This document shows, in pieces, positions 1-64,000 of a stretch of 64,000 nucleotides of DNA. This DNA comes from Planctomycetota bacterium. Lineage in GTDB: Bacteria > Planctomycetota > GCA-002687715 > CAIWVZ01. How positions within the stretch are numbered: position 1 is the first letter of the stretch; the number at the start of each line of letters is the position of its first letter. The notes below the pieces were generated by a model. The model saw only the letters and a list, made by a program, of their open reading frames with translations. It was not told the DNA's origin and made no database searches. Position numbers and translations under genes: made by a program. The stretch is from contig JBGANV010000006.1 in NCBI GenBank assembly GCA_044222185.1, positions 320,001 through 384,000 on the forward strand, in the 5' to 3' direction.

Positions 1-2
1 AC

Positions 3-728
3 TACAAGGCCGACAGCGAACTGATGCGTCTTTGCGCGCGCGCGGGGGAGGGGCCCGTGCCCGTCTCGCGGGACCTGTTCGACGTCCTGCGAGCGGCTCG
101 CGAGGTCTCCGAGGCGAGCGACGGTGCATTCGACGTGACCATCGGCCCGGTCGTCGCGCTGTGGCGGCGGGCGCGGGGCGAGGGACGCAGGCCGGCGGCC
201 GCCGAGATTGCGGCGGCGCGCGCGATGGTGGATTGGCGGCGCGTCAATCTCGACCCGAGCGAGTGCACGGTGACGCTCGATCGGGCCGGCACCCGGCTGG
301 ACCTGGGGGGCATCGGGAAGGGCTTCGCTTGCGAGAAGGCCGTCGGCGAGCTGAAAGCGCGGGGTTTTCGGCGATGCCTCGTGGCGCTCGCGGGAGACAT
401 CTTCTGTGGCGATGCGCCGCCCGGCGCAGGCGGCTGGAGGATCGGCGTCAGCGGGGGCCGATCCCTCGAGCTCGAGAACTGCGCCGTCTCGACGTCGGGA
501 GACGCGGAGCAATCGCTCGAAGTCGACGGCACGCGATACTCACACATCGTCGACCCGCAGTCGGGACTGGGCCTCGTGCTCCACGGCGAGGTGACGATCG
601 TCGCCTCCACGGGGGCCATCGCGGATGCCCTCGCCACGGCCGTCGACATCGTTGGACCCGAGCGGGGCGCGGCGGTCGTGCGGCGCTTCCCAGGCGCGCG
701 CGCGATCACCACGGCTGCGTCGCCGTGA
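3..728 (+). CDS. apbE: FAD:protein FMN transferase (ApbE family), 5'-partial
   Basis: Frame open from the window edge (YKADSELMRL). Motifs GAFDVTIGP, LDLGGIGKG, AVSTSGD, YSHIVDP and ADALATA are typical of ApbE. Confidence 0.92.
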   Translation, partial: YKADSELMRLCARAGEGPVPVSRDLFDVLRAAREVSEASDGAFDVTIGPVVALWRRARGEGRRPAAAEIAAARAMVDWRRVNLDPSECTVTLDRAGTRLDLGGIGKGFACEKAVGELKARGFRRCLVALAGDIFCGDAPPGAGGWRIGVSGGRSLELENCAVSTSGDAEQSLEVDGTRYSHIVDPQSGLGLVLHGEVTIVASTGAIADALATAVDIVGPERGAAVVRRFPGARAITTAASP

Positions 729-743
729 CTCCAGCGCGGGGGG

Positions 744-1925
744 TCAGTCCTTGAGCGGCCGCGCCTGGAGGACGATGGGAACGTCCATCTCGGTTCCGTC
801 TCGGAGGATCTTCACCTGGATCGAGTCGCCCACGTTCTTGTCGGAGAGGGCCGCGGCCACATCGGTCGCTCGCTGGATCGGCCGTGAATCGATGGCGAGC
901 ACGATGTCGCCGAGGCGGTAGCGGCCGGCGCCATCGGGGGTGATGCCCCGCAGCCCCGCCTTCGCGGCGGCGCTGCGCGGGAGGATGCTCTCGATCATCG
1001 CGCCGGACTTGGGGACCCGATTGAATCGGACGAGCCGCTCCATCTGCTCGTCCGGCGCCAGGTTGATCCCGATGGCCGGGCGCTCGCGGCGGCCATGGCG
1101 GATGAGCTCGGGAACGACCTGGTTGATCACGTCCACGGGAAGGGCGAAACCGATCCCGGCATAGGCGCCCGAGGGGCTGACGATCGCCGTGTTCATCCCG
1201 ATCAGGCGTCCCGCGCTGTCGAGCAGCGGGCCCCCCGAGTTGCCCGGGTTGATCGCGGCGTCCGTCTGGATCACGCCGTTGATCTCGTTTCCCTCCGCGG
1301 ATTTGATCTGGCGGTTCAGGCCCGAGATGACACCCGTCGTCAGCGTCTGGTCGAGGCCGAACGGGTTGCCGATGGCGAGTACCTTCTGACCGACGCGCAG
1401 ATCGTTCGACGCACCGATCGACAGGGGACGGAGCTTGGACCTGGGCGCATCGGGGATCTTCAGCACCGCGATGTCGAGCTCGGGCGCCGTACCCACCAGG
1501 ATCCCGTTGTAGGACGACCCGTCGGAGAGGATCACCTCGAACGTGTCCCCGTCCTTCACGACGTGGTTGTTCGTGACGATGTGTCCCTGGTCGTTCCAGA
1601 TGAAGCCGGTGCCGCTGCCTTGCGGGATCTCGGTGTAATCGAGTCTGCGGTACCCGGCGAGCGCCATGTTCGTGATGTGGAGCACGCTGGGCGCCGACTG
1701 CTCGAACAAGCTGATCGTCGCCTGTTCGTCGCTGCCCAGGTCGCCGCGCGGCGCGACCGTCCGGGGCGCGGCCTTCGGATCGAACAGCGTTCCGCTGGTC
1801 CCGAACCACAGCTTCCACGCGAGCATGCCGATCAGGATCAGGCTGCCCACGACGAGGACGCGCGAGAGCGTGGACGTCTCGCTCCGCCCCGTTGAACCGT
1901 AGGCCTCCCAGGGTGTCTGGTTCAT
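744..1925 (-). CDS. HtrA/DegP-family trypsin-like serine protease with N-terminal TM helix and one PDZ domain
   Basis: TNNHVV (His), DIAVLK (Asp), QTDAAINPGNSGGPL (Ser); C-terminal PDZ-like segment (SAAAKAGL...GDIVLAID). Confidence 0.95.
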   Translation of the reverse strand: MNQTPWEAYGSTGRSETSTLSRVLVVGSLILIGMLAWKLWFGTSGTLFDPKAAPRTVAPRGDLGSDEQATISLFEQSAPSVLHITNMALAGYRRLDYTEIPQGSGTGFIWNDQGHIVTNNHVVKDGDTFEVILSDGSSYNGILVGTAPELDIAVLKIPDAPRSKLRPLSIGASNDLRVGQKVLAIGNPFGLDQTLTTGVISGLNRQIKSAEGNEINGVIQTDAAINPGNSGGPLLDSAGRLIGMNTAIVSPSGAYAGIGFALPVDVINQVVPELIRHGRRERPAIGINLAPDEQMERLVRFNRVPKSGAMIESILPRSAAAKAGLRGITPDGAGRYRLGDIVLAIDSRPIQRATDVAAALSDKNVGDSIQVKILRDGTEMDVPIVLQARPLKD

Positions 1926-1956
1926 GGTGCGTTGGATGTTGCGAACACGCGGCGGA

Positions 1957-3240
1957 TCAGACCAGCGGAGTCCGTCCCGGGATCGGTACGGGCGCGATGG
2001 GCAGATCCCCCAGCTTCAGCTCCTTCGGGAACAGGTCGAGCTTGGAATTCAGGGCGAAGTCCCAAGTGACCTCCTGCCCTGAATACGCGGACATGCGTCC
2101 CATGATGGCCGTGAGGGTGGATTCCGCGATGCGACGGGCCTCGTTCAGCGGCTTGCCGGCCCGGATGCTGGTGATGAGGTCGATGTGCTCCTGGACGTAG
2201 GGATCGGTGCGCTCCTTCTTGGGGACCCGCCAGGCGTTCTTGCCCTCGATCCGTCCGCCGCAGTCGGCCCGTCCCTGGGTCCCGACCGCGTACTCGGCCA
2301 CGCGTGAGGCGGTCCCTTCGATCTGGCGACAGAAGCTCGTTCCGCGCCGTCCGCCCGGATACTCGTACTCGATGGCGAAGTGGTCGAAGATGTTGCCGAA
2401 CACGGGCTCGACGCGGACCTGGCGCCCGCCCATCCCGTACGCCTTCACTGGCGTGGCGCCCATGGCCCAGTTCATGACGTCCAGGTTGTGGACGTGCTGC
2501 TCGACGATGTGGTCCCCGGAGATCCAGCAGAAGTAGAGCCAGTTGCGGAGCTGCCACTCCATCTCCGAGTCACCCTTGCGGCGCTCGTGCGACCAGAGGC
2601 TTCCCTGGTTCCAGTAGCAGCTGGCCGACACGACCTCGCCGATCGCGCCGTCCTGGATCCTCTGCATCGTCTCCAGGTACTCGCCCTGGTGGCGGCGCTG
2701 CGTTCCGCAGACGAAGCCCAGTTTCTTCTCGTCGATCGCCTTGGCGGCGTCGAGCACCATCCTCACACCCGTTGCATCCGTCGCGACCGGCTTCTCGGCG
2801 AAGATGTGCTTGCCCGCGTCCACCGCCGCCTTGATGTGCCGCGGGCGGAAGCCCGGTGGCGTTGCGAGGATGATGAGGTCGATGCCGGAGGCGAGGACCT
2901 TGTCGATGGCATCGAACCCGACGAAGCAGTGATCCTCGGCGACCTTCGAGCGATCTCCCAGACCCTCCAGGTGTCCGCGGCAGGCGTCCACGCGCTCCTT
3001 GAACACGTCGCCGATGGAGACGATGCGCACGGCCGGGTCCGCATCCAGGGCATTCGCGGCCGCGCCGGTCCCGCGTCCACCGCACCCGATGAGTCCGACC
3101 TTGATCTCGTCGCGGCCGCCCACGTGGAAGTCTCCGCGCGGAAGCGGCATGGCGAGCGCGGCGGAGACCATGGCCGCGCTGCGGAGGAACTCACGTCGTG
3201 ATGGGGAAGTGTCGTTCGGCCGGTTGGTCGCGTCGTTCAT
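1957..3240 (-). CDS. Gfo/Idh/MocA-family oxidoreductase with Tat signal
   Basis: SRREFLR Tat motif, VGLIGCGGRG Rossmann motif, HIFAEKPVA, EQHVHNLD. Start moved to ATG 3240. Confidence 0.92.
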   Translation of the reverse strand: MNDATNRPNDTSPSRREFLRSAAMVSAALAMPLPRGDFHVGGRDEIKVGLIGCGGRGTGAAANALDADPAVRIVSIGDVFKERVDACRGHLEGLGDRSKVAEDHCFVGFDAIDKVLASGIDLIILATPPGFRPRHIKAAVDAGKHIFAEKPVATDATGVRMVLDAAKAIDEKKLGFVCGTQRRHQGEYLETMQRIQDGAIGEVVSASCYWNQGSLWSHERRKGDSEMEWQLRNWLYFCWISGDHIVEQHVHNLDVMNWAMGATPVKAYGMGGRQVRVEPVFGNIFDHFAIEYEYPGGRRGTSFCRQIEGTASRVAEYAVGTQGRADCGGRIEGKNAWRVPKKERTDPYVQEHIDLITSIRAGKPLNEARRIAESTLTAIMGRMSAYSGQEVTWDFALNSKLDLFPKELKLGDLPIAPVPIPGRTPLV

Positions 3241-3370
3241 GAGGCACTCCATCGGTGAGGCGCGGCGAGCGGCGGTGCGCTCAGCGCGCCGCGCTCCCGC
3301 CAGGTCGGCGCACACTATGCCACAGCTCGCGCCGTTTGTCGCTCGTTCGCGGGTCGCATACGCTCGCGGG

Positions 3371-4780
3371 ATGACGAAGGACGACCTGACGGTGGCCGGC
3401 GTGAGGGACGCGGCCCACCACCGCCGCGGCGGTCGGCGCTGGGCCCGTTGGGCGGTCCTGGCGGTGCTTGCGCTGCTCCTGACCGTGGGCTGGTGGCTGC
3501 GCAACGCCGCCGTCGTTGCGACCGGTTTCGCGGCACGTCGCGCATGCACGGCCGTGTTCCTTTCCGACCTGGAACCCGACCGGGTGCTTCGCGAGGATCT
3601 GGCGCTCGCGGTGAGCTATGGCATCAGTCTGGACGTCGACCGTGAGCACCGAACGGTCGTCGCCAAGGCTCACCTGGGCCTGGCGCGCCGATGTGCGGTG
3701 TTCGTCCCCGGACGGGGGGCCGTGCTGGCGAACGAGGATGCGGACGGGTGTCCAGTCGTGCCGGCTCCCGTCGATTCCAGCGACTCGCGACCGCCGGTGC
3801 CCGCCGCCGTCGCGGAGGCGGCTTCCGACAGCGCGCTCGCCGGAGTCCTCTCGCAGGCGTTCGTCGAGCCGGACCGCCAACACCTGCGGAACACCCGCGC
3901 GGTCGCCGTGGTGCAGGATGGCCGGTTGCTCGCCGCGCGCTACGCGCCGGGGGTGGGGCCGCAAACGCCGCTGCTCGGTTGGTCCATGACCAAGAGCGTG
4001 CTGAACGCGCTCGTCGGCATCGCGGTGCACGACGGCCGCATCCGCATCGGCGATCGCGCGCCCATCGCCGAGTGGGACGATCCCGCCGACCCTCGTCACG
4101 CGATCACCTACGAGGACCTGCTGCGCATGCGAACGGGACTGCGGTTCACGGAAGCGTACGACGACCCGTTCTCCGACATTTCGCGGATGCTCTTTCGCGA
4201 GCCCGACATGGCCGCGTTCGCCGTGCGCGCGCCGATCGAGGTGCCCGTCGGTTCGCGGTGGCAGTACTCCAGCGGCACGTCGCTGATCCTCACGCGCGCC
4301 CTCCAACGCGCGCTCGGGGTGAACGACCTCGCGACCTTCGCGCGTGAACGGCTGTTCCATCCGCTCGGGATCCGATCGGCGGTGATCGAGGAGGACGCCA
4401 GCGGCACGATCGTGGCTTCGTCGCTCATGTGGGCGACGACGCGCGATTGGATCCGCTTCGGCGAGCTGTTCCTCGCCGATGGAGTGTGGCAGGGCAGGCG
4501 GATCCTCCCTGAAGGCTGGGTGTCGGCGAGCATGAAGCCGACGGCGAGTTCTCGGATCGGCAGCCATGGTGCGCACTGGTGGACGAATGCGGGCGACGGC
4601 AAGTCCCGCACGATGCCCACGCTTCCCGCCGACGCGTTCTTCGCCAACGGCTTCGAAGGTCAGTGGGTCCTCGTGATTCCCTCGCGGCGCTGCGTGATCG
4701 CGCGACTGGGCGTCTCCATGCGTGGTGCGGCGTTCCCCATGGAGGAGTTCGCGGGCCAGGTTCTCGCAGCGCTTCCCTGA
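3371..4780 (+). CDS. Serine hydrolase, beta-lactamase class C-like family, membrane-anchored
   Basis: WSMTKS (SxxK), WQYSSG, LLRMRTGL, FFANGFEGQ; N-terminal TM helix. Start placed at ATG 3371, 6 nt after TACGCT. Confidence 0.88.
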   Translation: MTKDDLTVAGVRDAAHHRRGGRRWARWAVLAVLALLLTVGWWLRNAAVVATGFAARRACTAVFLSDLEPDRVLREDLALAVSYGISLDVDREHRTVVAKAHLGLARRCAVFVPGRGAVLANEDADGCPVVPAPVDSSDSRPPVPAAVAEAASDSALAGVLSQAFVEPDRQHLRNTRAVAVVQDGRLLAARYAPGVGPQTPLLGWSMTKSVLNALVGIAVHDGRIRIGDRAPIAEWDDPADPRHAITYEDLLRMRTGLRFTEAYDDPFSDISRMLFREPDMAAFAVRAPIEVPVGSRWQYSSGTSLILTRALQRALGVNDLATFARERLFHPLGIRSAVIEEDASGTIVASSLMWATTRDWIRFGELFLADGVWQGRRILPEGWVSASMKPTASSRIGSHGAHWWTNAGDGKSRTMPTLPADAFFANGFEGQWVLVIPSRRCVIARLGVSMRGAAFPMEEFAGQVLAALP

Positions 4781-4906
4781 CCGCCGCGTCGACGACGCTC
4801 ATCTCGGCCGCGACCCGTGACCCGCGCGCCCGCCCACCAACGACTCGCGCACCGACGGCCTGCGGACTCGCGCGCCGTGATCGATGCGACTACCATCACC
4901 ACGCGA

Positions 4907-7588
4907 ATGGAGTCGACCGTGGGACGACGTGTCGTTTTGGCTGTCGGGAGCGTCCTCGTCATTGCTGGAGCCATGTTCTGGCTTCTCGACCACGGCACCG
5001 GGCGCGCGTCCGATCTCAGTGCGGGTGGGCCGGCGCCGTTGATTCCTCCGCCCGAGCGCCCTCCGCCGGCGCAGGCCTCGACCGGCGTCGTCACGGCGCA
5101 GCCCTTCGACGTGCGTTCCGAGTCCTCGCCGTCGGCCGCGGCCAGCCGGCCTGCGACGGGCGCATCACTGACCGTTCGCCTCACGTGGGGTGACGATCAC
5201 TCGCCGGCAACGGGGGTTTTCGTTCACGTGGTGGAGTGGGGCGCACGCAGCGGAGTGCGCAAGACCCGCGAACTGCAGTCCGACGACCGCGGCATCATCC
5301 TCATGACCGACCTCGCGCCGGGGCACGTCGGGATGTACGTCGATCGCGGAGGCGGCAAGACCGTGACCCTGAAAGCGGGTGACGCGATGACCGTCGAGAT
5401 CGAGATCCCGGCGGGCCCCACGGTCGCCGGTGCGGTCGTCGATCTGGACGGAAAGCCCGTGGGCGGCGCGGACGTCTGGCTCTCGGACTATGGCAACCAG
5501 ACTGAAGGTCGGGTGGTGGCCAGGACGGATGCTCGCGGCTCGTTCATGCTCCGCTGCGTCACGCCGATGCGGTGGGTCGCGGCGCGTGCCGAGGGCCATG
5601 CCGCGTCGGGCGCGTACCTGATCGACGAGGCGAAGCCGCGAGAGACGGTGACCGTGCGATTGCGCCTCGGCGGGCCCGCCGGCGTCGTTCGTGGGACGGT
5701 CGCGCGAGCCGATGGGTCTTCGGTCGAAGGTGCGACGGTCCGCGTCGTTTCCCTGTCGGCGCGGTCGGTGAACCAGGGTGCCGAGGATCCGCCACCGCCG
5801 GTGGTGATGCGAAGCGGGGTCGACGGCACGTTCGTCGCGGCAAGCCTCCCGGCCGGGACGACGTCCGTCCAGGTGCGCTCTCCGGGGCTCGCGCCCTTCA
5901 AGCAGGGCGTCGACGTCAAGGCCGGAGAGACCATCGACTTGAAGGTGGTCCTCGGCCGCGGCGCCACCGTGGTCGGAAGCGTGCGGACGGCGGATGGGAA
6001 GCCCGCCGCGAAGGCCTTCGTCGGGATCGGGTCGTACGGCGACTTCATGTCGTCGTCGACGGACGCCGGCGCCGACGGCTCGTTCCACATCGACAGCCTC
6101 GCCGCGGGCACCATCGAGATCCGGACGGAAGTCCGCGGGCTCGGCAAGGCGAAGGCGTCTCTGGCGTGCGCGGAGGGATCCGAGGTCCGGTGGGACGCCG
6201 TCCTGGATCCCGGCCTGCAGATCGTCGGATTCGTGCGCGATGCGAACGACCAGCCGCTCGTGGATTGGATCGTCAATGCGACGATCATGAAGGAGCACGG
6301 GCCTTGGGCCGGACAGGCCACGACGAATCGCGACGGCCGATTCGCCATCACGAACTGCCCGCCGCAGAAGCGCTTCCACGTCGAGGTCCTCGACCGGAAC
6401 GCGGGTTTCGGCGCGCAGGCGATCAAGGCGACCAAGGACGACGTGGAGCCCAGCTCGTTCGAGCACGTCTTCAAGATCGCGGTCGCGCTCGGCCCGGCGC
6501 TGAAGGGGCGCCTCGTGGATCCCGATGGGAAGCCTCTGGCTGCCGTCGTTCGTGCGACGCCGCTCGGCGGCAACGGCGGCGCTTCCGCGAACACCGAGTC
6601 GGCGTCGGCGACGGGCGCCTTCGCGTTCGCTTCGCTCGTCCCCGGCACGTGGCGCGTCGTCGTCGAACGCGCGCCCGTCGGCGTCCACGATCTCGGCGAG
6701 CTGACGATCGACGCCGGCAAGCCTCGTGACCTGGGAGACGTCATGCTGCGACCGCTCGGCACCCTCGTCATCGACCTGGACGACGCGGAGACGCAGGGGC
6801 CGCAGGTGAACTACGAGATCCGTCCCACGCTTCCGCCGAGCGAGCCCCACGACGGGGTTCGGTGGAGCGCGTGGGCCCCGTCGCTCAAGTCCGCCCACGT
6901 CGACCTGCCGAAACCGCTGTCGCTCGCTCCGGGCGCGTACACCGTCGTCGTCACCGGTCCACGCATCGAGGCCCAGTCACTCTCGTTCGAAGTGAATCCG
7001 GGACAGGAGACGCGCGTCCGGGTGCAGCCGAACGTGGGCGTCCCGTGCACGGTCCGCTTCGTCGCGTCGCCCGGCGACGCGCTGCCGCGGGTGCGCTGGC
7101 AGGTCTCGGCCGAGCTGGCGGGCGGCGTCACGCGAAGCGGAACGGTCGACCCGGCCTCGGGCGGCGAGCCGGTCGCCGCGATGACTCTTCCCCCGGGCGC
7201 CTACCGACTCCACGCCTCCACCGTCACCGGGATGAACGTCGAGAAGTCGTTCGAGATCGCTCCCGGCTCGGTGCGCCAGGATCTCGAGGTCGCGGTCCCG
7301 CCATCCTGGCCGGCGGACGGGATCCCCGTGACGTTCCGGTTCACGATGCCGGACGGTGGAAAGCCCGCCGCGATCGAGTTCCTCGTGGCTCCGGGCCGCT
7401 CGAAGCGACCGGTTGGCGGTGGGGTCGCGTCGCGCACAGCCTCCGGCTCGTTCGAAGGGCGCGGGCGACTTTCCGCGGGCACCTACATCATCGCCGTGGT
7501 CCAGGACGCGTCGCGGAACGTGTACCCCTGCACGATCGACGATGGCGCGAAGGAGGCGGTCGTCGACATCAGGTTGGGCGAGAGATGA
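4907..7588 (+). CDS. Membrane-anchored protein with multiple carboxypeptidase-regulatory-like (beta-sandwich) repeats
   Basis: N-terminal TM helix; repeated GxVxDxxGxPxxGAxV...TDxxGxF units. Confidence 0.8.
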   Translation: MESTVGRRVVLAVGSVLVIAGAMFWLLDHGTGRASDLSAGGPAPLIPPPERPPPAQASTGVVTAQPFDVRSESSPSAAASRPATGASLTVRLTWGDDHSPATGVFVHVVEWGARSGVRKTRELQSDDRGIILMTDLAPGHVGMYVDRGGGKTVTLKAGDAMTVEIEIPAGPTVAGAVVDLDGKPVGGADVWLSDYGNQTEGRVVARTDARGSFMLRCVTPMRWVAARAEGHAASGAYLIDEAKPRETVTVRLRLGGPAGVVRGTVARADGSSVEGATVRVVSLSARSVNQGAEDPPPPVVMRSGVDGTFVAASLPAGTTSVQVRSPGLAPFKQGVDVKAGETIDLKVVLGRGATVVGSVRTADGKPAAKAFVGIGSYGDFMSSSTDAGADGSFHIDSLAAGTIEIRTEVRGLGKAKASLACAEGSEVRWDAVLDPGLQIVGFVRDANDQPLVDWIVNATIMKEHGPWAGQATTNRDGRFAITNCPPQKRFHVEVLDRNAGFGAQAIKATKDDVEPSSFEHVFKIAVALGPALKGRLVDPDGKPLAAVVRATPLGGNGGASANTESASATGAFAFASLVPGTWRVVVERAPVGVHDLGELTIDAGKPRDLGDVMLRPLGTLVIDLDDAETQGPQVNYEIRPTLPPSEPHDGVRWSAWAPSLKSAHVDLPKPLSLAPGAYTVVVTGPRIEAQSLSFEVNPGQETRVRVQPNVGVPCTVRFVASPGDALPRVRWQVSAELAGGVTRSGTVDPASGGEPVAAMTLPPGAYRLHASTVTGMNVEKSFEIAPGSVRQDLEVAVPPSWPADGIPVTFRFTMPDGGKPAAIEFLVAPGRSKRPVGGGVASRTASGSFEGRGRLSAGTYIIAVVQDASRNVYPCTIDDGAKEAVVDIRLGER

Positions 7589-7675
7589 TCGCCGCGCGGC
7601 CCCGCTTCCTCGGCGGCCGCGCCAGCACTGAGGGTGTCTGTCGCCGGTGCGTCCGCTCGGTCGGCACCCGATCCG

Positions 7676-9034
7676 TCAGTGGATGATCCCCCGGTGCGAG
7701 TTCGTGATGCTGCGGATGAGCGGCTGGCTGTAGGCCGGCATGCCCGGGCGTGCCGTCGCGCCGCCGAAGAACAAGGCCGCGCCCGGAACCGAAGGGATCA
7801 CGGGCGTCTGAATCACGACCTCGCCGGTTGGGCCTGCGGTCCCAAGCGCCAGCGGCACGGCGTTCACCCACATCGTCGTGGCGATGTCCGGCCAGATCGG
7901 AATGTCGCCCACGGGTGAGTTGATCCCGGGTGCCGTCGTGAGGCAGAGACCGACGATGTAGTCGTCGCCTGGGCGCGCGCGCAGCAGCAGGCTTGGCGTC
8001 GTGCCGGCGATGAACTCGCCCTGCGCGAGCACGATCTGCGGGCGAAACAGCTCGATGTGAACCGTGGGCGTTGAGTTGCCGGCGCCTGCCTCCAGCGTCA
8101 CGGTGCGCGGATCCGTCGCCGACCCGGTGAACGTGCTGCTGATGAGGACGGCCGAATCCAGCGGGATCGGTGGAGAGCCGGGCCCGAACGTCACGAGGAG
8201 ATGCAGGATCCCGGTGATGACGTGGGTCACGGGCGCAAAAAGGAGGAACGACGGGTTCGCCGGGTCGACGGCGAAGCTCGCACCCGTCGCAGGCGCCGCG
8301 ATGCCCATGTCGACCACGCGGTAGAGGTTCGGGTTGGCGTTGGACCGTTGAAGGCCGAGGCCGCCCGTGAGCGTGTTGCTCGCGGTGCCGATCCACGACG
8401 TCGACGGCTTCACGACCGTCTCCCACACCGTCGACGGCGGGTAGAAGTCCTGCTTCATGTTCACGTGACACGAGAGCGTGAATGCAGAGCACGTGAGCAC
8501 GCCGTCGAGACGGACGATGCTGTGGTAATGGCTCGGGATCACGATGCCACTGACCTGGAGCGTGCCCGGATACGTCGTCGTCGCGGCCCCGGGCGTCCCC
8601 GGTGTCACGGCGATCTCCGTGTTCAGAGTGAGCGTCAGCCAGGATCCGTCGACGAAGCGCACGACGGGCGGTTGCGACGACTGCAGCGTGCCCGGCGGCG
8701 AGCCGGGTTGAGGTCGCATCGTGATCCCGAGCCTCGTCGAGGGGTCGATCGCCGCCATCTCGAACTCCACGACGTTCCAGGTGTTCGGCGTGGGGGGAGG
8801 CAGGAAATCGATCAGGAAGAAGGCGCCCTTGTTGTCGCGAAGCGGTTCGGCGAAATCTGCGCTGACGGGAGTCATGACGCCGCCGATCGGAAGGGATCCC
8901 ACGAGGGAACTCGTCTGGGGTGAGTTGATGTCCCCGTCGGGCACCAGCCAGAAGTTCGAGAGGTTCTGGGCCTCGAGGGCGGCGCTGACCAGGAGGGCGA
9001 CGACGAGGGGGCGGATCAAGATTCGTCCTGTCAT
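7676..9034 (-). CDS. Secreted hypothetical protein with C-terminal beta-rich domain (type B, see findings)
   Basis: Signal peptide MTGRILIRPLVVALLVSAALEAQ; Pro/Thr/Gly-rich beta-type sequence; ATG 9034. Confidence 0.7.
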   Translation of the reverse strand: MTGRILIRPLVVALLVSAALEAQNLSNFWLVPDGDINSPQTSSLVGSLPIGGVMTPVSADFAEPLRDNKGAFFLIDFLPPPTPNTWNVVEFEMAAIDPSTRLGITMRPQPGSPPGTLQSSQPPVVRFVDGSWLTLTLNTEIAVTPGTPGAATTTYPGTLQVSGIVIPSHYHSIVRLDGVLTCSAFTLSCHVNMKQDFYPPSTVWETVVKPSTSWIGTASNTLTGGLGLQRSNANPNLYRVVDMGIAAPATGASFAVDPANPSFLLFAPVTHVITGILHLLVTFGPGSPPIPLDSAVLISSTFTGSATDPRTVTLEAGAGNSTPTVHIELFRPQIVLAQGEFIAGTTPSLLLRARPGDDYIVGLCLTTAPGINSPVGDIPIWPDIATTMWVNAVPLALGTAGPTGEVVIQTPVIPSVPGAALFFGGATARPGMPAYSQPLIRSITNSHRGIIH

Positions 9035-9143
9035 CGCGGGTTTCCGGTGGAGCCTCGTCGCACCATGGCTCGGGTCGCGGGCCGCGAATCGTATCATCCC
9101 GCCTGCGCCCGCGTCGTCGGCGTGAGGCGCGCGCGAGTCGACG

Positions 9144-10598
9144 ATGAAATGTCCCCTTCGGCAGTCACTTTGGCACGCCCGTTCGAACGACGGGTGCTCG
9201 CTTCGGCTGATCATGGTCGTGTCCCTGGCGTTCGCCGTCGGCGCCACGGGGATGGCCCAACAGGACGATCTGTCGATCGCGCGCGCTGCCGTGCAGGCGG
9301 GGAAGACCGGCGTCGCGGTGGATGCCTTCGGCAGGTGGTTGACGATGCATCCCACGGACGTCGACGTCCTTCGTGAGGCGTCGCGGTTCGCGAAACAGGA
9401 GCGCCGACTCTACGAAGCCGCCGCCTGGTTGCAGCGGCTGGTCGAGCAGGACCCGGGAAGTCCGGCCAACCTCTACGACCTCGCAGCGACGCGATTCACA
9501 CAGGGCCGCTTCGAGCTCGCGATTCCACTCCTCCGCCAGATGGAAGCCCTCGAATCCACGACCCCGTCGCTGGCGACGCGGTCCGAACACTATTTTCTCC
9601 ATGGAGATGCGGCGCGCCGGATCGAGCAATGGGGTGAGGCGCTTGCCGCGCTCGAGATCGCGGTCGCGAGGGCTCCCGATCGCCGCGAGTACCGCCGCAT
9701 CTACGCCGAGAGCCTTCACAGCTCCGGCCGTTTCGAGGAGGCGGCGGCGCAGTTCCAGAACCTCGTTCGGGAGGAGCCGCGGGCAGACAACTACTACGGG
9801 CTCGCGGTGGCGTTGGGGGAACAGAACAAGCTCGCCGACGCCGTGACAAACCTCCGCGAAGCTCGCCGCCTGAAGCCCAAGGAACCTCGGACCCTGGCGA
9901 AGCTTGGAACGTATTGCATGCGACGCAACGAGCTGAGGTTCGCCGAGTCGTTCCTGCTCGAGGCGCAGGAAGTCGCCCCGAAGAACGTCGAGACGCTCTT
10001 CGCTCTCGCGCAGGTCTACCGCCTTCAGGGACGCGCAGCGGAGGCGGCGGAGGTTCGCGCGCTCGGCGAGAAGTCGCAGGCGGAACTCGACGCCGCTCGC
10101 GAGCGCGACCGAGTGTTCCGCCGCGCGCGCGTCAACGACCCGGAGAACCTGGCTGCGCACGTCACGTTCGGATTGGACCTGCTCCAGCAAGGCCGTTTCG
10201 ACGACGCGCAGTTGATCTTCCAGCAGATCCTCTCGTTCGCGCCCACGCACGAGCTGTCGATCCTGAACCTGTCGAGTCTCCTGGCGCAAGGCGGAGACAT
10301 GAAGGGCGCGATCCAGGAAGTGACGAAGTTGTTCGACGTGGATCCGAAGCACCCGATCGCGAGCCTTCAGATGGGGCGCCTGCTCATGCGCATGCGCGAC
10401 CCGGGCGCGGCAATCACCCATTTGAAGGTGGCGCTCGAGCGCAACGAGAAGAACCGAGAAGTGCACGAAGCACTGGCGGTCTGCTTCAAGGCGTTGGGCA
10501 ACGTCGAGGAGGCCGAGCGCCACGCGGCCCGCGCGCGATCCCTCGTCGCCGTGGAGTCGCAGCCGGCGGCCGAGTCTGCGCCCACGTCGCGCAGGTGA
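9144..10598 (+). CDS. Tetratricopeptide repeat protein, probably exported
   Basis: Tandem ~34-aa helical repeats (e.g. NYYGLAVALGEQNKLADAVTNLREARRLKP). Start may be 9213. Confidence 0.85.
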   Translation: MKCPLRQSLWHARSNDGCSLRLIMVVSLAFAVGATGMAQQDDLSIARAAVQAGKTGVAVDAFGRWLTMHPTDVDVLREASRFAKQERRLYEAAAWLQRLVEQDPGSPANLYDLAATRFTQGRFELAIPLLRQMEALESTTPSLATRSEHYFLHGDAARRIEQWGEALAALEIAVARAPDRREYRRIYAESLHSSGRFEEAAAQFQNLVREEPRADNYYGLAVALGEQNKLADAVTNLREARRLKPKEPRTLAKLGTYCMRRNELRFAESFLLEAQEVAPKNVETLFALAQVYRLQGRAAEAAEVRALGEKSQAELDAARERDRVFRRARVNDPENLAAHVTFGLDLLQQGRFDDAQLIFQQILSFAPTHELSILNLSSLLAQGGDMKGAIQEVTKLFDVDPKHPIASLQMGRLLMRMRDPGAAITHLKVALERNEKNREVHEALAVCFKALGNVEEAERHAARARSLVAVESQPAAESAPTSRR

Positions 10599-10607
10599 GG
10601 AGGACGG

Positions 10608-11105
10608 GTGACGGATTCGAACGGCGAGATCACGGCGGCCTTCGGGATCCTGGAGGAGGACGAGAGCCTGCTCCTCGTCTCCGAGCATCGTCGGCTGCAC
10701 GACGCGCCGCAGCTCTGCTGGGATCTGCCCGGCGGCGGAGTGGAGCGCGGGGAGTCCCTCGAGGAAGCGCTGATCCGCGAGTTTCGCGAGGAGACGGGCC
10801 TCGCCATCGCCGTGACCGACCTTGCGTTCTTCATCGAACGCTTCGGCTTCAGGTCGAACGACCCGACGCGACGAGGTCGTTTCTACTTCTTTCACGTATC
10901 TCGGGTCGGCGGCGAGCTACGTCCGCGCGATGCCGAGATCCTCGAGGCGGCCATGGTCCCCTGGGGCGAGGTCCGGCGACGGTGCGTGCAGGACTACCAC
11001 GCGGAGTTCTGGCGCTGGGTCGACGGGGGGCGGCGACACCGGTATTTCCTATCGGTTCGTGACCCGGCAGGGCGCCTCCGTGTCCTCGACCGTGGACGCT
11101 CCTGA
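10608..11105 (+). CDS. NUDIX hydrolase
   Basis: Nudix box GGGVERGESLEEALIREFREETGL; GAGGAGG RBS before the GTG start. Confidence 0.9.
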   Translation: MTDSNGEITAAFGILEEDESLLLVSEHRRLHDAPQLCWDLPGGGVERGESLEEALIREFREETGLAIAVTDLAFFIERFGFRSNDPTRRGRFYFFHVSRVGGELRPRDAEILEAAMVPWGEVRRRCVQDYHAEFWRWVDGGRRHRYFLSVRDPAGRLRVLDRGRS

Positions 11106-11363
11106 CTGAGACAGGCCCGGCCGCGGGGCGTGATCCCCAGCGGGAACGTGGCGTTCGGCCGAGACGGGGGGCTTCGGCACGCCCCATGCAGTTGCAGAGA
11201 CGATGGAACGTGCTCGCAAGCCTGTGTTCACGCACTGGCGGTCGATATCGTGCCGCACTCATGGGCCACGCCGGCACCGTCCGGCCTCGCGACCCGGTTC
11301 CGACTCGCTCGCGCTGCCAAGGACGGCGGCACCCGCCGAGAAGAACCCACGGGGGAACAACAC

Positions 11364-11888
11364 ATGACGAAGAAACTCATCATCATCGGTCTCACTCTGG
11401 TCCTCTGCCTGCAAGGCTGCAGGAACTGGGACGAGCGCCACTCCGACGGTGCCGTCATCGGCGGTCTCGCGGGCGCAGGCGCCGGCGCGTTGATCGGCTC
11501 GAAGACGGGATCCTGGGGGTGGGGAATGGGGATCGGCGCCGTGGCCGGCGCGGCACTCGGATACGCGATCGCGGACAGCACCGAGGATCGCCACGAGGTT
11601 CGTTCCGCCCCGCCGCCTGTCTACGCGGACGACTCCGCGCGCCGGCGTGAGGAGGCCGACCGCAACTTCCGGATCGCCATGGAGGCGAGGGACTCCGCCA
11701 CGTCCGAGTACCACCTGAAGCGGAGCATCGAGGCGTACCCGACGCCCGCGGCCTACAACAACCTGGGAATCCTCTACCTCAACAACGGCGACCGGGATGC
11801 TGCGCGCCAGAACTTCCGCGAGGCGATCGCCCTCGACCCTCACTACGACCCGGCGTTGAAGAACCTGGAGCGCCTCGGGTCCTCGTGA
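11364..11888 (+). CDS. Lipoprotein with glycine zipper and C-terminal TPR
   Basis: Lipobox LQGC; GAVIGGLAGAGAGALIG...GAVAGAALG; TPR AYNNLGILYLNNGDRDAARQNFREAIALDP. Confidence 0.82.
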   Translation: MTKKLIIIGLTLVLCLQGCRNWDERHSDGAVIGGLAGAGAGALIGSKTGSWGWGMGIGAVAGAALGYAIADSTEDRHEVRSAPPPVYADDSARRREEADRNFRIAMEARDSATSEYHLKRSIEAYPTPAAYNNLGILYLNNGDRDAARQNFREAIALDPHYDPALKNLERLGSS

Positions 11889-11913
11889 GCGCGGCGCGTT
11901 CGCGCCCGCTCAC
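11885..11913. terminator. GC-rich hairpin between convergent genes (possible bidirectional terminator)
   Basis: GTGAGCG/CGCTCAC outer stem and GGCGC/GCGCC inner stem; no U-tract. Confidence 0.4.
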
Positions 11914-12494
11914 CACGAGTGGACTTGGAAGAAGCGGACGGGCGTTCCGAGCGTGCGCGAGATCATCTCGAGCCCCGAGGCGACGGCTTCGACGCGGTTG
12001 CTGGTCTCGCCCTCGAAGATGAACGCCACGTGGGCGAATCCGCCGGAGCGCCCCCAGTCGGCCTCGAGCGCGTTGTTGCCCTTGCCGCAGTGGTAGCACT
12101 CCATCGTCATCATGGGATCGTCGACCGGGCGGCCGTCGCGCAGCGCCCAGAACGCATCCTGGGCGCAGTTGTAGGGAAGCTCGGAGGTGCAGTAGATGCA
12201 TGCGACCGGCTCCAGGTTGTCGCCCGCGTACCCGACGATCTCACCGTCGTGCACCTTGAAGACCATCTTGCCCGGGTCACAGCCGAATCCGTCGTCGAGC
12301 TTCCGCGGATCGGGGTCCTTGAAGAGGCTCGTGTAGTTGGGCCCGTTACGCAGACTGGACGGGTCGGCGGGGTTGCCCTGCACGATGCCTGCGGCGAGGA
12401 GCTCGGCGACGACGGCCTGGACGCTCTCGCGCGCCGGGTGGACCCTGGGATCGGTGGGAATGAAGCAGACGTATTTCCGGCTCATCGGGTCCAT
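11910..12494 (-). CDS. Hypothetical protein with two CxxC pairs (zinc-ribbon-like)
   Basis: CIYC and CYHC about 30 aa apart; protein-like composition. Confidence 0.7.
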   Translation of the reverse strand: MDPMSRKYVCFIPTDPRVHPARESVQAVVAELLAAGIVQGNPADPSSLRNGPNYTSLFKDPDPRKLDDGFGCDPGKMVFKVHDGEIVGYAGDNLEPVACIYCTSELPYNCAQDAFWALRDGRPVDDPMMTMECYHCGKGNNALEADWGRSGGFAHVAFIFEGETSNRVEAVASGLEMISRTLGTPVRFFQVHSW

Positions 12495-12561
12495 GGCGCT
12501 CCAAGTGGGCGTCGGGTGCAGACGCGAGCGCGGATGTTAGCCGGTAACATGCGGCTCTCCC

Positions 12562-13296
12562 ATGCCGCACGAACGCGTACCCCTCGACGCACCGCTCGCT
12601 GACTTCCGCACCGTCGATCGTCGTGCCGCGTTCGCGCTCGTGTACTGCGCCGTCGTCCTCAGCGTCATGGAGTTCTGGTGCCTCTCGGTTCGCGTGTTCC
12701 GCGCCGACTGGTACGACGCGCTGGACTTCGGGCATCGAGACTTCTACTCGGGCCTCACGTGGGCCGCGTCGACTTTCTTCTTTTTTCTTGTAGCGCCGGC
12801 GATCCTGGTCCGATTCACCCATCGGGAGCCGTTGACGTCGATCGGCTGGAGCGTGCGCGGGTTCTTCCGCCACCTTCCGATCTACGTGGGGCTCTACGTC
12901 CTGATGCTGCCCGTGCTGCACCAGGTCTCGAAGCGCGCTGATTTCGCGACGACGTATCCGTTCGTGGCGTTGGCGCGCACGGACCCGGCCATGTTCGTCC
13001 GATGGGAAGTCGCCTACGTCATCCAGTTCCTGGCCCTCGAGTCGTTCTTTCGAGGGTACTTGCTGTTCACGCTCGCGCGGTGCATGGGCCTTCTCGCGGT
13101 CCCCGTGATGGTCGTGCCGTACACGATGATTCACTTCCACAAGCCGCCGCTCGAGTGCTTCGGGGCGGTCTTCGCCGGCTTGCTCCTCGGATATCTGGCG
13201 CTGCGATTCCGCTCGTTCTGGGGCGGCGTGCTGCTGCACGGGGCCGTGGCCGTGACCATGGACTTCCTCGCCGTGCGTCAGAACTTCGGCTGGTGA
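12562..13296 (+). CDS. CPBP (Abi/CAAX) family intramembrane glutamic endopeptidase
   Basis: Multiple TM helices; ALESFFRGY, MIHFHKP and LLHGAVA motifs. Confidence 0.85.
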   Translation: MPHERVPLDAPLADFRTVDRRAAFALVYCAVVLSVMEFWCLSVRVFRADWYDALDFGHRDFYSGLTWAASTFFFFLVAPAILVRFTHREPLTSIGWSVRGFFRHLPIYVGLYVLMLPVLHQVSKRADFATTYPFVALARTDPAMFVRWEVAYVIQFLALESFFRGYLLFTLARCMGLLAVPVMVVPYTMIHFHKPPLECFGAVFAGLLLGYLALRFRSFWGGVLLHGAVAVTMDFLAVRQNFGW

Positions 13297-13431
13297 CTCT
13301 CGCGCCCGCTGCGAAGCGGCGCGCGATCCGTGAGTCCTCTTCCACCGGCTCTCCGCCCGAACATTGTTTCGACGGAGTGGCGGAAACGGCGCCATTTCGC
13401 GCGTCACTCCCAGCGGAAAGGAGTCGTGGCC

Positions 13432-14313
13432 ATGAATTCAACGTTGGCCGTTCGTCCACGTGTGTCCGCTGACATGGGGTGGTCGCACGATCGCAACATG
13501 GACTGGTCCGATGCGATCAGGGACTTCGTCGCGCACCTGCGCACGCGCAGCTACAGCCGCCTCACGCTTCGGGACTACCAGGTCGATCTCGCTCAGCTCG
13601 CGACGCTCATCCGCGTTGCGCCCACGGACGTGAGAGCCGGGGACTTCGACGCGATCGCCGCCGAGCTCCACGATCTCGGCTTTGGAGCGTCCGTGCTGCG
13701 GCGCAAGCGTGCGGCACATCGCGCGTTCGTCGACTTCATGGCGACGCGGAACCGCGCGCAGCCGATCTCGCTCGAGCTTTGGCGCGCCGCGACGACGGCA
13801 CCGGCGACCGAGCGTGTGCTCCTGGGGTTGCTGACGGCCGGGGGCGTGCGCCTGGGCGAGATTGCCGCGCTCGAGGGGCGTGACGTCCGGTTGCGCACGG
13901 AAACGCTCGTCGTGCGGCGCGGGATGCGGATCGTGCCGCTGCACCCCGCGCTCGCCGATCTCTTCGTGAACTTCGAGAACGAGGTCCCGCTCATGCCGTA
14001 TCGGCCCCTCCTCGCGGGCCTGAACGGGTTCGCCGTCAACACGCGGACGATGCATGCGCGATTTCGCCGCATGATGGTGCGTCTCGGCCATCCATCGATC
14101 CGGCCGGACGATCTGCGGCGGGACGTGGCCGCGCAGCTCCTCCAACTCGGCACGGCGCCGGGCGTCGTCGGTGCGTTTCTCGGCCGCGACCGCGGGCGGC
14201 CGGTTGCGCCACGCCGCGGGAAGCTCGTCGATCTCACGTCGATGTCGGCGCGGCTGACGGCGATTCCGTTTCCGAGGATCCAGGCGCCGGCCGGTGAGGC
14301 GAGGCCGAAGTGA
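13432..14313 (+). CDS. XerC/XerD-like tyrosine recombinase homologue with degenerate active site
   Basis: SAM-like N-domain (YSRLTLRDYQVDLAQL); GVRLGEIAAL box I; RIVPL; PDDLRR and FLGR in place of HxLR and LGH. AAGGAG RBS before ATG 13432. Confidence 0.75.
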   Translation: MNSTLAVRPRVSADMGWSHDRNMDWSDAIRDFVAHLRTRSYSRLTLRDYQVDLAQLATLIRVAPTDVRAGDFDAIAAELHDLGFGASVLRRKRAAHRAFVDFMATRNRAQPISLELWRAATTAPATERVLLGLLTAGGVRLGEIAALEGRDVRLRTETLVVRRGMRIVPLHPALADLFVNFENEVPLMPYRPLLAGLNGFAVNTRTMHARFRRMMVRLGHPSIRPDDLRRDVAAQLLQLGTAPGVVGAFLGRDRGRPVAPRRGKLVDLTSMSARLTAIPFPRIQAPAGEARPK

Positions 14314-14369
14314 TGCGTGTCGAAGGGCGGTGCGGTGCCGCGATCTCGACGCGCGAGTCGTCGACGGGA

Positions 14370-17300
14370 CTACGGCGTCAGGCGGCGGGCGGGCCGGATT
14401 CCGGTGTAATCGTCGCGCGCGCGAGAGTAGACGAACCGGAACACCTGGGCGTCGAGATCTTCGGGCGATTGGGCGGCCGTGCCTCCGGCGACCTCGCACG
14501 TGTGGACGATACGCGAGCGGCGCTCCGTCGAGCGACCCGTCCGGTACTCGGGCTCCAAGACGGTGTCGGAACACCACTCCTGCACGTTCCCGTAGACGTC
14601 GTGGAGGCCGAATGGGTTCGCTCCCTTCTCCCCGACGAAGCGAGGCGACGTCCGAGGTTGTGGCAGCGCGTCGAAGTTGAGATTCGCGAAGCCGGCGAGC
14701 GAGCGTGCCGCTTTGCCGCACCAGAAGCGGGCTGCCCCTCCGCCTTGCGCCGCATAGGTCCACTCCACATCCGTCGGCAGCCGCAGCCAGGCGCCCGTCT
14801 CACGGAGCAATGCCGACGCCTCGAACCAGTCGAGTGCGCCGAGCGGGTGGAGCGCGAGGTCTTCCGGCATGTCGAGCTCCGACCGACCGGTGAGCCGTGC
14901 CCATTGGGCCTCCGTCATCTCGTACTTCGAGATGAAGAATGGTTCGATCGGCGCGGGCGTGCGGGGGACGGTGCCCGTACCCGGTGCGAATGGGGTTCGG
15001 GTCCCCGGAAGGAGCACGAACACCAGGCTCGAGTTCCGAGTGAGTTGGAGGTGGCCATCGACTCGCTGCGGCGGGAGGCCGCTGGGCGGGTGACCGAATT
15101 CCAACAGGCGCGAGTCCGGGTCGCGCCCCAGCGGGACCAGGTCCAGTTGCGGTGTGAGCCGGGGCATGCCGGCGTAGAGGGGCTCCGCCTCGACGGCTTG
15201 GGTAGCCTGAGCCCACGCGCGGCGTGCGGCGTCGGTCTCCGTTGCTTCGGCGGCGAGTTCGATCCTCCTCCGCAGGCGTTCGAGGTCGGTGACGAGCCGA
15301 TCGAGGACCTCGTATCTCCGACCTTCGATTGCATGGCTGATACTCCAGCCGTTCCACGTCCGGATCCGCTCCGCGAGGTCCAGGAGCTCCGCTTCGCGCC
15401 TCGGAAGAAGACGAGCCTCCTCGCCCAAGGTCCAGCAGGCCGTTTCGCGCATGATGTTCTGCGCGTTGTCCTTGATGTTCCGGACCCAATGGTCGGCCTC
15501 GTCACGGCCCGCTCCGGTGCTCGACTCGAGGTTCCGCTCGGCCGCGGCCAGGGCCTCGAGAGCGTTCTGGCGGGCCTCTTCGAAGTGGGCGACGCGACAG
15601 AGCGCCCACGCAAGCGTGTCGAGCGTCCTGAGGCGAGGGACGTCGCCGGTCGCGGTGGCTGCGGCGCGCCGTGCGATGCAGAGCGCGCGGACTTCCTGTC
15701 CTTGGAACAGCCGTCGCTTGTTCGGTGCGATCAGGTCGAACGCCTTCAGTTGGAGGTCTACGGGGTCGCTTGGCAGCGTCGCGAACGAAATCTCTGCCTC
15801 GACGACGCTCTCGGGCGGAAAGCGGCTTGGCTCGAGCATGCGACGCCGCCATTCGAGGTCGGCTCGTTTCGTCTCGTACATGCGCCGGAGATCGAGGAGC
15901 TCTTCGTCGTGTTCGCGTTCGGCGTCTGGGATCGGCACGGCCCGTCCGCGGAGCTCGGACAACTCGCTGCGACAGTCCTCGAGGCCCGGTCCCGACTCCT
16001 CCTCCGCGCCGGACGCCCTCGTTCCCCGAACGAACCCGCGCGCGCGACGGAACCACCACGCCGTCGTCGTCTCGTCACTCCGCCTGGCGGGGGTGAGGTC
16101 GCTGCTCTCCGCGAGGAACCGCGCCAGATCCCGGGAGGTCACGAACGGCTGATTCCTCCGCGTCTCCTGGGCCGTGCTCCACAGGGTGAGACTGCCGGTC
16201 GCGACGATCGCGATGGACGCTGCCAGCGACGCGGCGAAGGCCTTGTTGCGCCGGACCCATTTTCGTGTCTCGGCCCAACCACCGGTTTCGTACGCCCTGA
16301 CGACCCGTCGCTCGACGTACCTCCTGAGGTCGTCCGCCAGATCCTGCATGTCCGCGTAGCGATCGGACGCTTTTCGCGCCATCGCCTTCTCACAGATCGC
16401 GACGAGCTCCGGCGCCGCATCCGGTGCAACCGCGTCGAGCCGCGGCGGCGGCGCTCGCTTCACGCGTTCCAGGACTGTTCCTTCGTCGTTCGAGCCTGGA
16501 GTCGCACCGGACGGCGATTTGAACGGCGGGTGACCGCTCAGCAGGTGGTAGAGCATGGCCCCGACCGAGTAGACGTCCGACTGAGGTCCGAGACGTTCGA
16601 TCTCGCCACGAGCTTGTTCTGGCGACATGTACGCGGCCGTGCCGAGAACGTCGCCATCCATGGTGACGAGAGGCGATTCCATTCCGGACTGCCGATCGGC
16701 CACGCGCTCGGTCGCGACGAGGCCTTCGAGGATCGGTGCATCCTTGCAGATGCGGATGTCGTGGACGTCCGGTTCGCCGATCACGCGCGCGAGTCCCCAA
16801 TCGACGACGTACACTTGGCCGAATCTCCCCACCATGACGTTGGACGGCTTCAGGTCTCGATGGAGGACCTGCTTCGCGTGGGCGTAGCTCATCGCATCGC
16901 ACACCTTGAGCATGACGTTCAGGGCGCGCACCTGGCTCCACTCCGAGGCGCCGTTCTGGACGTGGTCGAAGACCGTCAGCAGGTCCTCTCCGTCGATGAG
17001 GGGCATGGTGTAGTAGACGGCGCCGTCATCATCGACACCGATCTCGTGAAGTGGGACGATCCCCGGGTGGTCGAGCTGTGCCGTGATCTGGGCTTCCTCG
17101 ACGAACCGCCCCAGGTTGATCGACTCCACCGCGAGGTCGCCGACGGACGTGCCCCCGCGGTCGCCGTGCATGACCTTCATGGCGAGGTCGCGCCGCAGCT
17201 CGGGATCGTGCACCTTGAGAACGACGCCCATGCCGCCCCGCCCGAGCTCGCCGTCGCGGCGGAATCGCGCGCCGCGGGAATCGTTGCTGCGAAGCCGTGC

Positions 17301-17534
17301 GACCAGCTCGAACGCACGCGAGATCGCCGTCTCTCCGCCGTCCTGCGGAGGGCCGGGGAGGAGGCGGTCCAGCACGTCGAAATTTGCGACCAGCGATCGG
17401 ATCTCGTTCGCCAGCTCGGGATTGGCGTTGCAGATCGACTCCAGATCCACGGCTTCGCCGGCGTCGCGTCGCCGGAGGTAATCGTCCACGAGCCTCTCGG
17501 CAGCCGAGAGCTGGATCGATTCAGGATCGTCCAT
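14370..17534 (-). CDS. Ser/Thr protein kinase with TM helix and C-terminal FGE-sulfatase (SUMF1) domain
   Basis: LGRGGMGVV, LHRDLKPSNV, DWGLAR, GTAAYMSPEQ; C-terminal FFISKYEMT, LRLPTDVEW, ANPFGLHDVYGNVQEWC. Confidence 0.92.
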   Translation of the reverse strand: MDDPESIQLSAAERLVDDYLRRRDAGEAVDLESICNANPELANEIRSLVANFDVLDRLLPGPPQDGGETAISRAFELVARLRSNDSRGARFRRDGELGRGGMGVVLKVHDPELRRDLAMKVMHGDRGGTSVGDLAVESINLGRFVEEAQITAQLDHPGIVPLHEIGVDDDGAVYYTMPLIDGEDLLTVFDHVQNGASEWSQVRALNVMLKVCDAMSYAHAKQVLHRDLKPSNVMVGRFGQVYVVDWGLARVIGEPDVHDIRICKDAPILEGLVATERVADRQSGMESPLVTMDGDVLGTAAYMSPEQARGEIERLGPQSDVYSVGAMLYHLLSGHPPFKSPSGATPGSNDEGTVLERVKRAPPPRLDAVAPDAAPELVAICEKAMARKASDRYADMQDLADDLRRYVERRVVRAYETGGWAETRKWVRRNKAFAASLAASIAIVATGSLTLWSTAQETRRNQPFVTSRDLARFLAESSDLTPARRSDETTTAWWFRRARGFVRGTRASGAEEESGPGLEDCRSELSELRGRAVPIPDAEREHDEELLDLRRMYETKRADLEWRRRMLEPSRFPPESVVEAEISFATLPSDPVDLQLKAFDLIAPNKRRLFQGQEVRALCIARRAAATATGDVPRLRTLDTLAWALCRVAHFEEARQNALEALAAAERNLESSTGAGRDEADHWVRNIKDNAQNIMRETACWTLGEEARLLPRREAELLDLAERIRTWNGWSISHAIEGRRYEVLDRLVTDLERLRRRIELAAEATETDAARRAWAQATQAVEAEPLYAGMPRLTPQLDLVPLGRDPDSRLLEFGHPPSGLPPQRVDGHLQLTRNSSLVFVLLPGTRTPFAPGTGTVPRTPAPIEPFFISKYEMTEAQWARLTGRSELDMPEDLALHPLGALDWFEASALLRETGAWLRLPTDVEWTYAAQGGGAARFWCGKAARSLAGFANLNFDALPQPRTSPRFVGEKGANPFGLHDVYGNVQEWCSDTVLEPEYRTGRSTERRSRIVHTCEVAGGTAAQSPEDLDAQVFRFVYSRARDDYTGIRPARRLTP

Positions 17535-17727
17535 GAGAGCCTCCGCTGGGATGGAACGGTGGTGAAGGACACCGCCGAGCGACGCCGCGACGATCATCGA
17601 GAGCGATGCCGCGGTCGTCAAGGAGCCCGCGGACGACGGGCGAGCGGGGCTCGCGCAAGATGCCTGCGCCGGTGCCTCGCGCGGGGTAGACTGTGCCCGC
17701 ACCATCACGCTGCACGGGGGATCCAGG

Positions 17728-18357
17728 ATGGACACGCCGAGCGAAGGCGCGCGGTCGGAACGCGAACCACAGGACACGTACACGCTCATCGATCGGTTTC
17801 GCGGCGGTGACCGGGATGCGGGCGAAACCCTGATGACCCGCTACAGGCCTCGGATCCATGGACTCGTCGAGCGGAGTCTCGGCGCGAAGCTCAGGGCGCG
17901 CGATGCGGTCTCGGATGTGGTCCAGCTCGTCTGCCTCCGGGTCTTGAAGGGACTCGAGACGTTCGATCGGCGCGGCGATGCGCGGTTCATGGATCTGGTC
18001 ACGAAGATGACCCGGTACGAGATCGCGAATCGAGCCCGCGACGGCCGGGCCGCGAAGCGCAACAGGCCCACCGTTCCACTGGAGGGCGGAGGCGACGATT
18101 CCCAGGCCGGCGTCGAGCTGGCAGACGATGCGTCGGGCGTCGTGACCAACGCCGAGCGCCGCGAGCTGTACGCGATTCTGCTGGAGAGACTGTCGGACCT
18201 GCCTGCGATTTACCGCGAGGTCATCGTGAGGAGGAAGATTCTGGGCGCGTCCTGGCGTGCCATCTCCGAGCGTCTCGGCCGTTCGCCGGCAGCCTGCGAG
18301 GAGCTGTGCCGGCGCGCCGTGCTGCGAGCGGCGAGCCTCGTGCCGGAACTGGGTTGA
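17728..18357 (+). CDS. ECF-type RNA polymerase sigma-70 factor
   Basis: Region 2 (GDRDAGETLMTRYR...SDVVQ) and region 4 (LPAIYREVIVRRKILGASWRAISERLGRS); divergent from the kinase. Confidence 0.88.
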   Translation: MDTPSEGARSEREPQDTYTLIDRFRGGDRDAGETLMTRYRPRIHGLVERSLGAKLRARDAVSDVVQLVCLRVLKGLETFDRRGDARFMDLVTKMTRYEIANRARDGRAAKRNRPTVPLEGGGDDSQAGVELADDASGVVTNAERRELYAILLERLSDLPAIYREVIVRRKILGASWRAISERLGRSPAACEELCRRAVLRAASLVPELG

Positions 18358-18460
18358 ACCTTCGCGATGCGGCGACGGGCGCGCATTCATCTGGCGTGGT
18401 GACGTCCGGCTTTCCCGGCGCGCATGACCCGGGCAGGTTTCGCGGCAACGACACATCGCA

Positions 18461-20053
18461 TCACCACGCGATGGTCGACACGCCCGTCTGATCGACAAGG
18501 CCCGTGGTCGTGGCATAGGCGACGGCGATCCCTTCCCAGGTCTGCCCGGCAAGGAAGGAGAGGGTTCCGGTGGGGACGATGACCGGCCCGCCGACGTAGG
18601 GGTTCGCCGTCGCGGGGAAGTGCGTGAGCCCGAAGTTCGTGGCGGGCGAGCTGAGGAACGCGAACCACGTCTGGTCCGGGACGAGACCGAAGACGGATCC
18701 CGTGCCTGGGCCGCCGGGCGCCGGCGTCGCCGAGAACAGAATGAGTACGTGCGTGGCGGTCGACGGGATCCCGCTGACCCCGAGGGCCACGTTGCCAGCG
18801 CCGCCGCCCGAGGTCTGTGCCACGAGGCTGAAGCCGCTCGCGGTTGGCGTGCAGGGGCCGCCCACGCAGCCTAGTTGGACGCTGTAGGTCCCGCCGATCG
18901 TTCCGTTGGCCGTGTCGAGCACGCCCGCGCTGTAGGTCCCGCCGACCGCGGCACCGTACGTCAGCGTGGACACGGAGGTGCCGCCAGTCACGGTCGTCGT
19001 CCCCGTCGCGACGAGCGCGCCGCTTGGTGAATGAAGGCGCAGTCCGAACTGGCTCGTCGACCCGATCATCGTCACCGTGATCGCCGTGCCCGCAGGCGCC
19101 GCAAACGTGTAGAGATCCATCTCCGCCGTGAGGAGCAGGCCGTTCAACGGCGGGCCGGGCGGCAGGGGAACCGTCTGGCCGGGGCCGTTCAACCGGTGAA
19201 CCTGGATCGAGTAGCTGAAGGGCTGGCTGAACGCCCCTGAGTCGGACAGGATCACCGTGTAGGTCCCGGCAGCGGGCAGGATGCAGGTCCCTGGGCCTCC
19301 CGGCGTCGTGGCGCCGATTTCCACGAGAAACGACCCGGTCGCCGAGCACACGATCGTTCCGTCGGCGCGGGCGAGCGCCACCGTCGCCATGACTCCGCCG
19401 ACCTTCGCCATCCGGATCGCGAGGGTGTCTCCCGCCTGCCCCGTGAATCGGACCGCACCCGTGCCGCCGATTCCGACGGCTCCCTGGGTCAATCGACCGA
19501 ATGCCGTCGGAACCGCCGTGGGGAGGTTGAGGCGTTGGACGTGGAGGACGTATCCCCCAGTGAGCGTTCCGTTGAACCCGTCGAACACGCGCAACGTGTA
19601 GACGCCGGTCGCCGGCAACAGGCAACTCGAACCCGCTGGTGTCAGCGCACCGATGGTCGCACCGAACCCGCCACCGGCGCTACAGAGGATGGTCCCCGTT
19701 GGACTTCTCAGCTGGATGGCGGCCCACAGGCTGCCGGACGTCGTCACTGCCCTGACGTACACCCGATCGTTGGCGGTGCCGCAGAACGTGTAGTTGTCCT
19801 GTTGTGCGGCGACGGCAATGGTCCCCGTCACCGTCTGGCCGTAGGCGATCTGCATCCCTGGTCCGCATGGCGCCTGGCCTTGGACCACGCCACTGGCCAC
19901 CACCAGCGCCAGCCCGAGCCAGATGCGGAGGAACGATCCTCGCGTCGTTCGCGGCGTGGCGGACGCGTGATCACGGCACCATCCCACTGGGGCTCGTCCG
20001 AGCGCGTGGACCGAAGTGACTGACGGTGAGGGTTGGGACGTCGCTCGAAACAT
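18461..20053 (-). CDS. Secreted protein with three PPC (pre-peptidase C-terminal)-like repeats and C-terminal domain (type A)
   Basis: Signal-like LGLALVVASGVVQGQ; repeats DxYTFxxxAG...LxSPxG...LPATGxYT. Confidence 0.75.
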   Translation of the reverse strand: MFRATSQPSPSVTSVHALGRAPVGWCRDHASATPRTTRGSFLRIWLGLALVVASGVVQGQAPCGPGMQIAYGQTVTGTIAVAAQQDNYTFCGTANDRVYVRAVTTSGSLWAAIQLRSPTGTILCSAGGGFGATIGALTPAGSSCLLPATGVYTLRVFDGFNGTLTGGYVLHVQRLNLPTAVPTAFGRLTQGAVGIGGTGAVRFTGQAGDTLAIRMAKVGGVMATVALARADGTIVCSATGSFLVEIGATTPGGPGTCILPAAGTYTVILSDSGAFSQPFSYSIQVHRLNGPGQTVPLPPGPPLNGLLLTAEMDLYTFAAPAGTAITVTMIGSTSQFGLRLHSPSGALVATGTTTVTGGTSVSTLTYGAAVGGTYSAGVLDTANGTIGGTYSVQLGCVGGPCTPTASGFSLVAQTSGGGAGNVALGVSGIPSTATHVLILFSATPAPGGPGTGSVFGLVPDQTWFAFLSSPATNFGLTHFPATANPYVGGPVIVPTGTLSFLAGQTWEGIAVAYATTTGLVDQTGVSTIAW

Positions 20054-20338
20054 CCAGGGGCTCCATCATTCGTGGCGGGTCGGGCGCGGTGGGGCAGGGG
20101 CGCCGCACCACGACTCCCACAGCACCGAACTGGAGCCGGTCCCACGTGGTGACGGTTTTCTTCTTGCCGTCCACCCGCCGCGCCCTCCGCGCGATCGATC
20201 GTGGGATTCGCTCCGCGATGGTGCTTGGGACGTTCGCCCGAATGGCGCGTCGATTGGCGACCCCGGCCGGGCCGCCATGCGTCGCACGCAGGCTGCGGCC
20301 GCGACTCCCGGCGGATTCTCGATGGTTGGAGACCCGAC

Positions 20339-21457
20339 ATGAGCCCGAACTGCACCGCACCGGCCTCTCGTCCGAATTCCGTCCTGACCCTGTGCTCGTT
20401 CGTCTTCGTGTTCGCCACATCGTCGATCTCCGCGCAGAACGGTGGCGGAGTAACCGCCGCCGACGCGGAGGTTGACTCGAGCGTGCGCAAGGCCGTCAGG
20501 GTCTGGCTTCGTGCGCGGGAGAGCATTTTCGTGCCGTGCGAGGGCTGCGATGGGAAGGGCGTGACGACCGTCATATGGACGGACGACGGGACCCGCGGAC
20601 TTTCCAGCAGGACGCGGCTTCACGACGGTTGCGGGGGTGTGGGCAAGGTGCTCCGACCTGCGGCACTGCAGGTCGTCAACGGCGTCTACCTTGGTGGCGC
20701 GGCGGAGCGCCCGGGACTCGTCGGCCCGCCACTGAGCGAAGCCGAGATCCGCGTCCAACTCCGGGCGGACCACCGGCCGAACGGGCCGAGCCTGGCGAGA
20801 CTCGAGGGTCGACTTGGAGTCTTGCACGAGCCCGCCGACGTGACGAACGTCGACATCGTGATGAGAAGTGACTTCCTGTCGTGCGTGCGCGTGACGACCA
20901 GCGCGGTGCCAGCGGTGACCGACTGGGTGCGTCTGGACACCCGGTGGTACCTCGTGGGCGAACGGGACCTGGGTCGTCTGATGGCGGATGCCGCCGGACG
21001 GGACGCGGCGCGTCCCGGTTTCCTGGCCGCCGGGCCGTCGAGTCTTCGGGAGGCCGACGCTCGCGCCGCCCGGCGTGCCGAGCGGTCGCGTGCATCCGGC
21101 GGTGACACGCGCCCCCACGTCGAACCACCGAAGCCGGCGTTTCCAACCAAGTGGCAGCGGTTCGACGCATGGGTCCCCACGGGTCTGAACTCGCTGAAGA
21201 TCTCCAACGCTCGCGACGACGTCATGATCGTCGGGATTCGGAGCGGCGGCTCGAAGGTCCGGGGCCTGGACATGGAGTTCCAGCCCCATGCGAAACGCAC
21301 CGTCCGCTTGCCCGTCGGGCAATACACGCTGCTCGTCCACTTCCCATCGGAGCCGGACTCCGTCTACACGGCGGGCGCGGTGGTGATCGGGCCCGACTCG
21401 GCGGCGGAGGTGACCGTGGGTGTCGCCGACGGAAACGGCCGTCTCAAGAAGCTGTGA
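20339..21457 (+). CDS. Secreted hypothetical protein with CxxCxGxG-type zinc-finger-like motif
   Basis: Signal-like N-terminus; CEGCDGKG and HDGCGGVG; GGAG RBS before ATG 20339. Confidence 0.65.
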   Translation: MSPNCTAPASRPNSVLTLCSFVFVFATSSISAQNGGGVTAADAEVDSSVRKAVRVWLRARESIFVPCEGCDGKGVTTVIWTDDGTRGLSSRTRLHDGCGGVGKVLRPAALQVVNGVYLGGAAERPGLVGPPLSEAEIRVQLRADHRPNGPSLARLEGRLGVLHEPADVTNVDIVMRSDFLSCVRVTTSAVPAVTDWVRLDTRWYLVGERDLGRLMADAAGRDAARPGFLAAGPSSLREADARAARRAERSRASGGDTRPHVEPPKPAFPTKWQRFDAWVPTGLNSLKISNARDDVMIVGIRSGGSKVRGLDMEFQPHAKRTVRLPVGQYTLLVHFPSEPDSVYTAGAVVIGPDSAAEVTVGVADGNGRLKKL

Positions 21458-21638
21458 CGCCCGATTGGTCCAGAACACGTCGCGCGCGAGATGAACCGAG
21501 CACCCAGGCTCGAAACTTCATTCCGGGAAGAAGCTGGGCGTGCACGACGTCTCACCTCACGTCAGGACTGACGCCTGGGTCCGGTCATTCCACCCCGGTC
21601 GCGCCAGTTTTCACCGGACTCGAACGGAGCACCGACCG

Positions 21639-21713
21639 ATGATTCGCCGCAACCTCTTGATGATCGTCGCGCTTGCCCTCTTCGTGCTCGTCCTGGTCCG
21701 CGTCTCGGCGTAG
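21639..21713 (+). CDS. Putative 24-aa single-TM small protein (MIRRNLLMIVALALFVLVLVRVSA)
   Basis: ATG preceded by GGAG at 21626-21629; basic-hydrophobic-basic pattern; absent from the ORF track. Confidence 0.5.
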   Translation: MIRRNLLMIVALALFVLVLVRVSA

Positions 21714-21830
21714 ACGGGCGTGGGCCGGGTGATCGTCCGGCGCTGGCAGCCCTGACCCGTTGGCCGACCCGAGGAGCTTGATACCTTCGAGGCCCCGCAC
21801 CGCGCGCCGGTGCATCCTCGAGACAGGCTC

Positions 21831-22382
21831 ATGCAAATCAACGCACTCGACCTCCGCAAAGGCAACCTCGTCCGCTACGAGGGAAACATCTGCGAGGTGG
21901 TCTATTGGAACATCCTGAAGAACGACCGACGCCAGTTCGTCCAGATGAGGATCAAGAACCTCACCACCGGTCGCATCACTGAGCTCAAGGAACATGGCGA
22001 TTCGAAGTTCGAGAACCTCGAGAACGAGGTCGTCGAGCTCTCGCACTCGTACCGGGACGGCAACGACGACGTCTTCTACACGCCGGAAGGCGAGGAACAC
22101 CGTTGCTCGCACGACGTCGCCGCCGAGACGCTCAAGTGGAAGTCGGACGCCTACAAGGGCTTCGTCGTCGAAGGCCGACTCGTCACCGTGTCGCCACCGC
22201 AGACCGTCGTCGCCGTCGTGACGGATACGGCACCGCCGATGAAGGGCCAGAATCAGTCGGGCCTGAAGGACGCCATGCTGGACAACGGCATCAAGGTCCG
22301 CGTCGGCCTGCTGACCCAGGTCGGTGACAAGGTCCGCCTCGACCCGGACACGCTCGAGTTCAAGGAGCGCGTCACGTCGTGA
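21831..22382 (+). CDS. efp: Elongation factor P-like protein (atypical paralogue)
   Basis: 183 aa; DLRKG, FVQMRIKNLTTG, VTDTAPPMKG, KDAMLDNGIKVRV and GDKVRLD...EFKER match the three EF-P domains. Confidence 0.85.
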   Translation: MQINALDLRKGNLVRYEGNICEVVYWNILKNDRRQFVQMRIKNLTTGRITELKEHGDSKFENLENEVVELSHSYRDGNDDVFYTPEGEEHRCSHDVAAETLKWKSDAYKGFVVEGRLVTVSPPQTVVAVVTDTAPPMKGQNQSGLKDAMLDNGIKVRVGLLTQVGDKVRLDPDTLEFKERVTS

Positions 22383-22433
22383 CCTGACGCGGGCGCGGGA
22401 GCCTGCACGGCGACCGCCCCAGTCGGCCTCGGG

Positions 22434-22844
22434 CTACACCGCCCCCCGCGAGCCCGTGAGCTCGCGGACGTCGTCCACGTAGGACGACTCCAGGATGGCG
22501 GACGCGCGGTGGGCGAGCGCCAGGCGGAACAGGCGCGCCTTCAACGATCGCGGCGACTCCCGCTGCTGGTTCACCGCTTCCAGGTGTTGGACGAAGTCGT
22601 CGCGCTCCGACGTCGTCACCTGATTTCGGAGCACGTCGAACGCCTGCATGGCTGCCGTCACCACCGTCGCCGGAGTCGACGTCCGGTCGAGAGCGGTGTC
22701 GATCAGATTCAGCACATGAACTGGCGGGCGACCTTCTTCGATCGCCGAGCGGATGTCCTGGTAGAGCGCCGGGGAACGTTCGAGGATGAGGAGGCGCTGA
22801 CGTTCCCAAACGCGCCTGATTTCATGCTGATCACGAGCTTCCAC
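22434..22844 (-). CDS. YbgA/DUF1722-like small protein
   Basis: WERQRLLILERSPALYQDIR and ERDDFVQHLE...LFRLALAHRASAILESSY resemble DUF1722; GGGAG RBS before GTG 22844. Confidence 0.55.
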   Translation of the reverse strand: MEARDQHEIRRVWERQRLLILERSPALYQDIRSAIEEGRPPVHVLNLIDTALDRTSTPATVVTAAMQAFDVLRNQVTTSERDDFVQHLEAVNQQRESPRSLKARLFRLALAHRASAILESSYVDDVRELTGSRGAV

Positions 22845-23082
22845 GCACCGGACTCCCTGCGGCTGCGTCGCTCGTGGCCAGATTGGCAGGTGGGCCCGAG
22901 GGATCGCAACGACGCGACGTCGATTCTTCTCGCTCCGACGACGTCGCCCGTTTCGCGACGCCCATCGTAGATGTGGCGCGCATCGTCTCAAGTCGGCGCG
23001 GCCCAGGTCAAGTCGTCCACGGAGCGCCGCCCCGGCCCGCGATCGTCTGGCATAATCCGCCGCTCACTTCGCGGAGATTCCT

Positions 23083-25026
23083 CTGAGCCGAACGCGCTTC
23101 GAAGTTCTTGCCCGCATCGACGCGATCTGCGAGGTGTACGAGGCCGACCTTCGACGAGGCGCCGCACCGTCGATCGAAGCGCTCGCGCGCGGCTGGGAGG
23201 GTCGCGACCGGGATCTCCTCCTTCGGCACCTGCTCGAACTCGAAGCCGACTACCGGGGTCAGAAGGATCCGCCGACGCCGACGCCCTCCGCGGCCGCAGC
23301 GACGATCGGCATCACCTTGCCCAGCGGCGACCGGTTCCACGTCGTGCGCGAGATCGGGCGCGGCGGCATGGGCGTCGTCTATGAAGCGTTCGACCGGGCG
23401 TTCGGGCGCCGCGTCGCGCTCAAGCTCCTGCCGGGATCGATGCAGGCCGACGCCGCGCACGTCGCCCGTTTCCGCCGCGAGGCTCGGGCCGCAGCCCGCC
23501 TGCACCACGAGAACATCGTCCCGGTTTTCGAGGTGGGGGCTGGCGATACGGGCACGGCGTCCTGGTACAGCATGCTGTTGGTGGACGGCCGTTCGCTTGA
23601 TCAGGTCCTCGCGCTGACGGGCCGTGCCAACACCGCCGCGCCCGACAGTGTGGCGGGGAGCGGAGAAGGATCGGACCCCGATGCGCCCCACCGCGTCGAC
23701 CGCGACTTCTGCGAGTCGTGGCACCGCCACCGTCCACGGTATTTCATCAACGTCGCGCGGATCGGAGTCCAGGTCGCGGATGCCCTCGCCTACGCTCACA
23801 CCGAGGGCGTGGTCCACCGAGACGTGAAGCCGCCGAACCTGCTGCTCGACGGCAGCGGGACCGTCTGGGTGACCGATTTCGGCCTGGCGAAAACGGAGGT
23901 GACGGACATCACGAAGGCGGGAGACGTCCTCGGCACCCTGCGCTACATGGCTCCCGAACGCTTCGCGGGCCGATCGGACGCCCGCGCCGACATCTATGGC
24001 CTCGGCATCGTCCTCTTCGAGCTCCTGACGCTGCAACGCGCATTCGGGGACGGCGACTCGGCCACGGTCATCGGCCGGATCCAGCAGGCTGCGGTGCCGC
24101 GGCCGACGGACGTGGATCCGTCGATCCCGCGGGACCTGGCCCGCGTCGTCGAGAAGGCCATCGCGCGCGATCCGGACCAGCGCTACTCGACGGCCGGCGA
24201 GTTGGGCGCTGACCTCCGACGCTTCCTCGACGGGCGGCCCGTCACCGCTGAGCGTGTGTCGCCCCTGCGGGCGTTCGGCCTCTGGGCGCGTCGCCATGGG
24301 TCGCTCGCTTTCGGGATCGGCGTCGCTTCGCTCGTGGTGGTCGCGTTGCTGGCGGGCACCATCGGCGTGGCATCGTCGTTCCGGCGCGAACGGGACCGCG
24401 AGAAAGCCCTCCGTCAGGAGTCGGAGCGCACGCGCATCGCGCTGTCGAGTGCGATGTACGCCCGCGAGGTCTTCCTGGCTGGAATCGACGTGCGGGAGGT
24501 GGGCGGGCGCGCGCGCATGCGCTCCAAACTGGATGCAGCCGCAGCGCTGGCGGCATCCGCCGGGTTGCCCCGCGGGTGGGAGTGGTTCTGGCTCGATGGC
24601 GTGGCGTGGGGCGAACGGCTGACGAGGGACGAGCCCGCGACGCGCCCACCCCTGCCGGTGCTTCCGATCCGCCCAGCCGCGGCGGACGCAGCCGTCGCGA
24701 GCCCGGACGGCCGTCTCGAGGCCGTCATCGCCCCCGACGATTCGATCCACCTCGTCGATCGCAGCACGCACGCAACCCTTCGCGTGTTGTCGGGGCACAC
24801 CCGCATGGTTCGCTGCGTCGCCTGGCATCCCCGAGAAGCGCGACTGGCGTCGATCGGAGACGACGCATTCGTGCGCCTCTGGGATTCGGAGTCGGGCGCC
24901 GAGTTGCTCGCGCTGGTGCTTCCGGCATCTGGCGTCTCCGTCGCGTGGAGCGAGGACGGCCGCGAACTCACCGCGCGCTGCGACGACGGCGCTCTCCGGC
25001 ACTGGCGCGCACCGCCGCCGAAATGA
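23083..25026 (+). CDS. Ser/Thr protein kinase with TM helix and short WD40 tail
   Basis: IGRGGMGVVY, VHRDVKPPN, DFGLAK, GTLRYMAPE; WD40 LSGHTRMVRCVAW...VRLWD. Start uncertain (CTG 23083 or GTG 23134). Confidence 0.9.
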   Translation: MSRTRFEVLARIDAICEVYEADLRRGAAPSIEALARGWEGRDRDLLLRHLLELEADYRGQKDPPTPTPSAAAATIGITLPSGDRFHVVREIGRGGMGVVYEAFDRAFGRRVALKLLPGSMQADAAHVARFRREARAAARLHHENIVPVFEVGAGDTGTASWYSMLLVDGRSLDQVLALTGRANTAAPDSVAGSGEGSDPDAPHRVDRDFCESWHRHRPRYFINVARIGVQVADALAYAHTEGVVHRDVKPPNLLLDGSGTVWVTDFGLAKTEVTDITKAGDVLGTLRYMAPERFAGRSDARADIYGLGIVLFELLTLQRAFGDGDSATVIGRIQQAAVPRPTDVDPSIPRDLARVVEKAIARDPDQRYSTAGELGADLRRFLDGRPVTAERVSPLRAFGLWARRHGSLAFGIGVASLVVVALLAGTIGVASSFRRERDREKALRQESERTRIALSSAMYAREVFLAGIDVREVGGRARMRSKLDAAAALAASAGLPRGWEWFWLDGVAWGERLTRDEPATRPPLPVLPIRPAAADAAVASPDGRLEAVIAPDDSIHLVDRSTHATLRVLSGHTRMVRCVAWHPREARLASIGDDAFVRLWDSESGAELLALVLPASGVSVAWSEDGRELTARCDDGALRHWRAPPPK

Positions 25027-25029
25027 GAA

Positions 25030-25061
25030 CGGGCGCGACGGATCGAAATCCGCCGCGCCCG
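25030..25061. terminator. Hairpin between convergent kinase and LamG genes
   Basis: CGGGCGCG-A-CGGAT-CGAA-ATCCG-C-CGCGCCCG. Confidence 0.45.
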
Positions 25062-25124
25062 CCGACGTGCCACCGTTGCGTACCCCCGATCCGGCGGCCG
25101 TCGTCTTCTCCTGATCTCCTTCCC

Positions 25125-26939
25125 TCAGTTGAACGTGAAGCGGTTGACCGGCGTCACGACCATGTCGAAGGCCGGCGCGGTGACGATCCCGACGCCCATG
25201 AAGTCCAGCGTGGTGCCGACGGGGAGCGACGCGCCCACGAGCGTCCCCGTGGGATAGAGCGCCGGGGCGACCGGGTAGGTCCAGTGGAAGACGTTCCCCG
25301 GACCCGCGGGCACCGCGATGATGGCGAACGTCAGGGCGTCCGGGTTCAGGCCGAGACCGGGGCCGAATCCCGTCGGGAGAGACGTGTCGAAGCTCACGAG
25401 GGTGTAGCCCTCGCTGACGTTGGCCGGCACACCCGACAGCGACAGGCTCAGCGGCCCGCCACCCGCCACGTTCGACGCGACGACGCGGAACGGCGTGCGG
25501 AAGACGTCCGCGAAGCCGGCGTTGCCGCCGAACGACGTGCCGTTGTTGCCGCCCGTCGAGTCCGTGAAGTTGCCGTCCATGTGGTACGACGCCGCGAGGC
25601 CGTACACGTTGTCGAGCGTGGCGTCCATGTTGTTGGCGATGGCCGCACCCGTCCGGGCCACGGTCCACACGCGGACTTCATCGATGATGGCGTCGACCAC
25701 GGACCCCGTGAAGAGCGCATGCCGGCCGATGCCCATCGGATCCGACGACTGGCGCACGAGCTGGCCGAGCAGGGGCGTCGGCGAGTTGATCTGCGTCGTG
25801 CTGGCGGCGACGAGCAGGCCATTGACGTAGAGCCTGATGGCTCCCTCGGACGCCGAGTAGGTGCCCGCGACGTGGTACCAGGTGGACAGGGTCACGGGCG
25901 TCGACGATTGCACCAGGGCCCACCCGCATGGGCCGGCCGGACCAGTGAAGACGCTGAAGGCGAAGACTCCGCTGCTCAGGCTCAATTCCCAGCTCCGCGC
26001 CGTCGTGCAGGCGACCCCGTCGCCCTTTTCCACGATGTAGCCGCTGCTCGTGCCCGTCGGCATGACCCACGCCTCGACGGTCATCTCGGTCGCGTTCATG
26101 AGGCTCGCCGCGCTCGGCACCTGGGCGCCGTTGCCCGGGTTGGTGAAGAACGCCTTGTTCGGGACGTCCCAGCCAGCCGTGGCGGAGTACGTTGCGCCGT
26201 TCAGCAATGCCGCGTGATTCGTTCCGATGGTGTCGAGTCCATTTCCGTTGAAGTTGACGGACGTCACGAGGCCCGGCGATGAGAACGTGATTTCGGCGTC
26301 GATCGTGCCGCGGATCTGCGCCTGGGTGCGCGCGACGTTCCAGACGCGCAGCGCGTCGACTTCCCCGCCCAACATGTTCGGGCCACCAGCGATCGGCCCG
26401 ATCGTGCCGACGCGAACCGCCTGTGACGACTGGCGGAGTGTGTGGCCGGCCATGGGTGCCCCGGCTGGATTGTGGAGCGTCGTCTGGGATTCGAGCAGGA
26501 CGCCGTCGAGGTAGATGCTGGCGATGCCCGGCGAGCTGGCGTAGGTCAGCGCGACGTGATGCCACGTGTTGGCCGTCACCTTCTTCGTCGACGAGTTGAG
26601 GAACCGAGCCTCGCCGGAAGCGGCCGTCCCGAAGAGGAGGAGCGCCTCGATCCGCCCGTCAGCCGCGAGGAGGATGTCGTAGGCGCGATCGGTGAAGATG
26701 CTGCCGCCGTCGCCCTTCGTGACGAGCCACTTGGAGACGCCGATCTGGTTGGTCTTGAACCAGAACTCCACGGTGAAGGCCGTCGGATTCTGCAGCCCGG
26801 CGGCGGAGGGGATGCTGGCGAGATCGTTGGCCCCGTCCAGGAGGAGGGCCTGGTTCTGGGCCTGGGTCGTCGCGACGACCCCGCAGAAGGCGAGTGCGAA
26901 TGCGAGTGACATCGAACGACGGGATGTGACTGCGGACAT
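25125..26939 (-). CDS. Secreted protein with two LamG/concanavalin-A-like domains and C-terminal domain (type A)
   Basis: Signal peptide ending AQ; twice TVExW...WxHVAxTY...xYxxG...DxxRVWxVART. Confidence 0.88.
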   Translation of the reverse strand: MSAVTSRRSMSLAFALAFCGVVATTQAQNQALLLDGANDLASIPSAAGLQNPTAFTVEFWFKTNQIGVSKWLVTKGDGGSIFTDRAYDILLAADGRIEALLLFGTAASGEARFLNSSTKKVTANTWHHVALTYASSPGIASIYLDGVLLESQTTLHNPAGAPMAGHTLRQSSQAVRVGTIGPIAGGPNMLGGEVDALRVWNVARTQAQIRGTIDAEITFSSPGLVTSVNFNGNGLDTIGTNHAALLNGATYSATAGWDVPNKAFFTNPGNGAQVPSAASLMNATEMTVEAWVMPTGTSSGYIVEKGDGVACTTARSWELSLSSGVFAFSVFTGPAGPCGWALVQSSTPVTLSTWYHVAGTYSASEGAIRLYVNGLLVAASTTQINSPTPLLGQLVRQSSDPMGIGRHALFTGSVVDAIIDEVRVWTVARTGAAIANNMDATLDNVYGLAASYHMDGNFTDSTGGNNGTSFGGNAGFADVFRTPFRVVASNVAGGGPLSLSLSGVPANVSEGYTLVSFDTSLPTGFGPGLGLNPDALTFAIIAVPAGPGNVFHWTYPVAPALYPTGTLVGASLPVGTTLDFMGVGIVTAPAFDMVVTPVNRFTFN

Positions 26940-27173
26940 AGGGATTCCTTTCCTCGAACGGACCATGCGTGGGAACCAGCCCGGGAACATCGGCGTCGGT
27001 GGCGACGGCCACGGTGGCACGCGCCATCCGGGACGCCCTGCGGGCCGGACACCCCTTCCTCACGCACGGGGGCGATCACCCCTCATGCGGCATGGATCTT
27101 TCGCGGCACCGGCTCCTTGGCGCTGGTGCGGAATCCCGTCGATCTGGCCGGCACGGCGGTGCCGAGCGGTCGA

Positions 27174-29687
27174 TCAGAGGCTCAGGATGGTCATGGGTTC
27201 GAGGTTCGTCAGACGGCCCGCCGCCGGAATCCAGGCCTGGCAGTAGATCGTCACGCCCACGTAGCTCGCGCCCGCGGGGACGATGGCTCCGAACGTGGCA
27301 GGACCATTCGCCGGGATGAACCCCGTCGTCGTGAATCCGAGGAGGTTCGGGTCGACCAGCAACGTGCCGGCGCTCCCGAGCGGAGTCGACACCGATCCGC
27401 CGGACGCTGCGAGCAGGTAGGCGGCGTTCGGCGGTCCGAAGATCTCGAGCGAGGCCGGGCGCCCGGGTCGCGGCAGGTCTCCGCGGGAGAGGTGGCGCAG
27501 CGTGTTGGAGTAGATCCGGCCGGTGCCAAGGAGGATGTCGAGATCTCCGTCCCTGTCGAGGTCGAGGACGTCGGGAGCGCGGAGTCCGAAGGGCGTTGCG
27601 GGCGGCACTGCCACCGTCGCGGCACCGGAGCCGCTTCCGAAAGTCTGCGGTGGGGCGAACGTGAGGTTGCCCAGGGTCTGGACCCACGCCGCGTTGCCGA
27701 TGACGTCCAAGTCCCCATCCTCGTCGACGTCGGCCAATCGGATTCGACCAAGGTCGCCGCCGAGGATGTTCCAAGCGAGCGCGAACGTCCCACTGCCGAC
27801 GTTGCGCCAGACCTGCCCGCCGAAGACGGCGTCGTTGTCTCCATCGCCATCGAGATCGCCGACGGCGACGCCGACTGCGGTGCCGGGCGCGAAACTCGTC
27901 GACTGGACGAAGACGCCTCCGCCGAGGTTCACGAAGAGACGGCTTTGGGTCGCGAGGCTTCCGGCGGCATCGGCTTCGAAGATGTCGAGGTCCCCGTCAC
28001 CATCCGCATCGCCGAGCGCGAGGTCACCCGCGAACGTGTTGGCTCCAGGTAGGAGCGCCGGTGTCCACGCGGTCCCGCCGTTCCCGTTCCAGAGGATCAT
28101 GCAGGGGACCGCCGGGGAGCCATTGTAGAAATACGGCCTCCGCGCGAGCGCGAGGTCGAGGTCCCCGTCCCCATCGAGATCTCCGGCGTGCGCCGTCCAC
28201 GTGTCCCCGCCTGCTGGAATCGTCGCTGCGAGACTCCACGTCCCACCGGAGTTCACGAAGTACTCGCTCACCGTTCCGAACGCCGGACCCGGCTTCATCA
28301 CGTCGAGGTCTCCGTCGCCGTCCGCATCGAACGCGATCCAGTCCGTCACCCCGAGGGAGGTCGGTATGGTTTGCGGACCCAGCTGGAATCTCGCGTTGCC
28401 GTCGTTCATCCCGGTCACGAGCTGCGTCGTGCCCGCGGAGGCCGTGAGGGCGAGGACATCGGGGGTGCCGTCGGCGTTCAGATCACCGAAACCATGGGCC
28501 CCGACGAATGACGGCGGCATGGCCTGGACGTGGGGTACGAGCGCGTTCTGACCGGTATTGAAGTACACCTCCTGCCGGAACGCGAGGAATGCGATGTCGA
28601 TGTCGCCGTCGCCGTCGAAGTCGCCGCGCGCGACCGACGCTGGTAGTCCCGATGCCTGGAGCGAGAGCGTCTGGATGGGTGCGGAGACCGCCCCGCTGGG
28701 GCTCACGAGGCGCAGATCGAGAGCCGCGCCTGCGCTCGTCACCAAGTCCGGGCGCCCGTCGCCGTCCAGGTCCACGGGTAGGAGGATCGCTGGAGATCCC
28801 GCAAGAGCGAGGAACGTACTCGCGAAGACGCCGCCCGGCCGCGTGAGCTGCACCTCGATGCCGTTCCCAGCGAGCGACGACTGGCGGGCGATCACCAGAT
28901 CCAAGAACCCGTCCCCATCGCAGTCGGCGACCGCGGCCTCCCGGCACCCGATCGCGGTGCCGAGGTTCGTGGGAGCGTACGCGAAGGTCCCTGCCGTGTT
29001 GACGGCGACCAGGCGCGCGGTTGCGGTGTATTCGGCGTTGAGTCCGACGACATCCAGATCGCCGTCGTGATCGATGTCGAGGAGGTGGACGATGCCGGCG
29101 AGGGGAGGCGTGGACGGCAGGCTCGTCGGAGCGTTCGTGAACGTCGCACTTCCGTTGTTGAGCCAGAGTGCCGCAGGCAACGGGATGTAGTTGTGGGGGG
29201 ACTGTGCGATCAACGAGAGGACCAGGTCCTGGTCGCCGTCGCCGTCGACGTCACCCGCGGCGATCGACACGACGACCGCGCCGAGCGCCAGCGTCGGTCC
29301 CGGGGTTGCCGCCGCGAAGAATCCGCCGCCGGTGTTCCGGAACATGAGAACGGTCCCCTGGCTGCTGAAGCCCACGAGGTCGAGACTGCCGTTTCCGTCC
29401 AGGTCGACGGCGCGGACTGCGCCGCTCCGGGCGAAGCCGAATGACGGGCTTCCGGACACGGCGGTGAACCGTGCCTGGCCGTCGTTGAGGTGGACTCCGC
29501 TGCTGCACACGAGGTCCTGGTCGCCGTCGCCGTCCACGTCGAAGGAGATGAGGGGCGCGCCGGCCTCAGCCGTCAGGGGTTCCTCGAGGGCACGAAAGAG
29601 CGGCGACTGAGCCGGCAAGTGCGCGCCGAGGACTCCGAGGGCGAGGAATGCGACAAGTCCGAGGATCGTCTTCGAGAGGGCCCGCAT
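27174..29687 (-). CDS. Secreted FG-GAP/VCBS repeat protein with C-terminal domain (type B)
   Basis: Signal peptide; more than 10 DxDGDGDxD motifs. Confidence 0.9.
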   Translation of the reverse strand: MRALSKTILGLVAFLALGVLGAHLPAQSPLFRALEEPLTAEAGAPLISFDVDGDGDQDLVCSSGVHLNDGQARFTAVSGSPSFGFARSGAVRAVDLDGNGSLDLVGFSSQGTVLMFRNTGGGFFAAATPGPTLALGAVVVSIAAGDVDGDGDQDLVLSLIAQSPHNYIPLPAALWLNNGSATFTNAPTSLPSTPPLAGIVHLLDIDHDGDLDVVGLNAEYTATARLVAVNTAGTFAYAPTNLGTAIGCREAAVADCDGDGFLDLVIARQSSLAGNGIEVQLTRPGGVFASTFLALAGSPAILLPVDLDGDGRPDLVTSAGAALDLRLVSPSGAVSAPIQTLSLQASGLPASVARGDFDGDGDIDIAFLAFRQEVYFNTGQNALVPHVQAMPPSFVGAHGFGDLNADGTPDVLALTASAGTTQLVTGMNDGNARFQLGPQTIPTSLGVTDWIAFDADGDGDLDVMKPGPAFGTVSEYFVNSGGTWSLAATIPAGGDTWTAHAGDLDGDGDLDLALARRPYFYNGSPAVPCMILWNGNGGTAWTPALLPGANTFAGDLALGDADGDGDLDIFEADAAGSLATQSRLFVNLGGGVFVQSTSFAPGTAVGVAVGDLDGDGDNDAVFGGQVWRNVGSGTFALAWNILGGDLGRIRLADVDEDGDLDVIGNAAWVQTLGNLTFAPPQTFGSGSGAATVAVPPATPFGLRAPDVLDLDRDGDLDILLGTGRIYSNTLRHLSRGDLPRPGRPASLEIFGPPNAAYLLAASGGSVSTPLGSAGTLLVDPNLLGFTTTGFIPANGPATFGAIVPAGASYVGVTIYCQAWIPAAGRLTNLEPMTILSL

Positions 29688-29979
29688 GGTTCACCTGTCG
29701 GCGCCGTGAGCAACCGCGGTGCCGCGGGGGTTTTCCCGCGAATCCAGGCAGCCTCCGTTCCAAGGGCGTTACCCGGGCGTAGCTTTCGACCCCGCGGCCC
29801 GCGTGGCGCCGCCGGCTGGCGCACCGAGGACGCGGTCGGGCCGTCCGATTTCGTCAGGGCGCCGTTCTCGGAACGGCCCCGATTTCGTCTCCGCCCGGTA
29901 ATCCCCGGCCGGAAGCCACACGGTGTGTGGTCCGAGAAACACCCCCGAAAAGCGTCCCAAACCCACGGAGACAAACATC

Positions 29980-30585
29980 ATGGATGCCGGAACCCCCGAC
30001 CCGGAAACCCACGGAACCGAGACCGTGACCGACTGGATCGTCCGCCTGAAGCAGGGCGACGCCTCGGCTGCCCGCCAGATCTGGAACCGCTACTTCGATC
30101 GGTTGACCAAGCTCGCCGAGCGGCGCCTCCTCGGCGCGGCCACGGCGCTGCCCGCGGGCGACGACGTCGCACTCGAATCCCTGAACGCACTCTTCGAGGG
30201 CGCCCAGGCCGGCCGATTCACGCGCCTCGACGATCGCGATGATCTCTGGCAGGTCCTGACCCTCATCGCGTGTCGCCGCGCGTCGAACGCCCGCCGTTCC
30301 GCCCGAGCGCGCAAGGACGTGGCCGCGTCAGCTTCGGGCGTGGATCTGGAGATGTTCTCCGGCGGACTCGCCCCCGTGGTCGACACGGAGCCCAACGATC
30401 AATGGCTCGGTGGAATCACGGCCGCGTGTTCCGAACTCCTGGGTCTCCTCGACGTGAAGCTGAAGCGGATCGCCATCTCGCGCCTCCAGGGCTACACGAA
30501 CATGGAGATCGCCACGCAGCGTGCCTGTTCCGTGAAGAGCGTCGAGCGCTACATGCGGATGATCCGCGAGCGGTGGGCTGATTGA
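29980..30585 (+). CDS. ECF-type sigma factor (planctomycete-type)
   Basis: VTDWIVRLKQGDASAARQIWNRYFDRL, DRDDLWQVL, GYTNMEIA...SVERY; GGAG upstream of ATG 29980. Confidence 0.9.
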   Translation: MDAGTPDPETHGTETVTDWIVRLKQGDASAARQIWNRYFDRLTKLAERRLLGAATALPAGDDVALESLNALFEGAQAGRFTRLDDRDDLWQVLTLIACRRASNARRSARARKDVAASASGVDLEMFSGGLAPVVDTEPNDQWLGGITAACSELLGLLDVKLKRIAISRLQGYTNMEIATQRACSVKSVERYMRMIRERWAD

Positions 30586-30604
30586 GGCGTCGCGCCCCGC
30601 GGCC

Positions 30605-31504
30605 TCACCACCGCGAGCGGTCGATGTCGTCGTACTCGTAGCCGAAGCGCCGCGCGCTCGGCCGTCGCCGGGAGAGGGCTGCGTGCCAGATCGGGCTCGT
30701 CGGGAACAGGCGAATGAGGATGAACCCCGCGAGGAACCCGCCGATGTGGGCCCACCACGCGACGCCACCGCTCCCGCTGGGGGAGAGGAAGCTCATCAGG
30801 ACCTGCTCACCGAGGTAGATCACGAGGTAGAGGATGGCCGGCAGGTGCATCGTCGTCCAGAAGCCGAGAAGCGGTACGACGGTGAGGACCTGCGCCCGCG
30901 GGAAGCGGAGTGCGAACCCGCCCATCACTCCCGCGATGGCGCCCGACGCGCCCAGGAACACGACGATCGATCCCAGGTCCGTGAGCAAGTGGGCCGCCGA
31001 CGCCGCGAGCCCGCACGCGAGATAGAACGCGGCGAACCCGAGCTTGCCGAGGAGGTCCTCGACGCTGGCGCCGAACACCCAGAGGAACCACATGTTCCCG
31101 AGGAGATGCAGCCATCCGGCGTGCATGAACATGGACGTGAGGAGCGTGAGCCACGGGTGGATCCGCGGCGAGACGGCACGCAGCCCGATGAACCCGCGGT
31201 ATTGGTAACGGGGGCCGTCGGACGTCCGCGAGACCGTGATCTCGCTCACGTCGACGCGCGGGTCGTAGGGAATCACTTCGCCCTTGCCCGTGATCGCCGC
31301 GACGGGCGTGCCCGCCGCCATCAACACCGTCAGGTCCGGATGGCTGAGCGTGTACGGGATCGTCGCGTACTCGTACATGTGCCGCTGGAACGCGGCGTCG
31401 CCGCCCGACTTCATCGCGAGGAAGACCGCGAGGTTCAGTCCGACGATGAGCCAGGTGACGACCGGGCGCGAGTAGACGGGATTTTCAGCGCGGATCGGGA
31501 ACAC
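30605..31504 (-). CDS. Rhomboid-family intramembrane serine protease
   Basis: TSMFMHAGWLHLLGNM, GASGAIAG (Ser), VAWWAHIGG (His). Start placed at GTG 31504. Confidence 0.93.
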   Translation of the reverse strand: MFPIRAENPVYSRPVVTWLIVGLNLAVFLAMKSGGDAAFQRHMYEYATIPYTLSHPDLTVLMAAGTPVAAITGKGEVIPYDPRVDVSEITVSRTSDGPRYQYRGFIGLRAVSPRIHPWLTLLTSMFMHAGWLHLLGNMWFLWVFGASVEDLLGKLGFAAFYLACGLAASAAHLLTDLGSIVVFLGASGAIAGVMGGFALRFPRAQVLTVVPLLGFWTTMHLPAILYLVIYLGEQVLMSFLSPSGSGGVAWWAHIGGFLAGFILIRLFPTSPIWHAALSRRRPSARRFGYEYDDIDRSRW

Positions 31505-31561
31505 GATGCGGGCACGGTACGCGCTTGGCGCCAGGGCGCGAAGCCCGAGCGCCGCGCGCAC

Positions 31562-33534
<1,973 letters not shown>

Positions 33535-33538
<4 letters not shown>

Positions 33539-34491
33539 GCGGGCGTTCCTGCGGTGGCTTTCCCGATGGCATCGAGCAGCTCGGGCCCGATGGCGACGGA
33601 CTCGGCCTTCACGTCGTCGATCAGTTGCTTCTCGCTCGTGACGCCGACGATCACCGACGCGACGTTGGGATCGCGCAGGCACCAGCGCAGGGACGCTTGC
33701 GGAAGTGTGACTCCGGCGGCTTCCGCCAGGCGCTTCGCCTGATCGACGCGGGTGAGGATGGTCGGGTCGAGGTATCGGTCGATGAACGCGTTCGATCTGG
33801 GATCGGCCGCCCGGCTTCCCGGTGGACGCTTGCCTCCCGAATACTTGCCCGAGAGCACGCCCTGGGCGAGCGGTGAGAACACGACCTGTGAGAGGCCGAA
33901 TTCGCGGGAGACGGGAATGACCTCGGGCTCGATCGCCCGATCGAGGAGGTTGTACGGCGGCTGGTTGCTGATGGGCTTCTCGCGGCCCGCGGCTTCCGCG
34001 ATGCGACAGACGTTCGTGATTTGCGCGCCAGTCCAGTAGCTCACGCCCCAATGGAGGATCTTCCCGGCGGTGACGAGGTCGTCCATGGTGCGGACGAGTT
34101 CCTCGAGCGGGGCGTCGGGGTCGAAACGATGACACTGGTAGAGGTCGACGTGATCCGTCTTCAGCCGTTCCAGGCTGTGATCGATGCTCGCTCGGATGTG
34201 CTTGCGTGACAGTCCCCGGTCGAAGCGGTGATCCGACATGGGGAAGAAGCACTTGGTCGCAAGCACGTAGTGATCGCGGTTGACACCCTCGAATGCCCGT
34301 CCCCATGCGGTTTCGGCGATTCCCTGGCCGTAGACGTCGGCCGTGTCGAAGAACGTCACGCCCAGGTCGAGGGCCTTGCGGACGAGGGCAGTGGTCTCGC
34401 TTTGCGCGACGGTCTGACCCATCGTGAGCCAGGCTCCGAGGCCGATCGTGCTCACGGAGAGGCTGCTGTTGCCGATGCGACGGTGTTGCAT
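33535..34491 (-). CDS. Aldo/keto reductase (Kv-beta/Tas-like)
   Basis: [43 protein letters not shown]. Confidence 0.93.
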
Positions 34492-34582
34492 GGGGCGAAG
34501 CCTATCAGATCGAACGGAAGCGGTGGAGCCGGGGCGTCGCGGGGCTTGCCAACGAATGCGGCGCCGAGCTAGGCTCGGGCGC

Positions 34583-35950
34583 ATGTCTCCGGCAGCTCCC
34601 CGCACGTTCGATCCCTCGCAGGCGCTGGCGCTCGCCTATGACGGCCCAGGTCCCGTCGTCGTTCGCGGGCGGGCTGGAGTCGGTCGCACGACGGTCCTCG
34701 TCGCGCGGGTGGCAGCGTCGCTGGCGCAGCCGGCGCTGGTCCCGCGGCGCATCCTCGTGCTCACGCCGCACGCCGCGGCCGTCGCGGGGCTTCGCACGGC
34801 GATCACCGCGCGACTCGGGCGGGATACCACCGACCTCGAAGTTCGCACGGTGGATTCACTCTGCGCCGACGTGTTGGACCGTGCCGGGCGTCCCCTCGAA
34901 CGATTGTCGGAGGTCGAAGCGTCCGGGTTCATGGCTGATGCGCTGGCGGCCGTCAGGCGTCGTGACGCTCGGCCCGTCCTCTCGCGGAGCGATGCCTTCT
35001 TCGCCTCGGAGATCGGCGAGGTGATCAAGGGGCGGGCGCTGGGGTTGCGTGAGGAGTACCTCTCGCTCGATCGCGAGGGCCGCTGGCGTGGCCTCGAAGC
35101 GAGCGTGCGCGAGAGCGTCTGGGCGGTCTACCAGGAGTACGAGCGGCGACTCCATGCCGCGGGCGCGAGCGACGCCGAGGGACTGTCGATCCACGCCTTG
35201 GGAGCCGTGGGCGCGGGCGGCGAGATCCAGGTCGACGCCGTCTACGTGGACGATGCCCACGCGCTTCCCAAGGCGGCGCTTCAGCTCTGCCGCGCGGTGG
35301 CTCGGCCGTCCGATCACATCTGGATCTTCACGGATGACTCGCAGCGGTACTTCCGTCAGGGCTTCACCCTGAAAGAGGCGGGCATCGAGGCGCGCCGCAG
35401 CTTCGAGCTCGAGCACGACTGGCGTCGCAGCGAGAGTCTGCGGCGCTTCTGCGACGCGCTGGCGCAGGACGATCCGACCGGCAAGGCGTCGACGATCGTG
35501 CCGCGGTCGGACGACGTTCGGGTGGAAGCAGCCGCGGATTTCGTGTCCCAATTTCCAGCGGCGATGGAGATCGTTCGCGGCCTTTTCGCCGAGGGCGTCG
35601 CTCCGACGGAGATCGCCGTCGTCACACGATTCGATCGCAACGTGCGGTTGATCGGTAGGGCCGCGACGGACGCGGGCCTTTCCACCGTTCGCGCCGGTGC
35701 GCTTGCGACCAATCCAGGATCCCACGTCGTCATGGGCACCGTCGACGAGATTCGCGGACTCGAATTCGAGGCGGTCGTCATCGTGGACGCGAGTCGGGGC
35801 GCGTTCCCCAGCGACGACGGCGGCCAGGACCCGTCGGTCGTCTTCCGCGATCGGCGCAGACTGTTCGTCGCCGCGTCGCGCGCGCGGTCGCGGATCGCGC
35901 TCGTGCACCAAGAGGGATTGGCTTCGCCGTTCCTGCCGACGTTCGTGTGA
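34583..35950 (+). CDS. UvrD/Rep SF1 helicase-like protein with substituted Walker motifs
   Basis: GRAGVGRTT, VYVDDAH, DDSQRYF, RGLEFEAV, LFVAASRAR. Confidence 0.78.
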   Translation: MSPAAPRTFDPSQALALAYDGPGPVVVRGRAGVGRTTVLVARVAASLAQPALVPRRILVLTPHAAAVAGLRTAITARLGRDTTDLEVRTVDSLCADVLDRAGRPLERLSEVEASGFMADALAAVRRRDARPVLSRSDAFFASEIGEVIKGRALGLREEYLSLDREGRWRGLEASVRESVWAVYQEYERRLHAAGASDAEGLSIHALGAVGAGGEIQVDAVYVDDAHALPKAALQLCRAVARPSDHIWIFTDDSQRYFRQGFTLKEAGIEARRSFELEHDWRRSESLRRFCDALAQDDPTGKASTIVPRSDDVRVEAAADFVSQFPAAMEIVRGLFAEGVAPTEIAVVTRFDRNVRLIGRAATDAGLSTVRAGALATNPGSHVVMGTVDEIRGLEFEAVVIVDASRGAFPSDDGGQDPSVVFRDRRRLFVAASRARSRIALVHQEGLASPFLPTFV

Positions 35951-35975
35951 CGATCGCACGCGCGTCCGCCCGCGG

Positions 35976-36252
35976 CGGAGCGCCGCGCTCCGCGCGGCTG
36001 GACGGCAGGGCTCCGCCCTGCCTGAATTCAGACGGCCGATCCCATTCCGACCATTCGCACGGAGAGGCCCACGCGGCCGCGAGCGATCGGCCGGAGCGCC
36101 GCGCTCCGCGCGGCTGGACGGCAGGGCTCTGCCCTGCCTGAATTCAGACGGCCGATCCCATCCCGACGGTTCGCACGGAGACGCCCACGCGGCCGCGAGC
36201 GATCGGCGATGCCCCGCGTTCCGTTCCAGGCAGGAGCCCTGCCATCCAGCCG
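35976..36252. repeat. Two tandem 116-bp REP-like units plus an inverted partial copy
   Basis: Units start CGGAGCGCC at 35976 and 36092; each has a GCCGCGC/GCGCGGC stem and a GGCAGGGC/GCCCTGCC stem; inverted core at about 36227-36252. Confidence 0.85.
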
Positions 36253-36289
36253 TTCGAATGCCGGCGCGCCCGATGTCGTCGACCGGCCC

Positions 36290-38473
36290 TCACTGCGACG
36301 TGAAGCGCACGACGGGTGACGTCGGCCCGAGCGCGGCGCCGGTGAAGTCGAACGCCAGCGCGTCCACGGACAGCCCCGGCGGGACGGCGAGCGGGCCGAA
36401 GTTCGTGGTGACGGTCGAGGTCACGAAGTGGATCGGCGGCGTTCCCACCGGCAACGACACCTCGAAGATCAGGAACGACACGTCAGTGGCGCACAGCCCC
36501 AGGAGCGGACCGCTCCCGGGCGCGCCCGGGCACAGCTCCAGGCTGAAGAGGTTGAAGTACTCGTGGCCGGGCAGGAGTCCGTCGTTGGCGACGAACACGC
36601 CCGTGCCCGGACCGCCGGGCTGACTGAGCGTCAGGATCGGCGTGGACGGGATCGCCGTCGTCGTCAGCGTGGACGCCGCGGACTTGGCCGGGTCACCGAG
36701 CGAGCCGACGGTGACGGTGAGGGCGCTCGTCGAGTTCAACGCCGCATTGGCCGGCACGCTCACCGTCACGGTGAACGACTGCGTCGCGCCCGCCGCGATC
36801 GGTCCCACGGTCGCGCCGCTCGCCGACGCGGACCACGTCGACGCGCCGAGCGACACGCCGAACGTCTCGGCCACGTAGCTCGTGTTGGTGATCGTGAGCG
36901 TGTAGGTCGAGCTCCCGCCGCGGGGACCTGGCTGCGCCGCCGTCGGCGGCGTCAACGTCAAGCTGTACACGGCGTTCACCGCCGCGAGCACGTCCAGTCG
37001 CCCCGCGCCGTACGTGTTGTTCGGCGATCCGCTGCTGCTGCAGCTGGTGCTGTTGACGTGCACCGCCGAGTTCATGAGGACCTGCTCGGTGGCGGTGATC
37101 TGCCCCCGCAGCGCCGGCCGCGCCGACCACAAGAGCGCCACGGCGCCCGCCACGTGCGGCGTCGCCATGGACGTACCGGAGAGCGAGGCGTAGCTGTTCC
37201 CCGGCACCGACGACGAGACGCCCTGCCCGGGCGCCGCGATGTCCGGCTTCATGCGATTCGAGCTGTCGACCGTCACGGGACCGCGACTCGAGAAGCTCGA
37301 GATGTTGCCCGTGGAGATGCTGTGCGAACCCACGGTGAAGTTGTCGTCGTAGATCGCGGGTGGATCCGTGACCGTGCCGCAGCTCGGACCCGAGTTTCCG
37401 GCGGCGACGACCGTCATGATCCCGGCCGCGCGCTGAGCCGCGCACGCCGCGAGCAACGTGGGCGGCGAGCAGCCCTCCGACGTGGGGCATCCCCACGAGT
37501 TCGTCGTGAGGTCGGGCCCGAGCAGGGGGTTGCCCTGCGCGGGGGTTCCGCCGAGCGGATAGGGCGCGAGGAACCACTCGAAGGATTCGAGGTAGGTCGC
37601 GGGCGTGCCGTTGCCCTGGTCCATATCGCGGCAGCCGATCCAGCGAGCTCCGGGAGCCATGCCGATCTGATGCGTGGCGCCGTCGTCACCGCAGACGGTG
37701 CCCATGGTGTGTGTCCCGTGGCTGTTGTCGTCGCACGGGGCGGTCGTGTTCGCGCCGCAGGAGCCGCCGCCGCTGTGGATGCTGTCGTGCCAATTCAGGC
37801 TGTGCGACGCCGTCGTCCCGTTCCAGCCACGGTACTGGTTGATGATCGCGGGGTGATCCCACTGATATCCCGTGTCCTGTCCGCCGACGACGATCCCCTG
37901 GCCGGTGAAGCCGAGGGCCCAGACGGCCGGCGCGTTCGTGTACGCCACGTGGCTCGAGATCGTCTTCAGCAGGCTCGGCGGCTCGTCCACGATCGCGGGC
38001 GTCGTCGCATCGACGAGTCCACGCACCACCGGGTTGCCGTCGATGCGCGCGACGTCCGAGCGACGCGCGAGTTCGAGGGCGACTTCCCGCGTGCCCTTCA
38101 CCAGCAGGAGATTGACGATGTAGAACGAGCGGTATTCGATGCGGTGCTCGTCGAGCCAGGCGCGCAGGGGCTTCTGGGTCTCTTGAGCCTTCTGCCACAG
38201 CGCGCGGTAGACGAACGTCCCCTTCTCCGCCTTCGTCGCGAGCTTCTCGGCCGGCGAGAGGTCGGCCTGATCGGCGAGGACGACGAGGAACTCGGCGGCT
38301 TCTCCGCGCTCGGTGTGCAGCGACACCCAGGGCGCGAGCTTCCGCATGGGGTCGGATTCCTGCGGTCGCGCCTCCTGCGCCGGCAGCATGGCAGTTGCGG
38401 AGGCGAGCACGAGGGCGCACGGAAGAACCCACCCGGCGCCGGAGGGCCGGCGGGATTGACTCAGTCTGTTCAT
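36290..38473 (-). CDS. Secreted S8 subtilisin-like peptidase (bacillopeptidase F-like) with Ig-like and C-terminal (type A) domains
   Basis: QDTG, HGTHTMG, AAGNSG, GTSMATPHVAG; signal peptide and propeptide. Confidence 0.93.
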   Translation of the reverse strand: MNRLSQSRRPSGAGWVLPCALVLASATAMLPAQEARPQESDPMRKLAPWVSLHTERGEAAEFLVVLADQADLSPAEKLATKAEKGTFVYRALWQKAQETQKPLRAWLDEHRIEYRSFYIVNLLLVKGTREVALELARRSDVARIDGNPVVRGLVDATTPAIVDEPPSLLKTISSHVAYTNAPAVWALGFTGQGIVVGGQDTGYQWDHPAIINQYRGWNGTTASHSLNWHDSIHSGGGSCGANTTAPCDDNSHGTHTMGTVCGDDGATHQIGMAPGARWIGCRDMDQGNGTPATYLESFEWFLAPYPLGGTPAQGNPLLGPDLTTNSWGCPTSEGCSPPTLLAACAAQRAAGIMTVVAAGNSGPSCGTVTDPPAIYDDNFTVGSHSISTGNISSFSSRGPVTVDSSNRMKPDIAAPGQGVSSSVPGNSYASLSGTSMATPHVAGAVALLWSARPALRGQITATEQVLMNSAVHVNSTSCSSSGSPNNTYGAGRLDVLAAVNAVYSLTLTPPTAAQPGPRGGSSTYTLTITNTSYVAETFGVSLGASTWSASASGATVGPIAAGATQSFTVTVSVPANAALNSTSALTVTVGSLGDPAKSAASTLTTTAIPSTPILTLSQPGGPGTGVFVANDGLLPGHEYFNLFSLELCPGAPGSGPLLGLCATDVSFLIFEVSLPVGTPPIHFVTSTVTTNFGPLAVPPGLSVDALAFDFTGAALGPTSPVVRFTSQ

Positions 38474-38553
38474 GGCGACTTCAGCGCTCGCGTGGAGCGC
38501 TCCAACGCTTCGAGGACGCTTCGGATCAGCAACGGTGCTGGGGCGCGCCGATC

Positions 38554-39720
38554 TTACACGCCGAGCCGCGAGCGGTGGTAGATGAGGCACGCTCGCAGTG
38601 GCCAGGTCGCGGACCGATCATCCTCCGCCGGCCTCGCGACGAAATCCCACGATTCGCCGGGGCTTTCCCGCCGAAGCAGGCCCACGTCTCCGCCATTGTC
38701 GAGGAGGATGGCCTCTTTTGCGCCACCCGCGGCAAGCGCGAGCGCGAGGTCACGGATCGTGGTTCCTTCGCGGTTCGAGCGGCCCGTGACGACGACCGAT
38801 GCAACCGACCCGTCCTCGTCCACGGCAAGCGCGTGGTGGGGATAGATCCCGGGAAGGAACGCGATCGTGATGGCGCGATCGTCGATGGCGAACGTGCCCG
38901 GCTCATCCACGACGATGGTTTCGCGGTAGCCCTTCTGGATGAGCGCCGGCCGCAGGCGCTCGGGGCTGATCCGGTACATGAGCGTGGACGCGTCGAGGAG
39001 GTTGTTGACGGGGAGGTTCTCGATGAGCGCGAGCCGGACCGGCTCACCTTGGACGGCGCGGTAGCGCAGCTCGCGGTTGCTCATCATGCGATCGAGGGCG
39101 AAGTCGACCTTCAGGCCGCTCGCCAACTCGACCCAGGCGGGGAGGACGAGATGCCGCAGGTCCGCGTACTCGTCGGCGTCCGGCGGAAGCGGGATCCCGT
39201 TCCGCACCAGGAGCGGCCCGGTGACCACGAAGTCGTCCTCGTCGAACACGCTCGTGGGCGCAAGCGCAGCCGCGAGCGCATCGCCTTCGAGGAGGTCGCC
39301 CTTCGATCCGCCTCGAACGCGAACGCCCGCGCGCATCGGACCCGCTATGCCGAACCGTCCCGCGGAGTTCCGCGCGAGGACGCCGCGATTGCAGAGGAGG
39401 TTCCCACAGCCCGTCACCGCGACCGGCAGTCGGTCGGGACGCTGGTCTTCGAAACGAGCCAGGTGTGAGTCGCCGTCCGCGAGCACGGGTAGGAACCCCG
39501 CGCGTTGATGCTCCGGCGTCGTCACGCGCACGCCACGACCGTTGCGTTCACCGATGACGTAGGCCGGACCGTCGCCGCGGACGACGCCGCGCGATCCACG
39601 AGCCTCGGCCTGCACGGAAAGCGATACGAGAACCTCGCCCGGTTCGGTCCGGAAGACGAGAGTCGCGACGTTCGACGGATCACCTTGCGGGGTCGAGCGG
39701 GCGGGGACGGCAGGGTTCAC
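38554..39720 (-). CDS. Hypothetical protein; C-terminus resembles phosphodiester glycosidase (NAGPA-like) domain
   Basis: GPLLVRNG; GTTIRDLALAL...GAKEAILLDNGG resembles AxNLDGGG. GTG start 7 nt after TACAAT. Confidence 0.55.
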   Translation of the reverse strand: MNPAVPARSTPQGDPSNVATLVFRTEPGEVLVSLSVQAEARGSRGVVRGDGPAYVIGERNGRGVRVTTPEHQRAGFLPVLADGDSHLARFEDQRPDRLPVAVTGCGNLLCNRGVLARNSAGRFGIAGPMRAGVRVRGGSKGDLLEGDALAAALAPTSVFDEDDFVVTGPLLVRNGIPLPPDADEYADLRHLVLPAWVELASGLKVDFALDRMMSNRELRYRAVQGEPVRLALIENLPVNNLLDASTLMYRISPERLRPALIQKGYRETIVVDEPGTFAIDDRAITIAFLPGIYPHHALAVDEDGSVASVVVTGRSNREGTTIRDLALALAAGGAKEAILLDNGGDVGLLRRESPGESWDFVARPAEDDRSATWPLRACLIYHRSRLGV

Positions 39721-39752
39721 GGGCGGGATTGTAGGTGGGCGCAGGCCGCGGT

Positions 39753-42700
39753 CTACCTGCGAGCGCGAGTGCCGGGGAGGATTCTCGTTTGATACCCGTC
39801 GCGCCACGCGCGCTGGACGGCGCCATCGGGGAAGTGCTCGTCTTCGCGGTACGGATAATTCGACATTCCGCGGAAGGGGAGGGGCTCGACCGTGTAGGGA
39901 TGCGCCGTGTGCGGGTCCATGTCCTTGCACCAGCCGAACGCATCGAGCACCCAGGTGCGGGTCATCCCCGGGGCGGGCGCGGGCGGCTCGGGGAATTCCA
40001 GTGAGATTTCCTCGCCTCCGCCATAAACCACGAAGCAGTCGTCGGCGTCAGTGAGGAGTTCCTTGACGTCGCCGAAGCGCGTGAACGCGCCGGCGAGGCA
40101 CTTCCACGGGAACGACGGGTCCATGATGTTGCCGTCGTAGAGACGCGGCGCGCGGCCGTCGGGGGAATACTCGCGCGGATAACCCGTGAATCGGAGATCC
40201 GCCGTGACGGGGTCGAGCGCGCGGACCGTGAGTGGAACGTCCACGGGCTCGGTGAGCCAGATCCGATCGACGTAGAACTCCTGGTTCGTGCGCAGACGCA
40301 TGCGGCCCGTGAGGTTCGCCGGCAGCGCGCCGAGGGGAAGCGTCATCGTGCGCGACAGGCCCGCGGGGTAGCACGCGTCGTTCATCAGCGCGACGAAACC
40401 GCGACCGGCCACCTCCACGTCCACGCCCAGGCCTTCGAGGCGGACTCCCGCCTGCGCGGCGGCGATGTTCACGTGCGAGTAGGGGTACTCGACCCAGCCG
40501 TCGAGGCCGAGGACGGTGGCCTTCGTTTCCGAGACGCGGCGCAGCGCGTCACCGAAATCGAACACGAATGCGGACGGCTCGGCGAATCCGATGAACCGCG
40601 GATCGGGTTTCGTCGACGCGTAGGTGCGGTCGATGGCGGAGACTTCGCGCAGGACGTCGCGGCCGTCCGGGCCCGTGGCCGCGATGGGGAAGTGACGCTC
40701 GCGGATCGCCAGGAGCTTGCCGTCGGGCTGGGGCGCCGTGATCGCGAACCGCTCGTCGGGAATCACGTCGACGTCGATCGGGTGATCGACGGCGAGGAGC
40801 TTCACGCGATCGAGGTAGCAGACCTCCTCGAACGGCTCGTGGATGCGGATCGGGATGCGACCGCCCTTCGACGCGAGTCTGGGAATCAGGACCAGCTCGC
40901 TCGGATCGGGCGGACCGAACTCGCCCGGCGACAGGGCGAATCCCAGCCCGCCGACGCCGAGGAAGTCCGTGACGAGGTCCCAACGCTCGCCCGTCCACAC
41001 GAAGAGCATGGGGCACGACGAACCCTTGCGCTGGAACTCTTCGATGACCTTCTTCTGGTCGCCGGGCACGGAGCCCTCCGATTGAAGCACGTCGTCGGGC
41101 CACGTGATGCGGACGTAGTCGGCCGTGCCGTTCACGCCCAGTCCGAAGTGGAGGTTCGACGGCCCCGAGCCCGGCGTGCCGTCGGACGCGCGCAGCTCGC
41201 GGACCCGGAAGTTCGTTCCCGTCATCACCTCGACGCGGGCGCCGATGCCGCCGGCGTTCGCACGCATCTTGCCCGGATCGATGCGCCCCGCGAGCTTGAT
41301 GTCGAGGGCGTGATTCCCTGCGGATTTCGTTCCGAAGTACACGGCCGTGGAGACCTCCGTGCCCACGCAGAGGTCGGGCGCGAGGTCGCCGTTCACGTCG
41401 GCGATCACGAACGCGGTCGGACGGGGCGAGTTCGTCGTGGGATCCGGAGGCAGCGGCCATTCCAGCGTCGCCGCGAACGAGCCGGACCGGATCACCGACG
41501 CGGGGATCACGCGGATCGACTTCGATCCGACGACGACGAGTTCGTCCGTCCCGTCGCCATCCAGGTCGGCGAGGCGACACAGGCCCGCGGAGCCATCTTG
41601 CGGCGCGGCGGCTGCGACGGCGTTGAACGTGATCTGGAACGGGCTCGATGTCACTTGCCGATACAGGCCGAGGCCTGCCTTGCCCGAGACGACGAGGTCC
41701 GTGGCGCGATCGGCGTCTGCGTCTTCCACGATGAAGGACGTGACGTCGTTCAGTTCGAACAGGCCGCTTCGGGCCGTCACGTCCGTGAATCGCAGCAGGC
41801 GTTCGTTGCGCCAGATCCGCACCCCGCCCTTGCCCGAGAAGACGAGGTCCGCATCCGCGTCGCCGTCCAGGTCGGCGGCGCAGACGCGATCGAAATCTGA
41901 AAGCGACGGCAGCGGTGGCGGGCGGAATGCCCCGGGGCGTGACTCGGGCGCGCCCGACTGGCCAGGGGCTTCGACGAACGATCCGTCGCGCTCGTTCAGG
42001 AAGATGTCGAGGCGGTTCCCCTGCGGCGGGTCACCTCGTCCATCGGACTCGAGAAGGATGACGTCGACGTCCGCGTCCTGGTCGATGTCGGCAACGCAGG
42101 CGGAGCGGATGCGACGGAACATGGGCCGCCTCTCCTCCCAGCCCTTCGGGAACGCCATCCGGCGATACTGCCCGTCGCGGAAGAGGAACTCGGACGCCCG
42201 TCCGCCACCGATGACGAGCAAGTCCGTGGAGCCGTTCTGATCCAGGTCGGCGGCGATGAGCTGATCGACGGGATCCTCGTCGTCGATCTGCGCCACCTCC
42301 GCGTCAGGCCGCGAAACGAGCTTCCCCGATTCCCACGACGAGAGCCGGATCCCGCGCTTCTCTCCGCGCGTGGCCACGATGGTCGTGCCGCCCTGATCGA
42401 ACACGGCGAGCAGGGCCCCCGCGATCGACGTGACGTGGACCTCGGAGGCCGTGAGTTTCGTCGGCGGAGTCTGCGCGGCAACACCGAGTCCCGGATCCCG
42501 CACGGCCTCGCCGAGCCGCCCCATCTCCGTGTAGATGATGCGACGCTTGTTGCCGGTCTCGGCTCGCTCGAACGCTTGGAAGAGCGTGAGGAGTTGTTCC
42601 TGGGCGGCGCGGTCCGTGCGGCGCTTGAGTCCCGCGAGCGCGTAGATCGCCGAGGACAGGTGCGTTTCGCCCGCGACGGACTTCTCGAGCAGTTCGACGC

Positions 42701-43154
42701 CGGCCTTCAGGTCGTGCTCGGCGACGAGCGTGCCCAGGTGATAGAGCGCTGTCGGATCGTCGGGCGCGCGCGCGAGCGCTTCCTTGAACGCCTCCTCCGC
42801 CTCGGCGCTGCGGCCCAGATGCTTCAGGAGGATCCCGCGCAGGAAGTGGGGCTGGGGCGCCTTCGGATCCAACGCGATCGCCTTGCCGCACGCGTCGAAG
42901 CAAGGCTGGTGCGTTTCGATGAGGTTGCGATTGAGCTGGGCCGAGGCGTAGTTGATCCACGCGGGCGCGTGATCGGGGCGAGCCTTCGTGCACGCATCGA
43001 ACGTCTTCGATGCATCCACGAACTGATGCTGCTCCAGCTCGACGATGCCTCGGTTGAAGAGCGCGACGTAATCGACCGGAGGCTCGCCGCCCGTGCCGCA
43101 TCCACTGAGCGTGCCGAGCAGAACGCCGACACCGAGGAGGACGAACCGCTTCAT
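39753..43154 (-). CDS. Lipoprotein with TPR, FG-GAP repeats and ASPIC/UnbV domain (CRTAC1-like)
   Basis: Lipobox LSGC; N-terminal TPRs; DxDxDxDxD repeats; GIGARVEV...LHFGLG...VRITWP; SSCPMLF. Confidence 0.88.
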   Translation of the reverse strand: MKRFVLLGVGVLLGTLSGCGTGGEPPVDYVALFNRGIVELEQHQFVDASKTFDACTKARPDHAPAWINYASAQLNRNLIETHQPCFDACGKAIALDPKAPQPHFLRGILLKHLGRSAEAEEAFKEALARAPDDPTALYHLGTLVAEHDLKAGVELLEKSVAGETHLSSAIYALAGLKRRTDRAAQEQLLTLFQAFERAETGNKRRIIYTEMGRLGEAVRDPGLGVAAQTPPTKLTASEVHVTSIAGALLAVFDQGGTTIVATRGEKRGIRLSSWESGKLVSRPDAEVAQIDDEDPVDQLIAADLDQNGSTDLLVIGGGRASEFLFRDGQYRRMAFPKGWEERRPMFRRIRSACVADIDQDADVDVILLESDGRGDPPQGNRLDIFLNERDGSFVEAPGQSGAPESRPGAFRPPPLPSLSDFDRVCAADLDGDADADLVFSGKGGVRIWRNERLLRFTDVTARSGLFELNDVTSFIVEDADADRATDLVVSGKAGLGLYRQVTSSPFQITFNAVAAAAPQDGSAGLCRLADLDGDGTDELVVVGSKSIRVIPASVIRSGSFAATLEWPLPPDPTTNSPRPTAFVIADVNGDLAPDLCVGTEVSTAVYFGTKSAGNHALDIKLAGRIDPGKMRANAGGIGARVEVMTGTNFRVRELRASDGTPGSGPSNLHFGLGVNGTADYVRITWPDDVLQSEGSVPGDQKKVIEEFQRKGSSCPMLFVWTGERWDLVTDFLGVGGLGFALSPGEFGPPDPSELVLIPRLASKGGRIPIRIHEPFEEVCYLDRVKLLAVDHPIDVDVIPDERFAITAPQPDGKLLAIRERHFPIAATGPDGRDVLREVSAIDRTYASTKPDPRFIGFAEPSAFVFDFGDALRRVSETKATVLGLDGWVEYPYSHVNIAAAQAGVRLEGLGVDVEVAGRGFVALMNDACYPAGLSRTMTLPLGALPANLTGRMRLRTNQEFYVDRIWLTEPVDVPLTVRALDPVTADLRFTGYPREYSPDGRAPRLYDGNIMDPSFPWKCLAGAFTRFGDVKELLTDADDCFVVYGGGEEISLEFPEPPAPAPGMTRTWVLDAFGWCKDMDPHTAHPYTVEPLPFRGMSNYPYREDEHFPDGAVQRAWRDGYQTRILPGTRARR

Positions 43155-44170
43155 CGTTCAGTCTCCCGAGTTCCGAGTCCCAAGTTGCGCTTGGCGTCGT
43201 CGATCCGACGGTCGAGTTCGCGCACGGTGTGGTCGGCGGGCTTCTGCGGCCCCAGGAATCCAGGTTGCTGCTGGAGTCGATAGGCTCGCCCCCGGCGATG
43301 GGCGAGGAAGTTGTGGAGTTGCCGTTCGGCACGAGCCGCGCGCAACGACGCGAGGTCGAGTGGCCCGACGACGATCTTCTCGCCGGGCCCCGGATCGGCC
43401 TGGGTCAGGATGCGACCGTCGAAATCCACGATCATGCTGCCGCCGGGCCACGAGAACGGCGGATAGTTCGCGAGCGACGCACCCTGGTTCGCGGCGACGA
43501 CGTACGCGAGGTTTTCGACGGCGCGACAACGGTTGACGACGGTCCACCAGTCCATGGGCGGCGTCGCACCCCACGGGTCCATGTAGGCCGAGATGCGGAT
43601 GAGCACTTCGGCGCCGCCGAGCGCCAGCTCGCGCGTGACCTCGGGGAAGAGCCAGTCGTAGCAGGTGGCGCACCCGAGCTTGCCGATCTCCGTGTCGACG
43701 ACGGGGAACAGCGGTTCGTCGTAGCCGGGGAGGTCCGCCGGGCTCGCGTGCACCTCCCACGGGATCCACGGGTTCACCTTGCGATACCGCGAGAGGATGC
43801 CGTCCGGTCCGATGAGCGGCGACGCGTTGAACACGAGCCCGGGCCAGCGCGGATCCGTCTCGATGAGGCTGCCGGCCTGGATGTAGACGCCGAGCTCGCG
43901 CGCGAGGGCGACGAGGCGATCGGTGTGCGGATTGGGGATCGGCAGCGCCAGGTGTTCGATCAGCTGGTCGACGTGCTCGTAGCTCGGCGGTGACCACGCG
44001 AACTCGGGGAACACCACGAGGCCGATGCGATGCAGCGGGCGATACCCGACGACGGCGCACCGCGTCATTTCGATCATGCGGTCGACGTTGGCCGCGATGT
44101 CGTCGCGCGTGCGGGCTGAAGGACGGTCCCACTGGCACGCGGCGACCCAGGTTCGGTCGCGTGGGGTCAT
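43151..44170 (-). CDS. Nitrilase-superfamily carbon-nitrogen hydrolase (amidase-like)
   Basis: Glu-Lys-Cys triad in VFPEF, YRKVNP and CYDWLFPE; ATGA overlap with the downstream gene. Confidence 0.9.
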   Translation of the reverse strand: MTPRDRTWVAACQWDRPSARTRDDIAANVDRMIEMTRCAVVGYRPLHRIGLVVFPEFAWSPPSYEHVDQLIEHLALPIPNPHTDRLVALARELGVYIQAGSLIETDPRWPGLVFNASPLIGPDGILSRYRKVNPWIPWEVHASPADLPGYDEPLFPVVDTEIGKLGCATCYDWLFPEVTRELALGGAEVLIRISAYMDPWGATPPMDWWTVVNRCRAVENLAYVVAANQGASLANYPPFSWPGGSMIVDFDGRILTQADPGPGEKIVVGPLDLASLRAARAERQLHNFLAHRRGRAYRLQQQPGFLGPQKPADHTVRELDRRIDDAKRNLGLGTRETER

Positions 44171-44210
44171 GGCGGCGCAGCATAGCAGCGCCGAATCCGG
44201 CGGATTCTCG

Positions 44211-45155
44211 TCAGAGTTCTTCGATGGCGTCGGGCACGCCGTCGAGGACACGCGGCAGGTCCGCCTCGGTGATCGCGAGCGCGGCGAGTGCATGCGGGCC
44301 GGCGACGGCGCGGCCGTCGTCCTGCGAACCGACGTGCAGTCGATGGCACGCGTTGTTTGCGATCGCGATGATCGCCTGCGCCGCGGTGAGCGGGACGTCA
44401 TCGGACTCGGAGTGGCGCTGGATGCAGTCGATGACCTCGTCCGGCAGGTTCCATTGGAGAGCGAGTTCGGCGCCTACCCGCTCGTGATGCTGCTGGATCG
44501 TCCAGTCGATGAACTCGCTGCGCAGAATCTTGTGCTGCGAGCGCACGGCGAGAGTGTCGAGGAGCGCGAGGACGACGGCCTTCCCGATGTCGTGGAACAG
44601 CCCCGCGAGGTAGAGGTCGTCCGGGTCGCGACCGACGTTCTTCGCGATACGTGCGGCGATGCATGCGCAGCCGATGGAGTGACGCCACAGGCGCTCGGCG
44701 CGCGGGAGTTCGGAACCGCCGTAGACGACGGCGCGCAGACACGACGCGAAGATCAGGCTGCGTGTCCTCCGGAACCCCACGCGAACGATGGCTTGGGGGA
44801 TGTTCGTCACCGCCCCCGCGCCCGCGAACAACGCCGAGTTCGCAAACGAGACGACGTCGGAGGCGAGCTGCTGGTCCTTGTGAATGAGCGACGAGACGGC
44901 GGCCGCGTCCACGTCCGGGTGGGACAGAAGCCCCATGGCCTCGGCGGCGACGGCGGGGACTTGCGGGATGCGGAAGTGTCCCAGTCGCGTGTTGCGCTCG
45001 ACGCGGGATGCGAGAAGCGCCTCGGCGTCACCGAGTTCGATCACCGCGGGCTCGATCGTGACCGTGCCGGCACTCGCCACCCACCACGGTGGGGACGCAA
45101 CCTGTTCCGCGACTCCGATCCCGGCTGTCACCCTGAGACCTCCGCTTGGCTTCAT
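44211..45155 (-). CDS. HDOD domain protein
   Basis: DQQLASDVVSFANSA, QAIVRVG, LWRHS, AGLFHDIGK, HERVGAELALQWNLP. Start approximate. Confidence 0.88.
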   Translation of the reverse strand: MKPSGGLRVTAGIGVAEQVASPPWWVASAGTVTIEPAVIELGDAEALLASRVERNTRLGHFRIPQVPAVAAEAMGLLSHPDVDAAAVSSLIHKDQQLASDVVSFANSALFAGAGAVTNIPQAIVRVGFRRTRSLIFASCLRAVVYGGSELPRAERLWRHSIGCACIAARIAKNVGRDPDDLYLAGLFHDIGKAVVLALLDTLAVRSQHKILRSEFIDWTIQQHHERVGAELALQWNLPDEVIDCIQRHSESDDVPLTAAQAIIAIANNACHRLHVGSQDDGRAVAGPHALAALAITEADLPRVLDGVPDAIEEL

Positions 45156-45324
45156 CGACCCGATCCTGACCTCGCTGCCTGAGTGGATCGGCAGACCGTG
45201 CCGTCGGAATTCAGCCCGTCTACGGAGTTTTTGCGGCGCGGCCCCGGACGCGGGTTGGGGCACGCGCTGGGGGCGACGCGGCGTGGGCAACGGCCCTTCG
45301 CACGACGACGTGTAGACTCGGGCC

Positions 45325-46266
45325 ATGGGGCATGCAAACCGTCTGTTCCTCGCCTTCGTGACGCTCGTCGCCCTCGCCTGGGGGCAGGCCGCGGACACGC
45401 GCCCAGCGCCGCAGCCGGAGTCCCGGCGAACGATTCCTCTTGGGAAGGCCGCCCAGGCGATCGATTTCGATGGAACTCCGCTCGAGATCCACACGCTCAA
45501 GCCCCCGGGCTACGCGGGGGAGCGGATGCTCATCGTCATGCACGGCGTTCTGCGAAACGCCGACGAGTACAGGGACGATTCAGCGGGGATGGCCGAGCGC
45601 TTCGGCGCCCTCGTCATCGCGCCCAAGTTCGATGCGACGCGGTTCCCGAGCTGGCGCTATCAGCAGGGCGGAATTCGCGGGCCCGACTCCCGGCCGCGCA
45701 CGTCCGACGAGTGGACCTATGCGTTCATCCCGAAGATCGCCCGGGAGATCCGCAGGATCGAGGGGCGGCCACAGATGCCGTACTGGATCATCGGGCACTC
45801 GGCCGGCGGGCAGTTCGTGGCGCGCATGTCGGCGTTCCAGGACACGGGCGCCGAGCGGCTCGTGGCCGCCAATCCGGGCTCGGACCTGTTTCCCACTCGC
45901 GACATGACGTTCGGGTACGGCTTCGGCGGGCTCCCCGAATCCCTCTCATCGGACGATCGTTTGAAGAGCTACCTGGCGGCTCCGCTGACGCTGTTCCTCG
46001 GGACGGCCGATGATCACCCGGACGAGAACTTCGACGGAAGCGCGCCGGCGATGAAGCAGGGCGCAGGCAGGTATCAGCGAGGGCTCGAGTGCTTCCGCCG
46101 CGGAAGGGAACTCGCGGCTGAGCGTCGGTGGGCGTTCAACTGGCGTCTCGTGGAGGCGCCGGGCATCGCGCACGACCACTCGAAGATGTTCGACCACCCG
46201 CAATGCGAGGTGGCGCTGTTCGGCCGGGCGACGGAGAGCCGGCCGTCGACGGCCGGCCGCGACTGA
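45325..46266 (+). CDS. Secreted alpha/beta hydrolase
   Basis: Signal peptide; HGVLRNA; GHSAGGQF nucleophile elbow; PGIAHD. Confidence 0.85.
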   Translation: MGHANRLFLAFVTLVALAWGQAADTRPAPQPESRRTIPLGKAAQAIDFDGTPLEIHTLKPPGYAGERMLIVMHGVLRNADEYRDDSAGMAERFGALVIAPKFDATRFPSWRYQQGGIRGPDSRPRTSDEWTYAFIPKIAREIRRIEGRPQMPYWIIGHSAGGQFVARMSAFQDTGAERLVAANPGSDLFPTRDMTFGYGFGGLPESLSSDDRLKSYLAAPLTLFLGTADDHPDENFDGSAPAMKQGAGRYQRGLECFRRGRELAAERRWAFNWRLVEAPGIAHDHSKMFDHPQCEVALFGRATESRPSTAGRD

Positions 46267-46284
46267 GGGCGGTCATCCGCCCTC
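46265..46284. terminator. Perfect 8-bp hairpin between convergent genes
   Basis: GAGGGCGG-TCAT-CCGCCCTC. Confidence 0.5.
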
Positions 46285-46289
46285 GCGGT

Positions 46290-47066
46290 TCACTTGATGC
46301 GCTTGATGATGTGGAAGCCGAAGGGGCTCAGGTCCTTGTCGTAGGGCGTGATCGCCGCGTCGCCCACTTCGAGGGCGAATGCGACGGCCGTGAATCCTGC
46401 GACGAACGTGGCGCGGTCGATGGCGCCCTCCTTCGGGTGACCGTCGTTCGCGAGGAGGTACTTGCCGGGCGGATCCGCGTTCTTCGAACCCGGGTCCTCC
46501 GTGTACTGCTTGACGAGGGCGCCGAAGTCGGCACCGTCCTTGACCTTCTGCAGGATCTCCTCGGCGAGCTTCTTCGCCTCTTCCGCCGTGCGCTTCTTCT
46601 CAGCCGGGTTCCGCGAGGGCTTGCCGTCCGAGCAGCCGATGAGGCAGTGCTGGACCGTCACCTCGTCCGGCTCGGGGCGCTTGAAGGCGAACAATGCGAC
46701 GGAGAGCTCCTGTGAAGCATCGCCACGCTTGATGCTCACGGTGAACGTGTCGCCGGTCTTCTTGCGCGCCATCGCCTTCCGGTAGGACATGTCGTCGGTG
46801 ATCTTGTCCGGGCCGATCGACACGATGACGTCGCCGACCTTCATGCCGGCCTTGTCGGCAGGCGAGCCGGCCTGCACCGACTCGACGCGGGCGATGCCCG
46901 ACTTCTCGAGGGTGATGGTGTCGCACCGCACGCCAAGGCGCGGGTGATCCGGCTTGACCTCGGCGGGGCGACTCTCGGCTGCGGGCTGGGTCGCCGGACT
47001 CTTGTCCTGCGCGAAGCCGCACACTGCGATGAGCGAAACCAGGACTGGGGCCCACAAACGCGACAT
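46290..47066 (-). CDS. Exported PDZ domain plus parvulin-type peptidyl-prolyl isomerase
   Basis: GSPADKAGMKVGDVI (PDZ); VQHCLI...FGALVKQYTEDP...SPFGFHIIKR (parvulin). Confidence 0.88.
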   Translation of the reverse strand: MSRLWAPVLVSLIAVCGFAQDKSPATQPAAESRPAEVKPDHPRLGVRCDTITLEKSGIARVESVQAGSPADKAGMKVGDVIVSIGPDKITDDMSYRKAMARKKTGDTFTVSIKRGDASQELSVALFAFKRPEPDEVTVQHCLIGCSDGKPSRNPAEKKRTAEEAKKLAEEILQKVKDGADFGALVKQYTEDPGSKNADPPGKYLLANDGHPKEGAIDRATFVAGFTAVAFALEVGDAAITPYDKDLSPFGFHIIKRIK

Positions 47067-47240
47067 GCTGATCCTCCGAAACGGGCCGGAAAGATACCCG
47101 CGTGGCGGTTTGGCCCAAAGCCCCGCGGGCGGGGCCAGTGACGGCGCGACCGCTATGATCCGGCCCACGCGCGGGAAAACCCCTTCGCGCCGCTGGCGCC
47201 GGGAACCGCAGGTCCGGTCCAAACGGAGACGTCTCCACCC

Positions 47241-49463
47241 ATGCCACGAGCCTTCCGTCCGAACGTGTTCGTCCAGTCGGGTTCTCTCGCGGTGATCCTC
47301 TGCGCCGTCGTTTGCGCCCAGGACGCCGGAAGGCTGACACTCGAGAGGCTCTACCATCCCACGTTGCGGCAACCGGTCGTCGGGACACCCGGGACTCAGC
47401 TCGCGTGGCTCGCGGACGGAGTCCTCCAGGAGACACGGGTCGATCGGCGCAAGCGGACGGTCGATGTGTTCCGCGTCGACCCCAAGTCCGGTGAGACGGC
47501 GCCGCTGGTGGATGCGCAGAAGGTCACGCAGGCGTTGTCCGCTGCGGGGGCGCCGGCCGATGCCCTCGCGGCGGCCGTCGCAGGCGGCGGTTTCGTGTGG
47601 AGCGACATCCGGGACGCCTTCGTTCTCGACATCGGCGGCGACCTCTTCTACATGTCCCTCGCCATGGGCAAGGCTCAGCGGTTGACCAACCGACCGGGCG
47701 AGGAAGAGGAAGCGACGTTCTCACCGAGCGGAACCATGGTCGCGTTCGTGCGCGCGAACGACATCTACGTGTCGAACGTGGCCGATGGCGTCGAGACGCG
47801 CCTCACCCAGAACGGATCTCCGACGCAGCTGAACGGGAAACTCGACTGGGTCTACCAGGAGGAGATCTACGGCCGCGGCAACTGGAAGGGGTATTGGTGG
47901 TCGCCGGATTCGAAAGCGATCGCCTACCTGTCGCTCGACGAAAGCAAGGTGCCCGCGTTCACGGTGCTCGATCACCGCACGCTCCATCAGGACGCGCACA
48001 CGGCGGCGTATCCCAAGGTCGGCGATCCCAATCCACTCGTGAAGTTGGGTGTGGTCGCGGCCGCTGGCGGCCCGACCGTGTGGACGAAGATCCCGCAGCC
48101 ACTCGACGATGCATTGATCGTCAACGTCGGGTGGACGCCGGATGCGCGTCTCCAGGCGCAGGTGCAGAACCGCGCGCAGACCTGGCTCGAGCTTCGGACG
48201 TTCGCTTCCGATGGTGAGTCCTCGGTCGTCATTCGCGAAACGACGAAGGCGTGGGTCGAGCGCCTCGAGATGCCCCTGTGGCTGAAGGATGGGTCGTTCC
48301 TCTGGGAGAGCGATCGAGACGGACGTCATCACGTCTACCGCGTCGCCGCCGATGGGAAGCTGCTGAACGCGGTGACCGCGGGCGCGTGGGACGTTCGCAA
48401 GGTGCACGGCGTCGATGCGCGGCAGGAGGTGCTGTATTTCAGCGGAACGGAGCGCTCGGCGATCGGGGAGGATGTGTATCGCGTCGCTCTCGACGGGACG
48501 AAGCTGAAGCGGCTGACCGAGGCGGCGGGCACCCACTCGCAGGTGAGATTCAGCCCGGACTTCCGGTACTTCGTCGAGATGTGGAGCGACGTCAACACGC
48601 CGGCGCAGCAATCGATTCGCGACAACGAAGGCAAGCTCGTGCGCGTCGTGGACGCCAACGAGTCGCCCGCGTGGGCGGCGGTGAAGAAGGCGCGGATTTC
48701 GTTCCAGCAGGTGCAAACGCACGACGGGTTCCCGATGGAAACCATGTTGATGCTTCCGCCGGACCTGGATCCCGAGCATCCGCCCGAGGGGAAGAAGTTC
48801 CCCGTGCTGTGCTTCATCTACGGCGGGCCGTCGACGCCGATGGTGAAGAACATGCTCAACCGGTACGTGCTGTTCCACACGCTGCTCTGCCAGGAGGGCT
48901 ACATCGTCTGGGTGTGCGACAACCGCTCCGCATCAGGCAAGGGGTGGGGCAGTGCGTGGGGCGTGTGGAAGAACATGGGCGAGCAGGAACTGGCCGATCA
49001 GCTCGAGGGTCTTGCCTGGCTCAGGCAGAAGCCGTTCGTCGATTCGTCGCGCGTCGGCATCTGGGGTTGGAGCTATGGCGGATACATGACGCTGTACTCG
49101 CTCACGCACAGCGATCAGTTCAAGATGGGAATCGCCGGGGCGCCCGTCACCGACTGGCGTCTGTACGACTCGATCTACACCGAGCGCTACATGGGGCTCC
49201 TCTCCGAGAACGAGGCCGGCTACGTGAAGTGCTCGCCGCTGGGTTCGGTCGCGAACCTGTCGGGGAAGCTCCTCGTTCTTCACGGCACCATGGACGACAA
49301 CGTTCATCCGCAGAACACGCTGCGCCTGCTCGACGAGATCCAGCGGCTCGGGAAGTCGTGCGAGCTGATGCTCCTGCCCGGGTCGGATCACTCCCCGCGC
49401 ACCCCGCCGAATCAGTGGGGTCAGTACAAGACCATGTACGACTTCATCAAGCGGGAGCTGTGA
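47241..49463 (+). CDS. S9B dipeptidyl-peptidase IV-like protein
   Basis: DWVYQEEI, YPKVG, GWSYGG, HGTMDDNVH, SDH. Confidence 0.94.
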   Translation: MPRAFRPNVFVQSGSLAVILCAVVCAQDAGRLTLERLYHPTLRQPVVGTPGTQLAWLADGVLQETRVDRRKRTVDVFRVDPKSGETAPLVDAQKVTQALSAAGAPADALAAAVAGGGFVWSDIRDAFVLDIGGDLFYMSLAMGKAQRLTNRPGEEEEATFSPSGTMVAFVRANDIYVSNVADGVETRLTQNGSPTQLNGKLDWVYQEEIYGRGNWKGYWWSPDSKAIAYLSLDESKVPAFTVLDHRTLHQDAHTAAYPKVGDPNPLVKLGVVAAAGGPTVWTKIPQPLDDALIVNVGWTPDARLQAQVQNRAQTWLELRTFASDGESSVVIRETTKAWVERLEMPLWLKDGSFLWESDRDGRHHVYRVAADGKLLNAVTAGAWDVRKVHGVDARQEVLYFSGTERSAIGEDVYRVALDGTKLKRLTEAAGTHSQVRFSPDFRYFVEMWSDVNTPAQQSIRDNEGKLVRVVDANESPAWAAVKKARISFQQVQTHDGFPMETMLMLPPDLDPEHPPEGKKFPVLCFIYGGPSTPMVKNMLNRYVLFHTLLCQEGYIVWVCDNRSASGKGWGSAWGVWKNMGEQELADQLEGLAWLRQKPFVDSSRVGIWGWSYGGYMTLYSLTHSDQFKMGIAGAPVTDWRLYDSIYTERYMGLLSENEAGYVKCSPLGSVANLSGKLLVLHGTMDDNVHPQNTLRLLDEIQRLGKSCELMLLPGSDHSPRTPPNQWGQYKTMYDFIKREL

Positions 49464-49479
49464 CGCGGAGGTCGCGGTT

Positions 49480-50251
49480 CGGAGCGCCAGGCTTCGAGCC
49501 TGGCCGGACCGGCAGGGCTCCAGCCCTGCCGCGGGTGTGGGCTGGCGTGAGCAAGCGGGCTGTCACGGGCAGCCTGAACTCGTCGCGTTTGCCGGTGGCG
49601 GGTCTGCGGAGGTCGCGAGTTCGCGTCAGGGCTGGAGCCCTGCCGAACCAGCCACGCTGGAGCGCGGCGTTCCGGAGCGCCAGGCTTCAGGCCTGGCTGG
49701 ACCGGCAGGGCTCCCGCCCTGCCGCGGGTGTGGGCTGGCGTGAGCAAGCGGGCTGTCACGCGCAGCCTGAACTCGTCGCGTTTGCGTGTGGCGGGTCTGC
49801 GGAGGTCGCGAGTTCGCGTCAGGGCTGGAGCCCTGCCGAACCAGCCACGCTGGAGCGCGGCGTTCCGGAGCGCCAGGCTTCAGGCCTGGCTGGACCGGCA
49901 GGGCTCCCGCCCTGCCGCGGGTGTGGGCTGGCGTGAGCAAGCGGGCTGTCACGGGCAGCCTGAACTCGTCGCGTTTGCCGGTGGCGGGTCTGCGGAGGTC
50001 GCGAGTTCGCGTCAGGGCTGGAGCCCTGACGAACCGGCCGCGCTGGAGCGCGGCGTTCCAGAGCGCCAGGCTTCGAGCCTGGCTGGACCGGCAGGGCTCC
50101 CGCCCTGCCGCGGATGTGGGCTGGCGTGAGCAAGCGGGCTGTCACGGGCAGCCTGAACTCGTCGCCTTTGCGTGTGGCGGGTCTGCGGAGGTCGCGAGTT
50201 CGCGTCGGGGCTGGAGCCTGACGAACCGGCCGCGCTGGGCGCGGGCGTTCC
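49480..50251. repeat. Four tandem 193-bp REP/BIME-like units
   Basis: Unit starts at 49480, 49673, 49866 and 50059; near-identical, with internal inverted palindromes. Confidence 0.95.
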
Positions 50252-52197
50252 GCCCCAGTGTCAGGGTAGTTGCCGCCTCGGTCGAGGGGCCGCGGGGTTC
50301 CCTGCCCGGCTCCGAGCCGGGCGGGGCGCGACCCCTGCTCGAGCACGCCCTCAAGGCGTGCTCGTTTGCCCCCCGGGGGGGGCAAAAAAATCTTCTCCGC
50401 AAGGAGATCACGGATCGGGGGCGAAGGAGAGCTCTGGGTGATTCACAGCGAAGGCTTCAAGGAACGGATTCTCCAGCGGATCTTCGGGCCCGAGGAGCGA
50501 AAGATCACGGCCCTCCTGAGGAACTGGGAATCGCCCGAAGTACGTTGAGGCACTGGGTTCAGTTGGCGAATAGAGCCCTCCCCATGGGAACCCACAACGA
50601 CGAGCAGCGCGAGAACCCCATGAGTCGAAGCGGTGGAGTGCTGCGGAGAAGCTGCAAGTCGTCATGGAGGCATCGTCGATCCCTCAAGTCGAGCTCGGCG
50701 AGTTCTTGCGCCGCAGAGGCGTTCACAGGAGCGGACCTCAATGCCTGGCGCACGATCGTGACGGCAGCCGCCTCAGATGGCTTGGACGGCACGCGCTCCT
50801 CGACGAAGGCCGCCGCTACAGCCGCACGCCGGATCAAGGAGACTCGAGACGGATCTGGCGAAGAAGGAGAAGCGGCTGCGAGCCGTCGGGCTCTGCTCGA
50901 CCTCCAAAAAAAAGTCTGCGAAATCTGGGGGGGACGCGGACGAGCCCACCCAGCCGAAGAGCGATCCATGATCATGAACCTCCTCGCGGATGCTGTGGCT
51001 GGTGGAGCGAGCCAGGCCGAGGCATGCAGATCTTGGACATCAGCGAAACGACCATCCAGCACTGGCGCAAGCAGCCCAGTGGCACCCGATCACCGCACGG
51101 GGCCCAAGCAACCACCGAAGAACAAGCTCACTGCGGCAGAGCGGCAGGAGGTCACACCCTCGTGACATCGCCGGAGTTCCGCGACCTCCCGCCAAGCCAG
51201 ATCGTTCGAGGCTCGCCGATCGAGAGATTTACGTTGCTTCTGAGTCCACGATCTACCGGATCCTGCGCTCGGAAGGGATGCAGCATCACCGAGGGGCCTC
51301 GCGGGCGCCAGCGACACGGAAGCGACCACGCGAGCTTCGGGCGACAGCCAAGAACCAGGTCTGGAGCTGGGACATCACCTACCTGCGGTCCCCTATAAAG
51401 GGCGTCTTTTCTACCTCTACGTCGCGATCGACGTGTGGAGTCCGAAAGATCGTCGGATGGGTGATCGAGTCGGAAGACACCGCTCACTCCTCGTGCTTCA
51501 TTGCGGCGGCGTGTGCCCGTGAAGGGGTCTCGCGCGGCGATCTCGTCATCCACTCGGACAACGGCAGTCCGATGAGGGGCGCGACGTTGCTCGCCACGCT
51601 GCAGTCGCTCGGCGTGGCGACGTCGTTCAGTCGCGAGCGTGAGCAACGACCAATCCCTTCTCGGAGTCGCTGTTCTGCACGCTCAAGTACCGGCCGGAGT
51701 TCCCCAGCGGGCCCTTCCCGTCGGTCGCACACGCGCGTTCGTGGATGGTGACGTTCACACGCTGGTACAACACCGAGCATCGACACAGCGGCATCCGCTT
51801 CGTCACGCCAGAGGAACGCCATAGCGGTCGCGAAGCGTCCTTGCTCGAGGGGCGCAGCTGCGTCTACGAGAAGGCGCGCGCCATGCGCCCTGAGCGCTGG
51901 ACAGGTGACACGAGAAACTGGTCGCAGATCGAAGCCGTGACGCTCAATCCAGAGCCCGAGCCGAGAGCGAGACAGAACGCATGAGGCTCGCTTCGAGGTC
52001 AACGCGACCGGAACGTCCCAGGCGCTGGCAGTCGGCTCGGGTCGAACTGGGCGCCTCCTGCGAGGTCGACCGGCGACCCCGCTGGTCGTTCGCGCCGTCA
52101 TCGGCCTCTGCCGAGGTCGATCATGGCCGCGCCGCAGGCGCGGCGCCTTGCGGGTCAGACACGACCCATTGGGCAGCAACTACCTTGACACTTGCCG
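50252..52197 (+). mobile_element. IS3-family insertion sequence with frameshifted transposase
   Basis: Inverted repeats AGTGTCAGGGTAGTTGCCGCC / GGCAGCAACTACCTTGACACT; flanking TCC duplication (50249-50251 and 52198-52200); A8G tract at 50906-50914. Confidence 0.88.
50438..51984 (+). pseudogene. IS3-family transposase orfA/orfB broken into several frames
   Basis: Fragments in different frames: NQVWSWDITYL, HSDNGSPM, FSESLFCTLKY (DDE), WYNTEHRHSGIRFVTP. Confidence 0.82.
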
Positions 52198-52199
52198 TC

Positions 52200-52397
52200 C
52201 GGAGCGCCAGGCTTCGAGCCTGGCTGGACCGGCAGGGCTCCAGCCCTGCCGCGGATGTGGGCTGGCGTGAGCAAGCGGGCTGTCACGGGCAGCCTGAACT
52301 CGTCGCGTTCGCAGGTGGCGGGTCTGCGGAGGTCGCGAGTTCGCGTCAGGGCTGGAGCCCTGCCGAACCAGCCACGCTGGAGCGCGGCGTTCCGGAG
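52200..52397. repeat. Fifth 193-bp unit of the array, separated by the IS
   Basis: CGGAG at 52200 and again at 52393; sequence matches units 1-4. Confidence 0.93.
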
Positions 52398-52412
52398 AGG
52401 TTCACGAGCGCC

Positions 52413-53366
52413 TCACCGCGGCGTGAGCAGCACCTTCACGGACCGGGGATCGGCGGCGAGCGCGAGCGCCTCGACTCCGCGCGAAAGCGGCAGGCGCGCC
52501 GTGATCAGCGGGCGCGGGTCGACGACGCCGCTTTCGAGTAGGCGGATGGCCGGTTCGACCGGCCCGCAGCGGGAACCGATCACCGTCACCTCGTCGATCA
52601 CCCAGGGCGTGGGCGATTGAGCCGACTGTCCGTGGATCGTCGTCTTCAACACGATCGTCCCGCGAGGGCGGACGAGGCGTGTCGCGAGCCCGAGCCCTTC
52701 TGAGTTGCCCGTGCAATCGACGACGACGTCCGCGCCCGCGTGGTCTGACGCGTCGTCGAGCGTCACGCGAACCACACCGGGCGGAAGCAGCTCCAGTCGC
52801 GCCGCACTGCGGCTCACGCCCACGACTTCCGCACCCGTCAGGGCGAGCACCCGCGCGCACAGCTGGCCGAGGCGTCCAAGCCCCAATACGACGACGCGCG
52901 CGGACGGCCGCAGGTGGAGTTGCTCCAAGATCTCGCAGGCCGCCGCCAGTGGCTCGACGAACACGGCCGCGTCATCGGACACGGTCGAGGGCACGCGATG
53001 AAGGTTCGAAACCGGCAGGCGGAACCTGTCTGAGAACGCCCCGTCGCGCCCAAGGATCCCGAGAACGGTTCGCTGCGGGCAATGGGTTCGGCGTCCCGAA
53101 AGACACGTCGGGCAGCGGCCACACGGGCAGTTGATGTCCCCCACGACCCGCGCGCCGATCCACGCCGAGTCCGGCGCGGCTTCGACGACGCCGACCCACT
53201 CGTGTCCGAGGACGCCACGGTGATCCATGTAACCCTTTGCGAGTTCCAGGTCCGTCGCACAGATGCCGCCTGTCGTGAGGCGGATCACGGCCTCACCCTC
53301 CGCGACGGGCTCAGGCCAATCCGACGATGCGACCGGGCCGTCGTTGGTCAGGACGAGTGCGTGCAT
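52413..53366 (-). CDS. Zinc-dependent medium-chain alcohol dehydrogenase
   Basis: GICATD, GHEWVG, CPCGRCPTC...HC, EPLAA, GLGRLG. Confidence 0.93.
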   Translation of the reverse strand: MHALVLTNDGPVASSDWPEPVAEGEAVIRLTTGGICATDLELAKGYMDHRGVLGHEWVGVVEAAPDSAWIGARVVGDINCPCGRCPTCLSGRRTHCPQRTVLGILGRDGAFSDRFRLPVSNLHRVPSTVSDDAAVFVEPLAAACEILEQLHLRPSARVVVLGLGRLGQLCARVLALTGAEVVGVSRSAARLELLPPGVVRVTLDDASDHAGADVVVDCTGNSEGLGLATRLVRPRGTIVLKTTIHGQSAQSPTPWVIDEVTVIGSRCGPVEPAIRLLESGVVDPRPLITARLPLSRGVEALALAADPRSVKVLLTPR

Positions 53367-53521
53367 GAGCGGGAGCATGCGATCGCCGACGCGAGATGTC
53401 CAGAGGCGCTGGCTCCTGAACCGTAGACGCCGATGCCGGCTGTCGTGTTGCACGATTCGCGCGCTCCCTCCCGATTTCCGTGCTGCAAGTATCATGCGCC
53501 CACCCTGCCCGAACCGTTCCC

Positions 53522-55567
53522 ATGCCCGGAACGCTTCCATTCCATTCGTATCCCGCGCGTCTCGCGATCGCCGTGTGCCTCGTCTTCGCCGTGGCGAGTT
53601 TCGCGACGCTCTCGCTTGGCTCAGACCTCGCCGATCACGGCGTGATCACGAGCGACGCACGCGCGCTCGTCGCGGCCGAGCAACTCGCGAAGTCCGCGGG
53701 CGCCGCGTTGGGCGGACTGCAGGTCGAGGATGCGCGCCACGAGATCGGACTCGCGCCGTCGTGGTACGTGCGACACCCGAGCGGTGGCGTCGGCCTGCTG
53801 GCGGCGGTGCTGCGCGCGGGGGGTACGGTGGCGATGGTCCGCGCTGCGGCCATCATCGGTACGTCCCTCGCACTGCTCGCCTTCTTCCTCCTCGTCGAAC
53901 GGGCGACCGGCGACGCGCACCTGGCGCTCGCAGCCCAGCTCTTGCTCGCTGCGTTCCCGCCCGTGTTCCTCATCTCGGATTCGCTCCAATTTCACGCGCA
54001 GGCATTGTTTGCGAAGGCGGTCGCCTGCGCCTTCCTCGGCGTTGCGTGCACCATGACCGGGCGAGGGCGCGCGGTCGCGCTCGTGGGCGCGGCCGCGAGC
54101 GCGTTCTCCGCGATCGCGTGGCTCGGGCTCGAGACCCTCCCTGCCATCGGCCTGATGTCGGTCGTCGCACCGCTCATCCTCGGTTCGGGGGCGGTGCGGG
54201 GTCGCGTGCGCGACGCCGTCGTGTTCGGCTCGATCATCGCCGTCTCGATGGCCGGCGCAGCTCTGTGGCGGCTGTCGACGACGGCGGCGACGTGCGGGGG
54301 TACCGTCGGCGACGCCCTGGAGTCGGTGTTCGAGTCACTTCGCAAGCGTTCGGGGGACGGCGGTGGCGAATCGGGGGCCGAGCCCTACGCCGTCACCGTG
54401 CTGGCGCGCCTCGCGACGTTCGCGCCCGCGCACGTGGTCGTCGTGCTGCTCGGCGGCCTGGCGAGCGTGGTCCTGCGGCGTCGAGGCGGAGCGGGACGCG
54501 GCCCGCGACTCCTGATGGCGTTCGCGTCGTGCGAGTTGCCGTACTTCGCTGCCATGCGCGAACACGTCTGGAGCCACGCCCACACCGTCGTTCACGCAGG
54601 TTTCACCGTGGCGCTCGCGTCGGCGTTCGCGACGCAGCAGATCGCGCGGCTTCTTGGTCGACGGCTCGTGCCGGTTGCGTGGGTCGTGGTGCCCGTCGCC
54701 GCGGTTGCGGCGTGCGCCGCCATCGGCACGCTGACGACGTCGGGCGACCTCACGACCCCCGTCATGCGAGGGCCGACGGCGGCCCTCTCCGAGCGCTTCG
54801 ACGACGTGGCGGATCATCTGCCCTCCGACGCCGTCGTCGTCCTCGCGTCGGACGCGCCACCGGACTGGGCTCTCGCCATGTTCTGTGCCCGTCGCCACCT
54901 GACGTTCGTCGGGGCTGCCACGGGGCAGGCGCCGCCGCCACGGATGCTCCTCGGCGCGATCGGCCGCCTCACCGACCGACCGTGCTACGCGTTGACGCCG
55001 ACCGACGAATCCCAGCCGCTCTTCTGGGAGCTTCTGTTTCGCCACGCGTTCGTCGCGGGCAATGCGCGCTACTCGCTCTTCGCGGTCGCCAACGTGAGGG
55101 TGGCGGACTCTCGCAGCGGCGCCCGTACGCTCGATCCCGGCGACCTGCGCCTGGCGCGGCTCGTATCGCCGATGCTCTCGCTCCGTTACCCGCTTTTTCG
55201 CCGTTCGGGCACGGAGATGAATCTCCACGCACCGCCGCCGGCCGCCGGCGCGACGGTCGTGGAGATCCCGATGCCGGAGTCGCGGCACTCGATCGCGCGC
55301 GTCCGCGGTCGCTTTCGCTACCCGGCCAACCGGAACTTCGCCCAGCCGAGTCTCGACATCACCATCGAGGGCGTCGACGCCGAAGGGCGGCCCGTGTTCT
55401 CCTCGGAGGCGATGCGCATGAGCCCGGGCGACCCCGAATGCGAGGTCACCGCGGACTCCCGCGGTCATCATGACGCCACGCACCTGCGATTGCGGCTTGC
55501 GACGGCCCCCGGCTCGCAGAACAACTACGCGGCGAAGGTGACGTGCTCGTCGCTCGCGGTGGAGTGA
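53522..55567 (+). CDS. Polytopic membrane protein, possibly GT-C fold glycosyltransferase (ArnT/PMT-like)
   Basis: About 10-12 hydrophobic segments; WYVRHPSG loop after the first TM; soluble C-terminal region. Start uncertain. Confidence 0.55.
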   Translation: MPGTLPFHSYPARLAIAVCLVFAVASFATLSLGSDLADHGVITSDARALVAAEQLAKSAGAALGGLQVEDARHEIGLAPSWYVRHPSGGVGLLAAVLRAGGTVAMVRAAAIIGTSLALLAFFLLVERATGDAHLALAAQLLLAAFPPVFLISDSLQFHAQALFAKAVACAFLGVACTMTGRGRAVALVGAAASAFSAIAWLGLETLPAIGLMSVVAPLILGSGAVRGRVRDAVVFGSIIAVSMAGAALWRLSTTAATCGGTVGDALESVFESLRKRSGDGGGESGAEPYAVTVLARLATFAPAHVVVVLLGGLASVVLRRRGGAGRGPRLLMAFASCELPYFAAMREHVWSHAHTVVHAGFTVALASAFATQQIARLLGRRLVPVAWVVVPVAAVAACAAIGTLTTSGDLTTPVMRGPTAALSERFDDVADHLPSDAVVVLASDAPPDWALAMFCARRHLTFVGAATGQAPPPRMLLGAIGRLTDRPCYALTPTDESQPLFWELLFRHAFVAGNARYSLFAVANVRVADSRSGARTLDPGDLRLARLVSPMLSLRYPLFRRSGTEMNLHAPPPAAGATVVEIPMPESRHSIARVRGRFRYPANRNFAQPSLDITIEGVDAEGRPVFSSEAMRMSPGDPECEVTADSRGHHDATHLRLRLATAPGSQNNYAAKVTCSSLAVE

Positions 55568-55604
55568 CGAGCACGCCGGCCGCCCCCGTGATCGTCCACC
55601 CGGG

Positions 55605-58553
55605 TCACAGACCGAGCACGAGTCGCAACGCGTTCGACGCCCACAGCGTGTTCGACGGGACATCGACGAGAATCGACTGAACCTCCACGAACCCTCCGAT
55701 CAGCGACGGTTGAGCCGGAATGGAGAGCGGCATCTCCGCCCAACCTTCATCCGAGGGGTTCATGGGGAAAGTCAGCGTGGGCGTGACGAGCAGGTTGCAG
55801 GTCGACGATCCCGGCAGCAAGAGCGGCGCGCTCAACGGCGTGTAGCCCATGGCCAGGACACCCGCGGTTGAACCGACACCCGCGCCGCCGAGGAGCAGCG
55901 TGACGGTCGCGCCGATTCGCGGAACTCCGGTGACCGTGAGGTTCGCCGTCGTCGCGCCCGCACCGGCCCATCCGTATCGGAACTTCCACTGCCGGATCCG
56001 GACGAAGCCGGGGAGCATCTGGTACGGAGTGTTGTTCAGCTCGAACCATGTGCCCGCAGCCGTCGGCGCCCAGACCCAATACGGGCTCGTCGAGTTTCCG
56101 CACACCGAGCTGATGAACCACGGGGCCGCGTTCCACTGCGAGAGCGACACGAAACGATCGTCCCACCAGCGCATCTTCGCGGGGAAATGCAGCACGAGGA
56201 AGCGCGGACTTCCGGACACGACGGCGATCTGCCCGCTCATGTATCCGCCGCCCGCCGGGTAGTACGCACGCCCGACGCCGAGCACGTTCGGGCCTGGGAA
56301 GACGCTCGGCACCGGGCAGTTGCCCGAACCGCTGACATCGCGGACCTCGCAGTCCATGTAGCCATCGCATGGCGCGTCGACCCAGAACGAGAACGTGACC
56401 GTCTGTCCTGCGGCACCGCCCAGGATATCGAAGGCACGCGTCCCCACGTCCTCGGCCCAGAGACCGCAGAACGGCGCGCTCGCGCAGTCGTTCGTGGTGA
56501 ACGTCTTCGCGGGCGCGATGGCGAGGTTCTCCGTATCGAGGGTCGCGGCTCCGACGAGTGGCCCGGTTCCGGTGCAGTTCGCGTTCACGTTGGGGAACAC
56601 GGGCTCGACGCGGGCGCCCGTCACGAACCCGCTCGGCGACGGCATGACGCACGTCGCGAGGGCCACTCGATCCGCCGCGACCGGCATCTGGATCGGTATG
56701 ACGCGGATCGTGAACTGGCCGGACGTGGCGGCCGTGAACGTGGCACGTTCCCACGTTCGGCGCTTTCCGCCCGGCGCGGTTGCACCGACGACGAACGACG
56801 AACTCGTTGCGACCTCAGTGCCCGCGGGATCGATGACGCTCAGGTCGAAGTCCGACCAGTTCGGAGTCGCGGAGAAGTCGTTTCGGAACCACGCGATCGC
56901 GACGGAGACGACGTCGCCGCTCGTGACGTTCAGGGGGAACGACGTGACCGCGTTCGTCACCGTGGATTCGGAGGTCTGGAGCGACATCCTCTGCGCGTAG
57001 GCCGTGAGGTAGTCGGTGCGGAGGAACCCGGCGCCGTAGAGGTCGTCCGGCTTCACCGGATTCCCGTTGGCGGATCGGATGTCGAGCGCGGTCGCAAGGA
57101 GCGCCGCCCTCGTCATCAGCGCCGAACGGCCCGTGGGCGTGGTGCCCGAGTCCGGGCCTGCCCGGAAGAGGTAGCCGGCGCCCGCGACGTGCGGCGCGGA
57201 TAGCGACGTCCCCTCGTACGTCCGGCTTGCGGTCTCCGACACGTTGGAGGCGAGGACCGTGAGCGTGCCGACGGCCGTGATGTCGGGGTACGGGCGCTCG
57301 TAACCGAGTGGCGTCGGAAAGCTCCCACCCGACGTGCGCGACGGCGTCAACGGACCTCTCGCCGAGAAGTCGCTCACGTTGTGTGCGCAGGGTCCCGCCG
57401 ACCCCACCGCGAGCCCGTTGGCGGCGTACTGAGAATCCCACGAGCTGAACTGTCCCGTGTTCGCCGACGGAACGACGACGAGCACGTCGCCGACGGAGGC
57501 ACACGTGTCGAGTGCGACCTGCGTCGAGCTGAGCGGGCTCGGTTCTCCGCCGAACGAGTTCACGGCGACGACGATGTTCAGCGCGACCTTGTTCGCGAGT
57601 ACCCACTGCCATGCGGAGTCGAGGATGGCCGTCGTCGTGTACGGAATCCCTCCCGAGACGGCGTTTGCGATGTTGATGCCGACGATCTGCGACGCCGGCG
57701 CCTGGCCGTTGTCGGAGCCGACGTAGCTCGCCAGCGCGCCGCCGGCGATCGTGGCGATCGACAGCCCGTGGTCCGACGGGATGCCTGGCGATCCGGCCGC
57801 GAAGTCGACGGCTCCCGGCATCTGGACGTCCTGGAGGACGCGCGTCTGCAGCGAGAGGTTGCCTCCCTGGTAGAGCACCTGGTGGTGTCGGCGGGTCGCT
57901 GGCGGCGTCACGTAGTTCGAGTCGAGCTGGGAGTCCAGCACGGCGATGGACAAGCGGTTCGCGGCGTTTCGGCCGCCGGCACCCGTGAACCCGTTCGCCG
58001 CCGCAGCGTCCGAGTTGTGCCCGTTGACGCTCGTCGCGTCGATGAGGGGCCGCATGGCCGTTCCGGAGATCCGACGGTCCGGTGAGACGTCCGCGACCCA
58101 GGTGAGATTGCGCAGGCGATCCGCGCCCTCCGGCGAGGTCTCGACACACATCGCGTCGACGATCCACCAGCTTTCGGCGACCCGGCCACCGAACGACTCG
58201 ATCGTCGTGACGAACTCCGCGCGCTCGCGCGTCACGGTCGCTTCGAGGTCGGCGACCGCCGCCTCGACCGTCTGTGGAACGCCGCTCCGGATGGCCGCTC
58301 GGAGTGCGGCGAAATCGCGGCCCGGGCCTGCGAGCCGCACGATCCACCGGTACGTGCCCGCACGCTCACCGGAGATCAGTCCGGTTTCGTGCGGCACCGC
58401 GACGTGGTCGGTGCGCGTTGGTGACTGGGTGGCCGTCGCCGACTGCGCACGCCCGTCGTCCGTCGCCAACCACGTGAAAGCCAGCGTGACGAGCAACCCG
58501 GCGTGGCGCAGCCATCGCCGAGTGGAGGAAGAGAACCGTCGATCCGAATGCAT
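55605..58553 (-). CDS. Secreted S8 subtilisin-like peptidase with C-terminal domain (type B)
   Basis: IAVLDS, DHG, GTSLSAPHVAG; signal peptide and I9-like propeptide. Confidence 0.87.
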   Translation of the reverse strand: MHSDRRFSSSTRRWLRHAGLLVTLAFTWLATDDGRAQSATATQSPTRTDHVAVPHETGLISGERAGTYRWIVRLAGPGRDFAALRAAIRSGVPQTVEAAVADLEATVTRERAEFVTTIESFGGRVAESWWIVDAMCVETSPEGADRLRNLTWVADVSPDRRISGTAMRPLIDATSVNGHNSDAAAANGFTGAGGRNAANRLSIAVLDSQLDSNYVTPPATRRHHQVLYQGGNLSLQTRVLQDVQMPGAVDFAAGSPGIPSDHGLSIATIAGGALASYVGSDNGQAPASQIVGINIANAVSGGIPYTTTAILDSAWQWVLANKVALNIVVAVNSFGGEPSPLSSTQVALDTCASVGDVLVVVPSANTGQFSSWDSQYAANGLAVGSAGPCAHNVSDFSARGPLTPSRTSGGSFPTPLGYERPYPDITAVGTLTVLASNVSETASRTYEGTSLSAPHVAGAGYLFRAGPDSGTTPTGRSALMTRAALLATALDIRSANGNPVKPDDLYGAGFLRTDYLTAYAQRMSLQTSESTVTNAVTSFPLNVTSGDVVSVAIAWFRNDFSATPNWSDFDLSVIDPAGTEVATSSSFVVGATAPGGKRRTWERATFTAATSGQFTIRVIPIQMPVAADRVALATCVMPSPSGFVTGARVEPVFPNVNANCTGTGPLVGAATLDTENLAIAPAKTFTTNDCASAPFCGLWAEDVGTRAFDILGGAAGQTVTFSFWVDAPCDGYMDCEVRDVSGSGNCPVPSVFPGPNVLGVGRAYYPAGGGYMSGQIAVVSGSPRFLVLHFPAKMRWWDDRFVSLSQWNAAPWFISSVCGNSTSPYWVWAPTAAGTWFELNNTPYQMLPGFVRIRQWKFRYGWAGAGATTANLTVTGVPRIGATVTLLLGGAGVGSTAGVLAMGYTPLSAPLLLPGSSTCNLLVTPTLTFPMNPSDEGWAEMPLSIPAQPSLIGGFVEVQSILVDVPSNTLWASNALRLVLGL

Positions 58554-58882
58554 GGCGAACGCTCCTGATGATGTCCGGTGAGAACGTCGTGGTCATTCGC
58601 GGGAGGTCCGAACACTCGAAGACGTCACGGGAATCCGCCGCGGCGCAGCTGGCGCGTTGAGCGAACGTCGTGAATGCACGCCATTACGCCGCCGCACGTG
58701 ACGTCTTCCGACGCTCGGTCCTTCGCCCATGTGGTGACGGATCGATCTCGCGACCGCCGTGCGATCACGCAGTCAGCAGGCACCTTCCCGATTTCGCGCC
58801 GATCGAAGGAGCGGCGGGTGTCGTCGCAGCGGCCTCGGCTGGGGAGTCGCGAGTCGACGAAGACACCTGCGGAGCACGCCGG

Positions 58883-60403
58883 TCAGTCGCGGCGCACGAT
58901 CGCGGCCGCGCGCGCCATGGCGTCGACCTTCGCCGCGGCAACGGCCGCCGAAGCGACGGGATTGGCCGCGAAGGTCGCGAATCCGCAGTCGGAATTCAGG
59001 AGCACGCGCTCGCGGCCGAATCGATCGATCGCGCGTCGTGCCTTCGTCACGATCTCGTCCACGTCCTCGACGCGATCGGCGCGGGGATTCACCACGCCGA
59101 CTCCGATGCGCTTGTCCGACGGGATGGCGCGAAGCGCGTCGATCTCGCCGGAGCGCGGCGTCGACAGTTCGAGGAGGAGCGTGCCCACGGCAGCATCCTT
59201 CAGGAACGGCAGCAGGGGTTCATAGCCGCCCGTGAGGAGTGCCGCCTCGTCCTTGGTCCAGTTTCCCCGGCAGATGTGCAGGGCGACACGCTCGCGGGGG
59301 AAGCCGGCCGTCAGTTCGGCGATGAGGTCTCGCGCGAACCCGAGCTCGGTCGACGCGTCGCCCTTTTCGCTCAGGGCTCCGCACATGAAGCTGCGCTTCT
59401 GCTTGGGCCCGGTGAAGACGACCTCGGAGAGGACGGGCTCGTCGAACTGCACGAGGGGCGCTCCGGCCGCGAGGAGTGTCGCGAGTTCTTCGCGCAACAC
59501 ACGGACGACGTCCCGGGCGAGTTCGTCGCGCGTCTCGTAGGCGCGATTGGTCAGGCACTCGAGCCACATGGTGCGCGTCAAGAGGTATGGGCCCGGCAGC
59601 GCCACCTTCACGGGCTTGGACGTGATCGTCATCGCAAACGCCCATTCGTCGAAGACGATGGGGCGCGAGCGCCCGAGCTTGCCGAACACCACGGGGTGAC
59701 GGACGTCCTGCGCCGGCACGTCGAGGGCGCGGAGCTCGGCCTGGAACTCCTCCGGGTCGTCGACCATCGCCGCCAGGTCCGCCAGGGGAATGAGCTGGCA
59801 GTTGTCCAGTCGCCCGCCGACGAAGCTGGCGTAGCTGTCACGGCGCTGCTCGCCGTCGGTGATGACGTCCGCGCCCGCGGTGAGCTGGGCCTGCATCGCG
59901 AGGCGGACCGCGTCGTCACCCGTCGTGGAGAATTCCACGTCGCTCATCCGGCCCGTCATGTGATCGGCGATCGCCTGGATCATCCACCGAGGCCGCGGCC
60001 AGCTACCCATTCCCATGACCGACAGCGGCGCGATCGCAACCGCCGGCGCGGGCCGCGGAAGGTCGCGCAGGATCGTCACGGGCTGCACCAGCGGCGACGC
60101 AGCCGCGCGGGCCGGGGCCTTCGGCTCGGCCGCCGGTCTCTCGGCCAGCGCTCCCTTGCACACGAGGAAGCTGCGCTGCCTTCCCGCTTTGGTGACGGAG
60201 ACGAGTTCGTTCCCCGTCATCCGGCACCAGGACGGGAGATCCTCGTCGACCGAGATCTCGGTCGAGCGGATCTCGAGCAGTTGGCCCCGCTCCATGGGGT
60301 CGATGTGCTTGCGGATGAGCAGGAGGAGCCCGTTGCCGCAGTCGAGGTCGCCGCCATCGAACGAGACGTCAGGGGCGAGCGCGTGGCGGGCTGTGGGCTC
60401 CAT
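58883..60403 (-). CDS. TusA-like domain fused to cobalamin-independent methionine synthase II (core MetE) catalytic domain
   Basis: N-terminal DGGDLDCGNGLL...DLPSWCRMTG; MetE-type GSWPRP, TDGEQRR, QFDEP and Zn ligands HIC, E, NSDCGF. Confidence 0.88.
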   Translation of the reverse strand: MEPTARHALAPDVSFDGGDLDCGNGLLLLIRKHIDPMERGQLLEIRSTEISVDEDLPSWCRMTGNELVSVTKAGRQRSFLVCKGALAERPAAEPKAPARAAASPLVQPVTILRDLPRPAPAVAIAPLSVMGMGSWPRPRWMIQAIADHMTGRMSDVEFSTTGDDAVRLAMQAQLTAGADVITDGEQRRDSYASFVGGRLDNCQLIPLADLAAMVDDPEEFQAELRALDVPAQDVRHPVVFGKLGRSRPIVFDEWAFAMTITSKPVKVALPGPYLLTRTMWLECLTNRAYETRDELARDVVRVLREELATLLAAGAPLVQFDEPVLSEVVFTGPKQKRSFMCGALSEKGDASTELGFARDLIAELTAGFPRERVALHICRGNWTKDEAALLTGGYEPLLPFLKDAAVGTLLLELSTPRSGEIDALRAIPSDKRIGVGVVNPRADRVEDVDEIVTKARRAIDRFGRERVLLNSDCGFATFAANPVASAAVAAAKVDAMARAAAIVRRD

Positions 60404-60418
60404 GTGCGATCGTGACCT

Positions 60419-60784
60419 TCAGTAGCAGACGCTCGGGGAGCCGTCGCTCAACCACTCGACGAGCTTGGCGCCGCCGACGATCGTCGCACCGGCGACGAGG
60501 TTGTTCTCGTCCAGCTTGCGCCGCTTGAAGCACGGTGAGCAGACGTAGATCTTGCCTCCGCCCTTCGCGAAGTTGTCCATGAGGTCCTTCAGCGGGGCGA
60601 AACCCTCTTCGCGGATGTCGTCCGCATAGCCCTTGCTCCCGACACGCACGCCTTCGGTGCTGAGGAACACCATGGTGTCCTTTCCGCTGCCGAGCGCGGC
60701 GGACGCGACGACGAACGCCACGGTCGCCTTGTCGGGGTTGTCTTTCGCGTGATTCAGCGTGACGCAGAACTTCGTTGCGGCCAT
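60419..60784 (-). CDS. DsrE/DsrF-like family protein
   Basis: VFLSTEGV, KIYVCSPC, GATIVGGAKLVEW; 121 aa. Confidence 0.85.
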   Translation of the reverse strand: MAATKFCVTLNHAKDNPDKATVAFVVASAALGSGKDTMVFLSTEGVRVGSKGYADDIREEGFAPLKDLMDNFAKGGGKIYVCSPCFKRRKLDENNLVAGATIVGGAKLVEWLSDGSPSVCY

Positions 60785-60786
60785 CG

Positions 60787-61020
60787 TCAGTCTCCCGGTC
60801 GTTGGATCCAGTAGTCAGGGTGCTCGTGCTCGATCAGTGGGTGATTCGTCATGCGGCACCAGGCGGGAATGTCCTCTCGGGCGCCCGGGTCACGTGCAAC
60901 GAGGTGGAGCACTTGACCCTTTCCGAGTCCGCGGACGCGCATGAGCAGTTCGAGAACCAGTTCTCCGCAGCCCATGTCGCCCGCGTTCCATTCCGCATGT
61001 TCCGTCGGTCGCGTGTTCAT
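60787..61020 (-). CDS. Sulfurtransferase TusA/SirA-family protein
   Basis: AGDMGCGELVL, GQVLHLVARDPGAREDIPAWC; 77 aa. Confidence 0.85.
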   Translation of the reverse strand: MNTRPTEHAEWNAGDMGCGELVLELLMRVRGLGKGQVLHLVARDPGAREDIPAWCRMTNHPLIEHEHPDYWIQRPGD

Positions 61021-62177
61021 TTCGCTTCGACACTTTGCGCGTAGGTCAGCTTGCGCGTCCAGCCGTCTTTTTCCGGATGCGCCTTGCCGTCCACTTCGAC
61101 GTAGGCCTTCGGCAGCGCGTTCACGACGCCGCCGTTGGCGTCCGGCTTGGGATCGAGCACGAGGTCGCGGCCGGACGAGAACTTCACACGGCGTTCCTCC
61201 AGGTTGCCGAAGTAATAGGCGACCTTCTGAGGATCGGCGCCGGCGTAGCCGTCGGCCGTCGTGCGGCGAACCTTCTCGTCGTTGTCCGCGTCGATCTTGA
61301 AGTCACCCACGAAGATGTCGGCGACGGCGACGTCGTGGGGGATCCAGCCCAGGCCCTCGGCGTAGAACTCGGGCCAGCAGTGGTAGCTCGAGTCCACGTC
61401 CTTCCCGTCCAGCTCCTTCTTCAGGAACACGCCGTAGACGATGCGCGTCGGAATCCCCTTGGCTCGGGCGATCGATGCCCACAGGGAATGGAAGTCAGTG
61501 CAGTTCCCCGTCTTGTTCGTGAGGCAGTAGTCCGTGCTGCCGACCGGGGAGGCCTTCTTGTTCTTGGGGTCCTTCACCCAGTAGTCCACGTTCTGGAGCT
61601 CCCAGTCGTAGATCTTGTGCGCCGCGATGACGGGATTGGTCTCGTCACCGACGATCTCGTTCGCGAGTTTCGAGATGCGATCGTCGATGATCACGTGTTG
61701 GTTCGGCGCCAGGTAGGCCGCCAGTCGCGCTCGGTCGTCCGCCGAAAGTGCATGCGCCTTGGAGGGGTCGGCGTTCGCGTTCACCTCGCGCCGCACGACG
61801 CGGAACGTCTCGACGATGGTGAAGTCCTTCACCGTCGGGTTCGACATCTCGGCGTACACGACGTCGTTTCCGGCCGAGTCCTGCGTCGTGCGCCACGTCG
61901 CCGGAGTCTCGACCTTGAAGTTGGAGATCGTCTGCGCGGGGTCCGATTGCGGCATGGCGAACCAGACACGGACCTTCTTGGCGCCGTCGGGGACCATGAC
62001 CTTCAGCTCGTGCCGGACGTCGAAGGATGCGGACTTTCCGTACGTGGTCGACGACGCGTTCTGTGCATCGTCCGCCGACGTCGAGCTCGATGTCGATGAA
62101 CACGCCGAGAAGCTGGAGCCGAGGACCAGGACGGAGACCAGGCCTGAGAGCATGAGCGGAAGAGGACGCGAGCGCAT
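61017..62177 (-). CDS. Transglutaminase-like domain lipoprotein
   Basis: Lipobox FSAC; GNCTDFH (Cys), YHCWPEFY (His), WIPHD (Asp); AGGAGG RBS. Confidence 0.88.
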   Translation of the reverse strand: MRSRPLPLMLSGLVSVLVLGSSFSACSSTSSSTSADDAQNASSTTYGKSASFDVRHELKVMVPDGAKKVRVWFAMPQSDPAQTISNFKVETPATWRTTQDSAGNDVVYAEMSNPTVKDFTIVETFRVVRREVNANADPSKAHALSADDRARLAAYLAPNQHVIIDDRISKLANEIVGDETNPVIAAHKIYDWELQNVDYWVKDPKNKKASPVGSTDYCLTNKTGNCTDFHSLWASIARAKGIPTRIVYGVFLKKELDGKDVDSSYHCWPEFYAEGLGWIPHDVAVADIFVGDFKIDADNDEKVRRTTADGYAGADPQKVAYYFGNLEERRVKFSSGRDLVLDPKPDANGGVVNALPKAYVEVDGKAHPEKDGWTRKLTYAQSVEAK

Positions 62178-62398
62178 GAGACCTCCTGTGGGAGTTGCGG
62201 GAGCGAGGAGTGCGAACGCAAGGCGCGGGTGACCGGGCGGGAGCGAGCGTCGTACGTCGGTGTGCCAGGGTGGGCGCCGCGACGGTCGCGAGGTCGCGCC
62301 GACGTTCAGCGACGCGAATGGGATCGATGCGTGCGGAGAGCCTCTGAGTCGGAGGTCGGGTACGGATCGCTCCCGGCGAACGGCGCGAGCGCCTGGAG

Positions 62399-62446
62399 TC
62401 AGGTGAACCCCGTTCGACAGACGGTGATGATCGTCCCTCGTGTCAC
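62399..62446 (-). CDS. Putative 15-aa leader peptide MTRGTIITVCRTGFT
   Basis: GTG 10 nt after the -10 box of the predicted promoter; ends TGA; upstream of the sulfur-relay operon. Confidence 0.35.
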   Translation of the reverse strand: MTRGTIITVCRTGFT

Positions 62447-62456
62447 GCGGATGCCG

Positions 62457-62485
62457 CTTCTACACGACGGCGGGAGAAACTGCAA
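62457..62485 (-). promoter_or_regulatory. Sigma70-like promoter for the transglutaminase-TusA-DsrE-MetE operon
   Basis: TTGCAG-N17-TAGAAG on the minus strand. Confidence 0.5.
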
Positions 62486-62509
62486 CTTTTTCGCCGGTGC
62501 CGCGCCGAT

Positions 62510-64000
62510 CTACCGCGCGTCGCGCAGCGCCGCCTCGATCTCCGCCAGCAGACCCTTCACGGTGGCATCGTCCGGCAGGAGGCTGGCGGCCGTGCGCGCC
62601 TCGGCGAGGGCTCGCGTCAGCTCGCCGCGGCTTGCGAGCGCGATCGCAAGGTTGTGATGGGCGTCCCCGAGCTTGGGGTCGAGCTGCGTCGCCGCGGAGA
62701 ACTGGACGACGGCGGCATCGACGGCGCCGCGCCCGAGCATCAGGGCTCCGAGCTGAACGCGCAGGTCAGCGGCGTCCGGATCGAACCGGACGGCTTCGAT
62801 CAGATGCCGCTCGGCGGCGTCGCTCCGCCCCGCGGTGAACTCGCGTCGTCCGAGCACGCGGTGAAACTCTCCCAGGGCTCGGTGAACGCGCGGTTGCTCG
62901 AGGAGCCCCAGTCGCTCGGCGGCCGCGAGGTGATGGCGGATCCGCTCGGCCTCCGCGTCGTCGGCGAACGCGGACGCCTTCGCGGCGTCGAACGCGCGGA
63001 GCCCGAGGAAGGCGTGGTACCGAACGAATGCGGAGTGGATCGCGAGTGCCATCATGCCTGCAAATGCGGCCGCGAAGACGATCCCCGCCGCGCGCGTTCG
63101 CCCGCCGGACCGCAGCGGAATTCGCGCGAAGCGGACATCCTGGCCTCGCATCCACCGCACGAAGAGGACCGCCGCGAGCGATAGGACGATCGCGATCGTG
63201 ATCGAGAGAAAGAACGGGATGATGTCGTAGAGACCGCGGAGCACGGCGAGGAGCGCACAGAACAGCACGCCGAGCGCGAGGTCCTCGGGCCAGCTGAAGT
63301 CGTACAACCGCCGCACGGGCCGGGCCGGTCCAGCACTCGTGATGAGGCCGGGGAGGCCGACGCCGACGTAGAGACGCTGCTCCGGACAGACCGCGACGCA
63401 ATCGAGGTCCTTGAGGCACCTCGGGTCGACGATCGTGCCGTAGCGCGCGATCTCCTCGTGAACCCGGACGCGCGAGTCGCAAACCGACGTGCAGACGCCG
63501 CAACCGTCGCAGGAACCGCGAGCGCGGATCCGGACGGGCGCGAGTCTGTCGGCAAGTCCGAACACCGCCCCGTATGGGCAGGCGTAGTTGCAGAACGCGC
63601 GCGTTCCGAGGAAGTAGACGGCGGCGAATCCGACCGTGACGAAGGTGAGGATGGCGATTCCGGGCCCGGGCAGGTTGCGCGTGTAGTTCTCGGTCACGAA
63701 CGAGGCCCAGCCCTCCGCGTCACCGGCGACGCGGAAACCCGGCCACGGTCGCCCGGCCGCGATGCGTTCGACTTGCGGCCAGACGAACATGTACCCGGCG
63801 ACGGCGATGGGTATCCAGAGAAACACGCGGCTCCGGATCGGACGGGGAGGCACGTGAAGTTTGCGGAGGATCCACGCCGAGAGGTCCTGCAATGCCACGA
63901 TGTGACATCCCCAGCTGCAGAAGAACCGGCCGAAGATCAGCGTCGAGAGAATGGCGATCGCCATGAAGATGAACCCGGCCGTGACGATCCCGAGTTCGGC
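62510..64000 (-). CDS. Membrane 4Fe-4S binding protein (NosR/NapH/RdxA-like) with C-terminal TPRs, 5'-partial
   Basis: GRFFCSWGC, RAFCNYACPYG, CDGCGVCTSVC, CLKDLDCVAVCP; TM helices; TPRs. Frame open to the window end. Confidence 0.85.
   Translation of the reverse strand, partial: AELGIVTAGFIFMAIAILSTLIFGRFFCSWGCHIVALQDLSAWILRKLHVPPRPIRSRVFLWIPIAVAGYMFVWPQVERIAAGRPWPGFRVAGDAEGWASFVTENYTRNLPGPGIAILTFVTVGFAAVYFLGTRAFCNYACPYGAVFGLADRLAPVRIRARGSCDGCGVCTSVCDSRVRVHEEIARYGTIVDPRCLKDLDCVAVCPEQRLYVGVGLPGLITSAGPARPVRRLYDFSWPEDLALGVLFCALLAVLRGLYDIIPFFLSITIAIVLSLAAVLFVRWMRGQDVRFARIPLRSGGRTRAAGIVFAAAFAGMMALAIHSAFVRYHAFLGLRAFDAAKASAFADDAEAERIRHHLAAAERLGLLEQPRVHRALGEFHRVLGRREFTAGRSDAAERHLIEAVRFDPDAADLRVQLGALMLGRGAVDAAVVQFSAATQLDPKLGDAHHNLAIALASRGELTRALAEARTAASLLPDDATVKGLLAEIEAALRDAR

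Follow-up and report, generated by a model that had tools for sequence, protein, structure and literature searches.

A third, apparently undescribed lineage of EF-P paralogues in uncultured Planctomycetota, with a conserved Asp-Arg-Arg hairpin tip

Background

Five types of EF-P, distinguished by loop and modification, and a single paralogue, EfpL, are recognised by Brewer & Wagner 2024 and by two 2026 reviews; the comparisons below also draw on Sieber 2024 (PMC11611912) and Volkwein 2019 (PMC6544042). In these other EF-Ps the omega loop often carries a modified lysine or arginine. A gene in a 64,000-nucleotide stretch of planctomycete DNA, here called the window, raises the question of whether a further kind of EF-P exists and how it might act on the ribosome. 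The initial annotation of this gene had described an EF-P paralogue in which both functional loops are rewritten, and had proposed a distinct subfamily that may be independent of modification or may rescue stalls other than those at polyproline.

The gene and its protein product

The gene lies at 21831..22382 on the forward strand, stop codon included, and is an intact open reading frame that runs from an ATG at 21831 to a TGA at 22380-22382, i.e. 183 codons and the stop, encoding a protein of 183 residues (P0001) that was identified by its Pfam domains and AF2 fold. GC content by codon position (0.65 / 0.36 / 0.86) is coding-like, and the surrounding DNA is 68% GC. The start codon assigned initially is correct, as the same methionine (Met-Gln-x-Asn-Ala-Leu-Asp) opens the homologues; a GTG at 21810 was considered as an alternative start and rejected, as the relatives do not use it. 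The sequence strings quoted from the protein are likewise all present, namely I28-LKNDRRQFV-Q38 (21912-21944), K138-GQNQS-G144 (22242-22262) and F177..R180.

Pfam searches recovered the KOW-like N-terminal domain (EFP_N, PF08207; 33.3 bits, gathering score 23) and the C-terminal OB domain (Elong-fact-P_C, PF09285; 40.6 bits, gathering score 25), and gave no match at E <= 0.01 to the middle OB domain, PF01132. All six NCBIfam models for EF-P and EfpL match the protein, all of them far under their cut-offs: 95.8 bits against 185.8 for the canonical EF-P equivalog TIGR00038, 98.7 against 161 for NF001810, and, for the EfpL models, 49.5 against 264.05 (TIGR02178) and 57.2 against 216 (NF003392). 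Its best solved relatives are EF-Ps (E 5e-16 to 1e-10), and EfpL (8S8U) follows at 3e-8. An AF2 model built from a 31-sequence alignment (pLDDT 90, pTM 0.65) can be superposed on full-length EF-P structures with 182-187 aligned columns (TM 0.76-0.82). Foldseek, run against the PDB, places only EF-Ps at the top, e.g. 1ueb of T. thermophilus (E 4.6e-15) and the ribosome-bound E. coli EF-P 6enj_w (TMq 0.82); EfpL aligns at TM 0.61. The model thus indicates that the three-domain EF-P fold is kept.

Conservation and the domain-I hairpin

The search for homologues, based on word indexing, yielded 247 clusters at E <= 1e-5. Across 31 clusters of 58-80% identity there are 38 invariant columns, which include W26, I28, N31, D32, R33 and R34, and among the best 120 clusters W26, D32, R33 and R34 each occur in 119, the lone miss being an N-truncated fragment. 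We refer to the family as the DRR type. A scan of one genome per GTDB species provided 125 relatives, of which 80 loci were kept; the pattern W-x3-[KR][NS]DRR is present in 80/80 of these species-level loci, a count that is partly built in, because of the two patterns used for searching one already included part of the motif; the WKSDRR variants entered through the other. The family is bounded by a sharp gap in an exhaustive profile-free search, in which full-length members score at least 200 bits, whereas no other full-length protein exceeds 81 bits (30% identity). The proposal that the KNDRR loop should be checked for conservation is therefore answered by a loop that is invariant across homologue clusters and GTDB loci; it is not the product of drift, and the DRR type is strongly conserved.

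The segment W26-N-I-L-K-N-D-R-R34 (21906..21932, forward strand), delimited by conservation, DSSP and alignment, comprises the last part of strand beta3 together with the tip of the hairpin, and the loop ILKNDRRQFVQ has neither proline nor glycine. R33 is aligned with the tip residue of other EF-Ps (K34 in E. coli, R32 in T. thermophilus), and N31 and D32 stand at the positions aligned with P32 and G33 of E. coli EF-P. The canonical arrangement of a seven-residue beta3-omega-beta4 loop with proline at -2 and glycine at -1 is thus replaced by K-N-D-R-R. DSSP applied to the AF2 model gives strands at 19-31 and 34-43, with only D32 and R33 in the turn, and the main EF-P of the same genome, modelled as a control (20 sequences, pLDDT 87), has strands at 17-27 and 35-42 and the textbook seven-residue loop A28-P-G-N-W-R-A34. 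The geometry of the hairpin is as predicted by the model, in which residues 31-40 have a mean pLDDT of 86.

These features modify the initial description in two respects. The loop had been called one residue shorter; HMMER and MAFFT do have to open a gap of one residue, within the loop or next to it, to align it with canonical EF-P, but the model predicts that a longer, tightly turned beta-ladder stands in for the flexible omega loop. Of the view that both functional loops are rewritten, the part concerning domain III holds in so far as the Asp-Thr pair is absent, but the part concerning domain I was overstated, given the invariant arginine at the aligned tip: judging from the alignment, the basic tip is kept, not lost. 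The missing proline would fit an Arg-type factor, as Arg-type EF-Ps select against proline at -2 (Volkwein 2019); for aspartate at -1, no precedent was found in the literature consulted.

The domain-III loop and the C-terminal motif

In domain III, loop I reads K138-G-Q-N-Q-S-G-L-K-D-A148 (22242..22274, forward strand) in place of the canonical KGDTxxGGxKPA. It lacks the Asp-Thr pair, and has Q140 and N141 where E. coli EF-P has D145 and T146, the residues that touch the first two bases of the E-site codon (Sieber 2024). The change to KGQNQSG had been noted at the outset; the string is present and the Asp-Thr pair is gone, but QNQ itself is private to the window protein (1/120 of the best clusters), and the consensus of these 120 clusters is the glycine-rich [KR]G(G)GGSG[LT]K[DE]A. 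K146 and A148 are found in all 120 and G144 in 117.

The C-terminal segment E176-F-K-E-R180 (22356..22370, forward strand) is aligned with E-Y183-V-S-R186 of E. coli EF-P, so that F177 corresponds to Y183 and R180 to R186. We take Y183 and R186 to be contact residues, of which the literature searched gave no description. The replacement of Y..R by F..R, likewise noted initially, is real in the window protein but not family-wide: among the best 120 clusters position 177 is phenylalanine in 89 and tyrosine in 28, with E176 in 120 and R180 in 118, for a consensus of E[FY][KR]ER.

Phyletic distribution

The distribution of the DRR type was determined in 301 genomes sampled evenly across the Planctomycetota, among them the genome of the window (7.08 Mb in 16 contigs, 93.8% complete). 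At a threshold of at least 200 bits it is present in 17 of the 301, the window genome included, and the next best match falls to 75.7 bits. The carriers belong to five families, here numbered f1 (3 of 4 sampled genomes), f2 (3 of 5), f8 (4 of 7), f46 (3 of 4) and f57 (4 of 8), and the frame is intact, with no internal stops, in 17/17. The DRR type was seen solely in uncultured Planctomycetota, and the 80 loci kept from the GTDB scan all derive from metagenome-assembled genomes; since the family occurs in such genomes only, surveys of RefSeq complete genomes like that of Sieber 2024 would miss it. Metagenomes of sludge, wastewater and bioreactors, from 13 studies in all, contain DNA nearly identical to that of the window.

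The search for a second, canonical efp that had been suggested was successful in the window genome, where the gene lies at C1:600749-601300 (L001 1498-2061) and its product scores 206.6 bits on TIGR00038 (cut-off 185.8). An EF-P over this cut-off is in fact co-resident in all 17 carriers, and the DRR-type copies of the other 16 score 87.6-106.9 bits on the canonical EF-P model, under its cut-off. In 16 of the 17 the partner has the loop PGN[WL]R, with asparagine at the aligned tip, and scores 192.6-231.1 bits on TIGR00038; the main EF-P of the remaining genome (G157) is of the Lys type, KPGKGQ. Two carriers, G157 (L013, L059, L076) and G187 (L019, L061, L075), have three genes of the EF-P family, i.e. 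the main EF-P, an EfpL-like protein and the DRR type. In the carriers the DRR type is always found beside a main EF-P and never in its place, as would be expected of an accessory factor.

The PGN[WL]R loop also occurs in 11 of 13 Planctomycetota EF-Ps from other genomes; it is the loop of most of the EF-Ps examined here from this phylum (L001, L021-L033 and L060-L074). Asn-tip proteins make up 2.23% of EF-Ps (Volkwein 2019), and Brewer & Wagner 2024 list a Planctomycetota family of Lys/Asn EF-Ps, group the EF-Ps of unknown modification from this phylum in three sequence families, and report a pair of EfpL with an unknown-type EF-P in 8 Planctomycetota genomes as well as one unique EF-P in Tuwongella.

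Evolutionary relationships and the EfpL-like proteins

Two trees were inferred, one of 162 rows and a more careful one of 65 rows under LG+C20. The DRR type forms a clade of its own in both (support 100, and 100/99), on a long stem of ~1.04 changes per site in the 65-row tree. E. coli EfpL and the EfpL-like proteins of Planctomycetota, with loops such as SSPQARGG, form a second clade (99, and 100/98), and the DRR type falls outside it. Together with scores below the cut-offs of all six models, an invariant loop and the presence of a second EF-P, this bears out the proposal of a distinct EF-P subfamily, and in these free trees, which include both EF-P and EfpL, it does not fall in an already described EF-P clade. 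We conclude that the DRR type is a real and apparently undescribed lineage of EF-P paralogues, probably the third after the main EF-P and EfpL; an EF-P family with a DRR loop was not found in the literature consulted, although the supplement of Brewer & Wagner 2024 could conceivably hold a member.

As to its origin, the sole starred neighbour of the DRR clade is P0138, a single long-branch Arg-tip EF-P with the loop KMGRQS (97/96), and this grouping, which joins two branches of more than one change per site, may reflect long-branch attraction. AU tests reject neither monophyly of the DRR type with EfpL (p-AU 0.333, delta lnL 11.65) nor its union with the Asn-type EF-Ps native to the phylum (p 0.268). 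Within the DRR clade the branching order (f1 with f2; f46; f8; f57) broadly mirrors that of the co-resident main EF-Ps, although support is weak, or resolution lacking, at most of its inner forks, and one f8 copy, that of G240, stands apart from the others of f8. This parallel points to old vertical inheritance with losses, as far as it can be read from the trees.

P0138 is one of a set of metagenomic EF-P representatives (P0138-P0271) that show many loop types, e.g. K[MT]GRG, TAQRR, [QK][ML]ARG and AG[VT]AK.. with an extra residue, for which no description was found in the literature consulted. Going by these sequences, loop diversity in EF-Ps appears much wider than the five named types.

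The outcome of the AU test makes it necessary to consider whether the DRR type arose from the EfpL (YeiP) lineage, as a much-diverged branch of it, and is functionally just another EfpL. Besides that test, its distribution offers some evidence for this. A profile of 14 EfpL-like proteins (A2) finds this type in 40 of the 301 genomes at 205.8 bits or more, the next match being at 187.9; in the order to which the window genome belongs, families f1 and f2 carry the DRR type and family f3 an EfpL-like gene in 6/6 genomes. The 28 sampled genomes of the five carrier families comprise 15 with the DRR type only, 7 with the EfpL-like gene only, 2 with both and 4 with neither, and the 2 with both, against ~5.5 expected, are a weak hint that one gene substitutes for the other, of little weight as relatives are not independent. 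Phylum-wide, however, the overlap is that of chance: given 17 and 40 carriers among the 301 genomes, 2.3 with both genes are expected and 2 are observed, G157 and G187, which keep both. The free trees place the DRR type outside the well-supported EfpL clade, its scores on the EfpL models are under those on the EF-P models, and the AU test equally allows it to group with the native EF-Ps of the Asn type. The loop also lacks the hallmarks of EfpL, with K30 at -3, no proline three residues before the arginine, no two-residue extension, and a turn that is shorter instead of longer. An origin within EfpL together with an EfpL-like function is thus unlikely, if still worth weighing.

Genomic context, modification enzymes and expression

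Contextual analysis was directed at the genes around the DRR type. Gene clustering of 12 loci of up to 16 kb recovered no conserved flanking family beyond close kin, and in the 2-kb flanks of the 80 loci the largest family is present in 9. A flanking cluster of 32 loci was discarded, as it is merely the antisense shadow of the DRR gene itself. Within 2 kb of the DRR gene, a putative FKBP/SlyD-like peptidyl-prolyl isomerase gene, judged by eye only, occurs in 7 of the 80 loci (L146 1313-1894 and six others) and a putative ApaG-like gene, likewise judged by eye, in 8 (L181 1631-2545 and seven others); both adjacencies are probably lineage-specific synteny. The neighbours in the window are unrelated to the gene: a 418-aa open reading frame without Pfam family upstream, a convergent DUF1722 open reading frame, and a Ser/Thr kinase with WD40 repeats. 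The convergent frame (22434-22991, reverse strand) matches DUF1722 at 28.1 bits, and its true start probably lies downstream of the listed TTG, since the opening ~60 residues are rich in arginine and do not resemble coding sequence. On either side of the region is a large Ser/Thr protein kinase (14370-17789 on the reverse and 23134-25026 on the forward strand); one of the two has a fused FGE-sulfatase domain, the other fused WD40 repeats.

Enzymes known to modify EF-P were sought in the window genome as a whole. The best match to EpmA (TIGR00462) reaches 200.8 bits, under the cut-off of 286.9, and lies inside a 780-aa open frame; with no EpmA over the cut-off, and a tip that is arginine and not lysine, the protein does not conform to the EpmAB type. 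EarP (PF10093) has no match in this genome, a search to which 14 control genomes were likewise silent. A deoxyhypusine-synthase-like gene (PF01916, 177 bits) is present at C1:525981-526883, ~75 kb away from the main efp. Immediately before this efp is a radical-SAM variant (L001 106-1041; NF045502, 141.7 bits, cut-off 125), followed by a 132-aa open reading frame without family. The radical-SAM protein was considered as an EF-P modifier and rejected: neither gene stands beside efp in the other 59 loci scanned, and the adjacency is probably coincidental.

The suggestion that the DRR type may be modification-independent would fit the lack of a conserved neighbour, of an EpmA over the cut-off and of an EarP match (with silent controls). 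The opposite reading is that an enzyme encoded at another locus modifies the tip arginine or a residue next to it, and that the DRR type is modification-dependent like most EF-Ps. Most characterised EF-Ps do need modification (Volkwein 2019), an invariant D32-R33-R34 would be in keeping with recognition of this site by an enzyme, and such an enzyme may be encoded away from the DRR gene; the window genome does have the deoxyhypusine-synthase-like gene. Yet epmB and earP typically adjoin efp (Brewer & Wagner 2024), and none of the 80 loci reveals such a conserved neighbour. Moreover, bacteria in which deoxyhypusine-synthase-like genes are found have loops with a Lys or Asn tip (Volkwein 2019), and the enzyme has been linked to such tips with proline at -2, a description that fits the main EF-P of this genome and not the DRR type. 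Dependence on modification hence strikes us as rather improbable.

Around the gene, an Rfam scan identified no RNA family, and no promoter-like site was found. A 151-nt contig from a sludge metatranscriptome (run X15) matches 21777..21927 on the forward strand with 100% identity and covers the 5' leader and codons 1-32. It is a single contig of depth 2, RNA libraries can contain DNA, and it is the only one that touches the open reading frame among four metatranscriptome runs, the uncovered remainder proving nothing; it is weak evidence that the DRR gene is transcribed. The upstream region 21500-21770 is covered in 4/4 sludge metatranscriptome runs (3 studies) by contigs that are 100% identical, except for a single differing letter in one. 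This region includes a 23-codon hydrophobic open reading frame (21642-21713; MIRRNLLMIVALALFVLVLVRVSA) and has no Rfam match.

A proposed mechanism

We consider that the DRR type is probably an accessory EF-P-like E-site factor, with an unmodified Arg-tip hairpin and relaxed contacts to the E-site codon, which works beside a main Asn-type EF-P; what we infer here is ribosome binding, the absence of modification and a changed target spectrum. Since it retains a tRNA-like shape, a basic tip and the E[FY][KR]ER motif at its C terminus, the L-shaped three-domain tRNA-mimic most likely docks between the ribosomal P and E sites, adjacent to the tRNA in the P site. A rigid beta-hairpin ending in the Asp32-Arg33 turn, followed by Arg34, would take the place of the flexible seven-residue beta3-omega-beta4 loop and would face the CCA end of the peptidyl-tRNA with guanidinium groups that are unmodified, Asp32 possibly bracing the turn. 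In domain III the glycine-rich loop probably leaves only backbone contacts to the E-site codon; the loss of the Asp-Thr pair in favour of glycines leads us to predict weaker or different codon discrimination, and hence a codon or motif preference that would differ from that of EF-P. The DRR type would then operate alongside the main PGN[WL]R EF-P. With its arginine tip it might arrive at an outcome analogous to that of EfpL, whose Arg33 is unmodified (Sieber 2024), through the opposite change in loop length. A bolder form of this proposal, in which the DRR type is a third mechanistically distinct E-site factor whose rigid unmodified hairpin, with a glycine-rich loop that does away with discrimination of the E-site codon, rescues stalls, possibly non-proline ones, on which the Asn-tipped main EF-P fails, is a tentative suggestion that we regard as possible but doubtful.

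The same loop residues could be read as signs that the protein has left polyproline rescue and is either a passive or regulatory occupant of the E site, e.g. in slow growth or stress, or a binder of some other RNA or protein. Substitutions of P32 and G33 abolish the activity of E. coli EF-P (P32S/G and G33A/S; Volkwein 2019), and the loop may not act like EF-P at all, because the DRR type has asparagine and aspartate at just these positions. The ribosome- and mRNA-facing loops are both replaced, OB domain II goes undetected by Pfam, and the very long stem, which would also fit a change of function, is followed by tight conservation, a signature of neofunctionalisation. Against this stand the tRNA-like shape, the basic tip and the E[FY][KR]ER motif, whose retention is hard to explain without the P/E-site pocket of the ribosome, and a departure from rescue appears improbable to us. 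That the gene is a decaying duplicate, a product of drift or a pseudogene, is scarcely conceivable in spite of its low scores on curated models, given the open frame of all 17 carriers, the 247 homologue clusters, the invariant loop residues and an inner topology that mirrors the main EF-P and so speaks for long vertical inheritance.

Comparison with known EF-P systems

Among the closest known counterparts of the DRR type is EfpL/YeiP (E. coli b2171, 8S8U; TIGR02178, NF003392). Both are second members that always accompany a main EF-P, have an arginine at the hairpin tip, the three-domain fold and no adjacent modification gene, and have lost the GDT of domain III, for which E. coli EfpL reads KGASAS. 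They differ in the hairpin itself: EfpL extends the canonical seven-residue loop by two residues and has a strictly conserved proline three before the arginine (Sieber 2024), whereas the DRR type has a two-residue turn without proline or glycine. In the trees the DRR type also branches outside EfpL, although the AU test allows the two to be sisters, and they coexist in 2 genomes.

With canonical EF-P (TIGR00038; 6ENJ chain w, 1UEB) the DRR type has ~24-31% identity and shares the fold (TM 0.76-0.82), the EFP_N and C-terminal domains, an N-terminal D-x-[RK]-x-G, the basic tip and the C-terminal aromatic..Arg. It departs from it in the absence of P32/G33, of the seven-residue omega loop and of D145/T146, in K[DE]A for KPA, in the score of 95.8 against a cut-off of 185.8, in an OB domain II that PF01132 does not see, and in never being the sole or main copy. 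The Asn-tip EF-Ps (PGN[WL]R) share genomes and phylum with the DRR type, the AU test permits a common clade (p 0.268), and several of them read K[DE]A after the domain-III loop as it does; unlike it, they are over the TIGR00038 cut-off and keep Pro-Gly, the seven-residue loop and G[DN]T in domain III. The EarP-type Arg EF-Ps (P. aeruginosa 3OYY, 6J7M) likewise have an arginine tip and no proline at -2, but each is the main EF-P of its host and not accessory, the loop, KSGRNA, differs in sequence, and EarP was not found in the window genome (nor in the 14 control genomes).

Taken together, the DRR family adds a second, independent-looking paralogue to the EF-Ps, in a phylum whose main EF-P is itself of the Asn-tip type of unknown modification. 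If the proposed mechanism is right, there would be two ways of reaching the peptidyl-transferase centre without modification, a longer loop in EfpL and a tight turn on longer strands in the DRR type, and the family would offer a natural test of whether the reading of the E-site codon by domain III, as practised by canonical EF-P, is dispensable.

Follow-up and report, generated by a model that had tools for sequence, protein, structure and literature searches.

The known core methionine synthases all receive their methyl group from a partner protein, and residues of the S134, E185 and D321 type bind homocysteine in MetE and MesD, according to the available text of Price et al. 2021 (PMC7857596). 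In the DsrE3–TusA relays of sulfur oxidisers, represented by Metallosphaera DsrE3A/TusA and by sHdr-associated DsrE3B/C with TusA, thiosulfonate is carried by DsrE3A and TusA, and sulfane sulfur by DsrE3B/C and TusA, as far as the accessible parts of PMC4175335 and PMC11094781 describe them; the latter also presents the CPxP motif as the mark of a sulfur-binding TusA. Finally, the TusA-like YeeD of Escherichia coli is described in excerpts of PMC11073785 as the partner of the thiosulfate importer YeeE, an example of a TusA-family protein genetically coupled to sulfur-oxyanion uptake, with the cargo processed at entry.

The locus studied here combines elements of these systems. In a window of 64,000 nucleotides (the whole stretch of planctomycete DNA that was analysed), four co-oriented and tightly packed genes on the minus strand (58883..62177) encode a transglutaminase-like lipoprotein, a TusA-like protein, a DsrE3-like CxxC protein and a fusion of TusA to a MetE catalytic barrel (table 1). 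Read from the DNA, the successive junctions are an ATGA overlap, a 2-nt gap and a 15-nt gap. This layout, proposed in a preliminary description, was recovered with all its elements, and the motifs named there were confirmed by codon: HIC (H376/C378), E412, DCG (C473), C341 of FMCGAL and the WCR cysteines. Likewise, CG does replace CPxP in both TusA copies, at C18 of the stand-alone protein and C22 of the fusion.

Table 1. Features of the four-gene locus, with positions in the window.
Feature	Position	Strand	Evidence or remark
Transglutaminase-like lipoprotein, 386 aa	61017..62177	minus	Transglut_core PF01841, E 1.2e-22
Lipoprotein residues	lipobox Cys26; triad C226 (61500-61502), H266 (61380-61382), D282 (61332-61334)	minus	
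Stand-alone TusA-like carrier, 77 aa	60787..61020	minus	PF01206, 38.7 bits (cut-off 28.6)
Stand-alone TusA cysteines	C18 (60967-60969), C-G motif; C55 (60856-60858), WCR	minus	codons verified
DsrE3-like protein, 121 aa	60419..60784	minus	DsrE PF02635, E 1.6e-16
DsrE motif YVC82-S-P-C85 (CSPC)	60539-60541 and 60530-60532	minus	codons verified
TusA::barrel fusion, 506 aa	58883..60403	minus	PF01206 residues 27-83; Meth_synt_2 PF01717 residues 132-486
Fusion N-terminal TusA domain, residues 1-95	60119..60403	minus	PF01206, 29.8 bits, residues 27-83
Fusion TusA cysteines	C22 (60338-60340), DCGNG; C60 (60224-60226), WCR	minus	codons verified
Fusion Pro/Ala-rich linker, residues 96-125	60029..60118	minus	columns 95-125 variable in alignment A1
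MesD-like single (beta-alpha)8 barrel, residues 126-506 + stop codon	58883..60028	minus	PF01717, E 9.7e-27
Barrel Zn ligands	H376 (59276-59278), C378 (59270-59272), E412 (59168-59170), C473 (58985-58987)	minus	
Barrel homocysteine-binding residues	S134, E185, D321	minus	roles after Price et al. 2021
Barrel family-specific insert 195-232	carries C202 (59798-59800), NCQ	minus	C202 codon verified
Barrel family-specific insert 326-360	carries C341 (59381-59383), FMCGAL	minus	C341 codon verified

The fusion has 3978 relatives at E <= 0.001, the best 120 of which are 499–519 aa long, share 65–70% identity over 96–100% of the window's protein and come from several phyla. Among 600 pattern matches listed from species-representative genomes, at least 586 fusion genes were confirmed. 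The TusA–DsrE–fusion set is kept across many phyla (73/80 loci, five of the seven exceptions being truncated contigs), and the fusion is preceded by DsrE in 73 and by TusA in 69 of these 80 cross-phylum loci, so that the conservation of fusion and synteny, named earlier as a test, held. Variability of the TusA cysteines was also looked for: C22 and C60 of the fusion are invariant in 20/20 aligned fused homologues, as are C202, C341, the four Zn ligands, S134, E185 and D321, and the stand-alone TusA keeps C18 in 69/70 and C55 in 68/70 cases. The DsrE cysteines C82 and C85 are found in 73/76 and 74/76 proteins. Because TusA and DsrE recur upstream of the fusion and their cysteines are conserved, the arrangement is, on this comparative evidence, more than chance, and the earlier proposal of a dedicated unit coupling cysteine carriers to a MetE-type Zn barrel is supported. 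These comparisons show a TusA-like carrier and a DsrE3-like CxxC protein travelling with a MesD-like barrel, together with a second TusA domain that is either joined to the barrel through a flexible linker or supplied by a TusA::OsmC-like protein whose gene immediately precedes that of the barrel. Most hosts are heterotrophs of soil and freshwater, and the genes flanking the module are heterogeneous between loci.

The closest solved structure to the barrel is that of MesD (3RPD; E 1.9e-33, 119 bits), with which its Zn ligands and homocysteine-binding residues align, the two inserts standing out as unaligned stretches in the profile comparison. As in MesD, a single (beta-alpha)8 barrel with the same four Zn ligands and three homocysteine-binding residues is present without a folate-binding half; indeed, Meth_synt_1 scores 19.3 bits on the fusion against a cut-off of 27, so that the N-terminal MetE barrel is absent, as had been claimed. 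Unlike MesD, the module barrel carries an N-terminal TusA domain, is accompanied by TusA and DsrE rather than MesX (DUF1852), and has gained two loops, after the DGE and DEP strands. Both strands bear substrate-binding residues, and the loops bear the invariant C202 and C341, one of them a Cys/Sec position. In a predicted model of the fusion, pLDDT falls below 50 for residues 92–111 (the linker) and in the cysteine-bearing loops, so that it yields no C341–C22–Zn distances.

Since S134, E185 and D321 are invariant, the amino-acid ligand of the barrel is still most likely homocysteine or methionine. The suggestion that the product is a 'thioether other than ordinary methionine' thus found no backing. 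A Zn alkyltransferase making or breaking such a thioether with TusA-bound sulfur, like epoxyalkane:CoM transferase, would fit a barrel that belongs to the Zn thiol-alkylating superfamily, is tightly coupled to carriers and scores far under the cut-off of every methionine-synthase equivalog model. However, the evidence argues for homocysteine or methionine as ligand, no neighbour gene for an alternative alkyl-substrate pathway is recurrent, and we consider this reading very improbable.

The same residues bear on a second alternative, a fifth kind of folate-independent core methionine synthase in which the barrel methylates Zn-bound homocysteine as MesA–D do, TusA and DsrE replacing MesX or a corrinoid protein and either supplying the methyl group or keeping the site reduced. 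The catalytic and homocysteine-binding residues are all invariant, the nearest solved relative is MesD, the top NCBIfam matches are methionine-synthase models (all far under their cut-offs), and methyl supply by a partner protein is, as noted above, universal among the known core enzymes. Moreover, the window's genome has MetH and no MetE, so that a B12-independent backup would make sense, and MesD likewise usually coexists with MetH or MetE. Yet no complementarity emerges, as MetH occurs in 42/46 module genomes versus 179/255 without the module, and MetE is rare in both groups (1/46 versus 15/255). The 271 neighbour proteins scanned include no recurrent MesX, corrinoid protein or methyltransferase, no SAM or B12 riboswitch was found, and PF08908 gave no match in the window's genome, in a search whose control gave none either. 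A Cys/Sec thioether is also a poor methyl donor, and we know of no TusA or DsrE protein that carries methyl groups. We regard a new methionine synthase as unlikely.

The carriers, for their part, resemble known sulfur relays. The profile of alignment A1 matches the E. coli TusA chains 1DCJ/3LVJ (E about 1e-4), and the closest solved structure to the DsrE protein is 3MC3 (E 6.5e-08, with the YVC cysteine aligned), which is the DsrE3A-type SSO1125 in the accessible part of PMC11094781. The module shares with the DsrE3–TusA relays the adjacent dsrE3-like and tusA-like genes, the conserved YVC cysteine and the TusA cysteine at the start of helix 1. By contrast, its TusA has C-G-x-G rather than CPxP, its DsrE has a second cysteine that completes a CxxC, its acceptor is a MetE-like barrel rather than sHdr or DsrC, and its hosts are mostly heterotrophs; no hdr or dsr genes turned up next to the module. 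YeeE/YeeD, to the extent of the excerpts cited above, offers an analogy: the module has no YeeE channel, its uptake parts being an HtxB-like ABC system, membrane and periplasmic proteins or a lipoprotein, and it adds DsrE and a Zn barrel.

The extra FMCGAL cysteine, flagged in the preliminary description, turned out to be the most informative residue. In a split sister form with the gene order TGase–TusA–DsrE–TusA::OsmC-like–barrel, the C341-equivalent codon ('TFM[C/U]') is an in-frame TGA in 5/16 barrels (L090, L097, L100, L101, L103), and SelA is present in all five genomes concerned; no in-frame TGA was found at any other conserved cysteine of the module. The TusA::OsmC-like gene occurs in 11/12 split-type loci, with its cysteines conserved in 11/11, 11/11 and 9/11 cases, and its OsmC-like domain is of the 1-Cys type. 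Because C341 alternates with selenocysteine in SelA-bearing genomes, Cys/Sec341 is the predicted catalytic nucleophile. The unit is best explained, as far as sequence can tell, as a self-contained cytoplasmic cysteine relay (selenocysteine in some relatives) ending in a putative homocysteine-binding Zn enzyme.

Such a relay might carry electrons rather than atoms. In a thiol-driven reductase, Cys/Sec341 would attack an oxidised methionine or homocysteine derivative at the Zn site (free methionine sulfoxide, S-sulfohomocysteine or a homocysteine mixed disulfide, for example), and the resulting sulfenate or disulfide would be resolved via C202 or the OsmC-like cysteine, the TusA domain, the DsrE CxxC and free TusA. 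A catalytic selenocysteine is typical of redox enzymes, and the accessible part of PMC13188914 counts methionine sulfoxide reductase A among the selenoproteins. The conserved DsrE CxxC, the 1-Cys OsmC-like domain, the retention of two cysteines without CPxP in both TusA copies and the intact methionine/homocysteine pocket would also fit. However, an oxyanion-type importer and an exported transglutaminase are left unexplained, and no thioredoxin reductase or like electron source recurs nearby, a pyridine-nucleotide disulfide oxidoreductase being present in one locus only (L009). To our knowledge, neither TusA nor DsrE proteins have a reductase role, nor does Zn have a catalytic one in sulfoxide or disulfide reduction. 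A reductase is quite unlikely in our view.

The envelope and uptake add-ons just mentioned differ by lineage, consisting of an HtxB/PtxB-hybrid ABC importer, a Cys-rich membrane protein with a periplasmic protein, or the transglutaminase-like lipoprotein, which is often accompanied by a possible porin. Of the module's genes, that of the transglutaminase is conserved least (3/80 cross-phylum loci), although in the window's own phylum it lies upstream and co-oriented in 7/12 split-type and 6/13 fused-type loci. Its Cys-His-Asp triad is intact in 16/16 homologues, most of which have a lipobox (N-termini judged by eye), and the protein thus appears to be exported. The exported Cys-His-Asp enzyme proposed earlier therefore stands as a recurrent feature of this phylum; since transporters replace it elsewhere, it is an accessory of the phylum and not a core part. 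The inserts in proteobacterial and Rokubacteria loci are HtxB/PtxB-hybrid ABC importers, and PhnD-family binding proteins adjoin planctomycete module copies too. The binding protein of the type I insert matches HtxB (5ME4, E 1.4e-82). Compared with the HtxB/PtxB structures (PDB 5ME4; PMC5700983), it retains W52, R178 and D206 in common with HtxB, whereas F158 is replaced by H and N128 by S as in PtxB, which restores hydrogen-bond donors for a third oxygen. This WSHRD pattern is present in 18/22 binding-protein matches, Rokubacteria loci included, the other four being truncated or divergent fragments, and it corresponds to the HtxB/PtxB 'hybrid' class, which has no assigned ligand. The ligand could simply be phosphite; no ptxD or htxA was found near the module, where the 2-hydroxyacid dehydrogenases are GhrA-like.

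Selenite, too, has a phosphite-like shape. Imported selenite might be held on the carriers as a selenotrisulfide or perselenide, from which the barrel would make a selenium-homocysteine species (selenohomocysteine, selenomethionine or a Se–S adduct) or a form of selenium that can safely be donated to SelD. In five split-type copies the barrel is a selenoprotein, the best NCBIfam match of the OsmC-like domain is 'OsmC-related (seleno)protein' (E 3.4e-10, under cut-off), and a weak match links the binding protein to a model for 'putative selenate' binding proteins (77 bits versus a cut-off of 250). The available part of PMC13188914 also records a family of DsrE-like selenoproteins with a UxxC motif. 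A true SelD gene lies 2–7 kb from the module in one locus (L017) and on the same contig in another genome (G583), and SelD occurs in the window's genome, in 3/3 named carriers checked, and in 40/46 (window's phylum) and 9/11 (Burkholderiales) module genomes. It is, however, nearly as common without the module (180/255 and 221/290, respectively), so that this co-occurrence is non-discriminating. In eight module genomes no SelD was found (G018, G186, G196, G227, G251, G261, G408, G440; completeness 82–94% in the phylum set, at least 90% requested for the two from Burkholderiales), although G196 and G251 have SelA and their SelD may be unassembled. Furthermore, selenocysteine marks a catalytic residue rather than a selenium substrate, and what DsrE3 and TusA are known from experiments to carry is sulfur, in the accessible parts of PMC4175335 and PMC11094781. 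A selenium-specific pathway seems doubtful.

We tentatively favour a relay of an external sulfur atom to Cys/Sec341, which would react there with Zn-bound homocysteine, a reading that we hold to be possible rather than probable. A sulfur species, most likely thiosulfate or sulfite, would be imported; both are oxyanions with a phosphite-like shape. TusA and DsrE would capture it as protein-bound sulfane sulfur or thiosulfonate, as in the DsrE3–TusA relays and YeeE/YeeD, and the swinging TusA domain would hand the sulfur to Cys/Sec341. There it would meet the sulfur of Zn-activated (or nascent) homocysteine, so that an S–S-linked homocysteine species would be made or resolved, with C202 (in the split form, the OsmC-like cysteine) and the DsrE CxxC as resolving thiols. 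The enzyme would then shift sulfur onto or off homocysteine, with no methyl transfer. Several observations count against this sulfur relay. Both TusA copies have two cysteines and no CPxP, and CxxC pairs, OsmC-like domains and selenocysteine are typical of electron (dithiol–disulfide) relays, not of atom carriers. We know of no use for a homocysteine persulfide or disulfide product. With four Cys_Met_Meta_PP enzymes and a MetX-like gene, the window's genome has no gap in homocysteine synthesis to fill, and no upstream motif or riboswitch tying the module to sulfur regulation was found.

A literature search on the TusA::barrel fusion family returned no paper or experiment, and the module is thus a widespread but unstudied gene set. 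The split sister form, the alternation of Cys341 with selenocysteine and the HtxB/PtxB-hybrid nature of the importer inserts are new here. An extra active-site Cys/Sec in a MetE-type Zn enzyme points to an undescribed reaction on homocysteine.

Four co-oriented genes make up the module in the window, namely those for a transglutaminase-like lipoprotein, a stand-alone TusA, a DsrE protein and a TusA domain fused to a MetE-type barrel (see table). The preliminary description had presented them as a tightly packed candidate operon for sulfur relay: the DNA confirms all three junctions that it reported (an ATGA overlap and gaps of 2 nt and 15 nt), and the codon of every motif cysteine that it named is found at its place. 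No promoter-like site was detected in window positions 58300-62700, and the two terminator-like sites of this interval do not exceed what shuffled sequence yields. No homologue of the NapH-like gene on one side or of the subtilase gene on the other adjoins any of the related loci that were examined; both are therefore placed outside the module.

Coordinates of the module genes, of their neighbours in the window and of related features in other loci (L numbers) and genomes (G numbers; G000 is the genome of the window)
Feature	Position	Strand	Length	Remarks
Transglutaminase-like gene	window 61017-62177	-	386 aa	Transglut_core PF01841, E 1.2e-22
Stand-alone TusA	window 60787-61020	-	77 aa	PF01206, 38.7 bits (cut-off 28.6)
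DsrE	window 60419-60784	-	121 aa	PF02635, E 1.6e-16, 60.9 bits
TusA::barrel fusion	window 58883-60403	-	506 aa	TusA PF01206 residues 27-83, 29.8 bits (cut-off 28.6); Meth_synt_2 PF01717 residues 132-486, 94.5 bits (cut-off 21), E 9.7e-27
NapH-like 4Fe-4S protein with C-terminal TPR repeats	window 62510-63964	-	484 aa	333 bp upstream of the transglutaminase-like gene; ORF may run past the window end
S8 subtilase, secreted-looking	window 55605-58553	-	982 aa	Peptidase_S8 residues 260-509; long C-terminal extension without family match
ORF	window 53480-55567	+	695 aa	No Pfam match at E <= 0.01; N-terminal half hydrophobic by eye
SelD of the window's genome	G000:C14:427704-428624 (L086)			One in-frame TGA
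Broken fusion gene	G386:C4:154-1639	-		Two adjacent pieces
Broken fusion gene	L076:7598-9127	+		Two adjacent pieces
SelD and cystathionine-beta-synthase-like PLP enzyme	L017:5114-7649	-		2-3 kb downstream of the module; SelD 521 bits
UGSC-family protein	L074:860-2635	+		Approx. 1.6 kb upstream
S-adenosylmethionine synthetase	L064:10060-11247	+		Approx. 900 bp downstream of the fusion, co-oriented
Protein upstream of the transglutaminase gene	L110:2731-4197	+	approx. 488 aa	
Type II insert, protein 1	L050:4782-5327		approx. 180 aa	Membrane-associated; several cysteines including CIGC
Type II insert, protein 2	L050:5341-6933		approx. 530 aa	Signal peptide, periplasmic, C-terminal anchor

The fusion protein lacks the N-terminal barrel of MetE (Meth_synt_1: 19.3 bits versus a cut-off of 27), and the full-length MetE model TIGR01371 yields 71 bits where 930 are required. 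None of the NCBIfam equivalog cut-offs is reached, the best being the archaeal-type methionine synthase model (151 bits versus 406). Proteins of this kind are widespread and strongly constrained. At least 3978 relatives were retrieved at E <= 0.001 (8000 candidates scored, 5.8 billion proteins searched), the best 120 of which originate from Burkholderiales, Betaproteobacteria, Verrucomicrobia and Planctomycetota MAGs, are 499-519 aa long and share 65-70% identity with the window protein over 96-100% coverage; the named entries among these 120 are always annotated as ‘5-methyltetrahydropteroyltriglutamate--homocysteine methyltransferase’. A pattern search limited to one genome per species confirmed at least 586 carriers of the fusion (586 of the 600 pattern matches listed). 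The 80 loci kept are distributed among Burkholderiales, several alphaproteobacterial orders, Rokubacteria/Methylomirabilota, Acidobacteriota, Dehalococcoidia, Latescibacterota, Verrucomicrobia and Planctomycetota, and include cultured carriers of the genera Duganella, Paraburkholderia, Caballeronia, Bordetella, Xanthobacter, Aquabacter, Reyranella, Nitrospirillum and Amaricoccus. One searched genome (G386) and one planctomycete locus (L076) each carry the fusion gene as two pieces lying side by side, suggestive of a frameshift, a pseudogene or an assembly error.

In an alignment of 20 homologues of the fusion (mean column identity 77%), C22 and C60 of the TusA domain are invariant, as are C202, C283 and C341 of the barrel, the zinc ligands H376, C378, E412 and C473, and the homocysteine-binding residues S134, E185 and D321 (20/20 in each case), the last two groups being aligned with the MesD-family structure 3RPD. 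In E. coli numbering, the zinc ligands of MetE are H641/C643/E665/C726 and the homocysteine-binding residues S433/E484/D599 (Price et al. 2021, PMC7857596). Compared with solved structures, the profile of the alignment matched 3RPD best (E 1.9e-33, versus approx. 1e-19 for MetE structures), and its N-terminal domain matched E. coli TusA at approximately 1e-4. The match to 3RPD amounts to 119 bits, in two pieces, which suggests, at the level of sequence, that the barrel constitutes a family separate from MesD, for which the similarity threshold to ACIAD3523 is >=390 BLASTp bits, or approximately 55% identity (Price et al., PMC7857596). Overall, the barrel still has the appearance of a zinc enzyme that binds homocysteine.

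Compared with 3RPD, the barrels of the module possess two extra stretches, at residues approx. 195-232 and 326-360, each of which contains an invariant cysteine (C202 in DNCQ and C341 in FMCGAL, respectively). Since these stretches come after the DGE and DEP strands, their expected position, judging from how such barrels are generally built, is on the catalytic face. AlphaFold2, run on the same alignment, returned a confident barrel core and TusA fold (mean pLDDT 70.8, pTM 0.67), with pLDDT below 50 at residues 19-25 (loop of C22), 92-111 (linker), 189-241 (insert of C202), 326-347 (insert of C341) and 474-483 (after C473). The prediction of a complex between the barrel (residues 120-506) and the TusA domain (residues 1-95) scored 0.00 in two runs performed without controls.

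A search of the ORFs from these 80 loci with the proteins of the window as queries, followed by clustering, found a DsrE homologue at 73/80 loci and a stand-alone TusA at 69/80, nearly all of these genes being located upstream of the fusion and co-oriented with it. Five of the seven loci devoid of DsrE have less than 1.7 kb of upstream sequence; the two others (L045 and L051) have room for the gene, yet do not contain it. The cysteines of both small proteins are largely kept (C18 in 69/70 and C55 in 68/70 stand-alone TusA; C82 in 73/76 and C85 in 74/76 DsrE), C7 and C120 of DsrE being variable. The CPXP sequence is the characteristic active-site motif of TusA, and its cysteine binds sulfur (Tanabe et al. 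2024, PMC11094781). It is absent from both TusA copies of the module, which read C-G-E-L when stand-alone and C-G-N-G when fused, and which are thus atypical in having Gly after the conserved cysteine. Among solved structures, the DsrE protein has a single significant relative, 3MC3 (E 6.5e-08; the alignment includes the YVC cysteine), which Tanabe et al. 2024 (PMC11094781) identify as the DsrE3A-type SSO1125. In Metallosphaera, DsrE3A and TusA are thiosulfonate carriers (PMC4175335). In E. coli, the thiosulfate importer YeeE is partnered by the TusA-like YeeD (PMC11073785).

A second arrangement of the module exists in the window's phylum, in which 46 of 301 genomes contain a barrel match at E <= 1e-60. 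The full fusion is present in 14 of these 46 genomes, and a barrel only (E approx. 1e-120, over query residues approx. 120-505) in the other 32. In the 12 loci of this split form that were fetched, the gene order is transglutaminase (present in 7/12), TusA (11/12), DsrE (11/12), a protein of approximately 245 aa (11/12) and the barrel (approx. 385 aa); one locus, L096, has a PhnD-like gene and the barrel only. The 245-aa protein combines TusA with an OsmC-like domain: among NCBIfam models it matches ‘OsmC-related (seleno)protein’ best (E 3.4e-10, under the cut-off), and it keeps each of the two TusA cysteines in 11/11 copies and the OsmC-type cysteine in 9/11. As the split barrels retain ‘TFMC’ and lack the DNCQ cysteine, C202 of the fused clade may stand in for that of OsmC. 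Two 251-aa ‘TusA’ ORFs (in L055 and L061) were also considered as TusA::OsmC proteins and were rejected as over-extended ORFs of stand-alone TusA.

The transglutaminase is distributed more narrowly than the small carriers. Across phyla, it was found at 3/80 loci, namely L014 and L029, which come from Planctomycetota MAGs and are the closest named loci with the window's gene order, and L037 (Thermoanaerobaculia). Among 13 further fused loci of the phylum, it is upstream and co-oriented in six (307-542 bits), two more showing weak transglutaminase-like matches elsewhere in the locus, so that 7/14 fused loci of the phylum contain it when the window is counted. The triad Cys226-His266-Asp282 is intact in 16/16 homologues, and most N-termini look like lipoprotein signals. 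The four-gene set of the preliminary description is therefore real in the window's phylum, with the reservation that the transglutaminase is an accessory and no part of the core. Upstream of the transglutaminase gene, 12 of these 25 phylum loci (12 split, 13 fused) encode a protein of approximately 488 aa that carries a signal peptide and a coiled coil and whose beta-rich C-terminal part ends in F, for which Pfam gave no match and of which the window contains no homologue; our guess would be an outer-membrane channel.

Several of the barrel-only matches contain one TGA. When this codon is read as U, the split loci L097 and L090 yield uninterrupted barrels (‘HTFMUGVL’ and ‘RTFMUATL’), and the U falls exactly on the cysteine of FMC. 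Among 16 split-type barrels (the 12 loci and four more that were fetched), TGA occupies the FMC codon in five (L090, L097, L100, L101 and L103), which belong to five different families of the phylum, and Cys is encoded in the other 11; the window's own codon for residue 341 is TGC. A six-frame motif scan of the loci fetched gave 5 U versus 91 C at the FMC position and no U at the cysteines of TusA, DsrE, NCQ, HxC or DCG, four other pattern matches being out of context. SelA is above its cut-off in 5/5 genomes with TGA barrels and SelD was found in 3/5; genomes G196 and G251 (92 and 91% complete) display weak AIRS-family matches only. In L090 and L101, the UGA is followed at approximately 14 nt by a hairpin (ACCCGC-CGUGAU-GCGGGU), and L097, L100 and L103 have no clear element; folding z-scores downstream of the UGA are unremarkable (-1.6 to +1.0), and Rfam models of SECIS type found no match in the five loci. 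Reviews of the prokaryotic selenoproteome include DsrE-like (UxxC) and OsmC-like selenoproteins (PMC13188914, PMC9312934), and neither ‘homocysteine’ nor ‘MetE’ occurs in their available text. Because Cys alternates with selenocysteine at this codon, we conclude from the sequence comparison that residue 341 probably acts as a catalytic nucleophile or redox residue.

A barrel of this family could also be a methionine synthase using a new methyl donor. The window's genome encodes MetH (1274 bits) and no MetE. Within the phylum, MetH was found in 42/46 module genomes versus 179/255 others, and MetE in 1/46 versus 15/255 (these counts come from related and hence non-independent genomes and do not amount to a statistical test). 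No complementarity of MetH or MetE with the module was seen in the 301 genomes, so that the module fills no gap left by the known synthases. This is compatible with a methionine synthase, as MesD is likewise non-complementary in 78% of its hosts (Price et al. 2021, PMC7857596). However, neither MesX, nor a corrinoid protein, nor any other candidate for a methyl donor recurs among the 271 neighbouring proteins (40 + 138 + 93, 12 cluster representatives being scanned besides), and the MesX family itself (DUF1852, PF08908) has no match among them. This function seems unlikely to us. PF08908 was also without match in the window's genome, in a search whose control gave no match either. The thioether other than methionine that the preliminary description had advanced as the product or substrate of the barrel appears very improbable. 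A gap in the homocysteine synthesis of the window's genome was considered as well and was rejected, given its four full-length Cys_Met_Meta_PP enzymes and its MetX-like gene.

No riboswitch or other RNA was found in the window or in nine loci, no E. coli-type Pho box in upstream regions (0/62) and no 8-mer enrichment in 61 such regions. Sulfatases, luciferase-like monooxygenases, an NMT1-type binding protein and LysR regulators adjoin some copies of the module; these families are probably abundant in general in the lineages concerned, and since each of them is present in few loci, the case for a sulfur-starvation context is weak. The sole methionine-cycle neighbour seen is the S-adenosylmethionine synthetase of one Burkholderiales MAG (L064). 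In Amaricoccus solimangrovi (L074), a protein of the UGSC family, which is named after a selenoprotein motif, is encoded upstream.

Selenium might also be the element for which the relay is specific. In the window's genome, SelD is encoded on another contig, and its in-frame TGA implies that SelD is itself a selenoprotein and that the organism decodes Sec; the genomes of the three named carriers tested (those of L002, L050 and L057) all possess SelD. In some Burkholderiales genomes, as at L017, a true SelD and a cystathionine-beta-synthase-like PLP enzyme are located downstream of the module, the gene cluster of this SelD (c115) recurring at L016, and in genome G583 a SelD gene lies approximately 7 kb from the module on the same contig (C311). 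Such proximity is consistent with a possible link between the module and selenium. However, SelD is nearly as common without the module, both in the window's phylum (40/46 genomes with the module versus 180/255 without) and in a sample of Burkholderiales (9/11 versus 221/290, in a tally of 230/301 that includes G326, flagged as unpublished), so that its co-occurrence does not discriminate between the two sets of genomes. A selenium-specific version of the relay seems improbable to us.

In Proteobacteria, two alternative inserts are found between dsrE and the fusion gene. The type I insert encodes a PhnD-family binding protein, a PhnE-like permease and a PhnC-like ATPase (clusters in 23 and 28 loci), the permease and the ATPase exceeding the cut-offs of the PhnE and PhnC models. 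The binding protein is related to the hypophosphite-binding HtxB (5ME4; E 1.4e-82), whose specificity involves W52, F158, N128 and the R178-D206 ion pair (Bisson et al. 2017, PMC5700983). In PtxB, the equivalents of F158, W52 and N128 are H160, Y55 and S130, which bind the third phosphite oxygen (PMC5700983). Like HtxB, the module-linked protein keeps W52, R178 and D206; unlike HtxB, it shows H in place of F158 and S in place of N128 (18/18 full-length copies). The resulting W-S-H-R-D pattern is displayed by 18/22 matches, the remaining four being truncated or divergent fragments, and also occurs in Rokubacteria loci, where the transporter is upstream of tusA. It corresponds to the ‘hybrid’ class of PMC5700983, to which the available text of that article assigns no ligand. 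From these residues, the predicted pocket is likely to take a small three-oxygen anion, and phosphite, sulfite/bisulfite, selenite and perhaps thiosulfate would fit it. A link with phosphite oxidation was dropped, the neighbouring 2-hydroxyacid dehydrogenases being GhrA-like and not PtxD. More distant PhnD-family binding proteins adjoin the planctomycete copies L076 and L096.

The type II insert, found in nine loci of some Alpha- and Betaproteobacteria, replaces the ABC importer with two proteins, neither of which has a match in Pfam or NCBIfam. An S-layer-like identity of the 530-aa protein was set aside, as the leads from a protein atlas scored only 0.87, under the trust level.

Taken together, a three-part set of cysteine-bearing proteins is tied, by genetics and by fusion, to a MesD-like barrel whose zinc and homocysteine site is intact; a catalytic Cys/Sec is located in a new loop of that barrel; and the envelope or uptake partners differ by lineage. 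From this we infer that the entity transferred would be a chalcogen atom or reducing equivalents, not a methyl group, and that it would meet the sulfur of homocysteine at Cys/Sec341. If reducing equivalents are involved, the barrel could be a thiol-driven reductase of an oxidised methionine or homocysteine derivative, which we consider quite unlikely. The reading that we rank first is a relay of sulfur atoms, which an imported oxyanion would feed; it is possible, and we still hold it as rather doubtful. In broader terms, we tentatively propose, with less than even confidence, an undescribed system in which a MetE-type zinc barrel would have been turned from a methyltransferase into an enzyme that carries out chalcogen transfer or redox chemistry on homocysteine. 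Its catalytic Cys/Sec would sit in a newly gained loop of the active site, and a dedicated TusA-DsrE(-OsmC) protein relay and lineage-specific uptake parts would serve it.

A search of the literature accessible without subscription retrieved nothing on a fusion of TusA with a MetE barrel, nor on a TusA/DsrE/MetE set. The available text of the literature on core-MetE and MesD/MesX contains nothing on the TusA::barrel family, and that of Price et al. 2021 (PMC7857596) mentions neither TusA nor DsrE.

The family is nevertheless large, with at least 586 species-representative genomes and thousands of metagenomic proteins at 60-70% identity across phyla, and its carriers include culturable soil and water bacteria; the annotation is everywhere that of an ordinary ‘MetE’. 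If the chemistry of the barrel has changed, a substantial number of methionine-synthase annotations would be wrong. The HtxB/PtxB-hybrid binding proteins acquire a functional context, and this sister barrel family may provide a useful comparison for MesD and the question of its methyl donor. Should the proposed system be real, PF01717 would add a further selenoprotein family, one that term searches did not find in the available text of PMC13188914 and PMC9312934, and the connection between sulfur or selenium trafficking and homocysteine would be testable in Duganella, Reyranella, Xanthobacter and Paraburkholderia, the alternation of Cys and Sec singling out residue 341 as the first target for mutagenesis. 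It would then constitute a new, direct route from environmental sulfur or selenium oxyanions to the homocysteine/methionine pool.
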